This document shows positions 1-64,000 of a DNA stretch of 64,000 nucleotides, piece after piece (positions within the stretch are counted from its first letter, which is position 1; each line of letters starts with the position of its first letter). The notes beneath the pieces are model-generated. The model had not been told where the DNA came from and did no database searches. It saw only the letters and a program-made list of their open reading frames with translations. Source of the stretch: Lepidodermella squamata (taxonomy: Eukaryota > Animalia > Gastrotricha); contig JBLDXI010000001.1 of NCBI GenBank assembly GCA_047495785.1, positions 3,658,001 through 3,722,000 of the forward strand, written 5' to 3'. Both the position numbers and the translations under genes were made by a program.

Positions 1-1116
1 ATGCATGAGCAACCGCCCCCGTCACCCTTGCCGCGCGCGACAAGCCCGGCCGGGTCCTATGGGTCTCCCACGCCGCAGCCGCCGCCTAAAATGTCCGTCG
101 TAGTCGTCGCAGCTCAACAGCAGCAACAAGTTACAAACGGCACAACAAGCGGCTCGGCGACGCCCAATTCTATATCAAACGTAGCCGTGTCACCTAAACA
201 GGGCCCACCTGGCGGGCGGTCGGGGATTCTCGTCTCCCACCGCCCGTCGACGTCTTCCATCCGCAGCGGGGCGACGCTGAAAGGCTCATCCGAGCGCATT
301 TTGTCCGTTCAGGAATCGTTCGACTCGGCCTACGAGGTTCGCCTTTACGATGAGCTAACAATAGACCCGTCTCAGGTGGTCGCGAGGGCCATGGCGAAAC
401 GGGCGCCATTGCTGAAGGGAGAATCGCTATCGGACGATAATTACTCAATCACGACGCCCACTAATAAAAAATTAGCGCCCTCGTCGTTGATTTTAGCCGC
501 GGATAGCTCCGGGGGCCCGTATTTCAGCCGTCAAGCGTCGATGGCCGGTGATTTGTCACCCGTTGAGGAGCAGCCTGGGCACGAGCATGCGTCGAACTCG
601 ACCGCATCACCTGCTCATCACCCAGCAAGTAATAACAATAATAATAATAATTCCACGCCGAAAGCGACACGCTTCGTTGAATCGCCGGTCTCGCCGCCGA
701 AGCAGAAGTCGCTGCTTTCGATTTTCAAGGAGAAACGGGTGACACTGATGGAGCAGGTGAGGGGTGCGTCACCCAAGGCGGAGGCGCCGCCGCCCCTCCC
801 GCCGCCCGCGCACTCGGCGTCGGCGCATTGCGTGCCGGAATCTGGGACATACCCAGGGTACCCCCAGCAGCAGGTGATGACGCCGCAGCAGCAACGGGCG
901 CGCCAGGCGTACCACCAGGGCGGCGTGTCGCAGTCGCAGTCGATGAATAAGATGGCGGCGCAGGGTGGCCAGTCGCAGAGCCAGACGCCGCGGCAGTCGG
1001 GCGGCGGGCCTGGTCGGGGCCGGGGTCGCGGGCCGGCAGCGGGCGGCGGCGGGCCGATATCGGTCAATGCAAATATGATGGGCCGCATGGGCATGGGTGC
1101 AAGGGGTGATTCGTGA
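1..1116 (+). CDS. 3' terminal exon of a P/Q/S/G-rich low-complexity protein, probably begins upstream of the window
   Basis: 371-codon GC-rich open frame from base 1 to TGA at 1114-1116, followed by an AT-rich 3'UTR with AATAAA near 1252; RGG-type tail; no domain recognised. Confidence 0.6.
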   Translation: MHEQPPPSPLPRATSPAGSYGSPTPQPPPKMSVVVVAAQQQQQVTNGTTSGSATPNSISNVAVSPKQGPPGGRSGILVSHRPSTSSIRSGATLKGSSERILSVQESFDSAYEVRLYDELTIDPSQVVARAMAKRAPLLKGESLSDDNYSITTPTNKKLAPSSLILAADSSGGPYFSRQASMAGDLSPVEEQPGHEHASNSTASPAHHPASNNNNNNNSTPKATRFVESPVSPPKQKSLLSIFKEKRVTLMEQVRGASPKAEAPPPLPPPAHSASAHCVPESGTYPGYPQQQVMTPQQQRARQAYHQGGVSQSQSMNKMAAQGGQSQSQTPRQSGGGPGRGRGRGPAAGGGGPISVNANMMGRMGMGARGDS

Positions 1117-2063
1117 CGTCGACAAGTTATGTCTGTTCACTACTATTTTTGTGTGTGTACTTCGACGGCACTTCTATGCAAATAATCATCAGACAAGGAT
1201 TTGACGCAAAATGCCGTTATTATATTATTATATGAACGTGAAACGATGAGAAATAAAAATCAACGCAATTTTCTTCGAACCGATTGTCTCTTATTATCAA
1301 TTACCTATAGCTCGAGTGTGTTTTGTTCAAGGAAATGCATTATGGGAATTATTTTCGAAAATTAATCCGAATTATATTTTATTTCGTCAAAATTTTTAAT
1401 ATTTTTCAATTCCCAACTTCAAGAGCTTCAAGTTTCGGGATCTAAAAATGTGTAACCCTAATATTAAGGTTCCAGCGCTAATCTGAACCCTTTTCGATTT
1501 TTTTGTGCAATTTCGGCTTTTTCTTTTTTGATGCCCCTGTAAATCCGGAAATTTTCCAACTATCAGCAAGGTAGAAATTTTTTCAAACTTGGCTTGCAAG
1601 GCTTCAGATATCGGAAAAATCACTGATTTGTAAAATCGATATCGGCTCTGCAGAGCCTCTGTGCTGGAGTCTCAAATTTACTCTGAAATCCTAAGTAATT
1701 TAGGATATACATATGTGGATATTTAGGATTAGGATATAGGATATATATGATCACACCTATTTCCTAGTCCTCATTTTTAGGACCGAATCTGGAATTTTTA
1801 CGCAGCGCGATTATCAAAATCGATTTTTCATAAGATTCGCATAATATCTGTAGGCCGCGGCAATATCGTTTGTTCGTTCCCTTGAGTTGTTAATTTTATT
1901 GGTATCAAGTGTCTTGCCCGCATTTCGGACACTTATACAAATGCGCTAAAAAATGAAAAATGCTTTGGACAAAAATCAACCAGAAAAACACTCAAAATTC
2001 TCATTAAAACAAATTTCAAGAGCTGTGTCCTTTAAAAAATTTTATTCATTTTATTTACATGTA

Positions 2064-2636
2064 TTATTCGCACAAAAATGATAGCAGCTGAGTTGGCAAT
2101 ATAATTTTTCTGACAATGCGAGTTCTTTTATCTTTCTTCGGGACACTTTTCAAAATGACGTACCGGCAAAAATCTTGCAGGCTCGAACCGGTAAGACGCG
2201 GCTCGGCGTGGTCAAGCGTGAACTGTTCAGCCTTAGCCATGAAAATCGCTCGATTTCTGGCCTGCATTTCCGCAGGAATCATGAGAAATTTCGGGTTTTC
2301 TATGTGAGAGATTATCGCCTGAATCACGCCCCGACATGAATTTGCCGGGCTCCAATCTCGGTCGCAATAACCACTGCCACAGAGACACATCGTTCCGGTT
2401 GACTGGTCGATATTAGGGTGATAGATTTTTGTCAATAACCGGCACTTGGGCGAGGTCATTGGCCAATTTTCAGGGAATTTAATTTCGACCCAAAATGCGC
2501 CTTTATTGTAAGGCGGCTGATTCGGTTGTAGTAGTACATGCCAGTGTAATGGGTTGTGATCGGCAAACGAAATTTTATAGCCACTCTCAGCCAACTCTTG
2601 GGCTTCGAATTCTAGGCGAAGTCTACCGTCATCCAT
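2064..2636 (-). CDS. UBE2L3/UbcH7-like ubiquitin-conjugating enzyme with C-terminal SOCS-box-like extension
   Basis: PPYNKGAF, KIYHPNID...GTMCL (catalytic Cys), WSPA and KAEQFT match the UBE2L3 pattern; tail SSLQDFCRYVIL...LPTQLLSFL fits BC-box plus cullin-box; ttcatAG acceptor 2 nt before ATG. Confidence 0.85.
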   Translation of the reverse strand: MDDGRLRLEFEAQELAESGYKISFADHNPLHWHVLLQPNQPPYNKGAFWVEIKFPENWPMTSPKCRLLTKIYHPNIDQSTGTMCLCGSGYCDRDWSPANSCRGVIQAIISHIENPKFLMIPAEMQARNRAIFMAKAEQFTLDHAEPRLTGSSLQDFCRYVILKSVPKKDKRTRIVRKIILPTQLLSFLCE

Positions 2637-3201
2637 ATCTATGAAATTATTAGAGCAAAGTTATAATATTGGAATTTCTCAGGTGTGTTAAATGCTTATA
2701 GAAGAGTGAAACTGCCAAAAGCTTTCAGAGATCAAGGGTCAAAGGTCGGGAAAGCGGGGGAGATAAAAGCGAGAAATTATAGATAGCAAATATATATACA
2801 AAAACACTTGCGATAAATTATTTTTCCGTCAATATCCTATTTTTTTCATGGGCGGGGAAGGCAGATATTTTCATATAGCGCTGTTGAATAAGTCTACATT
2901 CAAGCCTGTTTACGTGAGTGATAACATGTCGAGATATTTAACGATGCGCACGATACGTAGTTAAATAACGTAAACAGTCTGTAGGTGAATAATAAAGCTT
3001 CATATTATGCATTTTTTTCTTGGCAGATCCTATAATTCCTATGCCAAGAATTACGATCATCTTCAGCTGAAAGAATGAGGCTATAGAACAATACGGGGAA
3101 AAAAGCTTCTCTATTCTTGGATAATACGGAACTCTATTCTTGGAAATGCCCCACCACCGTTCTTTCTAGAGTAAACAACTCTAATTTTGGACTGCGCAAA
3201 T

Positions 3202-3480
3202 ACGGGTGCCTAATTTCGGACAAATCAAGGTAAACGTTAACCCAGCCAAATTTGGTGTCGTTCCAAAGCCCTCCATGAACTGATGACGAATATCATTGTT
3301 TATAATGTTCGTTTATCTGAGTTTCACTCATGCATGTCACCTTGAAACTCAAGCCTAAAGTAGACTTTTTAGGCCGAACTTCGTCATCAATTCATAGAGG
3401 ACTTTCGAAAGACACCATATTTGGCTGGGTTGAAGTTTACCTTGATGTCCCTTGACCCTAAAATGTCCGAATTATTGGCC
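3202..3480. mobile_element. MITE with long imperfect inverted repeats
   Basis: 3226-3290 (caaggtaaac...cccagccaaat..ggtgtc...tgatgacgaa) is the reverse complement of 3381-3445; outer ends cggg..taatttcggaca / tgtccgaattattggccg. Confidence 0.75.
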
Positions 3481-3555
3481 GAAATTTTCCAGCGAAAAAA
3501 ATTTAAAAATAATCCAGAAAATTGTTAGCAGAATTTACCTATATTTTACCTTTAT

Positions 3556-4206
3556 TGTATTACCCAGGCTCTCAGCAGTGCTCAATTGCCAACAAGAAAT
3601 CAGGGCTAAAATAAAAAAACTTTCAAACAAGGTTTTGCCTATACTTGAATAGAGCAACTTCAATACTTCGAAACATGAATTAGCTACTCTTTGAACCGCC
3701 CATGCAAAAAACCAGCATATCAATAGACCATTTGATCTGATAATTCATTCGCTTTTTATTTCAGTCATTCTCTCGACTATGAAGAAGAGGTGCATAAAAT
3801 GACACATTCAAAAACGAATAAAACATGCAGAAACAACAAATTTCTAACAGCAAAAACCCGAGTAAACGAAAGTAGATATACGAATAATTTTTCAAAAATC
3901 GCGCGTAATAATTTTGATTTTATTTCTACTTTGTTATCAAGCGTTAAATTCGAATTCTAAAAATGTAAAAATTGAGGCAAGTTTTGGCTTCGATTTTTTT
4001 ATATTTCCTATCCGTTGTCTCATTCGCCCTCTATCAAGTGGGTCTGGCTCTCAGGCGCCGAGCGCAAATAAAGGTAGGTACAGTGTATAGGTTATCGGTT
4101 TTTCTTTAACGGCAACGAACGTCTTGATATCGCCTTTGTCGCTCATCGCTATTATCGTGGCTGATTCTTCGAAATCGAACCACTCGTGCACAAAATTAGC
4201 CGCGGC
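3556..4206 (-). pseudogene. Degenerate duplicate of the adenylyl cyclase last exon and 3'UTR
   Basis: Colinear match to 9832-10566 (e.g. gaggtgcataaaatgacacattcaaaaacgaataaaacatgca; cggcaacgaacgtcttgatatcgcc) with indels. Confidence 0.85.
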
Positions 4207-4209
4207 ACG

Positions 4210-4333
4210 ATGGGTTGTGATCGACAAAAACGAAATTTTATAACCACTCTCAGTTAAGTCTTGGGCTTCGAATTCTAGGCGAATCCTACCTTCTTCCTTC
4301 TCTTAATGAAGGTAATAAGGGCCAAGTTCTAAT
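4210..4333 (-). pseudogene. Fragment copy of the 5' end of the E2 gene, start codon lost
   Basis: gggttgtgatcg...ccactctcag...ttgggcttcgaattctaggcgaa matches 2551-2668; plus-strand cat (ATG) changed to ctt; frameshift. Confidence 0.85.
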
Positions 4334-5048
4334 TTTCCAAGGCGTGGCAGTAGCTAGAAACCGCCAAGACAATTGCCAAAAATCAGATGACAGTATAAAC
4401 TGCGTTGAACTGCATCAAAAAATTCCTGTAACTTCTGGAGCAATTCAAGAATTCGAATAATTATTCAGACCCCAGGCGCACAATTTCTCGAAGAGGCAAA
4501 AGAAATTTAGGTTGCACCTCAGCAGCAACATTTTGCGCCAAAGAACAAAAACTGAAACTCGAGCACATTCAAGAATCAAAATTATTGACTGCTGACCCAG
4601 CTGAATGATACCAAGAATACCGAGTCCAAAAAATGAACTTTATTTAGGAACAAAAATGTTTCCTTCAAAATGTATATTAAAACAAAACAGATAAATATGG
4701 CGGTCAAAACGTTTTCGGATTTCATCAGCTGATCGGCGATGTACAGAAATGACTTTATTATTCAATGACTAATAAGATTTGACCGAAATTAAAAATAACA
4801 TTGTTATCAAAGTCATGAAGGTTTCTAACAATTTTACAATTTAAAGAAATAGGAATAACATTAACATATTATAGGCGTATAATCGGTAAATAAACTCATC
4901 ATATTTAGAGTACCTAGTCTTCGGGAATTTTAGAGCTTAGAAAAATGAATGAATCAGTTTGCGAAGTTTAAAACATTCGTTATTGTTGGGTATGATAATA
5001 TCACGCATATATTATAATATGATAATATACGCATCATGAATCATGCAT

Positions 5049-6418
5049 TCAGTTTTCGTGGTCTGACGTAAAGTGGCCTGAAGTCGCTCGGTCATGGAAA
5101 TCGAGATTGTAACAATATGCATCTTCACAGCCGTGAGCGAATCGGCAAGTTGTTGCAGTTTTAGTGCAACCGCCGCCCGACGTGAAGTGAACACACGGCT
5201 TGCTTTTGTAGCCACGCACGCCTTTGCCGTTGTTGCGCCTGAAAAAATCGACCTCTTCCGTCGAATGCTTGTACGCACACGAGCTGCCATGCGGGCAAGC
5301 AAAACTGTACAGGCAGAGGTCGGAATACTGCTGTTTATGCTTAGGACGCTTCGAGCTGAAAACAATGTCCCATGAATCTTCATCATCCATAAATTCGTCC
5401 AAATCCCTGCTGGTGCTGGGATCCTGATATCGCCTTGCGAAAAGACGATCGTCCTCTTGAAAACGTTGCAGATACTGAACGTACGAAACTACGTCGGAGC
5501 AACCCAGTTTGGCAGCTTTTAACTTCAACTCTTTGAAATTGACAAGCTTGTTGAAGTCGTACAATTCGATCGACTCCGAAGCTGCATCATTCGCAACTTT
5601 CGGAATTCGTTGAGCAGGCATGATAATCAGGCATAAATTTTCAGAATCCAGCCATTTTGCTCTAGTTGGAAGGCGCCACTCTTTCGTGGTGCTTTGAGCC
5701 ACGCTTTCCAAAACGGCTTTGTCGTTGAGAATTTGGTCGAAGTGGAATACAAGACTGCGCTCTCGTGGTATTGGCTTATCCGGTGACCAGACGTAGTTGG
5801 CGTAACACACTCTTTCAACTCTGTCATCAATTATCGAAGTTGTCAGTCTATTCGGGTGTTTCCTTTGCAATTCCTGAATAGCTTCCGACAAAGCCGAACG
5901 GTATGACCAAACCTGTACAACAGCAATAGAACATTGATTGGTAACTGGTAACTCAGAATTTATCGCAAATTCACCTCTATTTTCCAGTTTTTTCGCTCTA
6001 GAACTTTGACGATAGCAGGGCGAACATCCCGATCGCCTGTAAGAATGATGATAGTACCACCTACTTCTTTATATTCGATGGCAGTTTCAACAATATCTGC
6101 TGTCATTTGCGTATCAACTTCCTTTTCTCGACCGTTGAACGATCGCGAAAACTTGAAAACACCAATATTTTTCTTGGCGATGCTGCGCCACAGCGTGTCA
6201 AGCGCCGGCGGTTCAGAACCGTAGAGACGACCCTCGCGACATTCCCGGTCGTCCAGCATGATTTTGCATAGTCTGCCGATGTCGACTCGAAATCGCTGGT
6301 CATGTGTCAGAGCCGGCAGAAGGCCCAGGCGCCCTGCCATCAACTTCTGCCCCTGGATGAAGAGATTGCTGTTGTCGATAAAAATCCAACACAAATCTTT
6401 AGCTTCGCTGTCGGCCAT
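5049..6418 (-). CDS. NYN (LabA/DUF88, PIN-fold) ribonuclease with two C-terminal CCCH zinc fingers; exons 6418-5975 and 5912-5049
   Basis: IFIDNSN, LYGSEPP, EKEVDTQM, LTGDRD acidic motifs; 62-nt GT-AG intron 5913-5974 joins WKIE|VWSY in frame; CLYSFACPHGSSCAYKH and CVHFTSGGGCTKTATTCRFAH. Confidence 0.85.
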
Positions 6419-7385
6419 TAGTCGATTTTTCCTGTAAAACTTGATATTAGAAACGAATGAAGTGGAAGTGCGAAGCACCTACCGCTTTGGTGGTCATTTT
6501 TTCAAAACACAGCATTGGAAATTTCAATTTTGTTTACAAATAAAAAAAATAAATTGCAATCGAAATTCATTTTAAACATGTGTGAATAAAATGCTGTTAC
6601 CCGCTACTTTTTTGTTACCCAAGAAACTACGCCGTATCCCCGGGCAATCGCCCAGAGGACACTTGACGTCGTCGTTCCTTTTTACCTTCCCGGATTTGCT
6701 ATTTGCTACCTCACTTCATCACACCTAGCTTTGTGAATTCCTCGTGGATTGCCTAAAGAGTAATGTCGAGAAACTGGAGGAGGCAAGCAAAAGATTGAGC
6801 AAACCGACTACAAGAGACCACGCTAACATCAACATCCACGTCAAGCTTTGCAATCAAGGGACCTCAAACCTAAAACTGCACATCCTAAGGGATTACCCCA
6901 GGGGTTAGCGGGCTACAAAACAAAACTTTTTGGGCAAAGTGATCACATACATTTCACACCTCCGCTTGTGGCTAGGGCGCACAGCTTTCAAATACCGTGA
7001 AAAGAGCCGTTAAATAAAATATGAATCATCATTCGATTTAAGATTAACCATCAGTTTCTTCCGTGAATTAATCGATACCGCTCGTCGCGCCATGCGAGGT
7101 CAAAAAAAATTCCCTGTGTTGCCTATTTTGAAGTATCTAATTTTGCCCCGATTTATCAGACTGGAATTGGGAACTTTTCACACCAATGTTGGAAATGTAT
7201 TTCTAATAAGATATGTGATATCTATAGGCCGAGACATCATCGTCTTTATATCATACGTACATCATAATCCCTTGATATGTTAATTCTTTATTGGTATCAA
7301 GTATCTTGCCCGCATTTCGGACACTTACTAACGCGCTAAAAAATGAAAAAGCTTTGGACAAAAATTAGCCAGAAAAACAATTATA

Positions 7386-9161
7386 CCGGGGAACGGTACA
7401 ATTTTGACTACGAAAAGGTACAACTTTGTAAAAAATTCCAGAAAATCAATCCAGGTGAATTCTTTGCAAATTTTTATACCGTTGGAATTGCCTTGTCCTG
7501 GGCATAATTGTTGTATTTTTCCACGGCCTGATTCAGGTAATTCTGAGATAAAAGGCTCGAAAGAAAGGTACAAAGATACAAAATGGACAAGCTAGTTCAA
7601 CGGAGGAGGGCTGGTTGGCAGGAAAAATGCGCCCAAGGTGTAAAAGAACTTGAACAAATTTTAGCAATAACTGAATAATGAACATTAGGGACATAAAAAA
7701 GTCCGAGAGCCATAGGATGCTCAGGTGGCGATTAAAAATTCTGTGAAGCTGAAACTATTTGGCGTTGTGCACAAGAACGCGTATGAATATCTCTGGTCAC
7801 ACGACCGCGCGAAATTCAAAACCCGCCAAGCCTCGAAGTTTTAAACGCGATTTCCTGCGAAAAAAGTGTCAAATAAAACGAAATTAAAATATCAGTACTA
7901 GTATTTGTTATTAATTTTAATAATAATTTTGAATTACAAAAATGAGGGAAAAACTAGCGAAGATCGTAATTTTTTAATGGAAAACACCGCGATCGGTTTT
8001 TTCAATTTTGTAATACGTTGCCGTCGCCGAACCTACATTTTCGTGACGGATTCAGACTGATATCTTTCATTGAAAATTAGTTTCGCTCATTTTCATTCAT
8101 AGGCCGATTTTGCCACTTACCGGCCCTCCTCCTTTGACAACTCTATGGTAATGACCTTTTTCCACTTGATTATCTAGCGTCAGCAGTGATTCATCGTGCG
8201 CGTGGTGAAAATTGAGATTTTTTATTTGGTTTTGGATTGATATATATTCAAACGATTTTTTCAAGCGGAATATCTTTTAGCGGAACCAAATTTGCCTTTT
8301 GCGGAACCAAACTCGAAATATGCCAAGAGTCATATTTTTAATATTTCTAAGAATTTTAGGCTAAGCATGAATTCTGAATTGAACACTGCGTGTTATAGAG
8401 AATGTTGCGCTGAATTCACTGGTGAATTTTCTAGAATTATTGGGGCCAACTTTGACATGCAATAAATATCCAAAAAGCGATTTCAGGCCACTAGAAAATT
8501 CTAAAATTTGGTTCCGCTACAGCATATTTGGTTCCGATACAGCAAATTTGGTTCCGTTCACTGTAAATTTGGTTCCGGTAACAGGAAGACCCTTTTTTAA
8601 GGTATTGCTTCGAAACTTCACCAAAAATATACGATAGGTGTTAGAATCTGGGAAAACATTCTAGAACACTACTACATGAGACAGGACTCATCGAAGTACA
8701 ATTTGAAAATCGATTAAGTAATCTTTCAACGTAGTTTTTTTGAGTTGTCAAAATTTTACCTGCTGTAAAAACTCTACTGACGAGTTGTCAAAATTTCACC
8801 TCCGAATCGCTACTTTTCATGTAATTCACCTGAAACTGGCTCAATAAAATGTACTGCTCTCACCTCAATAACTACCAGCTAAACGTCAGCTTCATAAAAA
8901 TAAAAAAGTATATCTAAAACCGCCAGGGCACAGGTGAAGAGATCCAGAGAGGTGATTTTAGGTTTTTCGAGGGTTCGATTCCAAAATTCAGCAGTCAATA
9001 ATTGAATCAACTCGGGAAAACAAAATCGATGCCCTTATTCTACAGGAGCCAAGGGATTTTTTACATATTTTTCCAGAATTTTAGGAAGTCAACCGCAGGT
9101 AGGCCATTGGGTAGAAAAAAGTTGTCAAACTTGTACTTGTGAAAAGTGTACCTCTCCCCGG
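7386..9161. mobile_element. Non-autonomous TIR DNA element flanked by TA (Tc1/mariner-pogo-like ends), with nested repeats
   Basis: Left ta|ccggggaacggtacaattttgac..., right ...gtgaaaagtgtacctctccccgg|ta; it interrupts a sequence that is contiguous in the paralogous copy at about 1895-2025. Confidence 0.7.
8280..8580. repeat. Foldback-like repeat with inverted arrays of GCGGAACCAAA
   Basis: Two gcggaaccaaa at 8280-8311 and four tttggttccg at about 21-nt spacing in 8507-8576; interior is shared with about 30525-30610. Confidence 0.65.
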
Positions 9162-10394
9162 TACAAATTTCAAGAGCTACTGTAACGCGGTCCTTTTTCG
9201 GACAGGGTAATTTCGGACACTTTTGGATTTGAGCGTGAACTTCTCCTCAACTCTGGTAGATAGAAATACCGTTCAAAATGCAGGAGATGGCCCATCCTCG
9301 CATTTCACATGACATCTGACACAAGAAACATATTTGTTTCCGAAGAATGATTGTACTTCTTCGCAGATGTCCGCCGAGGTAAAAAAATTGCCACTTTTTT
9401 CAAACGGCAGTATGTTTTGCCGGAAAGAAGCGCGAAAGAAAGCGCATTTATTTTTGAATTTATTTTTGTACCTACCCTATGTTTGGAACAAATTAAAATA
9501 ACCCATTGGTCCTGAAATTCAGCCAGAGAAAACCTCCCACCGCGGCTTATTTCGGACCTTAGAGAATCCGGGTCAATATCCCCGATTATCCGGATTTGAT
9601 GATTTTTGACGCCGGATAACAACCATATCCGGGTGTCATCGGTGGACAGCGATGGATATTCGTCCTTCAACTATTCCGACCTTTGGCTGCGCCCCGGGCC
9701 TACATAGCAAGCCTTCAGGCCAATATCCATCGTGTTATCCACCTATGATATCCACCCGGATATTGTATACTATCTCACGAAACGCACAATTTTCGTTACA
9801 ATACATAATACATACTCCATCCATACCATCCTGTATTACCCATCAGTTCTCAATTGCCACCAAGAAATCTGCGCTAAACAATAAATTTACCAAAATTTAC
9901 CTATGCTTGAAGAGATACGTCAAAGAATTAATGAATAAACCACATTCCTTGAACCGCCCATGCAAAAAATCGCCCATGCATATCAAAAGACCATTTCATG
10001 TGATCGATCATTCATTCGCTTTTTATTTCAGCCATTCTCTCGACTATGAAGAAATCATTGAAGAGGTGCATAAAATGACACATTCAAAAACGAATAAAAC
10101 ATGCAAAAACAACAAATATATAACAGCAAAATCACGATTAAACAAAAATAGATACGACTACATCGAGGACAAGACGTTGAAACACAATTGTTCAAGATCA
10201 TCAGGCAGTGAATACATTGAGATAGACGGCAAAAATACAAGTGCTCTGTATAACATTAATTCGAAAAATTGCATTAAATAATTTTGATTCATTTCTATCA
10301 TTTATCGCTCGTAATTGCAAAAAATTATATGGATTGAGGCAAGAAGTTGAGGAAAGTTTTGGCTTCGCCTGTTTTATGCTTCCTATCCGTTGTC

Positions 10395-13300
10395 TCATTC
10401 GCCCTCTATCAAATGGGCCTGGATCTCAGGCGCCGGGGCCAAGTGAAGGTAAGTTATCGGTTTTTCTTTCACGGCAACGAACGTCTTGATATCGCCCTTG
10501 CCGCTCATCGCTATCGTGGCCGATTCTTCGAAATCAAACCGCTCGTGCAGCAACTCAGCCGCAGCTTCGCTCACCTGAATCACGCATTCGTCGTCGCCGG
10601 ATGACGCTAGAGAATTGATAGAAATCATTAACAATTATGTCGATTTTTTTTCTAAAAACTAAAATTCTAGGTTTATGACAGTTAACAAGTGAAAAGTGGG
10701 GTTTGGTGAATTTCTAAATTTTGAACAAAATCTCAAAAAGAGCACAAATCTAAAATTTCAAAAATAGCAACACATTTTTCACGGAATCCCGAGTAACAAA
10801 TGTTCTAAATCTATTCGTTTTGTTACGAGATGGGTATAACCTCGTATAATGTTTGAAATGGCCATTTACGTAACGTGGGGCTGTTACATGTTATTGGACA
10901 TTTCCGTTAGATATCTTAGTACAACATCTACACCATTTCGCACCAAGTTCGCGCGTTTCAACAATTGAATGAGAGTCGTGACCTTTTCGTACACGTGTAA
11001 TTAGCGCGAGGCATAGATGATCAATTCGTCCTGAACGTTACTTCAGTAGTATAGCGTTTAAACTGAAATGATTTGTAATATCTGCTCCAAAACCTTCAAC
11101 AGTGAAGCTGGGTTGAAAATTCACAATTCGAAGATGCACGCGACAAGAAAGCCAACCATTGATGAGTGTAGCTTTATTAAATTTATTCGACTTTTCTATC
11201 CGATTTTTCGCGGAGCGGCGCCGCCGGAATCAGTTGTAGAATCGGCCAGTCAGTGCATCGCGCCATGCAAACGGCCGCAAGCTGCGCCGTCTGAAAGCTT
11301 AGAATCAAAGGTGCTTGGGAGAAGTCCTGACAGCAAGTTAATTCGGCTGGTCCGGATGCAGCGCCCGCTTTATGACGACAAGCATGCGGCAGGACCTCGA
11401 AGAAGTAGCCGCTCTTTGGCAGTGGATCGGCGATCAAGTGTTCTTGAGAGCGGAAGATGCAAAATCGACATGGCATAGTTTGAGCGCCAACTTTTGCGAA
11501 GTGAGACTTCGAAAGTCCAAGGTGTTTTTATCAATTTTAAAAAATTCAGAAAAATATTTCCAATTTTTGGAATACTAAATGAAAATTATCAACAATTTTT
11601 GCAATTTTTTTTATTGAAAAATCTTAATTATTTTGGCGATTTATGTTATTTTTAAGGTACTTTAAATGTATTCAAGCCGAGCGCCTGAAGGGGCGCTAGA
11701 AAAATGACAGGGACTGCTGAACCGCCGACTGACGTGGACGAATCTTAACGGCGAGATACGCTACGCGATCGCGCGTACGATTGGAGACCATTCGACCTTT
11801 ATCATCAACGATAACTACTCGGCAACGAAATGCTGGAACGGCGTGAAAGCTGCCCTTCGCTCGATCGCTCGCTCGGGGTTGTCCAATCGTTGGTGGCCTA
11901 TTGCGACCTAAAACAGTCTTCCGTCTCGGAAATTCGCCTGACGCACACATGGCTCGCTTCATCAAAGTTTCGAACGAGTTGAAGTCCCAGCAGGGCGGTG
12001 ATTCGTTTGCTAACCAGGAAATTCCGGCAAAAATGTGTTTTGCTACTCTGCCGATCGAAACGGAGAGCTGCAAGAACTTTGCTTCTAATTATTTGAAGGA
12101 TAATACGATGTTAATTCTCGTTAATATCTTCACTAGCTTTAGGTTGGAGTACGCCATCCAGACAGCTGCTCGCAACGAAGCCTTGCCTCCGAATGTGGCA
12201 CTGGTCGTCGTTAACCCGATATTTTTGTTGATGGTTTTCCCAAGTTTTTGCCTTATAAGCTTAGGTCTAGTTATCGCCCGCCGGAGTCGACGCGTCCGTC
12301 CGCGCCGAAGCGACTGCGGTTCCTGAGCCCACTTTTGGGAACTCTCAAGGGTGCCATGGCAGGTCAACTAAATTCTAAACAAATATTCACTGATTCAGCG
12401 TAAATTTCTGCCGGAGCCGTAGTGTTCAATCCTGAAATTATGCTTTGCCTCAAATCTAAAAATTATTCGATTTAATCTAAAATTATTCGAAAAATTTACT
12501 CAGCACATATTTCGAGTGTGGTTTTGCAAAATGTAAATTTTGTTTTAACAGTATTTATTTTTACCTCCAGAGCCGCCCAGACTCATTTTACTCGCGAAAT
12601 TGACCGTATCGCCCCAGACGTCGTAGTGCAGGAGGGTGGATCCTAGGATGCCCGACACCAAATCGCCCGTGTCAAAGCCGATGCGCATGCGGAATTTGAA
12701 CGTTTTCGACTTGTTGAAATTGCGCATAACCTCGCATAGTTCAAAACAGAACGCCATCAGCGCGTAGAGATGCGCCGTTTTTTCGCGCTGCATCGTGCGA
12801 AAATGCGCGTCGAGCCCGGCGGCGCACAGCAGCGACGGCACGCTGGTTTTAACTTTTTCAACGTCTTTGAACCGCCGCCGGCTTAGTAGCGCTTCGAATT
12901 CGGAGAAAATCTGGTTGAGCACGTGCAGGTAGGCGTCGCGGCCGCTGAAACTTTCCTCGTAGTAGTCGGCGAAGTTGACGATTCGAACGACGATAACGCC
13001 GCAGTTTGGGTGGTGCTGGTAGTAGACCTGTTGCTTGCTGAACCGGTCGAGAATGTGCAGCGGCACGACATAGCCCTAAAATTCAATAAAAATCATTAGA
13101 ATTATAGAAATTACATTTTCCCATGAAAATAATTTTGGAAGCTACAGAATTTTAAAAATTATCGAAGAAATTTCCGAATGATTCTATAATTGATTGAATT
13201 TTTAACATTCCGAGTGGAGAGTACTTGAATAAGTACGCGTTTTTTTATATTCGTACTTGAAATCAGATCTCACATCTAGAAAGCTGAGATAACTTGGCCT

Positions 13301-16300
13301 TCTCAAATTTGCTAACAAAATCAGGAGTCTTTCCTCAATTTTCATAAAGCTCGATCTAAGGTTCGGGACCTTTTAGGCTCGGGTTCCTGAGCTTTCCAAC
13401 CCTGTTTCATGTTTTTGTCAGAAAATTTGATACGCCGAGATATCTCAGCTTTGAAAGGAGGGTTTCGAGGTACGAATATACAAGAATTCCAAAAGAAGTT
13501 ATTAATCCATTTTCAACTTTACTCAGTAAAATCCAAATTTTCCGTGTTCTTTTCTAGCTGTTGAATACCTAGATTTAGTTGACAATTTCATTTGGGCCAG
13601 AGTGCCGCGAATTTCAATTAAAGCCATTTTTGGTACAAAATGGCTTGGATTATTTGTAGCGTTCTTGTGTCAAGAAGGCTCAAAATGTGGTAAATCCATA
13701 GCATAGCTACCAGGTAGCTAAAATGCATTTCAAGGGTCAAGGAGAGCACCAGTCGAGGTTCCAGTGCTGGAAGCTCGATTTTAGTGGTGCAGCTATTTCG
13801 CCAAATGATTTCGCAATTGCAAATATATCCGTTATTTAATTGGCTCGATCAAGCTATGCAAATTTATACGAAATTTGAGGATTTTTAAACGATTTTTCCC
13901 GATTCGTTTTTTCAATTGAAACTTCATAAAGCGGTGAGAAGTACTTACGAGTAAGTCATCGTTGCGCTTCTGAGCTCGTTGAACGGCGCATTCGATGAGG
14001 CGTTTTTCGGCGGCCGCGTAAATCGTCAGCCGGGTCGCCAGTTCGCCCCGTCTCGCCACCACGGTGACCACGACTATTAGGGCGCCGAGACTGACGCCGA
14101 TCTCGGCCAGGGCATGGGAAGAGCTGAATAGGCTGTTTTTATCACACGAATTTAACGCCAGCAGCAGTAAGGCGGCTAATGAGGTTAGAACGGCGAGGCC
14201 GCATCGGATGTAGTAAGGAATTTGCGAGAACAATACGAAATGCAGCAGGCTTAGATTGATAATGGCGAGGTAAATGAACTGGTACGCCGGTTCGGGTGGT
14301 CCCTAATTAAAACACAAAATTGAAAAAATATTACTCGAACAATATTTCTATCCAGGCCTCTTCAAAGGAGTGGAATCATTGATTAAAAAAATCAGTTTTC
14401 GTAATAAGGTGATCATCACTGGTGCCAAAATTTCAAACTACTTAACAGTGTGTCGAAATAATATTTTAGTGTCAATTCTTCAAAATATGATCGAAAATCA
14501 ATCGAAATAAGCGGGTATCCCCTGATTCTCAATGTTTTCTATGCATAAAGGAGGAAACTTTTTTGAATGAAAATAAAAACGTAACTATTTTCACGCCATG
14601 GAAAATTAATCGCAACTGCGGCCTTGTGCGTGTAAAGGACCTTGGCCTTACAGTGATCTACAACATGGACGAATCTGTGAATTTGGCGGTGAAAATGCTG
14701 GCTGCTCTGGCTTACGTTCCCGAACAAGACGTCCTCCCTCCTTTCAAGCGCTCGACGAGCATCTTGGCGCGTCAGGCCTCCTACAGCGCGTGCCCAAACT
14801 CGGTCAGCTTTACCAGTCATTCCGCAACACCGATGTGGGATGGACTGAGAACGGAGTTTCTTTTAAGGTTGCGAGTCGTCGCACCAAGAGTTTAATCATT
14901 TTTTGGAAATTTTCGAAAGCGGAACAATCTTATCATTTTTATGACTCATATTTCAAACCATTTCAGTCTACGATATCTCATCGACTTTTTTGTAGCAAAT
15001 TTCTGTTTATTACGATTTGACTCTAGTCCAAGAGTTTCGACGAATTGAGTTTCGAGAAAAGATCGACGAATTGACCACCCAAGTCAAGAAGAATACTACT
15101 TCGAGGAAATGAAGCAATACTCCGACGAGCAATAGAACTCGACTGCTGTTCGAGCTGCTGCCTTCAAGGAATCATTCGACACCCGATCGTCGATGAGGGC
15201 ACAGACTTCTCAATGGCAACGATTTCGCAAGTATCTAGAGTTGCATCCGAAACTGGTGTACCCGAGCTCGTCCGAAATCACGAAGGACAGCCTCAAGGTC
15301 TGGTTGAACTCGTTTTTTCTCGACCTGTCTCGGCAGAATGGAGAGTCCGGATGCGCGAAGGGCGGGCGGTCTTTCAAGCAAACCATCTTAGCAAGAACAG
15401 CCGCGACAAATTGCTGTCGCATCTGGCGGAGCAGAGCAAAACGAAGCTCAACATTCGCATCGACGACAAGGTGAGCAACCATTCAGCTCGAAAGTTGCCC
15501 TGAGCTCTTCTTCGCCGGCTGGGCTACGACAATATCCAAATCAGCCTGCACCTGGGCCACTCGAACCCGGCTTCGCTGCTCAGTTATGACAGCAGCAATG
15601 ACGCCAAGATAAGTGAGGATTTAAGCTCAATTTTCGACAGTGGCAAAAAGCGTTGCTCACCATCGACGAGTAAAGAAGATGCTGAAGACGAGCACCAGCC
15701 CAATCGGGTTTCCAAGCCGACGCCGAAAATTGTTATCACCCAGCCCGCTAAATCGTGACTTGGTTTTAATTAATTTACGACCATGCACCATGTGACCCTC
15801 GTTAATTTCTGACTCCATGTCTTAATAGCTATTTTTAGCAAAACTACGTCAAATAGCTTTTATCCGCGAAAATCGAACTGAAAAATCGATAAATCAGGTA
15901 CAAATTATGAAAATATATGATTTTTAGATTATTTTTGACAAATATTTTGGATCAAAACTTGCCGACAAGTTCGAATTTCATCGTTTGAATTTTTGATGAA
16001 TTTTGAAAAGCTTGGATTGTTCGTTGATCTGGTGCTAATAGATGTAATCGTTGACTTCAACCCCGTGCTCGGAATTATTCCAATTTTCAAACTAAATTCT
16101 GACAAATTTCTTTCAAAATTCCAATTTTTTCAAATTAATCGTGAAATTCCAGAAAATTCGAAAAATGCTTGAATTTTTTTTTAAATTTGGTTACGCATGG
16201 AAAAATATGAAAAATGAAGGTATAATTTACCGAATCTTGTTTCGCACCAGTGACAAGACACGAAAACGAACAAACAGAAATGAGGGCAGGAAACGCAGTA

Positions 16301-19300
16301 AAAAGGCATCCGAGCAATATTTGAATGGCGCGAAAGCCGCGGTGAAGCGCCGGGGTCGACATCACGCCGGGCAGGCTAGGAAAAATGAGCAGCAACAGGC
16401 CGACTACGAAATACGCCGCGCCACTCGCGACCACGTACCAGTCGGCCAGAGGGCGAAGGGTGATGATAGCGACAGTTAGGACGATTGTCGTGACTACAAA
16501 CGCGACCACATTATCGCCGTATAGAATCCAATCGGGGAAAACAGGCAGGGTGAGTTGGCATTTGTGGTCGAATGTGTCCGTTGGAATGTTGCAATTTGCA
16601 GCGTCTTCGGCTGCTGACTTCGGTAATTTGAAGTTCATAAGGCCGTCCGCCGCGTAGAATTCGAGCAAGGATGAGGATTTGAACAGCGATGACGAGCCGG
16701 CTTTGAAGCGTTCATACGCTAATCGAGTGTTGTATTGAGATTCGACGATAGGGTTTTTGTAGCACAGCGTCAATGAATTGACAAACGGGCTGTAAAACAA
16801 GGAAAAATCGATTATTTCATTTGTTTAGATCAAGAGCTGTTTAAATTAGGTATGATTTGCCAAGGTATGCCAAGGCCAAATCTTTGCTGAAAATATTGGC
16901 TCGACTCTAAAAGTTATTCGTTATTTTTTAATTATTGATAATTAATTTTTCTGATATCCAAATTTCCTCAATGTTCCTTCAAGTTTTTTCAATTAGTTCT
17001 TTCACTCACATATTTAACATTTTCCTTTGAAATCGGTCATGAACGACTTCAAGAAGCAAAAGAGATTGCAGAGCCTGGTCACATTTTTAGCAGAAAAAAA
17101 AGTTCACCTAAAAATTTGCCTTCAAGGTTCCCAGGAATTTCTTGATTAATTTCAAGTCGAATAAACCAACATTAAATTATGCTTGATTTTCGATATGAAG
17201 GCTGATCACCGCTTATATTCTGATTCGTCATCAATTTTCGGAATACAGCTTCATCAAGTCTACAGCTATGACTTCAAGTAAAAAAGACGTCCTAGCCTCG
17301 TTCCTAGCTAATTAGGACAATAATGCGATGACGTCAATCGGCAAGTTATTTTATTTTAAGAAGAACACATCGACTGGTGCGTTTCCACTTTGCGCACGAC
17401 TCCAAGAAATGAAAAAGTAAGAATGTTTTTGACTTTGACGTCAATCTCAAGGCGGCTCGATTTCCTGTGACACAAAAAGCGACTGCAGGAGGCGTTTCAT
17501 CGAGATTAGGTGTGCGGAAAAGACACACCAACGCACTAGTTTACGCGGATACCCGGGGGCGGCATCCAGCACCATCAACTAGCCTATATAAAGGCCCCTA
17601 AATTACTGCGAAGGCACATGTCACCTAACCTTTTCTGACAACTGCGCAGTTTCAAAATAAAGCAGGAACACACTTGTAAACATAGCTGAAAACAGTCCTT
17701 GTAACAGTGGAGTTCACTTTGATTTATTTGCTTAAATTAGTCAGTTATCTTATCAATAAGTATATAAAACGAGCCGCACTTTGTGGGATCTCGAAGTTTG
17801 CACAAGCCCTTCAGCAGGTGTGCACGCATCATAACACGTTTGTTCATTACCGAATCAGATTTACCGTTACCACGGTACGTGAGCATGAGTGCTACCATGG
17901 AACGAGCTAATCACGAAACTAATCGTTTCAATGGGAAATTAATGAATCTTATCATTATCTATCTTCATATATCGGCTGATATCAAACTGATATCAAAGCT
18001 GCCGCTACAAGGCGCAACAACCGTTACCTGTCTGAAGCGACATTTTGATTGCCGGTTGCGCAATCAAAGCGTGAGAGAAAGATACAACCGCCCTTTTCGG
18101 TGCCATAAACGCGCCAACGGCAGTTTCACCGTTTTAAGCGCTCCGGATCGTTTGCTGAAATCCGGCGCGGGCCCGTACTTTATGGACCACCTGACTGGCT
18201 ATCCAACGATAGACATTATCAAGGCAACGAATGAGCCGAGGACCGCATTGAAGGTGGAGTTGCAGTCGACGAAAGTTGACGCGACCACGTTCCGTGACAA
18301 ACATAGGCGCAAGTGAAGCGCGAACGCCGACGTCAATCGATTTCTTTCATGTTTGCCGAAACCGAAGGCTGTTTGCTGAATACATGGCAAATATTAGCCT
18401 TCACGCCTACAATCGAATTATCACCAATTAGCGACATTGCCGATGGCACTTTCTCGGCCAAGATTGCTACTCCGGTTGCGAATTACGATGAACGCGGAAG
18501 CAATAACTACCAATTAGCGGTGCTGATTGATCCGGAGGTGGGCAAACAACATCTCCTCTAGGCCTATATAAAGGCCTCAGTTCAATCGTCAGAAGGCGGC
18601 AGTTGTGGTGGCGCCACAGCCTCTGCATAGCTACACAGGTCCTCTAACGAGCGAGGCTCGATTCCCGGCGACAGCATTCATAGCAGGGAAAATCGAACTG
18701 GATGAGCGTCGTATCGATCATCCACTCGTTTTGAGGCCTGCGGTCGAACAAGCTGCCAAAAAATTGGCTCCGCTTCGCGTGTAATGGGCGGAAGAGCTGC
18801 GAACACACGGCCTCGGTTTGTAATTTGGATAGCAATCACATGCTTACCGCCCCATACAACGGCGATAGGTGAAGAATCTCTACGCGAACGTCAAAGGCGT
18901 CGCGAATTCATTCTGCGCGACTACACAACCTTTAACTCTGAGCCTACTATCGTATGAAGTCGTGCCAAGGCTCATCTGGAGGCTCTTTTACGAAATTCGG
19001 ACAAAGTTACATCTGTGCCTTGCTTCCAAAGTGCTAAGCATGCTAATCGTGAGATGCGAATTTATTTCCGCCCATATTGCTTGCCACTGGCTCAATAGCT
19101 AACACAACGATCAATCAAATCGGCGTCGAGCGATCATTGCACGCGCAATCCTCTCCATATATGGAAATCGATCTGCTCTCACAACGATCACTCTCCTAAT
19201 ATGGACATCACAGCAATCGAACGTTTCCTTATATGGATATCAATAAAGAGTCGATCAGGTCGAATGATGAACTGGTGCTATAAATACGCCATGCTTGCGA

Positions 19301-22300
19301 GTAACCGATGCGCATTTCCAGCATAGCGGGTCTGAATGAATTCGGCCCATGGCTTATTTCAAAAAAAATCCATGATTCCGGTAAAGAAGATTTAAATTTA
19401 CCGAAAAATCATAAATGGTTCGGTAATTTTTCATTTTCTTCCGGTTTCAACAGGATTTTTCGATTTCTTTGCATAGTTACATGCAGTTTTGCGTAGTTGA
19501 TGGCTAGGTCAAAACCATGGCCGCAGTCGAGCGCCAAAGTGAAAATAAAGCGCGCAAGGTGCGATTGTCCAGGCTCGTACTAATTATTCGCAAGCAATTT
19601 TGCTTGCCCGGGCAACGTCTGGACTGTTGACGCCAATCAGACTGGTTACGCCCGAGTTGATAACTTAATTCATTTAGTCATTAGTGGTAGGATATAAGCC
19701 CTAAGGAAATCCGGAGTAAACACTCTTCAAAAAATAGCAAGTTAGTTTCAAGTCAATCTTCAATGACCAAGCAGCGACAGTTTTCAACGAATTCGAAGCG
19801 TGAGTTCAACGTCATATTTCTCATTAATAAATTTCGTCAATGGCTGGTTCAAAGTAGCGGAACCGTTTCCCAGTGAGCCATGCGGCCTAAACTAGGAAAA
19901 CATCTGCGCATTTTCCAGGTTTTGCGCCAGATTTGGCAGTTCCGCTAATTGGAACGCTGGCACGGCCGTTCGGATTGCGAAACCACTGCCAATGGAACGG
20001 ACTGAGCTCCGAACCGGAGAAGAAGCTGCTCCTCAAGCGAGACCTAGGCAATAATCGCCTAGTTAGATCGTTTAGAAGGAGCAGAATTAATTGTCTCCAT
20101 TATTTCATTAGAGGAGAAGCGGCATTACGCACCTTTTAACTTCCAAAGATTACTGGCGCTATCCAAACGCTGCACGGCCATTGCTTTGGTAATGACTATA
20201 TAACTGACATACACCCTACTCGCAACGGCATATAAACATTCAAGACCGATCATTTATAGTCCCTGTTTCATGGATTTATTGCGTTAGGCCATGCCTTGAT
20301 TATTAGGGTGCTGTTATTCGTACGTAAATGTGTACAGCATTTTTGCTGTTCCTGCATAAATATACACTAATACGTACGAATAGTCACTATATATTAATCA
20401 TTCTGTTATAGCGATCAAGTATCACAAAAAATAAATATTATCATTATCGCGATGCAATAGAAAACCGTCATGTTAATTAGCGCTAGGTTGCCAGCAATAA
20501 GTTTATTTATGATCATTTATGATCGATATTTATGATCAATTTTCGTTGACATTTCCACTGGCGGAAATAAATCAACTTGATTGGTTGACATTGATAGATA
20601 CCAGCCCCAAAATTCACGCCACGCCAGGAATATTAATCGGCTTTACAGGTTTTCAATGGCTATTCTTCATAAATTCCTATTCACCAAAATTTCGCGCGAA
20701 ATAATTCGCAGATTTCAAATTAAAATTTCGCGCACTTTTTCTACGCGCGGTAAATTGCATAAGCGTCGAATGATCTCGCTCTTTTTTCCTAGTTACGCAG
20801 TTAGCGAAAAAGCGACAAAATACTCCTGAAATATATGGTTGATACACAAGATAATAGCCGTCTAATTAATGACTAATGAATAATGTCACGCATATTCGCG
20901 AGAAATTCATGATAATTAGCCGACGCGCGGGTGCAGTTAGCTCGGTGTCATTTTATTGCTAATAGCCATCATTAGCTGCTGAGATACTTGCGATTAAAAC
21001 TTATTTCTTAATTTTATACCAGTCTCATCATATATTTATGTCATGGCAGGTTTTAGAGAGAGTCGCCCATAAACCACGCTACCACCCATAAAACTCAAGA
21101 GATGTTCCCACGTTTTTTGTGCACTCTACCGCACGAAGTCGGCGCCTTTTGCTGCGCAATTTCCAGGCGCGGTTCACACGCGCACGCTATTTCGCGCAAT
21201 TACGCTAATTCACTAGTTCGCCGCACCTGGGCTGGTGGCGGCGCGTAGTCGAGCCAAAGAAAAACGCGCGCGCAATATCAGCTTGCTAAGCGCTCAAGAT
21301 GGTCAAAAGATACGTCGGTTTTGATCGGCGAAAAATGAGACAGGTGGGTGAAATTTCGCTCATGGGCGTAAGTTAATCGGTAATTTCACGGCATCTTAGC
21401 GCCGCCTTAATAAATCTCCTCTACCAGCAGCGTCAAATGTGATACCAGGCATCAATAGCGCTATCAATTACTCCGTGATTTTCTTGACTTCTTCATCTCT
21501 AACAGGTGGTTTTTAACCTCTTTATCCTGACAGAAAATCTTGTAATATTTTACAATAACTATCAAAATTTCACGTTTTAACATGATAAATGCAATAATTT
21601 TCTCGCTACCGTTACGTCATATTGGCGCCTTTGAAAGCAAATGAGATGCCGAAATCGCATTTGTTGATATAGGCGAGATTTTAATCAATGGCGCGGCCAG
21701 TTTGTTGGCGAAAATAATATCGCATGGGCCTCATTCGAAAATTATATTATCAAAGTACACTTCAACATTTCAACTTGGCGCCAAGACAGAAGAGGCAGAA
21801 CTGCAAGTCTTCGTTTGATAAGGCAGGTTTTGGCAATAGCAGCGACGTTTTAGTCGCTGATAGCTTGTAGAGAATCGAGCGGGTAATCAGCCGTCATGCG
21901 ATTTACCCGCTTGCGTAATTCCGTTCACGCATAAAGCGCGCGCAAAATCTGCCAAAATGTCGCGTTTTGGACAATTATCGCGATTTTCACGGCAGATTTT
22001 GGCGACTTTTGACGTTATGAGAAAAAGCCGGCTATCCGCCGCTGAAAATTACGCGGAATAATAACGTTTTGAAAACTCGGCATGAAGCATGAAATTTGTT
22101 TATAACCCGGAAGTAATAGATGTTGAGCAGCTGAAAAGAACAATGCGGTCTTGTATCAGGCGCTCTGATGTATCACGATGAAATGTCACAACTAGGAGCG
22201 TACGTGAGTGCGTGGGAATGTGCGGTTGCCGCGAGGCTTTCAAAATGCGACAGAGATTGCGCTTTTGGGGCGATTCAATTGGCCGCGCACTTATGACTAA

Positions 22301-25300
22301 TGCCATTAATACCACAAGGCCGCGCTTACCGTCGTTGCTAAAACATCTGCCGCGCGCAAATTATACGGTGCCAGTCTTATGGAGTGTGAAATATTTATTA
22401 CCTATAAGGCCTAATTTTGGCCGTTGGCTTGAAACTGACCAGATCGCATTTGGTGTCGTTTTTCAAAAATTTAAAATTAACCTACGATAATTTAAATTCC
22501 TTCGAATTCGAATTTCAAATAAATACGCTCATTAGTCATCCGTAGCGCTTTTAATGTAGCGTCCGAGGTTTCGACTGTCAGTCTTGCGGTCATTAACAAT
22601 GATCAAGTGCCGCATCGCTCGCTAGTGTCTACAGACAGTAAGTCATTGTCGTCGCTTCGCGTGTGAAACGAGCCGCTGGTTTAAATTATCATGATGGATT
22701 GTTTATAAATAATAACGACTGGGCGGCTCCTTTCAAACGCAACGTTGCTATTGTTCTATTTCCTAAACGAACAAACACAAGTAATATGGCGAAATTCAAG
22801 ACTGATTGTAACAACGGTTAACACTACATAAACAGCGCTACGAATAACAAACAAGCTCATTCTAATAAATTAGGAATTTATAAAAAAAAATTCAATTTCT
22901 GGAATTTTCTTTAATTTCTGAAATGTTGAAAAATTGCATTTTTTGAGAATTTTCAAACTTAAAAAAAAATTAAAAATACCTACAATTTCTGATAATATAG
23001 CTTTTAAAAATATAAATTAAAGCCCAATTATTCATATATTTTTTCGATTTTTCAAGATTTTTAAACGTCTTATTTTGCAAATGGCTACCTCATCGAATAC
23101 CGGAGAAATGATGGCTGATTTTTTGCGGCAATACGCCGAATGTGGATTACCTGCGCATCTACTGGAACTGATGCGCAATCGCATGCTGAATATAGCGGCA
23201 AATCGCGAACTCATCGCCTTCTTACAGCGCCAAAAATCTACGCGGGAACAACTCGAATTTCGCAATCAATCGCTGGAGAAGGAGAATGAAGCGCTAAATC
23301 ATGAAAATTTCAATTTGAAATTAAGGCTCGAAGACAAAATCGACGTGGCACCAACTAATCTTAGCGTAATGACGACTTCACATCACGAAAATTTATGCAA
23401 TCACTGCTGCCACGTCAAAGAAGAAAAAGTTTCGTTCGAGGATGACGATGATATCAAAAAATGCATTGAAGAATGGCGAGCGGCGGAGACGAAACGACTC
23501 GAGACCGAATTCGAGGAAAAAACGCGCCGCGAATTCGAAAGAATGAATCGAGAGGAACAGGCGAAAATAGCCGCCCAATTCGCGAAAATCCACGCGCAGT
23601 TCGACGAGTGGGTTAGCGAAGAAGAGGCGAAACTGGCCGAGGCCGAGGCGAAATTGGCTGAGAAAGAGGCAAAATTGGTTGCGGAAAACGCAAAGATCAA
23701 GCGGGAAAATGTCGAATGGATTCGCGAACAGAAGGCGAAATTGGCTAGTGCATTCGAAACGTGGAAAATGGATCACAAGATGAAATGCGACTACCACAGA
23801 TCGGTCGTCGAAGATCACGTAAAGCGGAAGAAATTTGCGCCCTGAATCTCGAAAATGGTATGTCCTGTTAATTTCTTAAGCTGCTTAATAATACTAGGTT
23901 TCACTTATTAATTTTTTCTCTTTATTAGCGCACATAATTTTATAGATTTTTTCAAATTAAATTAAATATTTTTTTCGATTTTCTTCAGGATGCTCACCGA
24001 ACTGCCAATGCAATACATTTCTGAGACTGGCGAATTTCCGGCTGCGCGGACGACACTATTCTGTCCCACATTTGATTATTGACGCAATCCAATCAAAATT
24101 ATCTTCATTTCATCTTTTACCGGTTCGAGAAAGCGGCAGCGGAATTTCTGTGAAATTTTCTCCCATCAAATCCTGTACACTAACGAATCATCAACATTTT
24201 CATTCATCATTTTTTACACCATAATATATAGCGATGATAACAGTGCCATTTTTCTAAATAAAACGAAGAGTTTACTTGAAAATTATTTTTTTGTCGGAAA
24301 TCGTAACATTCGAAACGAATTTCGACGCTGATTAGTTAAAATTGCAAACTTGCATTTTGGTAAGTAAAATAGTTGGAGAATGGGCCTCGCATTTAAAAAT
24401 TTTATTTTCATTTAAAACCGCCATATTATTAGAAATTGACCCTCTGACATGAGCAAGCGCCGTTAACAATTTCTTGAAAATTTTTTGGCGAGCGCCTTTA
24501 TGCCTGCTAGCGAGGAAAAATGTCCGCCCGTCAAGACGTTTTGATAGCCCAAATGAAATAAAGCGATAAATTCGAAATGATTGAGGTTATGTAAAACTCG
24601 TTTAATTACGAATATTAAATTTAAAAATAAACACCGCAGCGGTTATTAAGTGAAAAAGCACGCGCGTTTAATTGCCGATAAATACAGCGCGTGCCAATCC
24701 AATACACTAGCACAATAATTACCATCTCTTGAATGGCGTCTATTAGAAAACAGCCAAATACCAGGGTGAAATTGGCTCTCTGCATGAGGGTTAGGGTGAC
24801 ACGTGTCAATTCAAAACATTAATTAGCATATGCAGTCTTCCGATCAGAAACGATCAGAAATGGCTCCAGTAAAAATTTCCAAGTATCGCAATATTTTGAT
24901 ATTTGATACAACAACGCCGCGAGTGAGTACAAAGAGCTTAAAAGACACGTGATATAAACGCATTCGAAATCTCGCGTAACATTTTCTCGCTCATATTCGC
25001 GCGCGGGTGAGCGAACAAAGCGAAAGCCGCTCGCGCATAAGCATTATAGAATATAGATTTACAAACCGCTAACGGTTTCGACCCTCAGGATTGAAGCGTC
25101 AAATATGACATGCGATAGGTAGAACAGATGGGCAGAATACTTAGCCCCAACTCCTCGATATATCGCATATCGCACATCGCATCTTCGCGCACTCCTCTTT
25201 TCAGATTTTTGTTAAAATTTCTGTTTTCTTCCGATTTTAGGGTTGTTAAATGGCTGCGAATAACACAACTGCGACTATGATGGAAGAATTGTTGCAGCAA

Positions 25301-28300
25301 TACGCCGAATGTGGATTGCCGCAGAATGTGCTTGATTTGTTGCGGGAGCGAATGCCAAAAATAACGGCGAATCGAGAACTTATCGCTTATTTAATGCGCC
25401 AGAAAACCGAGCTAGATAAACTCAAAATAAGCAACAAAACGCAAGTCGATGAGATCGATACTCTCAAACAGGAAATTTTCTGCTTGAAAATGCCGCTCGA
25501 GCCCATGGGTGACAATAAATCGGCCCTCGATAGCGCACTGAACCTTCCTTATAACAACGAAAATCTATGCAATCAAATTCATGTCAAGGAAGAAAAAATT
25601 TCGTTCGATATAATAGAAGAATGGAAGACGGCGGAGACGAAACGACTCGAGGCAGAATTCAAGGAGAAAAAGCGACTGGAATTTGAAAATATAAAGCAAA
25701 TTTTTACGAAGTGGACGGGCGAAGAAAAGGAGAGGATGAAGAAGGCCCATGACGAATGGGTAAGCAAAGAAGCGGATAAAATGATGAAGGTATTCCAAGA
25801 GTGGAAACTAGATCATATGAAAAAGTGCGAATATCACAAATCGATCGGCAATCACCAAGTAATGCGAGATCTCAATAATGAGAATAGTAAGTAATTGATG
25901 GCTTTGTAAATTCGAAGAAAGGTATGTTCATGTAATTAATCATCGATTAATTTATTAATATATAATATATAACCTCGCCGAATCATATATTAAATCGGCT
26001 GATAATTAAAACAATTATTCTGAAAAAATCAATTTATACCACAATTATGTTGTATCTATTAATTAATTCCTGAATTATGTAGAAATTCGGGTTTGCTTTT
26101 GTTTTGTTTTGTTTTTGATTTTCAACGCGATTTCTGAAATTCTCATTCATCGTGACAATAATCAATAACTTGGCGACTTTTGTTGATAACTCATCAATTA
26201 TCGGTCCGAAAACTCAGCGGATTTTCCTAATCAACGGCAAACGGCAAGTAACGTCATGTGAGTAAAACTTTGCCAGAACAATATTTAATCCCCATCACTT
26301 ACACTGTGTTCGAATTTTCTAGGTGAAACGTAAATTTAACGCCTTACGCACAGGTGTTACCTGAGCACTTAAATGTGGTCTCAAGAGCAAGCCGTCATTC
26401 GACTTGGTGCGCAGCTGACGAAAAGAACAGGTGCAGCAGTTGTCACAAATCACGCCACCTTAACGAAAGATCAAGCTCAAGAAAATCAGAACTCGGACAT
26501 TTACGTGACGAGGCGCAAAAATATAAGTACGTTTTGAATTTCAATTGCTTGACGGGAATATTAAATGGCGAGTTTCCCAAATTGGAGACATTTTCTGACT
26601 TTTTTCTTATTAGGTTTGAAAATTGTCGATTTCAATTTTTAGAATGGAATGGTATGCGAAGATGAAGTATTACGGCGCGGAATTGGCGATGGCCGAACTT
26701 GAAATCAACAATGGCTCGTTTCCGAACGGTTTAATTATGGCCGCTGTCCTCGACGCCGAGTTCGAAAGCAAACATAAACATGCCGATTCAACTCGAAGCG
26801 ACTCCTACTGGCTCGTGAGGGCTATCAGTAAGAAAATCACGCAACGGTTGACTGAAGAATTCGCCACGAAACTGCAGGCAGAGAATATGAAGATGAAGAA
26901 GTACTACAAAGATTGGGCGAACCGCGAGAAGGAAAAGCTGGATGCAGCTTACAAATCGCTGAAAGACGAACGCAAGAAGTTGAAGGAAGACCAGCGACGC
27001 CTGGCTGAGGCCACGAAACGCTTCAACCAGCATAAACGGCAATATTTGTTACAAAGTATGCAAAAATTAGGTAATTTTTACTTCTCAATTTCATATAAAA
27101 AATCGAATTTCAAATTTCAAAATTCAGCGTAATTTTGTTATTTTTTCAATTTCTAAAATAGACTTGGGCTGCGTTAAGCAACATGGTGATGCCGAGCCGG
27201 AAAAGGAGAATCAGCCTCAAGACCAAAATACAGGAGAATAATCCGAAAAATAGCGACAAGAATGACATTTGTTACGATCTCGCTCAATTTTGTGCTGCTT
27301 GTTGATGTTATAAATTAGGGCCGTGTACATAATAGACCAAAATAAATCAGAAAATTGCAATTTGTGACTTTTCTAGTTGAAATTCCATCACTTCACGGCA
27401 GTACTGAAATAAACCGGAGGAAAATGTTGGGAAAAATTGGAGCGAATTCGGGTCAAATTGAGACAATTTCATTTTTATCTAAAATTTTTCATTTTTACCT
27501 GACAAAACTGGCTGGAGCAATGACTGTATCGTTGAATTTCGCCATTTCGTCCTCATAGCCACCAATAAGCGGCGCCTTCTCAGCAGATCCAGCCGGAACA
27601 ACAGCCAAATCGTCCTTTTCATCGATAACAAGTCGGTTATGAAATCGGCACCTTTTCTGCCGACTCGTGATGAAAAATGTCTTGGTCGTTTTTGTCTTAT
27701 TGATGACCATGCGCTTCAGAACAGGGTCGAAATACTCTTCGAGTTCGCTCGAAGTCTTTCGGATATCGAAAATTTCGCGGCTGTCCTCGAAGGAGTAATC
27801 GTCTTTGACATAGGTGTAAGTATCGGCTGAAATCAGCACTCGACCGGGTTGGTCGCTGGATTCCTAAAAATCGAAAAATTCCACATAATATTGATTTGAA
27901 ATAAGTATACTTTCTGGAAAATGGGTTTTTGTGAAACAAAACAGCTTCAAAATAAAAAATTTCCCATTTTTGCCATTTCTCAACGAGTATTTAGGATGGC
28001 CCTAAAGCCCTAGAGAGTTTCATTTTGTTTTCCCGTGCCTGAAATAATTTCCATGACTGTTCGGAAAATCGGAAAATCACTCATTTTGAAATTCGACACT
28101 GGAAATCGATATTTTTACTAGAATTTCGCGACATTTCAAACAACGAAAACTCAGCAAAAAATGCATCGTTTATTTTTAACCAACTTTACATTCATTTTTA
28201 TTCATCGATAAGGCTACTCGCGAACAATGCTGAAATCAGATTCTAGCGATTCTCAAGTAACGAAGTTTGCCCTGGCAATTTGTAAGGGCTAGTAACCTTC

Positions 28301-31300
28301 GCCCTTTGCCCGTTGCGGACACGCGCTCAGTAGCCTTTGTAAACCCTGACCAGGCGTCAGTAGGGTTGGATTCGAACTTCTCAATAAATCAGCTAATTGG
28401 AACAACCACGCGTGCGACCAGTATAAAGTCGGCAACCTCAACAGTACAGCAAAACAATTAATCATAACTTCTCTTTCTTTCCTGTTCGCAATGATCTCCG
28501 ACGAAGAGATGATTTTCCTGGACGATGATCTTATCGACTTCAGGGATACCCTTAAGCCGGCGCTAATCCGCCCTGCAACTAGGCAGCAGCCGGCCGAGCC
28601 GAACGCAACAGCAGCCCGGCAGATGATGGAGGCGGTCAACCGGTTTTCAGCGACGGTGGAAGCAGCCTTAGCGGCAACCCGGAGGGCGCAAGCCAACGAG
28701 GAAGAGGTCCGAGCGGCAACCCGGACGGCAAAGGCCAACGAGGATAGGCGGCAGCGTCGACAACGGTTGGCGGAAACGAGGCCGGCTGGGGTGGCGAGGC
28801 AGCGGCCGGTGGAGCAGGGGTCAAAGCGGTGGGCGGCACAGGTGGACCGCATTCTCGGAAACCTACCACCCGGGCTCGGGAAAGGAGCGGCGCACCAGCG
28901 ATTTTCAAATTATTTTCGAAAACAAAAGTCAAATTGCTTCCACAACCTCTACGTTCTACTTGCCCATATCGACGCATTCTAGGATCATCTAGAAGACTTC
29001 ACTACCGTTCATCACAGTAACAATCAGGAAAACGTACTTGCTAACAGCTTCCTATGCACTCCTTGGGTATCGGGCGGCATCAGGGTTGTCTATAGCTCGT
29101 GTCGACAATTATCGAAATTGCTCAATCTTTGCTCCAGGATTATCTCAACTCTTTCTTTCTCGTAAACCTATTATTTCAATCGACTGTTACCACCCATAGA
29201 ATAAAGGCAAACTTCGAACAACGTTGCATCGACATAGCAGAAATAGGTAAGCTCGAGCTTTACTGGGTTGAAACCACCAAGGTGACCAAATCTGTTTCGC
29301 TTGATGACGTATCGGCAATCGGGTGGAATTTCGCCGAGCCCGACCGCATCGCTAAGTTGAAAACGAATTCATTTTTGAATTTCGTAGACCTCATTGGTTT
29401 GGTTTCATCGTTCAATCTTGTTAAAGAAACATCTCCGATAAAAGAGAAACCGGTATTTCCGGTTCCCGTCTAATTTTGTACGCACAAGGAAAGAAGTACC
29501 AGGAGCAGAGGGCCATGGAAAGAAAGTCTTGCCAGACTTTGCGACTTACATTTTGGGGTGATACGAGTGTTCAGCGCTTCGATCGGTTCAACTTGCCTGT
29601 TATCATTTTGGTTTAAAACTGTGCCATTGAAAATTCATCCAACTTTCCCATCTCCTCACAACATCTTTTAAAACGATGAAATATCTCAGTTCAATTTGTC
29701 GCAGTTGGACGAGTTGAAGAAGGCCGTTAAAGCCAAGTAAGCATTTTTGTTATTTGCCATCAATCCGTTTTCCGCTACATACGCTTTGCCGATATTCAAA
29801 AGATTTTAGCTTCTTGCAATTTTATTTCGATCTGATATACTGCTTGTATTTTGATTATTGACTCGAGCTACCAGCCCGAACAGAAGAAAGTTAAGTTGTA
29901 CCTCTGGGGGCACCACGCCTCACAGTTCTCGAAGATTACGGAAGAAACAAGCGAAATCTTTTGTATGCTGAAGCGAACCTGATTAACAACCGGATCAATG
30001 ACACGCGTATCATGAATGCCCGGATGGCCTAATATTAGCCGAACTCAGATACCTGTTTGCAAATCTACCAAATGAGGCAGCCTAAACCTTATTACGAATC
30101 GCAGGCTTCAGTCAACGATTCCAGTAAGAACTTCCCGAAACCCAGGAAAAACCGAAAAAACATTATCATCCTATCATGGAGGCAATGATCAAAAAGCTGG
30201 CCGTAAATATCCTCGGAAAGGAGCTGGCTGAAGACTTATTTCAAAAGGGCTCGAGGCTAGCCCATCTCTACGGATTACGAAAATTTACAAAAAAAACCCT
30301 GACCATGAGGCCGATGTTCACAGCCACCAATACTTACAACTATCGATTGGCCAAGTGGTTGGAAGTACGACTAAAACGCTTTCGTCAAACCGGTTCACGA
30401 TCATCGACAGAAAAAAATGCTGCGTTAAATTCACAATTATGACCCTATTATTTCCAAAATCCCACTTTCGAATGACATTTCAATCAAATTGAAACAGATT
30501 ATCTTTTAGCGATGTCAAATTTGCCCAGAGTCATTTTTAGAATAATTCTACGAATGTTAGACGAAGCATGAGTTCTGAATTGAACACTATGTGGAATGTT
30601 AGGCTGAAGTTACCAGCCTCATAGTCTCCTCATAGTCAGGGTCGCTACTCTCTTCGGATGCCGACAAGGTGGGCGATAACGCGCGCTTAGGCATGGCTAA
30701 TTTTTGATAATTTCTCAACTGTTCGAAACAGTTTTCAAATAAAAAAAACTGCTAGTAAATGTAGCACAAGTAAACCAGCGGTGACAGTTATAGCTGGTGC
30801 ATAGCTCACTCGGCTTGCAGCTGGTACTTTTTATTTTCGGCGGGTATTTTCCAGAAAATTCTACTATAAGCCGGACATTTTGAAGTTAAATTCACTAAAA
30901 ATCTGTCCGTTTTAACGCATGTCCGGCTTAATGTCGTCCGGCTTATTGCAACTATTAGTATGTAAAACGCTAGTCCGCGGCACGAGCCAGCCGATTTTGT
31001 CCGTATTAACGCAAGTCCGGCTTATTGTCGTCCGGCTTAACGCAAAACTACTGTATACACTCAAAAGGTGAGATTGACTAATTTTAGAATATTTTTGAAA
31101 AATTGTATAAAAAATGAAATAAACATACCATCACGTCATTGCAGAAATTGCAATCATCGCCCCAAATGTCGAATTTATACCGCTTCGTGCCGAACAGCCC
31201 AGCCTGGACCGTACCAGTATGAATGCCGACATGAACACTCAACTCCTCGTTGTGACTCGCGTTAAACGCCTCAATGACCTTACACATACCGAGTCCAGCC

Positions 31301-32526
31301 TCAATGCAGCAATGAGCGTGGTCTTCCCGCGGGGTCGGGCAGCCACTCAAACAAATGTAACGATCGCCTAAAATACTGATCTTCTCGCACCCAGCCGCCC
31401 AGCAAACACTGTCGAATCGGTCGAAAATCTCATTCAGCAACGGCACCCACGCCTCAGGGCTCTTTTTCGAGCTGATTGTCGTAAAACCGCAAATATTCGC
31501 GTAAATTATCGAGACATTTTCGAACTTTTCAACATGAAAATCGTGCAGTAAATCGAAGTCGCTCTTCCCACTTTCCGGGAGCCAATAAATCGAGTCTGGT
31601 TTAGGCTCGAAACTCGCCAGAATTTCGTTTGTTAGCAAGTCATGCGAAACGAGTTCAGGCGGTCTTTTCTCCCGCGGCTGTTCGGTTTTAGCCAGGGATC
31701 TCCGATCGGATTTTTTCGGTTTTTTCGGGCTGAAAACGAACTCGGCGAACGCCTGAGGCATGATTGAGAGGACTAATTTTTGCCTCAGCCTTTTCTCGAC
31801 ATCTAACCGCTGACTGGCGATTAAACTCTGCGCGCCGTACCAAAAGCCGGTCCGCAGCCGGCTGTCGTGAACTAGCCGCGTGGTAAATGCGATGTAAATC
31901 ACGCCGAAATAAATTAAAAATCGACAAGTCACCGATTCAAAGCTGACGTTAGGCTGTAAAATTGCGATAAAAATCGCCTCAACCAGCCCAGTTATTGCCA
32001 ATGAAGCGGAAAAAGCGGCGATAAACGGCAGTGCGACAAGGGTGTTTAAAACCAGCATCGCCACGCAGTACAACGAAAACACACTGACTTGCGTTAAAAT
32101 TGTCGATTTAAGTAAAGAAGGCACGAGAAATGTGGCTAGCGACCCGATTAAGGTGGCTATCGATGTTGAAATCAACAGAGCGCGACCGTGTTGTAGAGTT
32201 GGCCTACACTGGTAGGCTGCGATGAGAAATGCGATGAAAATCAGCAGAAAATAGGCGAATAATGCGCCGAAGAAGTACGGAAGACTGTTGTTTGTTAAAT
32301 TTTCAGTCTCAGATACCGCATAGGCAATGGCTGTGTAGAGTGTCCACATGAGACTGACGCCTATTAGGCAAGAAATAGCCGCCAGTTGGCCGGCTCGGTC
32401 GTGTTCGAACGACGCGATTCGGTAGTTGTGTTCCATTTGCGGCGTGTCGAAACTCAGCCGCCATAATTGCGAGTCTGAACGCGGGAAAACCAGCGTCGCC
32501 AGCATATTGGCAGCCGAAATGGCCAT
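10395..32526 (-). CDS. ADCY9: Membrane adenylyl cyclase, type 9-like; exons 32526-31129, 27863-27499, 16789-16231, 14302-13949, 13075-12565, 10606-10395
   Basis: TM-C1-TM-C2 layout; C1 NVSIIYANICGFT...CEKISILGDRY...VGIHTG...KFDIWGDD...M|ESSDQPGRVLIS; C2 IVNFADYYEE...VEKVKT...YDVWGDTVNFASKM...IQVSE...GKGDIKTF; all five introns are GT-AG with matching phase. Confidence 0.85.
11068..12326 (+). pseudogene. Disrupted C2H2-finger plus MADF (Myb/SANT-like) gene nested antisense in a cyclase intron
   Basis: CNICSKTFNSEAGLKIHNSKMH finger; LIRLVRMQRPLYDDKH then frameshift near 11385 to DLEEVAALWQWIG...AEDAKSTWHSL (MADF pattern); downstream part is broken and its extent is uncertain. Confidence 0.55.
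13246..13480. mobile_element. MITE with imperfect inverted termini
   Basis: tatattcgtac...aaagctgagata...caaattt.ct.acaaaa at 13246-13320 mirrored at 13412-13480. Confidence 0.7.
14600..14870 (+). mobile_element. Mutator-like (MULE) transposase fragment
   Basis: VKDLGLTVIYNMDESVNLAVKMLAALAYVPEQDV fits the MULE LGL...Y...D...L.ALAFLP..DV segment; truncated on both sides. Confidence 0.65.
15030..15758 (+). mobile_element. Crypton-type tyrosine recombinase relic
   Basis: N-part QWQRFRKYL...LKVWLNSFFLDLSRQNG; C-part SNHSARK..*ALLRRLGYDNIQISLHLGHSNPASLLSY carries HxxR, GH and Y motifs; central part missing; in-frame TGA at 15501. Confidence 0.7.
17329..17592 (+). promoter_or_regulatory. CRE-CRE-TATA promoter-like module
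   Basis: TGACGTCA at 17329-17336 and 17436-17443; TATATAAA at 17585-17592. Confidence 0.45.
18328..18572 (+). promoter_or_regulatory. Second CRE-like plus TATA module
   Basis: cGACGTCA at 18328-18335 and gcctatataaaggcc at 18562-18576, the same 15-mer as at 17582-17596. Confidence 0.35.
19155..19286 (+). promoter_or_regulatory. Triple CArG box (SRF-type) plus TATA promoter-like module
   Basis: CC(A/T)6GG at 19155-19164, 19195-19204 and 19227-19236; TATAAATA at 19279-19286. Confidence 0.55.
23081..23845 (+). CDS. Nested leucine-zipper/coiled-coil protein, paralogue A
   Basis: 254-aa ORF, ttttcaAG acceptor at 23056, 3'UTR intron 23858-23988, AATAAA near 24258; clear protein-level similarity to 25250-25894. 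Confidence 0.8.
   Translation: MATSSNTGEMMADFLRQYAECGLPAHLLELMRNRMLNIAANRELIAFLQRQKSTREQLEFRNQSLEKENEALNHENFNLKLRLEDKIDVAPTNLSVMTTSHHENLCNHCCHVKEEKVSFEDDDDIKKCIEEWRAAETKRLETEFEEKTRREFERMNREEQAKIAAQFAKIHAQFDEWVSEEEAKLAEAEAKLAEKEAKLVAENAKIKRENVEWIREQKAKLASAFETWKMDHKMKCDYHRSVVEDHVKRKKFAP
25250..25894 (+). CDS. Nested coiled-coil protein, paralogue B
   Basis: 214-aa ORF sharing QYAECGLP, ANRELIA.L.RQK, ENLCN..HVKEEK.SF, EEW..AETKRLE.EF and WK.DH..KC.YH.S with paralogue A; ttttAG acceptor at 25240. Confidence 0.8.
   Translation: MAANNTTATMMEELLQQYAECGLPQNVLDLLRERMPKITANRELIAYLMRQKTELDKLKISNKTQVDEIDTLKQEIFCLKMPLEPMGDNKSALDSALNLPYNNENLCNQIHVKEEKISFDIIEEWKTAETKRLEAEFKEKKRLEFENIKQIFTKWTGEEKERMKKAHDEWVSKEADKMMKVFQEWKLDHMKKCEYHKSIGNHQVMRDLNNENSK
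26644..27240 (+). CDS. Third nested coiled-coil gene (exons 26644-27070, 27162-27240; a further in-frame exon 26354-26526 is possible)
   Basis: Acceptor at 26642, phase-1 intron 27071-27161 giving KL|DLGC...GE*, AATAAA near 27341; W-spaced charged helix (DWANREKEKL) like A and B; true start uncertain. Confidence 0.6.
28491..28982 (+). CDS. Hypothetical A/R-rich protein nested in the first coding intron of the cyclase
   Basis: 163-aa GC-rich ORF with TATAAA at 28423 upstream; no domain recognised; may be element-derived. Confidence 0.35.
   Translation: MISDEEMIFLDDDLIDFRDTLKPALIRPATRQQPAEPNATAARQMMEAVNRFSATVEAALAATRRAQANEEEVRAATRTAKANEDRRQRRQRLAETRPAGVARQRPVEQGSKRWAAQVDRILGNLPPGLGKGAAHQRFSNYFRKQKSNCFHNLYVLLAHIDAF
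30176..30420 (+). mobile_element. Penelope-like retroelement reverse transcriptase fragment
   Basis: GSRLAHLYGLRKFTKKTLTMRPMFTATNTYNYRLAKWL fits the PLE LYGLPK.HK...RPI......Y.LAKWL segment. Confidence 0.7.
30860..31055. mobile_element. pogo/Tigger-like MITE ends (two tandem right-end copies)
   Basis: tgtccgt.ttaacgca.gtccggctta.tgtcgtccggctta..gcaa.. at 30904-30960 and 30998-31055, ending ctactg|ta. Confidence 0.55.
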
Positions 32527-34475
32527 TTTAAATAGGGACTTCTTTTCAGCGCCAAATCATTGAATAAAATCACCTGAAAATTAAGCAAAAAAATTCTAAA
32601 ATTATTATATTTTTGAGAAAAATAAACAAATTTGTATTCCGGAAATAATTTTCGATTTCCTGCGAAATTTAGCGCATTCAGGTGATATAAATAGAAAATA
32701 ACAGCTACTATGAAGCCAGACGATTTGAATTAGCGCGACCGGTCATTATTTTCCGGTTATTACTACACAATGAGCGCTGTTGTTTGAGTACCTGTCAGCG
32801 ATTTTTTTTACTGCTATGCGAAAATCGGGATTTGTAGGGCGCCACTATTGATTTTTGTTATTCGACGAAGATGCGGCAAAAAATCAACCATGGCCCTATC
32901 AAATATTTAAATTTACGTTTTTTTCAACTGCGACATAAAAATACAAAATACCACAAAATTAAAAGCCAAGAAAATTATCCAGCAACGAATTTTTCGTTAC
33001 TCAAGAAATAATAAACAGCAGGGTAATTTTGTAAAAAGTGAGGAAAAGCTCAGCTGTCACTTTTCTTTTCTCAAGCCCACTTGTTCATTAAAAAAGTAGG
33101 AAAAGAGGTGTGTATCCAGGGTATTAAAAATTAGTTCGATCACCTAAGACAAGCGTAAACTATAGCGGTGACCCCGCATTTAATTGAATTTAGATCGAAA
33201 AATAGCCTTAAAGTTGCCATAAATTTGCCCAGTTCATGCCGGTCCCGTGCCTCTCGCCTCTAATGTGCAGTAAAAAAATTTGCGATGCGAGCGTAAGGTG
33301 CAATTCAATACTCAGCAAGAAATGATATAGAACGCGGGTAAGAATGAAGGCTAATTAGCACTTCAGTACCAAATATAGGGTGAGCGGGCGGATGCATCTA
33401 AAAACGATAACGTATGCCCGTACATATTACAGTTAGGAACATGTTACTATGAATAGGAAGAGATAATTTTCAATTTTTTTTACGCATAGGTAATATTGAT
33501 ACATAAGACTTTCAAACAAACAAACATTCAAAACAACCACCTAAAATAATAATTTACATCGCAATTTACGGAAAGTTTAAATGAATATATTGACGGTACG
33601 GGAAATAAATAGAAGGGGATTTACAGCGCGGCATATCTAGGACGAAACTAGAGCAAAATATAAAAATTTCCAATTTTTTTCACAAATTTCTTGCGGCATT
33701 TTTTGTCTCGTCCAGTTCTTCGCGCGCGTACTTCAAAAAGGATAAATATTGCGAAGAAGTATGCAATCAATAAACAATTATTATTCGCCAATGTCTATCG
33801 GGCTGTCTTCTCATTATTATTATTATTGCTACCAATCATAATGTAGATGTCTTCGCTTGTTAGAAACCACGTGTGACCGACCATCACCACTTCACAATGT
33901 ATATCGCACTTGGTTTTCGATATATACATTATTCTTATATTATAAATGCCGCAAGTGCTGCATATCGAAAATAATTGGGCGTACTTTGCCGCAGGACCCG
34001 TTTTCATCAAAGAAAGACCCGATCGTTCGATAAAATAACGAGAAAACAACAAACATTTAGCACGTTATGAAATAAAGCACCTATATAACCGGACTTTATT
34101 TACCTATGAAGCGTTCAATTAATAATTAATTTCGCAACAAAAAATTTGCTATTCCTCATGCGGTCAGGAAAACTTCATAAAATTGATATGATAATTTTTT
34201 TACAACTGCCACTTTCAATGAAAACTTGCCTCGATTTTTTTCCGGCTATTCCCAACGGTCCATGCCAATTTTTCCAAACAGCTCCGGGGGTGAGGCGGCC
34301 AAAAAAATAATGCGATAACAACGGGAAAATTCCTCATTATTGCGACACTAGTTTGCATAAAATAAGCATGGTTAAAAAATTGGTATAAAAAACCAATGCA
34401 ATAAAACTTTATTATTATACATTACAAGAAATGAAAATAATTTATCACGAAAAAGAAATTTTTGATTTTTTTTCA

Positions 34476-37400
34476 TCAATTGATTGTCTTCATTTTAACG
34501 GTTTTACTCGCTTTCCGCTTTTCCTGGCAAATCGAGCATGAACAACTGCGGTGGTGGTAGCGGACCGGAACCGGCACGCACACGTAACTGCCCGGCTGGC
34601 TGACCACCGGGCACTTCGCCTCGTCATGCGGCCCGCCGAATGGGCAGCACATAATCGCGCGATAGGTGTCGATATTTTTCGGATTAATCGACAAATTCGG
34701 GTCCTCCGAACATTTGCACTGGTTAGCGCTGCATGCAGACGATGCAGTGCTGTCGCGACGGTTCAGTGAATTGCGGCGCGAAGATTTCGGCTCGGCATTT
34801 GCGACTTTAGCCACGGCGTCTCGTAGATTCGCCTGATTGGCAGCTGGGTCGCTCCGTTCGGCTGTGATGATCAGAGTTTCGTCTCGCGCGACAACTTGCG
34901 GGATCTCTTCGTCGTTCTCGATTCGGGTTAGAGTGTCTTCAATAACGCTGAACTGCAAAGTTCCAGTCTCCCCTAAAAGAAAAATGGAAAAGTTGGAATG
35001 AGATGAGCTAAATTCTAATTTATCCCTAAATTCTAACAAATTCTAAAAAAAGCCAAATCCAAATTTCCAGCTCTTCATGAACTTCATGAAATTGAGCTGC
35101 GACTGCACGCTAGAAACGAGTCAAGCAGTAGGTTTTCTCTCCTTCTCCTCAAATTCTCTCCTCAACTGCCTTAACGCCGCACCGGCTAGGACTCAAGTTT
35201 AACCACTAACCACTATAGCAGGTGACCGGTCGGCTTGAAAGGTCAACCGCAAGAACTCTTCGACCCACTTTGGCCACATCGCCCCGCGGGACGACGTAGG
35301 TTTTCAGTTCTATTTCAAAACGCTGCGCGGCGACATTCACGACTTGCTTGAAAAGCGGTTCAAAGTCTTCTTCGACGACGAGCTCGTCACTCTGGCAAAT
35401 TTTCTCGACCTGTGCCTGCGCCACATGTCCACGGTCTAGCCCGAGCAGGCGAAGGCTATCATAGCGTCGCACCTCGATCTCATCGCCTCGCCCCGGGCCA
35501 GTGCTCAAATCGTGCTGAATCGTCGCCCGAGGACGATTTCTCAGCCAATCGCGTGTCGTGGGGCAACTGCGGGCCCGTCTATGCCTGGTTCCGTAAGCAT
35601 CTCACAACTTCCCCTTTTTCATTCTGCGTTATTTTAACATTTCCATCCCAGCCTCGTTTGCCGAGATCGAGCGCGTTTTTTCGTGTTCATCTTACGACGA
35701 GGCCACTCGGAAGAGCCTAAATTCCGCTAAATTGCCATTGCCGCAGTGGAGTTGGCATTGAGAAGAACGTTTCGATCAGATTTTTTTAGTTTTTATTTGC
35801 TGGTTAACTGTCTCAGGGAAATTTTTCTAAATATAGACCGTGTTATGTGATGCTTGCGTTTGGCGGATTACTGTTACATTCGTTGCGATTCATCCTATTA
35901 TATTATATTGTAATAATTTAAACTATCAACCGCAAGGCTCGCGCGGCCGTTCTTCGTGCCGATTTGGTCAAAGTCGTGGCCGAGGGCCTGCGAGCGAGCG
36001 ACTTCGAACAACCTGTACCAGCGAACGCGATCGTTTTCATCTGTTGAAGGGACTCGACGGTCAAACTCTCGATGCCCAGGTCATACCGGCGATGGTCGAG
36101 GGAGGCGACTTGAAGCTGGCAGGCATGCTGCTGATTTACAGAGCAGACAACAACTCGATGGTGCAGGGTGTAGATCTTATGTTTCGTTCATGTCAGACGC
36201 CGGCCGATTTTGACAAACTTGCTGAAGGAATGGTAGGAAACTCGTTGCCGACCTCGCCGCCACAATGTTTTCGGAACTAAATGAATCAGCCGTTCCGTTG
36301 CTGAGCGTGACAAACGCAGCCGCTGACAATACCACAACCGGCGGCCAGCCTGGGAATCAAGCCAATCAACTTTGATTCTTTAATGAAAATGTCAAGCAAA
36401 GCTGTGAATCTTGCCCCGCAGATCTCGCTATCTTGGCGGTCAGTTTACGAGATTCAGCAACCGAAGTCATCCTGCCCAAGCAGAAAGTATCCGGTAAAAT
36501 AAGTCGACTTTATCTGATCGATGAGAGCCGCACGAGAGCAGCCCAGAGGCAGAGGAGGGAGCTCACCCTTTGTTTTAATTAAATTTGAGGAAAAGGGGAT
36601 GAATACGGATTCGTTTCCTCAGCCTCATACACCTGTTGAAGATTTTCGCCGCCTTCATTCGTCATCGTGCGTTTAGGCGACGTCGCAACAGAACTCAATC
36701 CGCCACACGTAGAAAGCAAAGCATCCAATTGTTTTTCGGCGTGCCAACAAATTTCCAAAAAATGACTAAAAATTTCATCGAAAGTTGCTGAATAAATGAT
36801 TTTTGTTTCTACAGCTAATCTAATTTTCATGAATCTTGGTAATCTAATTTCCCCCGCTATCCTGGACACCGGGTCCCCTATATCCGCCTACCTCCCGAAA
36901 ATACCGCTTGGTTCTATGCCATTCCTGTCACACTCGGCGCCGCCCGTTACGCGCTCTTGTATCGCAGCAGTGAAAAGTGTTTCGGAATGGATGGCTCCTC
37001 GTGCGGAAGTTTATAAAGGAAATAGGATTGGCTGAACGGAAATCTCACGAAAAATTGTCAAATAAATCAAACGGAGCAGGTGAGACCCCCTATGCATTTT
37101 CAAAATTCTCAAAATTACAGGTACGAACCGCAGCAAGTGGCAGCTGGTGTGCCTTCGGATGTGCCTTCGACAGCGTCGATGGTACTGTTGCATGGTCAAC
37201 AGGCGTGGCCGCAACCTGGGTCACAAAAGGATTATTTGCCGCAGGCGATTAGGCTAGTGCCACGTGGCGTCGCTGTAAGCATGAATGGCGCAGCTTCCAG
37301 CGTATAAATATGCGCCAATTATGATCATTCGGTGCTCGTTACTGGCTGATAGTGTACCAATAAAGCGGTCATTACAGCTCATTGAAGAGTGGAATAAACT

Positions 37401-37690
37401 TCCTATCAAAGTTTTCCCGCAGCGTACAAACATTAATCTATTCAAGCGTGAAATTAACGCTCTAGGCCAGCCACATGATCGCTCAAACAAAGGCTGAACA
37501 TTGTTTTGTAAATAAAAAAAAAGTGTAATCCCTTGTTTTGTTATTATCGTATCCCCGTCAACGAGCGATTGAGCTTAGGTTTTCAGCTTTATCTCGTTCG
37601 AAATGATTATTCCTAAAGAAATTTAGTTCACTAACCTGAATGCTCGTAATCTGATCCTCTTCGTTGCTGACTTTCCTTGTAAATTTTCAT
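34476..37690 (-). CDS. Hypothetical protein with Cys/His-rich C-terminus; exons 37690-37636 and 34972-34476
   Basis: 55-nt exon MKIYKESQQRRGSDYEHS with phase-1 donor matches the phase-1 acceptor at 34973; the first exon is inferred. Confidence 0.5.
35220..35760 (+). mobile_element. hAT-like transposase relic
   Basis: Plus frame YFKTLRGDIHDLLEKRFKVFFDDELVTLANFLDLCLR..*PEQAKAII resembles the hAT KRF...LATFLDPRFK segment; later AWF|PRL... resembles the dimerisation-domain start; stops and shifts present. Confidence 0.45.
37100..37525 (+). mobile_element. 3' end of a non-LTR retrotransposon (CR1/L2/Jockey-group-like)
   Basis: EEWNKLPIKVFPQRTNINLFKREIN matches the WN.LP..VFP....FK..VN ORF2 terminus; followed by aataaaaaaaaa at 37511-37522. 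Confidence 0.65.
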
Positions 37691-37780
37691 CGCATTGTCG
37701 CTTAAAGTCATTACTTGTTCCAACCGCCTTAAATCATGGATAGAAATATTAAAAACATAATTGAAAAAAATAAAACAAAA

Positions 37781-39609
37781 TTACGTTTTTAACTCGGCAA
37801 TCGGATTTTCAGCCTCAATTTCGCCACAGTCGTCCAGAAAATCCGACCATCGCTCCTGAACGTGAGACTTCACAAACTGATTAATCGCCCCGATATTTCG
37901 CTCAAGCTGCTCCCGCTTGCCGATTTCGGCAGCCAATTCTTTCCGACTCTCCGCCAATTGAGCCTGACTAATACCCAAATGCTGCTCCAACGTTCGAACA
38001 GCTTGTTCCAAATGCTTTCGACTATCACTTTCTTTGACCAAGGCGTCATTCAGCCGCTTCATTTCCTCCTTCAACAAGTTCAATTCGTTCGATTCCGCAA
38101 TTTGAGGCCGCTCGCTTTCACGAATCGCGTCGGCTAACGAGCAAGTCCCCATGCCAGAATCAGGCTCGTTCTGTTTTTCAGCCCCAAACATCTCACCAGC
38201 CCTGTTGATGAGCTCATCCTTCTCCGAAATCGATACTCTTCGGCTCGATTTTGAACAGCTCGTAGTTTTCGAAGTCTGCGAAGAAACAGATCCAGTTCGG
38301 TGCCTGTTTGCAACCTCACTCAAGAAATCTGGGTCTATAGCCGGTATCGTAGGCTGGGGCGATGGCGATGTTGAGAAGGTCAAAACGTTTATATGATCTT
38401 GTTTTTTCGGTTTTTCACTCTGAACTTCCGGCAATCCTAAGCTTCTGAGTAAGGAAGTTGGTAGGGACGTCTTCCTCACCCCAGCGTTACAAAACGAATT
38501 GAATAAAGGATCTTCAATTTTGTTGAGATTGTAACTAGGCGGGATTGTTAGGTAACTTTCCCTCAATTTCCCGAGTCTTAGCAAATGGCCCTGTTTCGAT
38601 TTTAGGTCGATAACCGCGGAAACTAATCCTTCGAACGCGGTTACGAATTGCCGGGCTAATATCGCAGTTTGGTTATTGTTCGCGCCCTGTAGTAGGCCGG
38701 TGTTTAAGGAGGATGAGATTTTTCGAGACCGAATCGCCTTAAAAGCGGTCATAGTCGGTGATTCGAGGGCGGATTTCAGCAACTTAGCGACTTCTAAACA
38801 ACTGCGGTTGAAGCATTCCACGTGTTGAACAGGTAGATTCGACCACATTCGAGCGGCATACAGGCAGTAGGCGATTATATGGTACTGGGCGTTGTCCTGC
38901 TGGGACAGATCGGTTAGGGCGTCCGTTGATAACAGGCAACAGTCGAGAGAGACGAAAAACGAGTCGATGAACGTCGATAGAAGTTCGACTAAAATTGTAC
39001 GCAAATTTTTAATTTTTAATTTTTAGAATTTCAAAAAAAATTATTTTAGAAACGGAGACTATTCTCATAATACCAAATATTAGAAAAACCAAAACCTGAA
39101 CTAAAATTGTCAATATTTAAAAAATTAAAATTTTCCGAATTTTATTAAACTTTATACAATATTTTCGGCTAAGATTATTACCTATTATTTGATTTTATCG
39201 AGAATAATTTTATTTTTGGTACCAAAATATTTTAACAAAATGAGAAAAACTTACCGAAAGTTGGTAGCGAACAATTGAAACGCTCGCTTGGTTTGCTTTT
39301 GCTTGAACTCGACAGAAAACTGACATTGACTGGCAGCGTTTTAGGCAAGTCAGGCAACAGCTTCGGATCGGCCAGAACCGTCAAATTTTTCACCTTCCGC
39401 AGAAATGACGGAAAAGTATTCGATTGAAACTGCTTCGTCTGCGCGCCGGGGAGTAAGGCGAAAGAATCCAGCCATGAAGCATGGACTACTTTCACGAAGG
39501 CAAAACTGACACCGGCTAGTGTTTTCAGGGAAGAATGAACCAGAGTGACAAAAGTTGGGTCGATTTCCGTGAACAAATCGTTGATAGTTTCATTGCCAGA
39601 ACAACTCAT
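37781..39609 (-). CDS. Hypothetical protein with C-terminal coiled coil; exons 39609-39255 and 38988-37781
   Basis: Two long ORFs joined by a phase-1 GT-AG intron (PTF|VELL); heptad-rich C-terminus. Confidence 0.75.
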
Positions 39610-40008
39610 TTTCTTGGTGTAAAATAAGCACTCGAATTTTTGAAGGTAATAAAATCATGAAATGACTCACTTTCGAGAAAAAATTCACCCTCAGCCATTC
39701 GCGGGTTGGAAAAATCTCGCGAGGAGACATCACGCAATATATTTAGGGTAAGGATGATTAATCAGGGTACGGAATAATTTTATGAAAAATGTGCGACTAG
39801 TTTCCTGTTTTTTCCCAACAATGATTGAATTTTCGCGTGAGTGTTTACACCTTTTGTTTACGGCGCAACAACTCACGATTTCCGGTCGGTGCAAGGCAAT
39901 CACAACGCGGCCGCTAAACACTTCGCACTGAAATCGAGAGCAATTTCGGACTCAAAATTTTATTCACATGCAAAAAAATTCAGAAAAAAGCCTCATAAAA
40001 TAGTAGAG

Positions 40009-40564
40009 TTAGAAAGGCTTAACATCAGGCTCAACTGGACTGCCACCTGCATGAACCTGAATTTTCAAAAATTAGGAAAAATTATTTTTTCCATAAAAAC
40101 GGAAATACCACGTTAGCGAGGGCTAACCAGCGGCTGATCGAGTTGTGCAAGGGGTCTGCGGCGAGGCCCTTCAACGGGGCGTAATCAACGTGCCACGAGA
40201 TCATTTTTCGCTTTGAATTCTCTTTCGCTCCCAACTTTAAGTCTTTAGCTTCAAATTGGTTCGAATTCGGCTCATCTTCCTGCGATTCGTCACCCTCTTC
40301 ATCTGACTCTTCACGCTTGACTGGTTCCGGCTTTTTCGCCACCAGTTTTTCAAACTCAGGGGCTTTCAGGGCTTCGTAGCCTTGCGGGAGTTCAAACGGA
40401 AGCCCGACCAATTTTCGGCCTCGAAACGAGGCTATCAGCTCCGAACTTCCCGGGGTCGAATCATTTTTACTGATGATGAATCGGCTCGAAATCGGAGCTG
40501 GGCCATCGTAAGAAATTACGCACGGCAAATGATGGACATATTCTTCCGAATCGACTTCAGCCAT
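40009..40564 (-). CDS. RNASEH2C: Ribonuclease H2 subunit C; exons 40564-40109 and 40056-40009
   Basis: HHLPCVISYDGPAPISSRF, ASFRGRKLVG, LPQGY, W..D..P and WLALANV|VH motifs; 52-nt intron. Confidence 0.85.
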
Positions 40565-41779
40565 ATTTCAAATTAAACCTATTTTAGAATCAGTTTTTTT
40601 ATTCCAAAAAACGATTTTTTTTATCCCTCAATAATTTACAATAAAATTCGGAAGGAGGCTAAATATTCGGGTGGTTTTTCACAGATCGAAACACCGATTG
40701 AGAGACGAGATAATTCAAACAATTTCAAGACTGATTATTCGTTTCGAAAAAAATTCGTTCTTGCTTTGAGATCACAGAACGCACAGCAGAGTTAGGAGCC
40801 AATAAACAACAGTAGTTCGATTTCAGATAGGAGATAGGTATTTCAAGGTAAATATGGAAAACTACGAGATCTTTTTTCTATATCACAACATCATGCTGTT
40901 GATTCACTCATCGCTAAAAATCTACAACAAAACCGACTAGTTTTGGTAGGTTTTCCAATCACATCACAAAATATCGGCAAAAATTCGGAATTTCAGGTCA
41001 TTAGTTTAACACTTTTCAAACACATTATCAAAAACGGCACAATGAGAATGTTATTAAATATCCATAACAATTATATCGAAAAAATGGCACGAAATGAGCA
41101 CATGTTTCCGGGTACAACTTCCCGTTTTTCTTAGAACGGAAATAGATAGCCCAAAAAATTTGGAGTCAAATTGAAATAAAATTGAATACACAACTTAGTA
41201 CATTAAAATCGATCAAAATTAAACTAATAGTAATATGAAAAAAGAAGGACAACCAGGAAATGCAGTTATTACTATAATGCTGTCGAAATTGATCGCTTCA
41301 TCCTGCACAAACCAAGTCCATTATTATTACATTTTACGAGAGATCCATCGCTAAATTTCATTTTTGAGCATCATCGCACTAAGTTTTTCTCGTCTATGCA
41401 AATGCGATACAAATTTTCTCGCGAGACACGAGTAAACAAAAATCGATGAATGATGAAATGCGTGCAAAATTGGCTGACGGGCCGGATAAATAATGTTTTC
41501 ACAATCGGTAAACAATATTAATTTGCTGAGTTCAATAAGTTAGTTCAGATGAATGCGTAAAATTGCAGATGAAATGAGAAGATAAAGCTGAGTGAAATGA
41601 AATAAATCAAGCAAACGAGACATGCTAACCTTCGAGTTAAGTTGCTTGAAAGATATATGATAGGTACATTTTTTGCGAGTTTCAAAGGATTTTGAACCTG
41701 TTTTGCATATTTCACTCAGTCATAATAATTTATAGCCAGCAAAGAAATAGCAGGAATACAAGAGTCAGGAAAAATTCCA

Positions 41780-44274
41780 TCAAGGTTTAGACCTGAGGCT
41801 AGGCGGTGGGGCCAAGTTTAGCCGGCGTTCCATCAGGGCCCTTCGATGCGGGGGCGGTGGGTTAGTCGAGGGCGGCCTCGGCGCATGGGAGGAATTGTCT
41901 GAATTTTGCTCATTTTTCTTCTCACTCTTATTGCTAGTAACATTGTTATCGAGAACAGTCAGATTTTGCGCCGGAATTAAGGTGGCTGAAGTCACAGTGC
42001 TCGACGTCATAGGCGGCGGTGAGTGGGATGATTTTGAAGAAGCAGCAGCAGCAGCAGCACCTTTTTGATGTAGGAAAGTCGAAGTCACATCACAATGCGA
42101 CGAAATCTGCGACGCCTGAGACATCGACGGCCTCAGCGCCATTAAGCTACTCAAAATCGAGGGGTGAGGCGGCGGCAGGCTTGCCTCACTTTTTTGACTG
42201 GCAGTCGATAGTCGGGTGTGACTCGCACTCCTCGGCCGCCTACTGCCGCCAGCCCCAAGCCACTGATGCTTTTGGAAACCGGAAAACGACGTCCTATCAG
42301 CGCTTTTAATTTTCGGCTGAGGATTCGCTAAAATCTGGGGCGATGATAACTTCCGGGCATTGGCAGATTTTTTACTACTCGATATCTTGTCGTCCTCCTC
42401 CATCAAATCGCCAGCGTTTGGTATTAGGTCCTCCTCGTCTAAATCCGGCGGAACTTCAGTCGCGCCTCTTAAATGGTGCTGCATCAAGCCAGCGGTTGAA
42501 AACTGCCCCGAGTAGCCTAAATCCTGGGTCAGTAAAGCCATTGCCGGCGGCGTGTGAGTCCGGCTTATCGTTCCGAGGGCCATAGCGCTGCTCCGCGGCA
42601 GATATGCGCTGACTTTCGTACTCGGCTGGTTGGTGGTGTTGAGCACCATCGGCTGTTGGCTGATGACAATTCCGGTTTCGGCGCTTTGTACTGCGTTGTG
42701 ATTGTTGTGATTATTGTTGTTGTTATTCGTATTTGGAGTGGGTGGCAGTGCAGCATTCATATGCATCAACGAACTCGGGCGAGATGAAATATCGCTTTGC
42801 TGAAAAAACAAACAGTAGAAATGTAAACATACGGAAAAATACGCTTTTATATCAAATATATTTAGCATAAAATTGTGAAAAATCTCGAATAAAAAATTGA
42901 AAAATTTACCAAAAATGAATTTTCTGATTACAGCGATCATAGTAAATTTTTCAAATGCTGGAGGAGAAGTTTCAATGGAATTATATCCATAATCCAGCTT
43001 GCACGCAAAATTATAGCGTCATATTATAAAATTCCTCAGTTTATCAATATTTCTACTATTTACATTCTGCGTCTCTCACACTCATGCAAATTTCATGGCA
43101 ACAAAATTGTAACGCCATCATTGAAAGGTAGGGTCCTAAAATGGCTGATTACAACAAAAAGTTGATTAATTCAGCCATTATGTATTATAAAAATATAACG
43201 AGATATTTCGATTTGATCTTTAAAACTAACCTCGATATCTTCAGAAAGAGACCATTCCAAAGCAGCAGGTGAAGTGATGCGAAGGGCTTTCAAAAATTGA
43301 CTTCGAATGAACACATAATCAGGCGATTCAGCGTATCCCAACGATTTAATGTGCGTTAAAACGTCCCGCATCAGCGTGACAGCCGATTCGCCTAGTGGTT
43401 TCAGCCAACTGATAAACAACTCGCCCGTCGACTCGTTAATATGCGTCATTTTCGCCTCGAGAACTTGGTCCTTATCACGCAGCCGTTTCCACGGTAAATT
43501 TCCAGTTGCGAGTTCAACGAGGCTGAATAGCAGTGACCACAAATCGTCGACTCGGCCGAGATCGCGGTTCCGATGAGCGGCAGGAGATGCGTAACGGACC
43601 GTCCCACGAAATCCGGCGACAGAACGGGCAGGCCGAACAGATGAGCCATCGTCGGACAAGAAATTTCGAGCCAGACCAAAGTCGAATATGTACAGCGACC
43701 GAGTATAGCCCTAAAATAGCGAAAAATATGGGGGTTTAAAAATAGGAAAAATCCACCTTAAAATTTCAATATTTGTTGAAAATTCAGATTTTTTGGATGA
43801 ACTTACGTCGAATTCGCCTGTCGGTGGGCCCATAGCAAAATTTGATGGTTTGATATCGCGATGTAGAAATCCAGCTTGATGAACGTCACGAATCGCGTCC
43901 AGCATTTGTAGCCCGAGCCTAATGACCGTTTTCGGCCGAAAATGCTGGTCAGGCGCCGCTCGCCGCAAATCAGCCAACGACCGGCCGAGCAGGGTCATTA
44001 TCAAGTAACTGAAAGTCTCATTTCGCCCACATCCGACTAGGTTGCAGACATGCGGCCGGCCTTGCAGTTTTTTCAAAACGGCGACCTCCATTTTGAGCAC
44101 CTGTTTCGCGGCTTTTGTCGACTCGAGTTTTAGAGCGAATCGCTCCTGAGTTGCGATTTCTTCCACCTCGTAAATTTCGCCGAACCCACCGCCGCCGATT
44201 TTCGAAACAGTCCGCCATCGATCTTTTATAACAGTTCCATCTGCGAGAAGTCGCTGCTCACTTTGCGAAGACAT
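41780..44274 (-). CDS. TTBK: Tau-tubulin kinase-like (CK1 group); exons 44274-43807, 43710-43231, 42799-41780
   Basis: [68 protein letters not shown]; low-complexity tail. Confidence 0.9.
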
Positions 44275-44468
44275 TTTTCGTCGTCACTAGAAATCAGATG
44301 ATGTATCGATTTCTCACTACATTTTGTTGTTATCATCACGCGTAAAAAAGTCTAAATAAAAAAAACGGAAAAATTATCTCTCATCTTAGATTTTCATTCT
44401 TTTCAAGAAAAACACCAGCACGCGACGCATCGGGTTATTTTTTTCAACATGCGAGACAAAATACGAGT

Positions 44469-45559
44469 TTAGATTTTGTTGAAGGCGGCGATGTCGACGC
44501 TCTGAACGTAGTCCTCGAAGTTGGTGATCTGCTCAGAGAGCGCATCGATCGACACCTTGTCGTCCTCGACGACGAGCTGGATTTGCAGCTTCTTGATGCC
44601 GAAAGCCACGGGGATGAAGCGAGAGGCGCCCCAGATGAGACCGTCCATCTGGATCGAGCGGACGGCTTCCTCGAGTTTCGCCAGGTCGGTTTCGTCGTCC
44701 CAGGGCTTGACTTCGAGGACGACCGAGGACTTGGCGATGATCGCCGGCTTCTTGCTCTTGCGCTCTTCGTACTCCTTCAGACGCTGCGCCTTCACCTTTT
44801 CCGCTTCCTCATCGACTGGCTCCTAAGAAAATTAGAAAAATTTCTCATGTAAAACATTTACCTTCATAAAAATTCCAAAGGAAACTTGAGAAAAATAGAC
44901 TTAAAATGATATGAATTTTTCCCACCCGAATTAGGAAATTAAACAAATGATAGGAGAAAATCATGGAAGCCATGAGATTATAGTGACAATCTAGGTGTGT
45001 GCATCATTTGCGCCTAGATTCAAAGTTTTACGATAATGCCACGCAAAACGAACTAATCACGCTTAATTGATGTCAGTCTTGCCCTCGGCGAAGCACCCGA
45101 GCTAAATCCACTTGCTCTCTTCTAGACCAGACAATCAATACATAACTCAATTTCTAGGCAAAATGAACTCGCCTAATGAAAGTCGACAATGAAGAAAATT
45201 CGATCAATTATTAGAAATATTTTTGGAAAAAGTGTCCTCAAAATTAAATGTTGTGGATGTTCACAAAACTCTAGAAAAAGACATCTCAATTTCTGATATG
45301 TCTCGTAAAATAGCTCTTTTCCAATTAATCCGCTCATTTTCAATTTGTTTCATGTTATTTTTACATCGAAATGGCAAAAATGAGAGCTTACATCGCCGAA
45401 GAGGTCGATATCGTCATCGGCAGCGGCGGGTTTCTTCTCCTCGACCTTCTTCTCTTCCTTCTTGCCCTTGCCCTTGCCGGCGTCGTGCGCATCGTGGTGG
45501 GCGCCACCGATGGTGAAGATGGGCTCAGTACCGTACAGTTGTTCAATGGTCAGAGTCAT
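44469..45559 (-). CDS. EEF1B: Elongation factor 1B (beta/delta-type GEF subunit); exons 45559-45392 and 44822-44469
   Basis: [55 protein letters not shown]; strongly biased codons. Confidence 0.9.
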
Positions 45560-45770
45560 TTTCGATTAATTTATATTAATTAAACCGGTAAGTTTAAAGC
45601 AAGGGCTATACAAAAAAATAGAAAAAGTAAATTTCAGGTAAAAATAGAGATAAAAACGAATTATTTATTCGAACGATAAGACATAAGAAAGAAAGGGCGT
45701 ATTTTTCACTGGCAGACATCATGGAATGTAAGAGAACGGATTTTGCGGAGAATTGCAAAATTTTCAAAGA

Positions 45771-46001
45771 CTAGAGTTGCAGCTCATCGGCCCGCGACCT
45801 GCCGCGCTGAGGCCGGCCGCCGCGGCCCCGCTGCGCCCACGCCGGGCCTCCGCCCCGTCCGCCGCGTTGCTGCGCCCAGAAGCGGCGCTGTTGCATGGCA
45901 ACGACGCGCGGGTCGGGCGGGATGTTACCTGTTGCGACACGTTCGACGCACTCCTCAAGAATGCTGCCGACGATGATTCCGTTCTGCCGAACGCAGTCCA
46001 T
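45771..46001 (-). CDS. Small (76 aa) RGG-rich hypothetical protein
   Basis: GC-rich island bounded by AT-rich DNA; ttatcAG acceptor 8 nt before ATG. Confidence 0.45.
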   Translation of the reverse strand: MDCVRQNGIIVGSILEECVERVATGNIPPDPRVVAMQQRRFWAQQRGGRGGGPAWAQRGRGGRPQRGRSRADELQL

Positions 46002-46424
46002 TAGGTAATCTGATAATAATGAAGAAAACAAAAATTTCAATAAAAGCAAATTAATGAACTAAAAGTGTCTAAAATCCCATATCATTTAGTTAGATCCTAA
46101 ATAGGGCCAGAAAATTAAAATGTTTCGCCGCTAAGACCTAGCCAACGAGCGTATCTCAATTGATGTTGCTATTCCTTGTTACATTAGGCGTGCTTAAGAG
46201 ATAGAAAACGTGGTCATTGGTCATTAAAACGAAACTATATAATAGTTACATGAATTGTTATAATTCTTATACTGGCACGTTAAGTAATGAAAGCATGAAT
46301 AAACATTAAACATGAAAGCAATTTTGTGATTAGAATCACAGACTTCGAAAAAATTAATATAAAAATTAAACAGGAATTTTGGAGTTTTTGAAATGTTCAT
46401 CAAAATTAAATCACTCCAAATTTT

Positions 46425-47738
46425 TCAATTACAAAGCATCCTGAGAATGATTTTGTTCCAATTGAATGATAGGAATGATAACTTACTTTCCCAGTGTGTT
46501 TTGGCCTTCTTAACCTCGACCTTGCACAGCCGGTCGAGCTCCTTGTACTTGTTCTTGAAGAAATCAGTACCCCGCTTTTTCATCTTGTTATACACTCGCT
46601 GCTTTTGCTTGAGCAAATTCGAAGTTTCTTCAGTCATCCACAGCTTCGAAATACCCTGAAGTAACCGTTTCGCTTCCTTCGGCGCAACAATCAGGTTACC
46701 ATCAGATGTAAAAATCGTCGGCGTGTTGACTTCAGCTTGCGCGGCTTTGGCACCGGATGCCATATCAGGCAGCTTTTTCTCACCAGAAGCGTAGGCTCTC
46801 AACCTCCGATGCCGGTCAGATTCGGCCCAGAAACGGCGACGAAGAGAGCAAAGCTCAGAATTAGCAACTTTCCGCTCGGCGAGCAACCAGGTCACCAACT
46901 GTTTCGCCTCGGTTATCGACAGTTTTGATAGATTATCTTCAGTAAGACGAGGGATGTCCTTCACATGGTCCCAGGTACCGGGTTTGTAGTACAGATAGTC
47001 TTTTTTCTCCTCACTTTCCCACAAATCGCAATACGCTTTGGTTCTAACATTTCGCACGCTGATTTGGAAAAACGGGTGATTAGGCGGCGCGTTGCTTGCG
47101 TCGAACTGCTCTTTCCACATCGCTCGATAGTCGACATCACGTTCTGAGAAACATTTCAAAGGCTTTGTCGGCTTTTTTACCTCTTTCAATTGTGGCAGTT
47201 CATTTTCGTCTTGCTTCCGCTGCTTTTCAGGGACAACTGGTTTCTCTTCGGATTTCACCTGAGGTCCAGGTCGCTTGCCGCCTTTCAGACCAGACATTAT
47301 TTCAGCCCGGACTTCGCGTTCTGCTTTACGTTTTCGCTTAGTTTCATCATCGTCGCTTTCCGACTCGCTGCTCGACTCCATTTCGCCGGATTCACTGCCA
47401 CTAGAAACAGCGCCTTCTTCTTCAGAGTCGTCAACTTCCATTTTTTGAGGTGGCTTCAAAACCGGTTTCACTTCGACAGGCTTTTTGAGCGCTGGTTTTT
47501 CAGCTACTGTGATGGCTTTTGGTTCCGTGTTAACTACTACGGTCTTCGGTGCAGTTACGACGACCTTCTCTTCTTCCGATTCAACGCTTTCGGCATCACT
47601 GATTTCGCCTTCTTCTTCGCCATCTTGGCCGGGCACTCCAGCGATTTTCTGCTCGAAGAATTGAAGCTCGAAATGTCGATGAGGGTTGAGCACAGGGCTG
47701 CCTAAAACGATGGTGGGCAAGCCCCAGAAAGACGACAT
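46425..47738 (-). CDS. Hypothetical acidic/lysine-rich protein with LINE-ORF2-linker-like C-terminus
   Basis: 437-aa ORF; a possible 46-nt intron at 46441-46486 would move the stop to 46406. Confidence 0.75.
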   Translation of the reverse strand: MSSFWGLPTIVLGSPVLNPHRHFELQFFEQKIAGVPGQDGEEEGEISDAESVESEEEKVVVTAPKTVVVNTEPKAITVAEKPALKKPVEVKPVLKPPQKMEVDDSEEEGAVSSGSESGEMESSSESESDDDETKRKRKAEREVRAEIMSGLKGGKRPGPQVKSEEKPVVPEKQRKQDENELPQLKEVKKPTKPLKCFSERDVDYRAMWKEQFDASNAPPNHPFFQISVRNVRTKAYCDLWESEEKKDYLYYKPGTWDHVKDIPRLTEDNLSKLSITEAKQLVTWLLAERKVANSELCSLRRRFWAESDRHRRLRAYASGEKKLPDMASGAKAAQAEVNTPTIFTSDGNLIVAPKEAKRLLQGISKLWMTEETSNLLKQKQRVYNKMKKRGTDFFKNKYKELDRLCKVEVKKAKTHWESKLSFLSFNWNKIILRMLCN

Positions 47739-47869
47739 TATCGTAAAATTCTAGGTGGAAAAATTGAAGTTTATATCATCAATATATTAAGAGTATTATT
47801 TTGTTCAAACAGTGTATCAAAACAGTATGTATAAAACAGGCAAAACAAGAAGCGGCGATTGTCCTTTCA

Positions 47870-49465
47870 TCATGGAATCGGCTTGATAATAACCACCATC
47901 GTTTGCGACTGCTCTGGGTTCGCTACATTGATCGACATAGAGACTAGCCGACCACGTGTACACGTCATGAATGAGCGGGGTTGCTGAATACTAAGACCGT
48001 GGTCCGTTACCGGCGGAAGTGGCGCACTCTCCTCGGTAACAACAGCCATGCGATCGGCAGATTGAAGAGGCGGAAGTCGTTCAACTTGAATTACACAATC
48101 GGCCTTGTCGTGAATCATAATTGTAGCCTGCATTCGCGCCTCGCCATCGAAGACCAGTGCTGAGTCGTGGCACATGAAGGTCACCTGCCAAACATTCGTA
48201 TGTTTCGAGTATCGGATCTTCCAATCCGCATCTTTTCGCTCTTGAGGCACAGCTCCGGCGTACATTTTAACGTCAACTTGGATACCGAACCTTAGCGTGT
48301 TGTGCATTTGAACCATATCGACCACTAGCGTCAGGTAATCACGAGGATAGTAGAAAGGCGACGCGGCAAACTCCCCTTGAATACCTAATTCGGCCGACTT
48401 GGGATACAGCTCGCGAAATCGGTACGCAGCCGATAGCAGACGGTGCATTACTTCACGCGAAGCTTCGTTGTTATACAAATCAGATCGTTCACAGCGATAC
48501 AAGTCGGTGACAAGCATTTGAGGAAAGCGAACCAAAGGCAACAAAAAGATGGCGTTCTCGGCTAGCCTATTCAAGCGGCAAGGATCGAGTAGCCAGCGCG
48601 AAACAGATTGAAATATTGAGAATTCATCCCGAATTATGACCTCATCACTCGATAAAATGTCTCGCACCAATTCGATTTCAAATGTCAACCACTCATCATC
48701 TGGATCGTGGCGCATCAGCTGCTCGGCGTGCCACGACATTGTCTGACGGCATTGACTCAAAAGCTGATCGATGTTTAGCAACTTAGCCCATGGATACCAA
48801 TTGACCGCATTTTTCAGCTTAGGACTTTTCGAGTTGTTAACCATAAAATTGACGCAGAGCTGCCGCAAAGAGATCACGTTGTATTTATCAGCAAGGCGTA
48901 AGATGCCAACAACAGTGTCAACAGATAATTCTATCTCGGCAGTGTATAGGAACTGTAGAAATTTACAGAAGACTGACTCGCAATCGGGGGATTCTTGAAG
49001 GCGAAGGCGTTGAATAGGCGAATTGTTCGAATCCGCGACGAGATTTGAAGCCCAGATTGAACCATAAAGCATTGTGCGAAAGACATCACTTGATTTGGCG
49101 AGGACAAACTTGTGTGAGAAAAAGTCCTGCTCTCCAACATTTATTACAACATCGCTCAGCTCGGGATGGTTGAAAAAGGCAGCAACGTCGCGAACAAACG
49201 AGTCTTTGTCGGCAACCACCGATACTGGAGTATTATCACCGCGAGAATGCTGACTAGAAATTCTTGAAGATATCACGCCATCATCTGAAGACTGTGAAAG
49301 CATGTTGCGACTTCTGGTCGTAGGTGGGCGTTGATGGTAGGCGTGGTCGCCCATGACCATAAGATCGACAGGCGGTACATGATCAGAGACGGATGGGGCA
49401 AATACGGAAGGAGAATCGTCAATTCTGTTATCACCGTCAGCCATAACAGGACGAGCATCTGACAT
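47870..49465 (-). CDS. BTB/POZ-BACK domain protein (BTBD17-like), single coding exon
   Basis: LSDVVINVG..FFSHKFVLAKSSDVFRTML, FLQFLYT, LADKYNV; BACK ILSSDEVIIRDEFSIFQSVSRW...LLPLVRFPQM. Confidence 0.85.
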   Translation of the reverse strand: MSDARPVMADGDNRIDDSPSVFAPSVSDHVPPVDLMVMGDHAYHQRPPTTRSRNMLSQSSDDGVISSRISSQHSRGDNTPVSVVADKDSFVRDVAAFFNHPELSDVVINVGEQDFFSHKFVLAKSSDVFRTMLYGSIWASNLVADSNNSPIQRLRLQESPDCESVFCKFLQFLYTAEIELSVDTVVGILRLADKYNVISLRQLCVNFMVNNSKSPKLKNAVNWYPWAKLLNIDQLLSQCRQTMSWHAEQLMRHDPDDEWLTFEIELVRDILSSDEVIIRDEFSIFQSVSRWLLDPCRLNRLAENAIFLLPLVRFPQMLVTDLYRCERSDLYNNEASREVMHRLLSAAYRFRELYPKSAELGIQGEFAASPFYYPRDYLTLVVDMVQMHNTLRFGIQVDVKMYAGAVPQERKDADWKIRYSKHTNVWQVTFMCHDSALVFDGEARMQATIMIHDKADCVIQVERLPPLQSADRMAVVTEESAPLPPVTDHGLSIQQPRSFMTCTRGRLVSMSINVANPEQSQTMVVIIKPIP

Positions 49466-49925
49466 TGGCAATTATTTCTCAAATAGACTCATTGCAATTA
49501 ACATGCTCGCCTCTAAAAAACGACCAAAATTTCACTATACTACACCATTAAATCAGAGATAGATTAGGAGATCAGAGGGCAGAAGACTGAGGTAGGCCCA
49601 AAGCCTGAGGCGTGGCCAATTTCTTTTCAAATCCAGATGTTTCCGCCATCCTTACGTTTTGTCCCAAACTTTATCGCGATGTGGATTGCAAAAAATACTT
49701 GGCCTTGACTTACAATCGAAAAGTGACCCAATTGGCACGAATCTATTGACGAAGTGCCTGTTTTGAGTCAGAACACATCCAGTTATAATGACCTTTATCC
49801 CATCATATACTTAGATTGGAGAATTAGAAATATCTGATACCTTACACACCCGAACGCAAGAAGCAGTCACTTTGCATCAAGTAGGTAATTGTGAGAAACA
49901 ACAGCGTGCTTACGGAACCTTACAG

Positions 49926-52900
49926 GGAACCATAATAGAAGCACTAAGAGCTCTTAAGCTACGCATTAGACCCGGAAAGAGGAAAGATGAAAATCGCTTG
50001 TCATTTGAGCTGTCAGCTAAAGTGAGCTCGATGATGGAGCGTCGGAACTCATGGTCCGATTTCTGAAAATCTCCAGTTTTTAGTTTGTCACATTTTGAAA
50101 TTTTCAAATTGTGATAAATTTAGAAACAGCATTTTCATTGTGTTTACGTAATATAAATTTTGCTTATTTTAGCGTCCTTGGATTTTTCATTCGCAGGTGT
50201 GCTGTATGTCAGGTGATACTGTGTTTGTTCTGGAGCAGCTGATAGATTTGCTATCTATTTATCCCAGTAAATACGGAACATCAAAGTATACCCTGTGCAC
50301 GTGCGCTAGTGCAAACGATGTTATCTTATCATATTTACTTAATTGCTCTAGATTCTGATTTCTTAGACTCACTCATTTACATTTCTGCCTTGCTTGCATC
50401 GTCGTTACGCGGGATCTCACCTAGTAGTTGTTTCAGAAATGCTGACCTCTCTTAGCTCTCAACTCGAGAAACTTACTCTCTTCAAACCTGCTGTGGAGAA
50501 AGGTATGTTTTCGCCTGTTATTTACCAGCGTGATCGAAGTCAGCGATTTATTTATAGTAAATGTGGTAAAAACCGAGCGTCCTGTCACACCGATATACGT
50601 AAGGTTTATATGATTTGAAGCCATTTATTTTATGCGTGCTAAACTTGTAGGATGAGGTTGAAGATCCAGCTGCTTCTTTGGATGAGCTCCATAGACTGCT
50701 CAAACGAAGGCTGTTAGTAGCGCGAACGTGGGCACTTCCGTTTTTGGGCATTGCGGAACAGGAGGAAATGGCTTCTATCTTATTTTCTGAAGTCACAAAA
50801 GTATGGCCCGATTTACACACTTGCGGTAACTTGGCGTTATTGGTACGTTGGTTTTGAATTTTCGCCTCAAAGTTAGTAAACTTGATACTCGTATTGAACG
50901 TGCCAGAACGATACGCAGAACAAAATAATGCTTCGAAGGATGACGATTTACGTGGTCACAACTTGCGAAATATTATTCGACCGGCATATCGAAATATTTC
51001 AAAGTAACAATAGATTAAATTAATTTGAACACTTGCTTAAATATATTATAATGTAGAAATGCTCAAAAGTGGTGTCTTCGAGAAACCAGCCAATTTTGTC
51101 AGAATCAAGAGAATGCTTGCTGATGAAGCAGTTCGACTGTAACGCTTTTATGATCACTCGAATTTTACCTTAATCTTTTAATCTATAGCCTGGACATCGC
51201 TATCGTTCGTCGTTACATCGGTGATGATATTCGAGCCATTGACAGTGGACAAATCGAAGCAATCGTATCAAATGAAGCAAAAAATGCTGAATTGTCATAC
51301 GGTCACTTGGTATGCTCAAGACATTATCAGCAGCTTAACCCTGAATAATATATTTTTCAGGTATCCATTAGTAGACCACCGCTTGATGTCAAGTTTAAAT
51401 GGACGTTGGAAGCTGACATCCTCGATGTGAGCGATTATTTTTTTCGTGAAATGATTTATAAAACTAAGGTACATTTCAGTTGAAATCAAAGTTGCCTGAT
51501 ATGGATTTAGCAACATTGCGATCGGTTCTTAGTACTTTGCCTCCCCTTCCTCCCATCATGATTGCCGATGAGAATGCAGAAGGAAATTCATCTCAAGCAG
51601 AGCCGCAAGTTATATCGTCGAGAAAACTTGAGCGGAAATCAACGGAGGAACTTCTGGTTGCAACGTCCAGAAATCATGCTGAGAGAGTGGTGAATACTAC
51701 AGGGGTTAAGCGAACATTCAGCGCGAAAGATCCACTAAAATACTACGAACCAGAGTTTTCGAATGAAAAAGCCGGCGACACGTTTATTACTCAGCCTGTT
51801 GAAATTAGCGAAGAGCAAAAGAAAGCAATCATAAAATCCAACAATAAAGTTAAAATTCCCGAAGATCCGGACACAGTTATTCAGCCTCTTCTGAAGGTTT
51901 GACTGCGTCATAAAGAAACGTGGAATATACTTATTGTAAGTTTAGGCATCGCTGTACTTGGAAGGTGTTGCGAGGAGAACTATGGAAAAAGAAGTGAGAA
52001 TTGCTGAGCTGCAAAAAATTATCGCTGAACTTGAGCAGAAACGACAAGTGTAAGTACCTTTGAAAAATAGTTTCAGTCGGATCAAAATTGAGCTTTCTAG
52101 TGAGGTCCGCCGATCGCCCTATCTTCAGCCTGATTTCTTCGATGTGCAGATATCTAAGGAGGTTGGACTCATCTAAGCTAGTTCTTGCGAATTGCTTATG
52201 ATCGCCTGATTTTAGATTGTCATGCGAGCATCAGGGGCGAGGGTGACTGAACGCCAACTCGAAGCTGCCATGTCTCTTCAAGCGTTTTTGCCGTATTTCG
52301 ACGAGTTGAACTATGACGTAATTATTTGATCTCAAGTTATTATTTTCTGACAAAGATCGAAAACAGGTAACGGAAGCAGACATATCGGAAATGGATGAAA
52401 GTTTATTTGTCCATCGCGAGTTGGCCGATGTCTACAAAGAAATCGTAGCTGTGATACCTAAAGATTACCTCGAAGTATCATCCGATAAAACTGTCCAGCC
52501 AACTGCAAGTGGGCAATTTGACATAACGCGGTGTATTGCTTCGACTCGATTGCAGCGGGCGGCTGGAGGAGGATCGGCTACTATCAGTCGATTGCCGCCT
52601 AGTAGTTTTCTTAAATTGGCCGTTGAGGAAGCTCCGTGGCACAAGGAAGGGTTCAAAACTTGGGTCAAAAAGTGAGAAACTGGAAATAATAATATAAAAT
52701 CAAGTCATTGGTAATTTTATAGCGGACCCTCGAAAGCGCTAAGCACAACCAACCGAGTTCGGGTAAGGATTTTACGTTTTATTCTTAAAATTTGTAAAAT
52801 TATTCGGCGAAAATTGTGAACGGTTGAAGTATGATCCTGTAACGAAATTGGTCAGCTATGATTCCGATAGATTCCCTAAACCTTCCCATTTATTCCGTTT

Positions 52901-55380
52901 ACAACCCTAGAACCGAAAATTTGTTCAACCTCGATTAGGATCCCGAGAATCCGTGCTTTTCCGAGTATTTTTGATTGCTTTTTGATTACAGTTGACGGCT
53001 CATGTCCCGCCTGGAAGTGCCGGAATTGCTCGAGTTTTGAGCGAGAATCTTCCCGATTTTATGGATCCAAAATGTGAGAATTTCGGATTATTACGCTGAT
53101 GAGATTTTTCAAATTTCAAATTTTTCAGTATTCATGTCTTGGCACTCGTGGTGGCGTCAGTTTTTTTCAGTCGAAGACTTTTACAAGTACATCAATCGGC
53201 AAGACACCGATTTTCTATGCTTCATCTACCACTTGTGGGGCGAGGAGGGAGGTCGATTTGACAGTGCTATTGGCTTGAGTAGCGGATCTGCGACCCCGAT
53301 TTCCGCCCATTCGCCAGTTCGGGGCCACAAAAACCACTCAACTCTTTCAAGCAACCACCCGTCCGCCACAGCCACCCCGGCGCCACAATCCGGCCCGCCT
53401 CAATCGATGTGGGCAATTGACGTTACGGTTCGCGATCCGTTGGAGACTGAGGCCGAAATTCAAGATAGGGCGACTAGAGCGGCCCAGGCGGCGAAGGAGG
53501 GCTCGCGAATTTTCACCGTCACTGGCATGACGCATTCAATGTCGCTGGGTGATATGGCAGCTCAGCGTATTGAAAATCGTAAAAAAGAGGAATTGTAAGT
53601 TACTGTCATTTTATTAGCCCGACTTGATACTAATTACAGTGAAATGTAACCCATAACCCACATTTGATTTACTTTTGAATTCCTAACTGTTTTAAGCTTT
53701 CGTAAACTAATTCAAGGATCAATATCAAGGAAAAGATCGCTCAATAAGTATATAAAAATGCTACTAATACCCATTTAGGCCAATTTGTAGCTTCAGCTAT
53801 CACCTATTTTTCGAAAATTCCTGTAGGGTGACTACAATCCTAGGGTGTCGAGAAGGCAAAGGAAATCGTAAAAACTCGATGAAAGCGAATAAAAAACCGT
53901 TGTCCCATAGGCTTGGAGGCTTGGAAATGACCCAGCACCGTTTAGTGCTCAAAATCGATATAGCAAAAAGTGGAATATGTCACTAAGGTAAATAATGGCC
54001 TTGGATCTTATCAGGTTGATGAAATTGTTCTGCGAGAGCGACTTCCTAACTATCACCGTTCTTGACGTAATAGCTCAGGTGTGGCAATGGGTGAGGTCAC
54101 GTGACAAATCTCCGTAACCTTCGATGATAAAAAAATATAGGGTTTTCACAGTTCGAATCCACGAATTTCTATCAAAATATGACACATAAATTTGGGAATT
54201 ATAACGAAATGTTCTTGGGATTTTGTCCGTTCTTTTCACGCATATTCGAAGATAAGTCGCTAAATTGAGGATCCGAACTCGGTTCCGGTTCCAAAAAAGT
54301 GTTTTAATTGTCTCGCTCCGAACCCTTCTTTCAAAGTGAAAAACTGCCGATTCGTTTGAATCGTCGAAAAAATATGAAAAATGTCAATCTTTAGAGGTCA
54401 ACCAGTGTTATTCGGATCTTTTTTCCCTGGCTCGAAAAGGTAATAGTTCCATCTTCAAAACAGGCCTCGTATTTTAGAACGAGCCTGAAGCTTTGGAAGG
54501 ATAGTCTGCTTTGCCAAATTGAAATGCCTAACTAACTACTTATCAAATTAGTTTGATCGTAGGCTTGGATCAACTTGAAAATTTCATGCGGAATATTTTT
54601 CAATTTCTTCGCTTGTCATTTTTTGTCATGGCATATTCGGTTATTTTTTAATCTAGATTGTAGCATCGATATTATCGTAGTAAATTTATTACTATTGCCT
54701 GCTTATTTTTCAGAGCTCGACGTAAATTATCGCCCGACGAAGTTCTGGACAAAGAACTGGCTGCTATGACAATCCCGCAACGCTTCGAACGAGTTTGGGA
54801 CTTGCTACGGGTTGACGAAGACTACCGAGCTAGAATGGCCTTTAAATACGCAAGTGCCGATACAGCTCGGTTGCTTTTCCTCGCAAAACTCTGGGAAAGC
54901 GCGACCCATGTCATTTTGAAACGCGAATACGTCCTCGGCCAGTTCGAGCAGTTCGAGCGCATCGCCTCGGACCCGAACCGATTCTTCGAAAAAGGCTACC
55001 TCGGCTCGACCCAGGCGAGGCTGGACGAAGAAATCGTGCGTGCCTCGTTGTCAAAACAGCTCGATGAACTTGAAGCTAAGGTGAAAAACGAAATAAATCG
55101 ACTTTCAAACGGCACAGGCGGCGAGGTTGTGTACTACCGCGGGCGGCCGTATTTGGAGAAAATGCAGGGTGACCGCGTGCAGGTGTTATTCTGGCTGGCG
55201 GAGGAGCGGAAAGCCGAGGCTATTCGGCGCCATTTGGCTGATAAACGCCTCACCGAGGCGCTATTCAACTCGCCGCTCATCGGCGCGCCATCGCTGTCGC
55301 CTCGCTCGTATAAGAAACGGGTGCAGAGCACGGCGTCACAGGTTCTACCGCTGACAATTGATGACGTTTTATCGTATTAA
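49926..55380 (+). CDS. CCDC87: CCDC87-like protein, many short exons, 5' boundary approximate
   Basis: WHSWWRQFFSVEDFYKYINRQDTDFLCFIYHL and PQRFERVWDLL...RARMAFKY...RE.VL..FE.FERIASDPNRFFEKG...YRGRPYLEKM match recalled CCDC87 blocks; series of about 45-60 nt introns. Confidence 0.65.
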
Positions 55381-56971
55381 CTCATCAAAAATAAATTTTT
55401 CATCAAATTATCATGTGCCCTTAAACTATTTGCCAAAATATTTTTTTCATGAGATTATTTAATTTTTATTTAATTTTCGCAAAATGAAAGGAATAAATGA
55501 AAAATGAGTGAAAGCGCCCCTTTTATCAACTGAGCCATCGGTGTATATTATTAGGTACCCAGAAACTTGTTTTTCAGTAATAGGTGCACCCAGGTGCAAA
55601 AAAACCAACCGGGTGAAGAGGTCTGTCACATGACCGCATTATTTATTTGATAGTAAATAAAGTTCGGAACGGTGACACCGGATGAATAGAAGACCTAAAG
55701 CTCATTTAGAGCTCTTTCAGCTCTATGCATTAGGAGCTGTGCATCGAAGAAATAACAAAAATTAAAGGGTCTCAAAATTTGAACTACATAAATAAAGGTT
55801 CCAACTCTAATTTGAGTCCTTGCACTCAATTTTCCGGTTCTTTGTGGTCGGCGATATAGTGATGTATTCTATTACTTCGGGATTCCGGGAACCTACCATC
55901 TAGGCTACAAGACAGCGGATATCGGGAAAATGTAAAATCACTGATTTTTTAAAATCGATAGCTACTTGGAATCGATATTTGGATATCGACCGTACAGTTG
56001 ATTGCTGATGAGATAAAAAAGACCTGAAGCTGGAGAAATTATATCTCGGGGAAAATTTATTGCTGGAACCCTAAATTTAGGGAGCTAACTTTTGGCGAAC
56101 AGCCAAAACTAAGGTCTTTGCGATGAATTTTAGTAAACGAGAGCAATTTAGTGACGGGATTCAAAACTCGTGATTTATGCGAATCTGAGAAACGTTTAAT
56201 CCAGAATTGAACACTTTCTTTGGAAAGTCGAAGTGTTAGGAAATTGTGAGAAGAATACATATATTCTGGAGGCTGGCAATTTGAAACCAATGACCTACTT
56301 CTGAATCTTTCATTTTTTACAGGTTGCATTTCTTAACCGACCTAGGTAATTTCTTTGAAGGTGACCAATTTCTGACCAGCAAATTGACCGCATTTTTGTA
56401 TTGATTTCATTACAAAAACGCTGACAAGTCCATGTATGAAAGGACTTTTCGTACCTCTCCACCGCAGGTTCCAAAAAAAAACGAGATATAGACCGTCTTA
56501 ATTTCAGGTGGCTATTATCTACGCTAGAATGGTCTTGTGACTGAAAAGGCGTGGATCGTCGATGTATTATGTTTATTAATGGTAATTACGGGCAGAGATT
56601 TATGTCGTTAAGTCGTATCAGTGATCGTCTTTTTTGCGCGCTTCGATGCGATACGCTGGCCAATGTAAACGAGCTCAATAGGTTGCCAGGGCTGTGATGT
56701 TTACGAAGTTTTCGCATAAAAAGTGACAAATCAAAGCGCACTCGAGAGAAAACGGCAGCCTTTCAAGTCTTCAATAGGCGTGTGGTGACAGCTTGCTGCT
56801 GGCAGTGAAACAAAGCATAACGGCGCGCAAGATGGCCCTCGAGATATCCTATCACTGAGTTGAATTTATACACACCTCTTTTTTCGACGGAAATTACGCG
56901 CAGGAGTGAACAACTTCCGCCTCGCAACTTACGCTGCTGGCCACAACCACAACAGAGCCTAACAAAGAAAC

Positions 56972-58644
56972 ATGCCTACAACATCGCAACAGGGCCTCAA
57001 GCGGTCCAAAACGATGGTGGATGTTGAAAAGTCGCGAAAAACAGCGCATCGCGAGGCCATCGCTCGAGCGAATGTAAACCTCATAAAGAAATCTATCGAT
57101 AGAAGCGCTGGATTTCGGGCGAATCAGATCTTGCAAGAGCAGAAGATCATTTACAGGCGATTCCAGTCTAAACTGATGGTTACCCAACTGAACCATGCTC
57201 GTCTGCACGGCGATAAGGAAAAACTGCGAGAAGTCAAACACAAGTAAGTGAAACATGGCTGTCCCAACTTATTTAACCTTCTGTTTCAGGTTGAAAAGCT
57301 TGAGGCTGCTTGATGACGATGATGAGTTTGACTTTTTTCGACATTTGACCGCTGACACTGCAAGGGAACGCTCGAGGCAGCTCGGTATAGATCGAAGTGC
57401 ATCTGCTGCGGACGACAGTCCTAATGAACAGAATGACAATGACGACTCTGGGGGAGATACTGACGATGATGAGATGCATGATTACTTCGATGATACACCT
57501 CGCGTGCGAAGCAGTCATTCTGTCATCGTCATAGGCAGCACACCATCTCCTACTGTTTCATTGCCGAGAGGTTCTACAGCACGTTTAGCGTCTCAATCAG
57601 CAAAAGGAAGAAGTAACTTCATGCCATTTTACGATTTGTTAATTGAGCTTCTTGCCTACTAGATCAAACTGCTGAGACAGAGGTGTCCCCTGCAGATCCA
57701 CATTCGAAGATGCTACGGAGCGTGACTTTTCACCAAACTGAAGAGGAATCGGCCTCAAGTGGCAAAAATCACAAGAGCGATAAAGGGGAAGTCAACAGGG
57801 CTAAATCCTGCGGACCTCAGCTGGTAAAACGAGTTTTTATTTGACTTCATTACCAAACTAACTAATGTTGTTGCAGAACTCCGATGGACGCGCTTCTGCT
57901 CAACCTCCAAGCCATCCTCCCCCAGACTACAGCTCTATTGAAAAGCCTTCTCTGCCCATTCGTCCAATGACAGCGGCTAATTCAGTCAGAAGCCGGAAGA
58001 GTCCGTCAAATTTTAAGGAGAAGGCTGACCCGATTGGCGCAGTTGCTGCAGCCAATACGAATGAGGAGGGATTGGATGAGGAAGATATGATTTCCCCGAA
58101 ATCTGCCATGGAGCGGTCCAGCCCTTCGCCGAAACCTAGCACGGCTCGCTCTAACACCGCCTCCAACATTTTCATGAAGAAAACTGGTCCAACGAAGCTG
58201 GAGAAGTGGAACGAATGGATGCAGAGGCGCAACTACCGAGGGGTGGTTAGGAATTTTTGTGAGTCTCTGTATTACGTGCCCGAGCCAGAACCTGTGCCAG
58301 TCATGCCAACGCCTGAACCTTCGAAAGCTGACACACCTCCTAAAGATCGACCCCGTGGCAGACGAACCAGTTTCGCGCCTAATCAGGAGCCACATGCTGA
58401 GCAGAAGCCCGAAGAGCCGAAGTCGCTTACACCAGTCGCTCCGCCCAGCGTGACGCCGAAACCGATTAGAGTGGTACCAGCTTTCCACGCTTTCGACTAC
58501 AACGACGTTTTCTTGCAAGACATGAGGGCGAAGCGGAAGACTAAACCGCTCGAAATCGTGCCCGATCCAGACGAACTCCGCCGAACGGCTGGAAACCCTA
58601 GTGTTCGAAATCTCACGATGAACCGCATTTCCTTTCACGTTTAA
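56972..58644 (+). CDS. Hypothetical protein, four exons (about 56972-57243, 57290-57612, 57663-57823, 57877-58644)
   Basis: ORFs separated by about 50-nt GT-AG introns; S/P-rich; no domain recognised. Confidence 0.65.
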
Positions 58645-59131
58645 CAAAGAGACACTGGATAGCATCAAATTCTGGAAAATACTTCCGTGAAACTTTCATA
58701 TGATGACTTCTTGCACTTGATTGAAGAAACTGGCTTTCTTTACAAATTTTGTTCGCCCAGATGGAAGCTTGGTGCTAGTAGTAGAAGAAGTTCGTCCGAT
58801 CGGAAATTTTGTATTCTTCCTTCCCAGTATATTGAGTTTATTTTGTAAAATTTCCCGGTGATTTGTACATACAACTTGGCACTTGTAAAGCTGTTCCCAT
58901 GTTTATATCATTTTGCTTAAAAATTCAAATATCTGTTAAATCAAGCGTTTCCGATTATTATATCGTAGAGTCAAAATAGACACGAAATAAAGCGACTGCT
59001 ATTGTGATTTGAACCAGTAGGTTTCTTTAGCATTTTCAGGTCAGATTTTCCTTTACTAAGCTATTAGGCTTCGTCTCAAAACAAATTATTGAAGAAATCA
59101 ATTTTATTTTCTCTGAATTATAAGACTGAAA

Positions 59132-61490
59132 CTAAACAGTGGTATCGTCGATTAAAACCGGCTGATCTTGCGTTTGACTTGGATCGATCACTCCGTTATC
59201 ATTCTTGACACGCTTGCATCCGAAAATACGTTCTGTGCAATGAAACGTCCAATCTCTCAACAAAGCTTCTCCGCCTTCGTTCTCGCCAGATTTTGAGTAG
59301 TAACGCGCTCGGTATTCGTCGACCAGCGAGCTTTCAGCCGGCAGCCATTCGTCGGTCGGGAGAAAGACGCTCGCCAGTTTATTTTTCCACCCGCGATGAG
59401 GCGATTTTATTAAGACGTAAATCGCAAATCCTGGAATTGGCACGAAAGACACTAAGGAAATGAGCCAGCCAATAGCGATTGACCATTTCGGGTATTGGTA
59501 GCTGCCATAGGACGGATCTCGCAGGTTCCATAGACCGATAAATAGAAGAGCAGCCATGATAAGGGGCGTAACTACCAGCCAACAAATTTTCCAAAAATAA
59601 TTTGGCTGTGAGCCAAGCATGAGTTTAACATCCTCTGAGAATCTGCTCAGCCCGTAAATGTAGCTGATAATAACGATTTCGAGGAAAGCAACGACTGTCA
59701 CAGTAATTGAAGCCGTGTACCAATCGATGAGTACGTAGAGGTACATCCCGCCTTCGCAGCAGAGAGGCAAACCGAGAAGGAAGCAAACAGCGGTAACAAG
59801 GCCAGTAACCAGAATTTTCCGAGTACGTAGCTTCGGGAAAAGATCGCATAGACCACTGACGACAGTATCAACAAAACCAAACTGGCTGTCGATCCCAAGC
59901 AGCAACAACATAAGAAAGAAACAAACTGACCAGAACGCACTGCCTGGCATTTCGGCAAGCGCTTGAGGGTAAACCTAAAAGAAAGTAGGAATTAAAGCGC
60001 CGAAATAGGTTCATAACAGCTTACCACAAAAGCCAAACCGGCTCCCGAGGCTGCGAATCGACTAATGGGCATTTTCGCCCGTTTTGACATGAAGCCTATT
60101 ACAGAAAATATTGCGAAGCCTCCGTAAAGGGCGGTGAACAGATCGCAAAACGGGATTCCAATCGATTCTCTAGAAATCATCCCTGTATAAATCGAAACTT
60201 TAAATCCTTAATGACTTACACTTGCAATCGATGGTTGAACTTGTTGTAGCTAGCCATTGTAATCAAACCGCCCCATGACGGCCCGAGCGAGAAGAACATT
60301 TGTAAGGCAGCTTCGATCCAGACGTCCTTTTCGAGAAGTTTCGAAAAGTCGGGCGTGAGGTAGAACGAAAGGCCTTCGACCGCCCCATCAAGCGTCAAAC
60401 CACGAATGAGTAATGCCGTTAGCAACAGGTAAGGCAGTGTTGCGGTGACGTAAACGACTTTGCCAGTTGTCCGAACGCCTTGCATTTGGCACAGAAAGAC
60501 AATTAACCAGGCGGAGAAGAGTGACAGAGCAAGATGCCATTGAGGTGGACCCATATTTTCAATGCCGCTATCACTTTTCAATCCAAGTACCACGTTGCTA
60601 AAATCGAGAGATAACTGATTTTTAGTCAATTTATGAGAAATCTTACTTCCAAAAATCTTCGCTGGGCAGAAGGAAATCCTTGGGGGCGGCACTTGAGCAT
60701 TCCGAGAAATTCGAAGTTCCATTTGAGGAAATTAAAGTCCGATTAAATAAAGTGGAATTGCTATCACAAGACTCCGCTGCGGCTGTAAAAGGGTCATGGC
60801 ACTTCTCTAAAATTAGCAAAATTAAAAGAACAATATTTCGCAATTATTGAAAAATTACCTGTGTTCCAAGAATTTGTGCAACCTATCCATGGTAAATTTC
60901 CGGATACAGATTTCACCAGGTAAAAAAGGCCTGTATTGTTTAGATCAGAGTCAATAAAAATTCGAATTCTGCAGGGGTATAACTTACACCATGTTAATAG
61001 CATGTTGTAATAAATACTAGCTATTCCGGAGAGGAGGACGCATGCGTAACCGACGCCCTTGAAAATGGGGCACAGGCTCCACATGGTGAGCGGACTAAGG
61101 CCGGAAAATTGGCCTAGCGCCACCTCAATATAAAACAGCGGCATTCCACCAAACAACATGGCCACCAAAAATGGAATGAGAAATGCCCCACCACCATTTT
61201 TCATACACTGTGAATCAAAATGAACTCGGTTTAACAAGATTTTTTATTTCAAGTAAATTTACCAGGTATGGAAATCGCGTGAGTTCGCCAATACCAACGG
61301 AATATCCCAAGGTGGCTAAATAACAAAATACCAAGGTACCAAAAATTGATAGACAAATGACCCTACCCAGGAAGAATTCCATCTTGTTGCCCCATTGGCC
61401 TCTCTGCTGCCGCCTCCTTGTTGCCGCTGTATCTGGCGTAGTTTGCACTTCATTATTTTCGACTAATTTCTGCTTAACAGGCGAAGACAT
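59132..61490 (-). CDS. SLC6 sodium:neurotransmitter symporter (GlyT/PROT-like), multi-exon
   Basis: RGQWGNKMEF, RFPYL, NGGGAFLIP, GKVVYVTATLPY, QMFFSLG..WGGLITMASYN, GAGLAFV, LGIDSQF. Confidence 0.9.
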
Positions 61491-62012
61491 GTCCAGCTAT
61501 TACGCTGGTGGTCATAAGCTAATGCCGAGTAAAATATTCACACATTTCTGATTATAAATATCTATAAATCGACCATCATAAAATATGAATAATCTCACGT
61601 CCATTTATAAATATTACTGTAGAAAACTATTTAACGTGAATGCTTCTAGCAAGCAGCTGGAATAGCACAGAGGGTATGGCTACTACTAAAATAAACATGT
61701 GTGCTTCTCTAGATCGCCTGTTGTCACAAGAATGGTTGTATTCTAAATGAGCACATGCGATGCTCGCTCATAAAAACTCGTGCCATTGTCTGCGTCATGC
61801 CGCCTCGGAATATCTGAATGAAAAGAGCTTTAGCGTAAAGCCTCATCGGATCATGTCAATGAGAGACAACTGTTTGGCGCGTAAAAACGTGATTAAGTGA
61901 TGATAGATAAAAAAATCTTAATTTTTATCCAATCCTTATTACACGTTTTTAATAGAAAATCTTGTTTTTAAAAATTCATTCCGACATTTCGGTTATTTGC
62001 TATAACCATCTA

Positions 62013-62039
62013 CAGGGATTAGTTCTGAACTAATCCCTG
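62013..62039. repeat. Perfect 13-bp inverted repeat with 1-nt spacer
   Basis: cagggattagttc-t-gaactaatccctg. Confidence 0.8.
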
Positions 62040-62727
62040 AAGGGACCAAGCCACCGAGTTTTACCCGATTACCAACTTTTTTAGATTTCTGAGCTTTTCA
62101 TACCATCGATAGAACTCATCAAGCCATGGAAAACCCCGTTGTCCGTTTTTCAAAATTCGTTTCCAGCTCTGAGAAATATTCGGAAATATTGTGTTGTTTT
62201 AGATTTTTGGCGTCACGCTCGAGTGACCCCATCGAGCAAATTCGTTCCTATGATTGATTCCAAAACGCAAAATTTGATATTTCAAGGTTAGGCTGTAAAA
62301 ATACTTCAGGGATAAGTCGCGTATGTCGTGTGGCGTCATTAAACACCATTAAACACCACCAATAGGCCATGGGACATTCAAATGAATATTAAGGGGTCTA
62401 TCTCAACTTTTCATACTTCATACCTTGCGGTTGCTACCATCGGATTCTCCATCTAGCGTATTCCTACGTTCCGCGTTTCAGAGGTATGCATTTTTGAATA
62501 AGGGAAAATTTTTGTCTCAAAATTCGATTTTCTCTTTATAAATCGACAGAGAATAGAGAATAACATTCTAGTCTACGCTAATAACAAAACTTCGGAATAC
62601 GATTTTTATCAAATTGCTATTTTTTAAAATAATTTTTGGCCTGAACGCGTGACACAACTCGAAAAACCGGGTCAATGAATCAAAGCGGAATTTTATTGCT
62701 TCTACAACGTTATTGAGGTAGCTCTAT

Positions 62728-64000
62728 TCACAGTGCTGTAATAGCCTCGTCGCCTCTCTTTCTCTCAATGTTGTAATTAGTCACCGCTGCCGAAATGCTC
62801 TCCTCATCCATGGATGCAGGCGATGGCGCGGCCTGGCAGCAATGTCTCATCCTCGTTCCTCCAATCGATTTCTGTGGGGTACTTGAATCCAAATCCCGAT
62901 CAGGGCTGCGTCCAACATTAGTCGATGCATCTTCATCCGGGGTCCCGACTGAAAATCCAGGATTTTCATGGCCTTGATCTTTACTATGCTGGGAACTAGC
63001 TGACTTGATTGACTGGACATCTTCGATGACAACCTTATGATCAGTTTTAGGATGTTGTTCCTGAGGTGGCAATGTTCCCTTGACGCCGAACATGCGGCAA
63101 GTACAGTAGCAAACCCAGCATTTGAACAAAGATTCGCATTTAACAGGCCTAGCAATGCCATGACCCTCCAGTTCCCGGCAGAAAACGCAATGCTCGGCCG
63201 CTCCAAGGTTAGATCCTTTACAGCTTTTCTTGCCTTTGGTGTATCGATGTTTGTAATTGTCGACATGAGTCTTTTCAGCCGGGAGCCATTCTTCAGTCGG
63301 CAAAAATACGCTGGACAGTTTTTTCGTGATGCTTTTATGAGGTGAAGTCATAATCGCATGAATGGCGAATCCTGGAATAGGAAGAAATGAAAGAAGCGAA
63401 ATAGCCCATCCCAGACCAATGGCCCAGCCAGGGTATTTATAACCCCGATAAGATGGTTGATCGAGGTCTTTCAGGCCGATAAAAAGCAAAGCTCCCATGA
63501 AAAGCGGGGTGACGATGAGCCACGAAAATTTCCAAAGAATATTCGGCCGTTTGCCAAGCATCAGATAGACATCGTCGGAAAACCGACTCAAACCATAGAT
63601 GTATGCCACAATGACAACTTCCAGAAAAGCAACGACAGTTACGGTGATAGCTGCAGTGTACCAGTCGATCAAGACGTAGAGGTACATTCCACCCTCTGCG
63701 CAAATTGGTAGGCCAAGAATGAAGCATACGCTACAAACTGCTGCTGTGATCTTAACTTTATGGCCACGCAACACAGGGTACAGGTCGAAAAGCCCACTGA
63801 CCACCGTGTCCACAAAGCCAAACTGGCTGTCGATGCCGAGAGTGAGCAAGGTGAGGAAGAAGCAAATCGACCAAAACGGGCTAGCCGGCATTTCGGCAAT
63901 GGCTTGAGGATAAACCTAAAACATCAATTTTCGTGGAAACACCAATGATACCAATAAGGACAAGGATACCACAAAAGCCAAGCCCACTCCGGAAGCCGCG
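62728..64000 (-). CDS. Second SLC6 transporter, 3' part only (continues beyond the window)
   Basis: SGVGLAFV|VYPQAIAEMP..PFWSICFF..LLTLGIDSQF; same intron position as the neighbouring paralogue. Confidence 0.9.

What the first reader, a model, noticed from the sequence alone, without database searches (positions are those of the whole stretch)
2064..2636. UBE2L3-like E2 enzyme fused to a SOCS box
Seen: an intact E2 (HPN, catalytic Cys) continues past the usual UBE2L3 end into 42 residues (2067-2192) reading SSLQDFCRYVIL...IILPTQLLSFL. Known: this fits the SOCS box (BC box SLxxLCRxxI plus LPxxL cullin box), which recruits Elongin B/C-Cul5, and Cul5 ligases act with the RBR ligase ARIH2, whose E2 is UBE2L3. 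I do not know of an E2-SOCS-box fusion. Inference: the protein may tether its own E2 to a CRL5, or use the UBC fold as a substrate receptor or decoy. The E3-contact loop (YPFKPP to WPMTSP) and a CGSGYC insert after the active Cys are also atypical.
Basis: partly seen in the sequence, partly recalled or inferred. Interest (0 to 1): 0.78.

Follow-up and report, generated by a model that had tools for sequence, protein, structure and literature searches.

The report
E2 enzyme with a SOCS-like tail
An animal gene encodes a UBE2L3-like ubiquitin-conjugating enzyme that ends in a short motif normally used to plug substrate receptors into Elongin B/C-cullin ligases; I found this combination nowhere else, and its function is untested.

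Summary
Window 2064-2636 (minus strand) is one uninterrupted 190-codon ORF. Residues 1-147 are a complete UBC fold with HPN and the catalytic Cys. It is closest to UBE2L3/UbcH7 (Pfam UQ_con 1e-23; AF2 pLDDT 85; Foldseek top hits are UbcH7).

The 43-residue tail gives SOCS_box as its only Pfam hit: 22.7 bits, E 1.2e-4, just under the 23.5-bit cut-off, spanning the whole profile. It has a perfect BC box (S-L-x3-C-x3-I). Eighteen residues later comes L-P-x2-L-x3-L. That fits the published Cul2-box consensus but not the LP-phi-P motif required for Cul5.

None of the 149 nearest E2 relatives, out of 1.84 billion cluster representatives, carries a SOCS box. None is closer than about 45% identity.

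An RNA-like public run holds the whole ORF, tail included and unspliced.

Another first-stage note (s1-407860, unchecked) reports an E2-SOCS gene on another piece of the same genome. Many other notes report SOCS-box expansions there.

Best reading: a lineage-restricted, probably active E2 that docks itself to Elongin BC-cullin scaffolds. This is a new domain architecture, and its function is inferred only.

The parts
2064..2636 (-). Complete single-exon ORF, 190 codons plus TAA stop
   Evidence: G at -3 and G at +4 around the ATG, read from the sequence.
2196..2636 (-). UBC (E2) domain, residues 1-147, UBE2L3-like
   Evidence: Pfam UQ_con 83.9 bits, E 1e-23. PDB best match is UBE2L3 at 8e-23, then UBE2L6. 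AF2 pLDDT is at least 90 for 124 residues. Foldseek top hits are UbcH7, TM by target 0.82-0.85.
2412..2420 (-). HPN motif, residues 73-75
2385..2387 (-). Catalytic Cys C84, followed by the atypical C-L-C-G-S-G-Y-C stretch (2-residue insertion)
   Evidence: Aligned to UBE2L3 C86. Spacing and Cys counts compared with 149 relatives.
2067..2195 (-). C-terminal tail, residues 148-190, SOCS/VHL-box-like
   Evidence: Pfam SOCS_box is the only family hit: 22.7 bits, E 1.2e-4, cut-off 23.5. Helices predicted at 150-163 and 182-188 with low confidence.
2154..2183 (-). BC box, residues 152-161 (S-L-Q-D-F-C-R-Y-V-I)
   Evidence: Fits (S,T,P)LXXX(C,S,A)XXXphi from PMC4878042.
2073..2099 (-). Cullin box, residues 180-188 (L-P-T-Q-L-L-S-F-L), Cul2-type by motif
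   Evidence: Fits phiPXXphiXXXphi, 18 aa after the BC box. LP-phi-P of the Cul5 box is absent.
2041..2055 (-). Two AATAAA hexamers 9-25 nt after the stop (2050-2055 and 2041-2046)
   Evidence: Read from the sequence.
4210..4303 (-). Decayed partial copy of the gene's first ~30 codons (ATG lost, 2-nt insertion), 1.66 kb upstream
   Evidence: 87-95% nucleotide identity over 76+19 nt.

Best explanation
This is a real, lineage-restricted gene for a UBE2L3-derived E2 that has gained a C-terminal BC box plus cullin box. The BC box most likely binds Elongin C. That would place the E2 on an Elongin B/C-cullin-Rbx scaffold at the position normally held by a substrate receptor. By motif the cullin would be Cul2 rather than Cul5. 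Because the catalytic core is kept while the usual E3-docking residues have drifted, I favour a catalytically competent E2 whose recruitment to the ligase comes from its own tail rather than from RING, HECT or RBR contacts. Shown here: the ORF, the E2 fold and catalytic residues, the SOCS-type motifs, the lack of any catalogued relative with this architecture, and probable transcription. Inferred: Elongin BC binding, the choice of cullin, thioester activity, and what gets ubiquitylated.
For: The ORF is intact with a complete UBC domain and tail in one frame. UQ_con scores 1e-23 and SOCS_box is the only family hit by the tail, E 1.2e-4 over the full profile. The BC-box consensus is fully met and a cullin box lies at the published spacing. 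Controls were negative. Sixteen of the 17 nearly invariant E2 positions are kept, including H73, P74, N75, C84, W95 and P97, even though identity to any known E2 is only about 35-45%. That argues for continued selection on catalysis. The fold is confidently UbcH7-like. Run X1 is RNA-like. It holds the ORF at depth 64.7, while a repeat that is about 1,200-fold amplified in DNA run X2 reaches only about 92 and the single-copy flanks are at 0. One X1 contig joins the UBC domain to the BC box, and a second, overlapping contig reaches past the stop, with no joint. The four listed differences between that copy and the window are three synonymous changes and A25V. Tail GC3 (0.44) is nearer to the UBC part (0.50) than the overall GC of the flanks (0.33). 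Unchecked scan notes report a second E2-SOCS locus and many SOCS-box arrays in this genome.
Against: The SOCS_box score is below Pfam's cut-off. The tail has no detectable relative anywhere. Its AF2 confidence is only 52-63. The LP-phi-P Cul5 motif is missing. The loose motifs arise by chance about 1.6 times per 64 kb, and this scan reads very many genes, so a chance match among all E2 tails is not negligible. The active-site surroundings are remodelled: a 2-aa insertion after the Cys and a 4-aa deletion in the 108-124 loop. Activity is therefore not assured. X1's label as RNA is the tool's guess, and contigs cannot show transcript ends. No orthologue is available to test selection on the tail.
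Confidence: 0.45

Rival explanations
1. It is a substrate receptor or decoy. The protein would be an ordinary member of this genome's expanded SOCS-box receptor repertoire. Its UBC fold would serve as the recognition or bait module, for proteins that bind UBE2L3-type E2s or for its own turnover, and not as a working E2 on the ligase.
For: Known SOCS-box proteins are receptors with interchangeable N-terminal modules (PMC4812663). Unchecked scan notes describe many SOCS-box arrays with varied partners in this genome. The PDB hit list shows that several bacterial effectors and many E3s grip UbcH7, so an E2-shaped bait is conceivable. Active-site loops are remodelled.
Against: HPN and the catalytic Cys are kept despite deep divergence, which a pure bait would not need. 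The residues through which UbcH7 is gripped (F63, K9, K96, K64, recalled from memory) are the ones that changed, which makes it a poor mimic of the canonical E2.
Confidence: 0.22
2. It is an active or drifting E2 paralogue with a meaningless tail. The 43 extra codons would be a chance open extension, for example after loss of the ancestral stop, that happens to resemble a SOCS box and binds nothing.
For: The Pfam score is under the cut-off. The tail has no homologue. A 43-codon open run has about a 5% chance at the flank composition. The loose motifs occur by chance. Tail pLDDT is low.
Against: The joint chance of an open tail and a full-length SOCS_box match at E 1.2e-4 is small. The negative controls were clean. 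The BC box is perfect and the spacing correct. The tail is identical in the second haplotype or copy seen in X1. A second E2-SOCS locus is reported in the same genome (unchecked).
Confidence: 0.2
3. It is a dying duplicate: a non-functional, recently duplicated or retroposed copy that is still open by luck.
For: The gene has a single exon. A decayed partial copy lies 1.66 kb away. Repeats surround it. The exact protein is absent from public protein sets.
Against: Identity to any E2 is at most about 45%, so the gene is old, yet the ORF and catalytic residues are intact. It is probably transcribed. Differences between copies are mostly synonymous.
Confidence: 0.1

Closest known systems
UBE2L3 (UbcH7) and UBE2L6 (UbcH8)
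   Same: They are the best sequence and structure matches. The protein has the same class-I-sized UBC core with HPN, the catalytic Cys, and the W95-P97-A98 loop.
   Different: Identity is only 35-42%. Changes are K9 to F, Y61 to W, F63 to M, K64 to T, P65 to S and K96 to S. There is a 2-aa insertion after the Cys and a 4-aa deletion in the 108-124 loop. It also carries a 43-aa tail that UBE2L3 lacks.
SOCS-box receptors of Cul5 ligases (SOCS, ASB, SPSB, WSB, Rab40)
   Same: The module is C-terminal and about 40 aa long, with a BC box followed by a cullin box, and it hits Pfam SOCS_box over the full profile. From my own knowledge, Rab40 also places an enzyme fold (a GTPase) in front of a SOCS box.
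   Different: The score is just under Pfam's cut-off. The LP-phi-P needed for Cul5 (PMC4812663) is absent. The N-terminal module is an E2, which is not among the listed partner domains SH2, WD40, SPRY, ankyrin, LRR and GTPase.
VHL-box receptors of Cul2 ligases (VHL, LRR-1, FEM1, PRAME, ZYG-11)
   Same: It has a BC box plus phi-P-x-x-phi-x-x-x-phi, 8-23 aa downstream. Both consensus and spacing are met.
   Different: That consensus is loose and partly shared with Cul5 boxes. No profile hit to a VHL family was obtained. Cul2 binding is untested.
E2s with built-in docking or E3 functions: Cdc34/UBE2R acidic tail, UBE2K UBA domain, and the E2/E3 hybrids UBE2O and BIRC6
   Same: In each, an E2 core is extended by a module that supplies its own recruitment. 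UBE2O and BIRC6 are described as E2/E3 hybrids (PMC12818219 abstract). UQ_con plus UBA clusters were seen. From my own knowledge, the Cdc34 tail docks the E2 to the cullin.
   Different: None of these uses an Elongin BC-binding box. Here the E2 would sit at the receptor end of the cullin rather than at the Rbx end.

Membership tests
E2 ubiquitin-conjugating enzymes (Pfam UQ_con) | Profile score above the curated cut-off | tested here: met
   83.9 bits against 27
E2 ubiquitin-conjugating enzymes (Pfam UQ_con) | HPN motif and catalytic Cys in register | tested here: met
   H73-P74-N75 and C84 align to UBE2L3 and to conserved columns of 149 relatives
E2 ubiquitin-conjugating enzymes (Pfam UQ_con) | UBC alpha/beta fold | tested here: met
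   AF2 pLDDT 85.4. Foldseek top hits are UbcH7, E about 1e-13.
E2 ubiquitin-conjugating enzymes (Pfam UQ_con) | E1-dependent ubiquitin thioester formation | not testable with these tools
   Needs a biochemical assay
UBE2L3 orthologue group | Closest known E2 is UBE2L3 | tested here: met
   PDB 84 bits for UBE2L3, 75 for UBE2L6, 60 for UBC13
UBE2L3 orthologue group | Conserved E3-contact residues (K9, F63, K64, K96; list recalled from memory) | tested here: not met
   The protein has F10, M60, T61 and S96 at these positions. It is a diverged paralogue, not the orthologue.
SOCS box (Pfam PF07525) | Profile score at or above the gathering cut-off (23.5 bits) | tested here: not met
   22.7 bits for the tail alone and 18.8 in the whole protein; E 1.2e-4 and 0.002. 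A narrow miss with full-length coverage of the profile.
SOCS box (Pfam PF07525) | BC box (S,T,P)LXXX(C,S,A)XXXphi | tested here: met
   S152-L153-x3-C157-x3-I161
SOCS box (Pfam PF07525) | Cul5 box with LP-phi-P | tested here: not met
   The sequence reads I-I-L-P-T-Q. The requirement is stated in PMC4812663.
SOCS box (Pfam PF07525) | Binding of Elongin B/C and Cul5 | not testable with these tools
   No multimer prediction or assay is available
VHL box (BC box plus Cul2 box) | phi-P-x-x-phi-x-x-x-phi located 8-23 aa after the BC box | tested here: met
   L180-P-T-Q-L184-L-S-F-L188, 18 aa after I161. The motif is loose: about 1.6 chance matches per 64 kb.
VHL box (BC box plus Cul2 box) | Binding of Cul2-Rbx1 | not testable with these tools
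   Needs an assay or multimer model

The most novel reading that the evidence does not exclude
This is a natural self-docking E2: a catalytically active UBE2L3-type enzyme that is a built-in subunit of an Elongin BC-cullin ligase. It would occupy the receptor position and so bypass or rewire the usual RING/RBR hand-off. It would be one member of a small family in a lineage that has greatly expanded SOCS-box modules.
Probability: 0.3. Interest if true: 0.8.

Novelty: new variant of a known kind. Interest (0 to 1): 0.62.

Why it matters
E2s and cullin-ligase receptors are normally separate proteins that meet only through the RING or RBR partner. A natural E2 carrying its own Elongin BC/cullin docking box would be a different way to wire a ubiquitin ligase. 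It would resemble engineered degrader fusions and recall the E2/E3 hybrids UBE2O and BIRC6. It would also give a simple, testable case of how a transthiolating E2 behaves when held at the receptor end of a cullin. If the tail proves inert, the gene is just one more diverged E2 paralogue.

Tried and rejected
- **Word-index protein search with the whole protein:** it found only one ordinary UBE2L3-like protein.
- **Word-index search on the tail:** it found nothing.
- **Exact-sequence look-ups:** the protein is not on record.
- **PDB sequence search with the tail and Atlas feature search with the tail:** both were blank.
- **Atlas search with the whole protein and by fold:** they returned only plain UQ_con clusters or UQ_con plus UBA, RWD or trypsin clusters.
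- **Single-sequence AF2:** too poor to use (pLDDT 49.6).
- **Splice donor inside the tail:** I considered that G-T-A-C-G-T at about 2158-2163 might be a donor that removes the tail. I rejected this because an X1 contig runs straight through it.
- **Spliced 5' UTR:** I considered that the X1 contig's divergence just upstream of the ATG marks a splice junction. I rejected this because there is no AG at the break. In addition, X2 carries a matching alternative haplotype: a 2636-to-2722 joint and a heterozygous 2604 T>C.
- **Retrogene origin:** I looked for a poly-A tract or target-site duplication and for flanking transposon ends. No clear evidence was found.
- **Literature searches for an E2-SOCS architecture:** they found none, but such searches cannot prove absence.

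Full report
**What is there.**
Window 2064-2636 on the minus strand is a single open frame of 190 codons from ATG to TAA. The ATG has G at -3 and G at +4. Two AATAAA hexamers lie 9-25 nt after the stop. The neighbouring genes are a NYN-domain protein, a guanylate cyclase, a BTB-BACK protein and SNF transporters. The window therefore comes from an animal genome, which matters because the SOCS box is reported as specific to metazoans (PMC3670738).

**The E2 part.**
- Residues 6-126 hit Pfam UQ_con at 83.9 bits, E 1e-23.
- The best solved relatives are UBE2L3 (84 bits), then UBE2L6 (75) and UBC13 (60).
- The alignment runs from residue 7 to R147 against residues 6-151 of the 154-residue UBE2L3. 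Both ends of the domain are therefore present.
- With an alignment of 149 relatives, AF2 gives mean pLDDT 85.4, with 124 residues at 90 or more.
- Foldseek's first eighteen PDB hits are all UbcH7 or UbcH8 chains.
- Sixteen of the 17 nearly invariant E2 positions are kept, including H73-P74-N75, C84, W95 and P97.

**How diverged it is.**
The exhaustive HMMER search of 1.84 billion cluster representatives found 6,711 hits, but none below 1e-30. The nearly full-length hits are at most about 45% identical, and a few short fragments reach 52%. The protein is therefore an old, diverged paralogue, not the UBE2L3 orthologue.

**Atypical features of the E2 core.**
- W replaces the Y61-equivalent residue. 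None of 149 relatives has W there.
- F replaces K9 and M replaces F63 (15 of 149 relatives have M).
- T replaces K64, S replaces P65 and S replaces K96.
- The Cys-to-Trp spacing is 11, against 8-9 in most relatives, with three cysteines in eight residues.
- There is a 4-residue deletion in the 108-124 loop beside the active site.

I recall K9, F63, K64 and K96 as UbcH7's contact residues for HECT, RING and RBR partners. That list comes from memory and was not tested here.

**The tail.**
- Residues 148-190 give exactly one Pfam family at E up to 10, namely SOCS_box. The match covers profile positions 4-38 of 39 at 22.7 bits and E 1.2e-4. Within the whole protein it scores 18.8 bits, E 0.002. 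The curated cut-off is 23.5.
- Against published consensus motifs the BC box is perfect: S152-L-x3-C157-x3-I161 fits (S,T,P)LXXX(C,S,A)XXXphi (PMC4878042).
- Eighteen residues later, L180-P-T-Q-L-L-S-F-L188 fits the Cul2-box consensus phiPXXphiXXXphi. That box is said to lie 8-23 residues after the BC box (PMC3355856).
- The Cul5 box requires LP-phi-P (PMC4812663). Here the sequence is I-I-L-P-T-Q, so that requirement is not met. The same review notes that SOCS1, with an incompletely conserved Cul5 box, shows no or weak Cul5 binding.
- AF2 predicts helices at 150-163 and 182-188, but only at pLDDT 52-63. No relatives of the tail were in the alignment to inform this part.

**Is the tail a chance match?**
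- Ten junk ORFs from the same AT-rich neighbourhood gave no SOCS_box hit, and their best chance hits to any family were 14 bits.
- None of the 149 nearest E2s hit SOCS_box at E 0.01, although 46 of them have C-terminal extensions of 30 residues or more. None has a C-terminal BC-box motif.
- The loose BC-plus-cullin regex occurs 1.6 times per shuffled 64-kb six-frame translation. That is roughly 1e-4 to 5e-4 for a 43-residue tail, in line with the HMMER E-value.
- An open run of 43 codons has about a 5% chance at flank composition.
- Chance is therefore unlikely for this one gene. It is not negligible for a scan that reads very many genes, so I leave that rival at 0.2.
- The tail has no detectable relative anywhere. 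Its selection history cannot be judged from here.

**Expression and copies.**
Two public runs hold the stretch, and I laid them on 1500-4500.
- X2 covers the flanks at 100% identity and about 40-fold depth. It shows the 1601-1701 repeat at about 49,000-fold, so it behaves as genomic DNA.
- X1 holds the ORF at depth 64.7, yet the same repeat reaches only about 92 and the single-copy flanks are at 0. That profile is not genomic, and it fits the tool's guess that X1 is RNA.
- In X1 one contig spans 2131-2636, joining the UBC domain to the BC box. A second contig spans 2057-2160 and overlaps the first by 30 nt. No joint is reported, so the tail is not spliced out. This includes the G-T-A-C-G-T at about 2158-2163 that could have been a donor.
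- The X1 copy differs at eight positions in 506. The four listed differences are three synonymous changes and A25V. The tail itself is identical.
- Just upstream of the ATG, X1 diverges. X2 carries a matching alternative form: a joint from 2636 to 2722 and a heterozygous T>C at 2604. I read this as a second haplotype.
- X2 shows no contigs over 2005-2509. The tool warns that its filter makes such holes uninformative.
- Depth in X1 doubles over 2057-2160, which I cannot explain. One possibility is a second transcript sharing the last 100 nt.

**Local and genome context.**
A decayed copy of the first ~30 codons lies at 4210-4303. Its ATG is lost and it has a 2-nt insertion, so the locus has duplicated locally.

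Earlier first-stage notes of this scan are AI notes that I did not check. They report another 'E2 fold fused to a SOCS box' on a different piece of the same genome (s1-407860). They also report two dozen SOCS-box arrays, some carried on transposons. If true, these raise the prior that the tail is a real, shuffled SOCS-type module.

**Mechanism.**
The shown facts are an intact, probably transcribed gene, a catalytically equipped UbcH7-like fold, and a C-terminal BC box plus cullin box. The rest is inference.

I infer that the BC box binds Elongin C, so that the protein joins an Elongin BC-cullin-Rbx scaffold where a receptor normally sits. I favour an active, self-docked E2 for two reasons. The catalytic residues have survived deep divergence. 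The canonical E3-contact residues have drifted, as expected if recruitment no longer depends on them.

The main rival is that the UBC fold is a bait or recognition module of an ordinary receptor. Lesser rivals are an inert tail or a dying duplicate.

The missing LP-phi-P and the changed contact residues leave it unsupported for this protein. From my own knowledge, Cul2-type ligases work with ARIH1, which also uses UBE2L3, so a link to an Ariadne ligase is not excluded.

**Novelty.**
I found no E2 with a SOCS or VHL box in any of these sources:
- the nearest 149 cluster representatives;
- the 60 nearest Atlas fold clusters;
- the Atlas feature search;
- the literature searched.

Known E2 extensions seen here are UBA, RWD and similar domains. 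UBE2O and BIRC6 are the known E2/E3 hybrids. I could not query InterPro architectures, so 'not catalogued' remains provisional.

I class this as a new variant of known kinds: two familiar modules in a new combination, with function untested.

Noticed in passing
window 4210-4303 (-): A decayed partial duplicate of the E2 gene's 5' end. It is 87-95% identical at the nucleotide level, has lost the ATG and has a 2-nt insertion. After it, the sequence is unrelated.
   Followed up: partly
window 1601-1701: A very high-copy repeat. Summed contig depth is about 49,000 in run X2 against about 40 for single-copy flanks. Many loose ends lie at 1607 and 1641.
   Followed up: no
window 3224-3446: A MITE-like inverted repeat with 67-nt arms, 88% complementary and 89 nt apart. 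It is multi-copy in both runs, with 'opposite strands' joints.
   Followed up: no
window 2636-2722: Structural variation directly upstream of the ATG. X2 has a contig joining 2636 to 2722, and X1's contig diverges after 2636. T>C at 2604 is heterozygous in X2 and present in X1.
   Followed up: partly
window 2057-2160: In X1 the last 100 nt of the ORF sit on a separate contig at twice the depth of the rest (131 against 65). The contig runs on for 30 letters unlike the window past 2057. A second sequence may share this end.
   Followed up: no
window 5049-6478 (-): Two adjacent ORFs about 68 nt apart: a NYN-domain ORF (Pfam 2.5e-09) and a 280-aa ORF with CCCH-like Cys/His clusters. They are probably one gene with a short intron.
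   Followed up: no
window 59132-59950 and 62728-63891 (-): Two tandem ORFs that each match the C-terminal half of the SNF sodium:neurotransmitter symporter profile (positions 341-523).
   Followed up: no
window 1-1116 (+): A long low-complexity ORF rich in Q, N, P, S and G that runs off the window's start. GC is 0.50 here against about 0.40 elsewhere.
   Followed up: no
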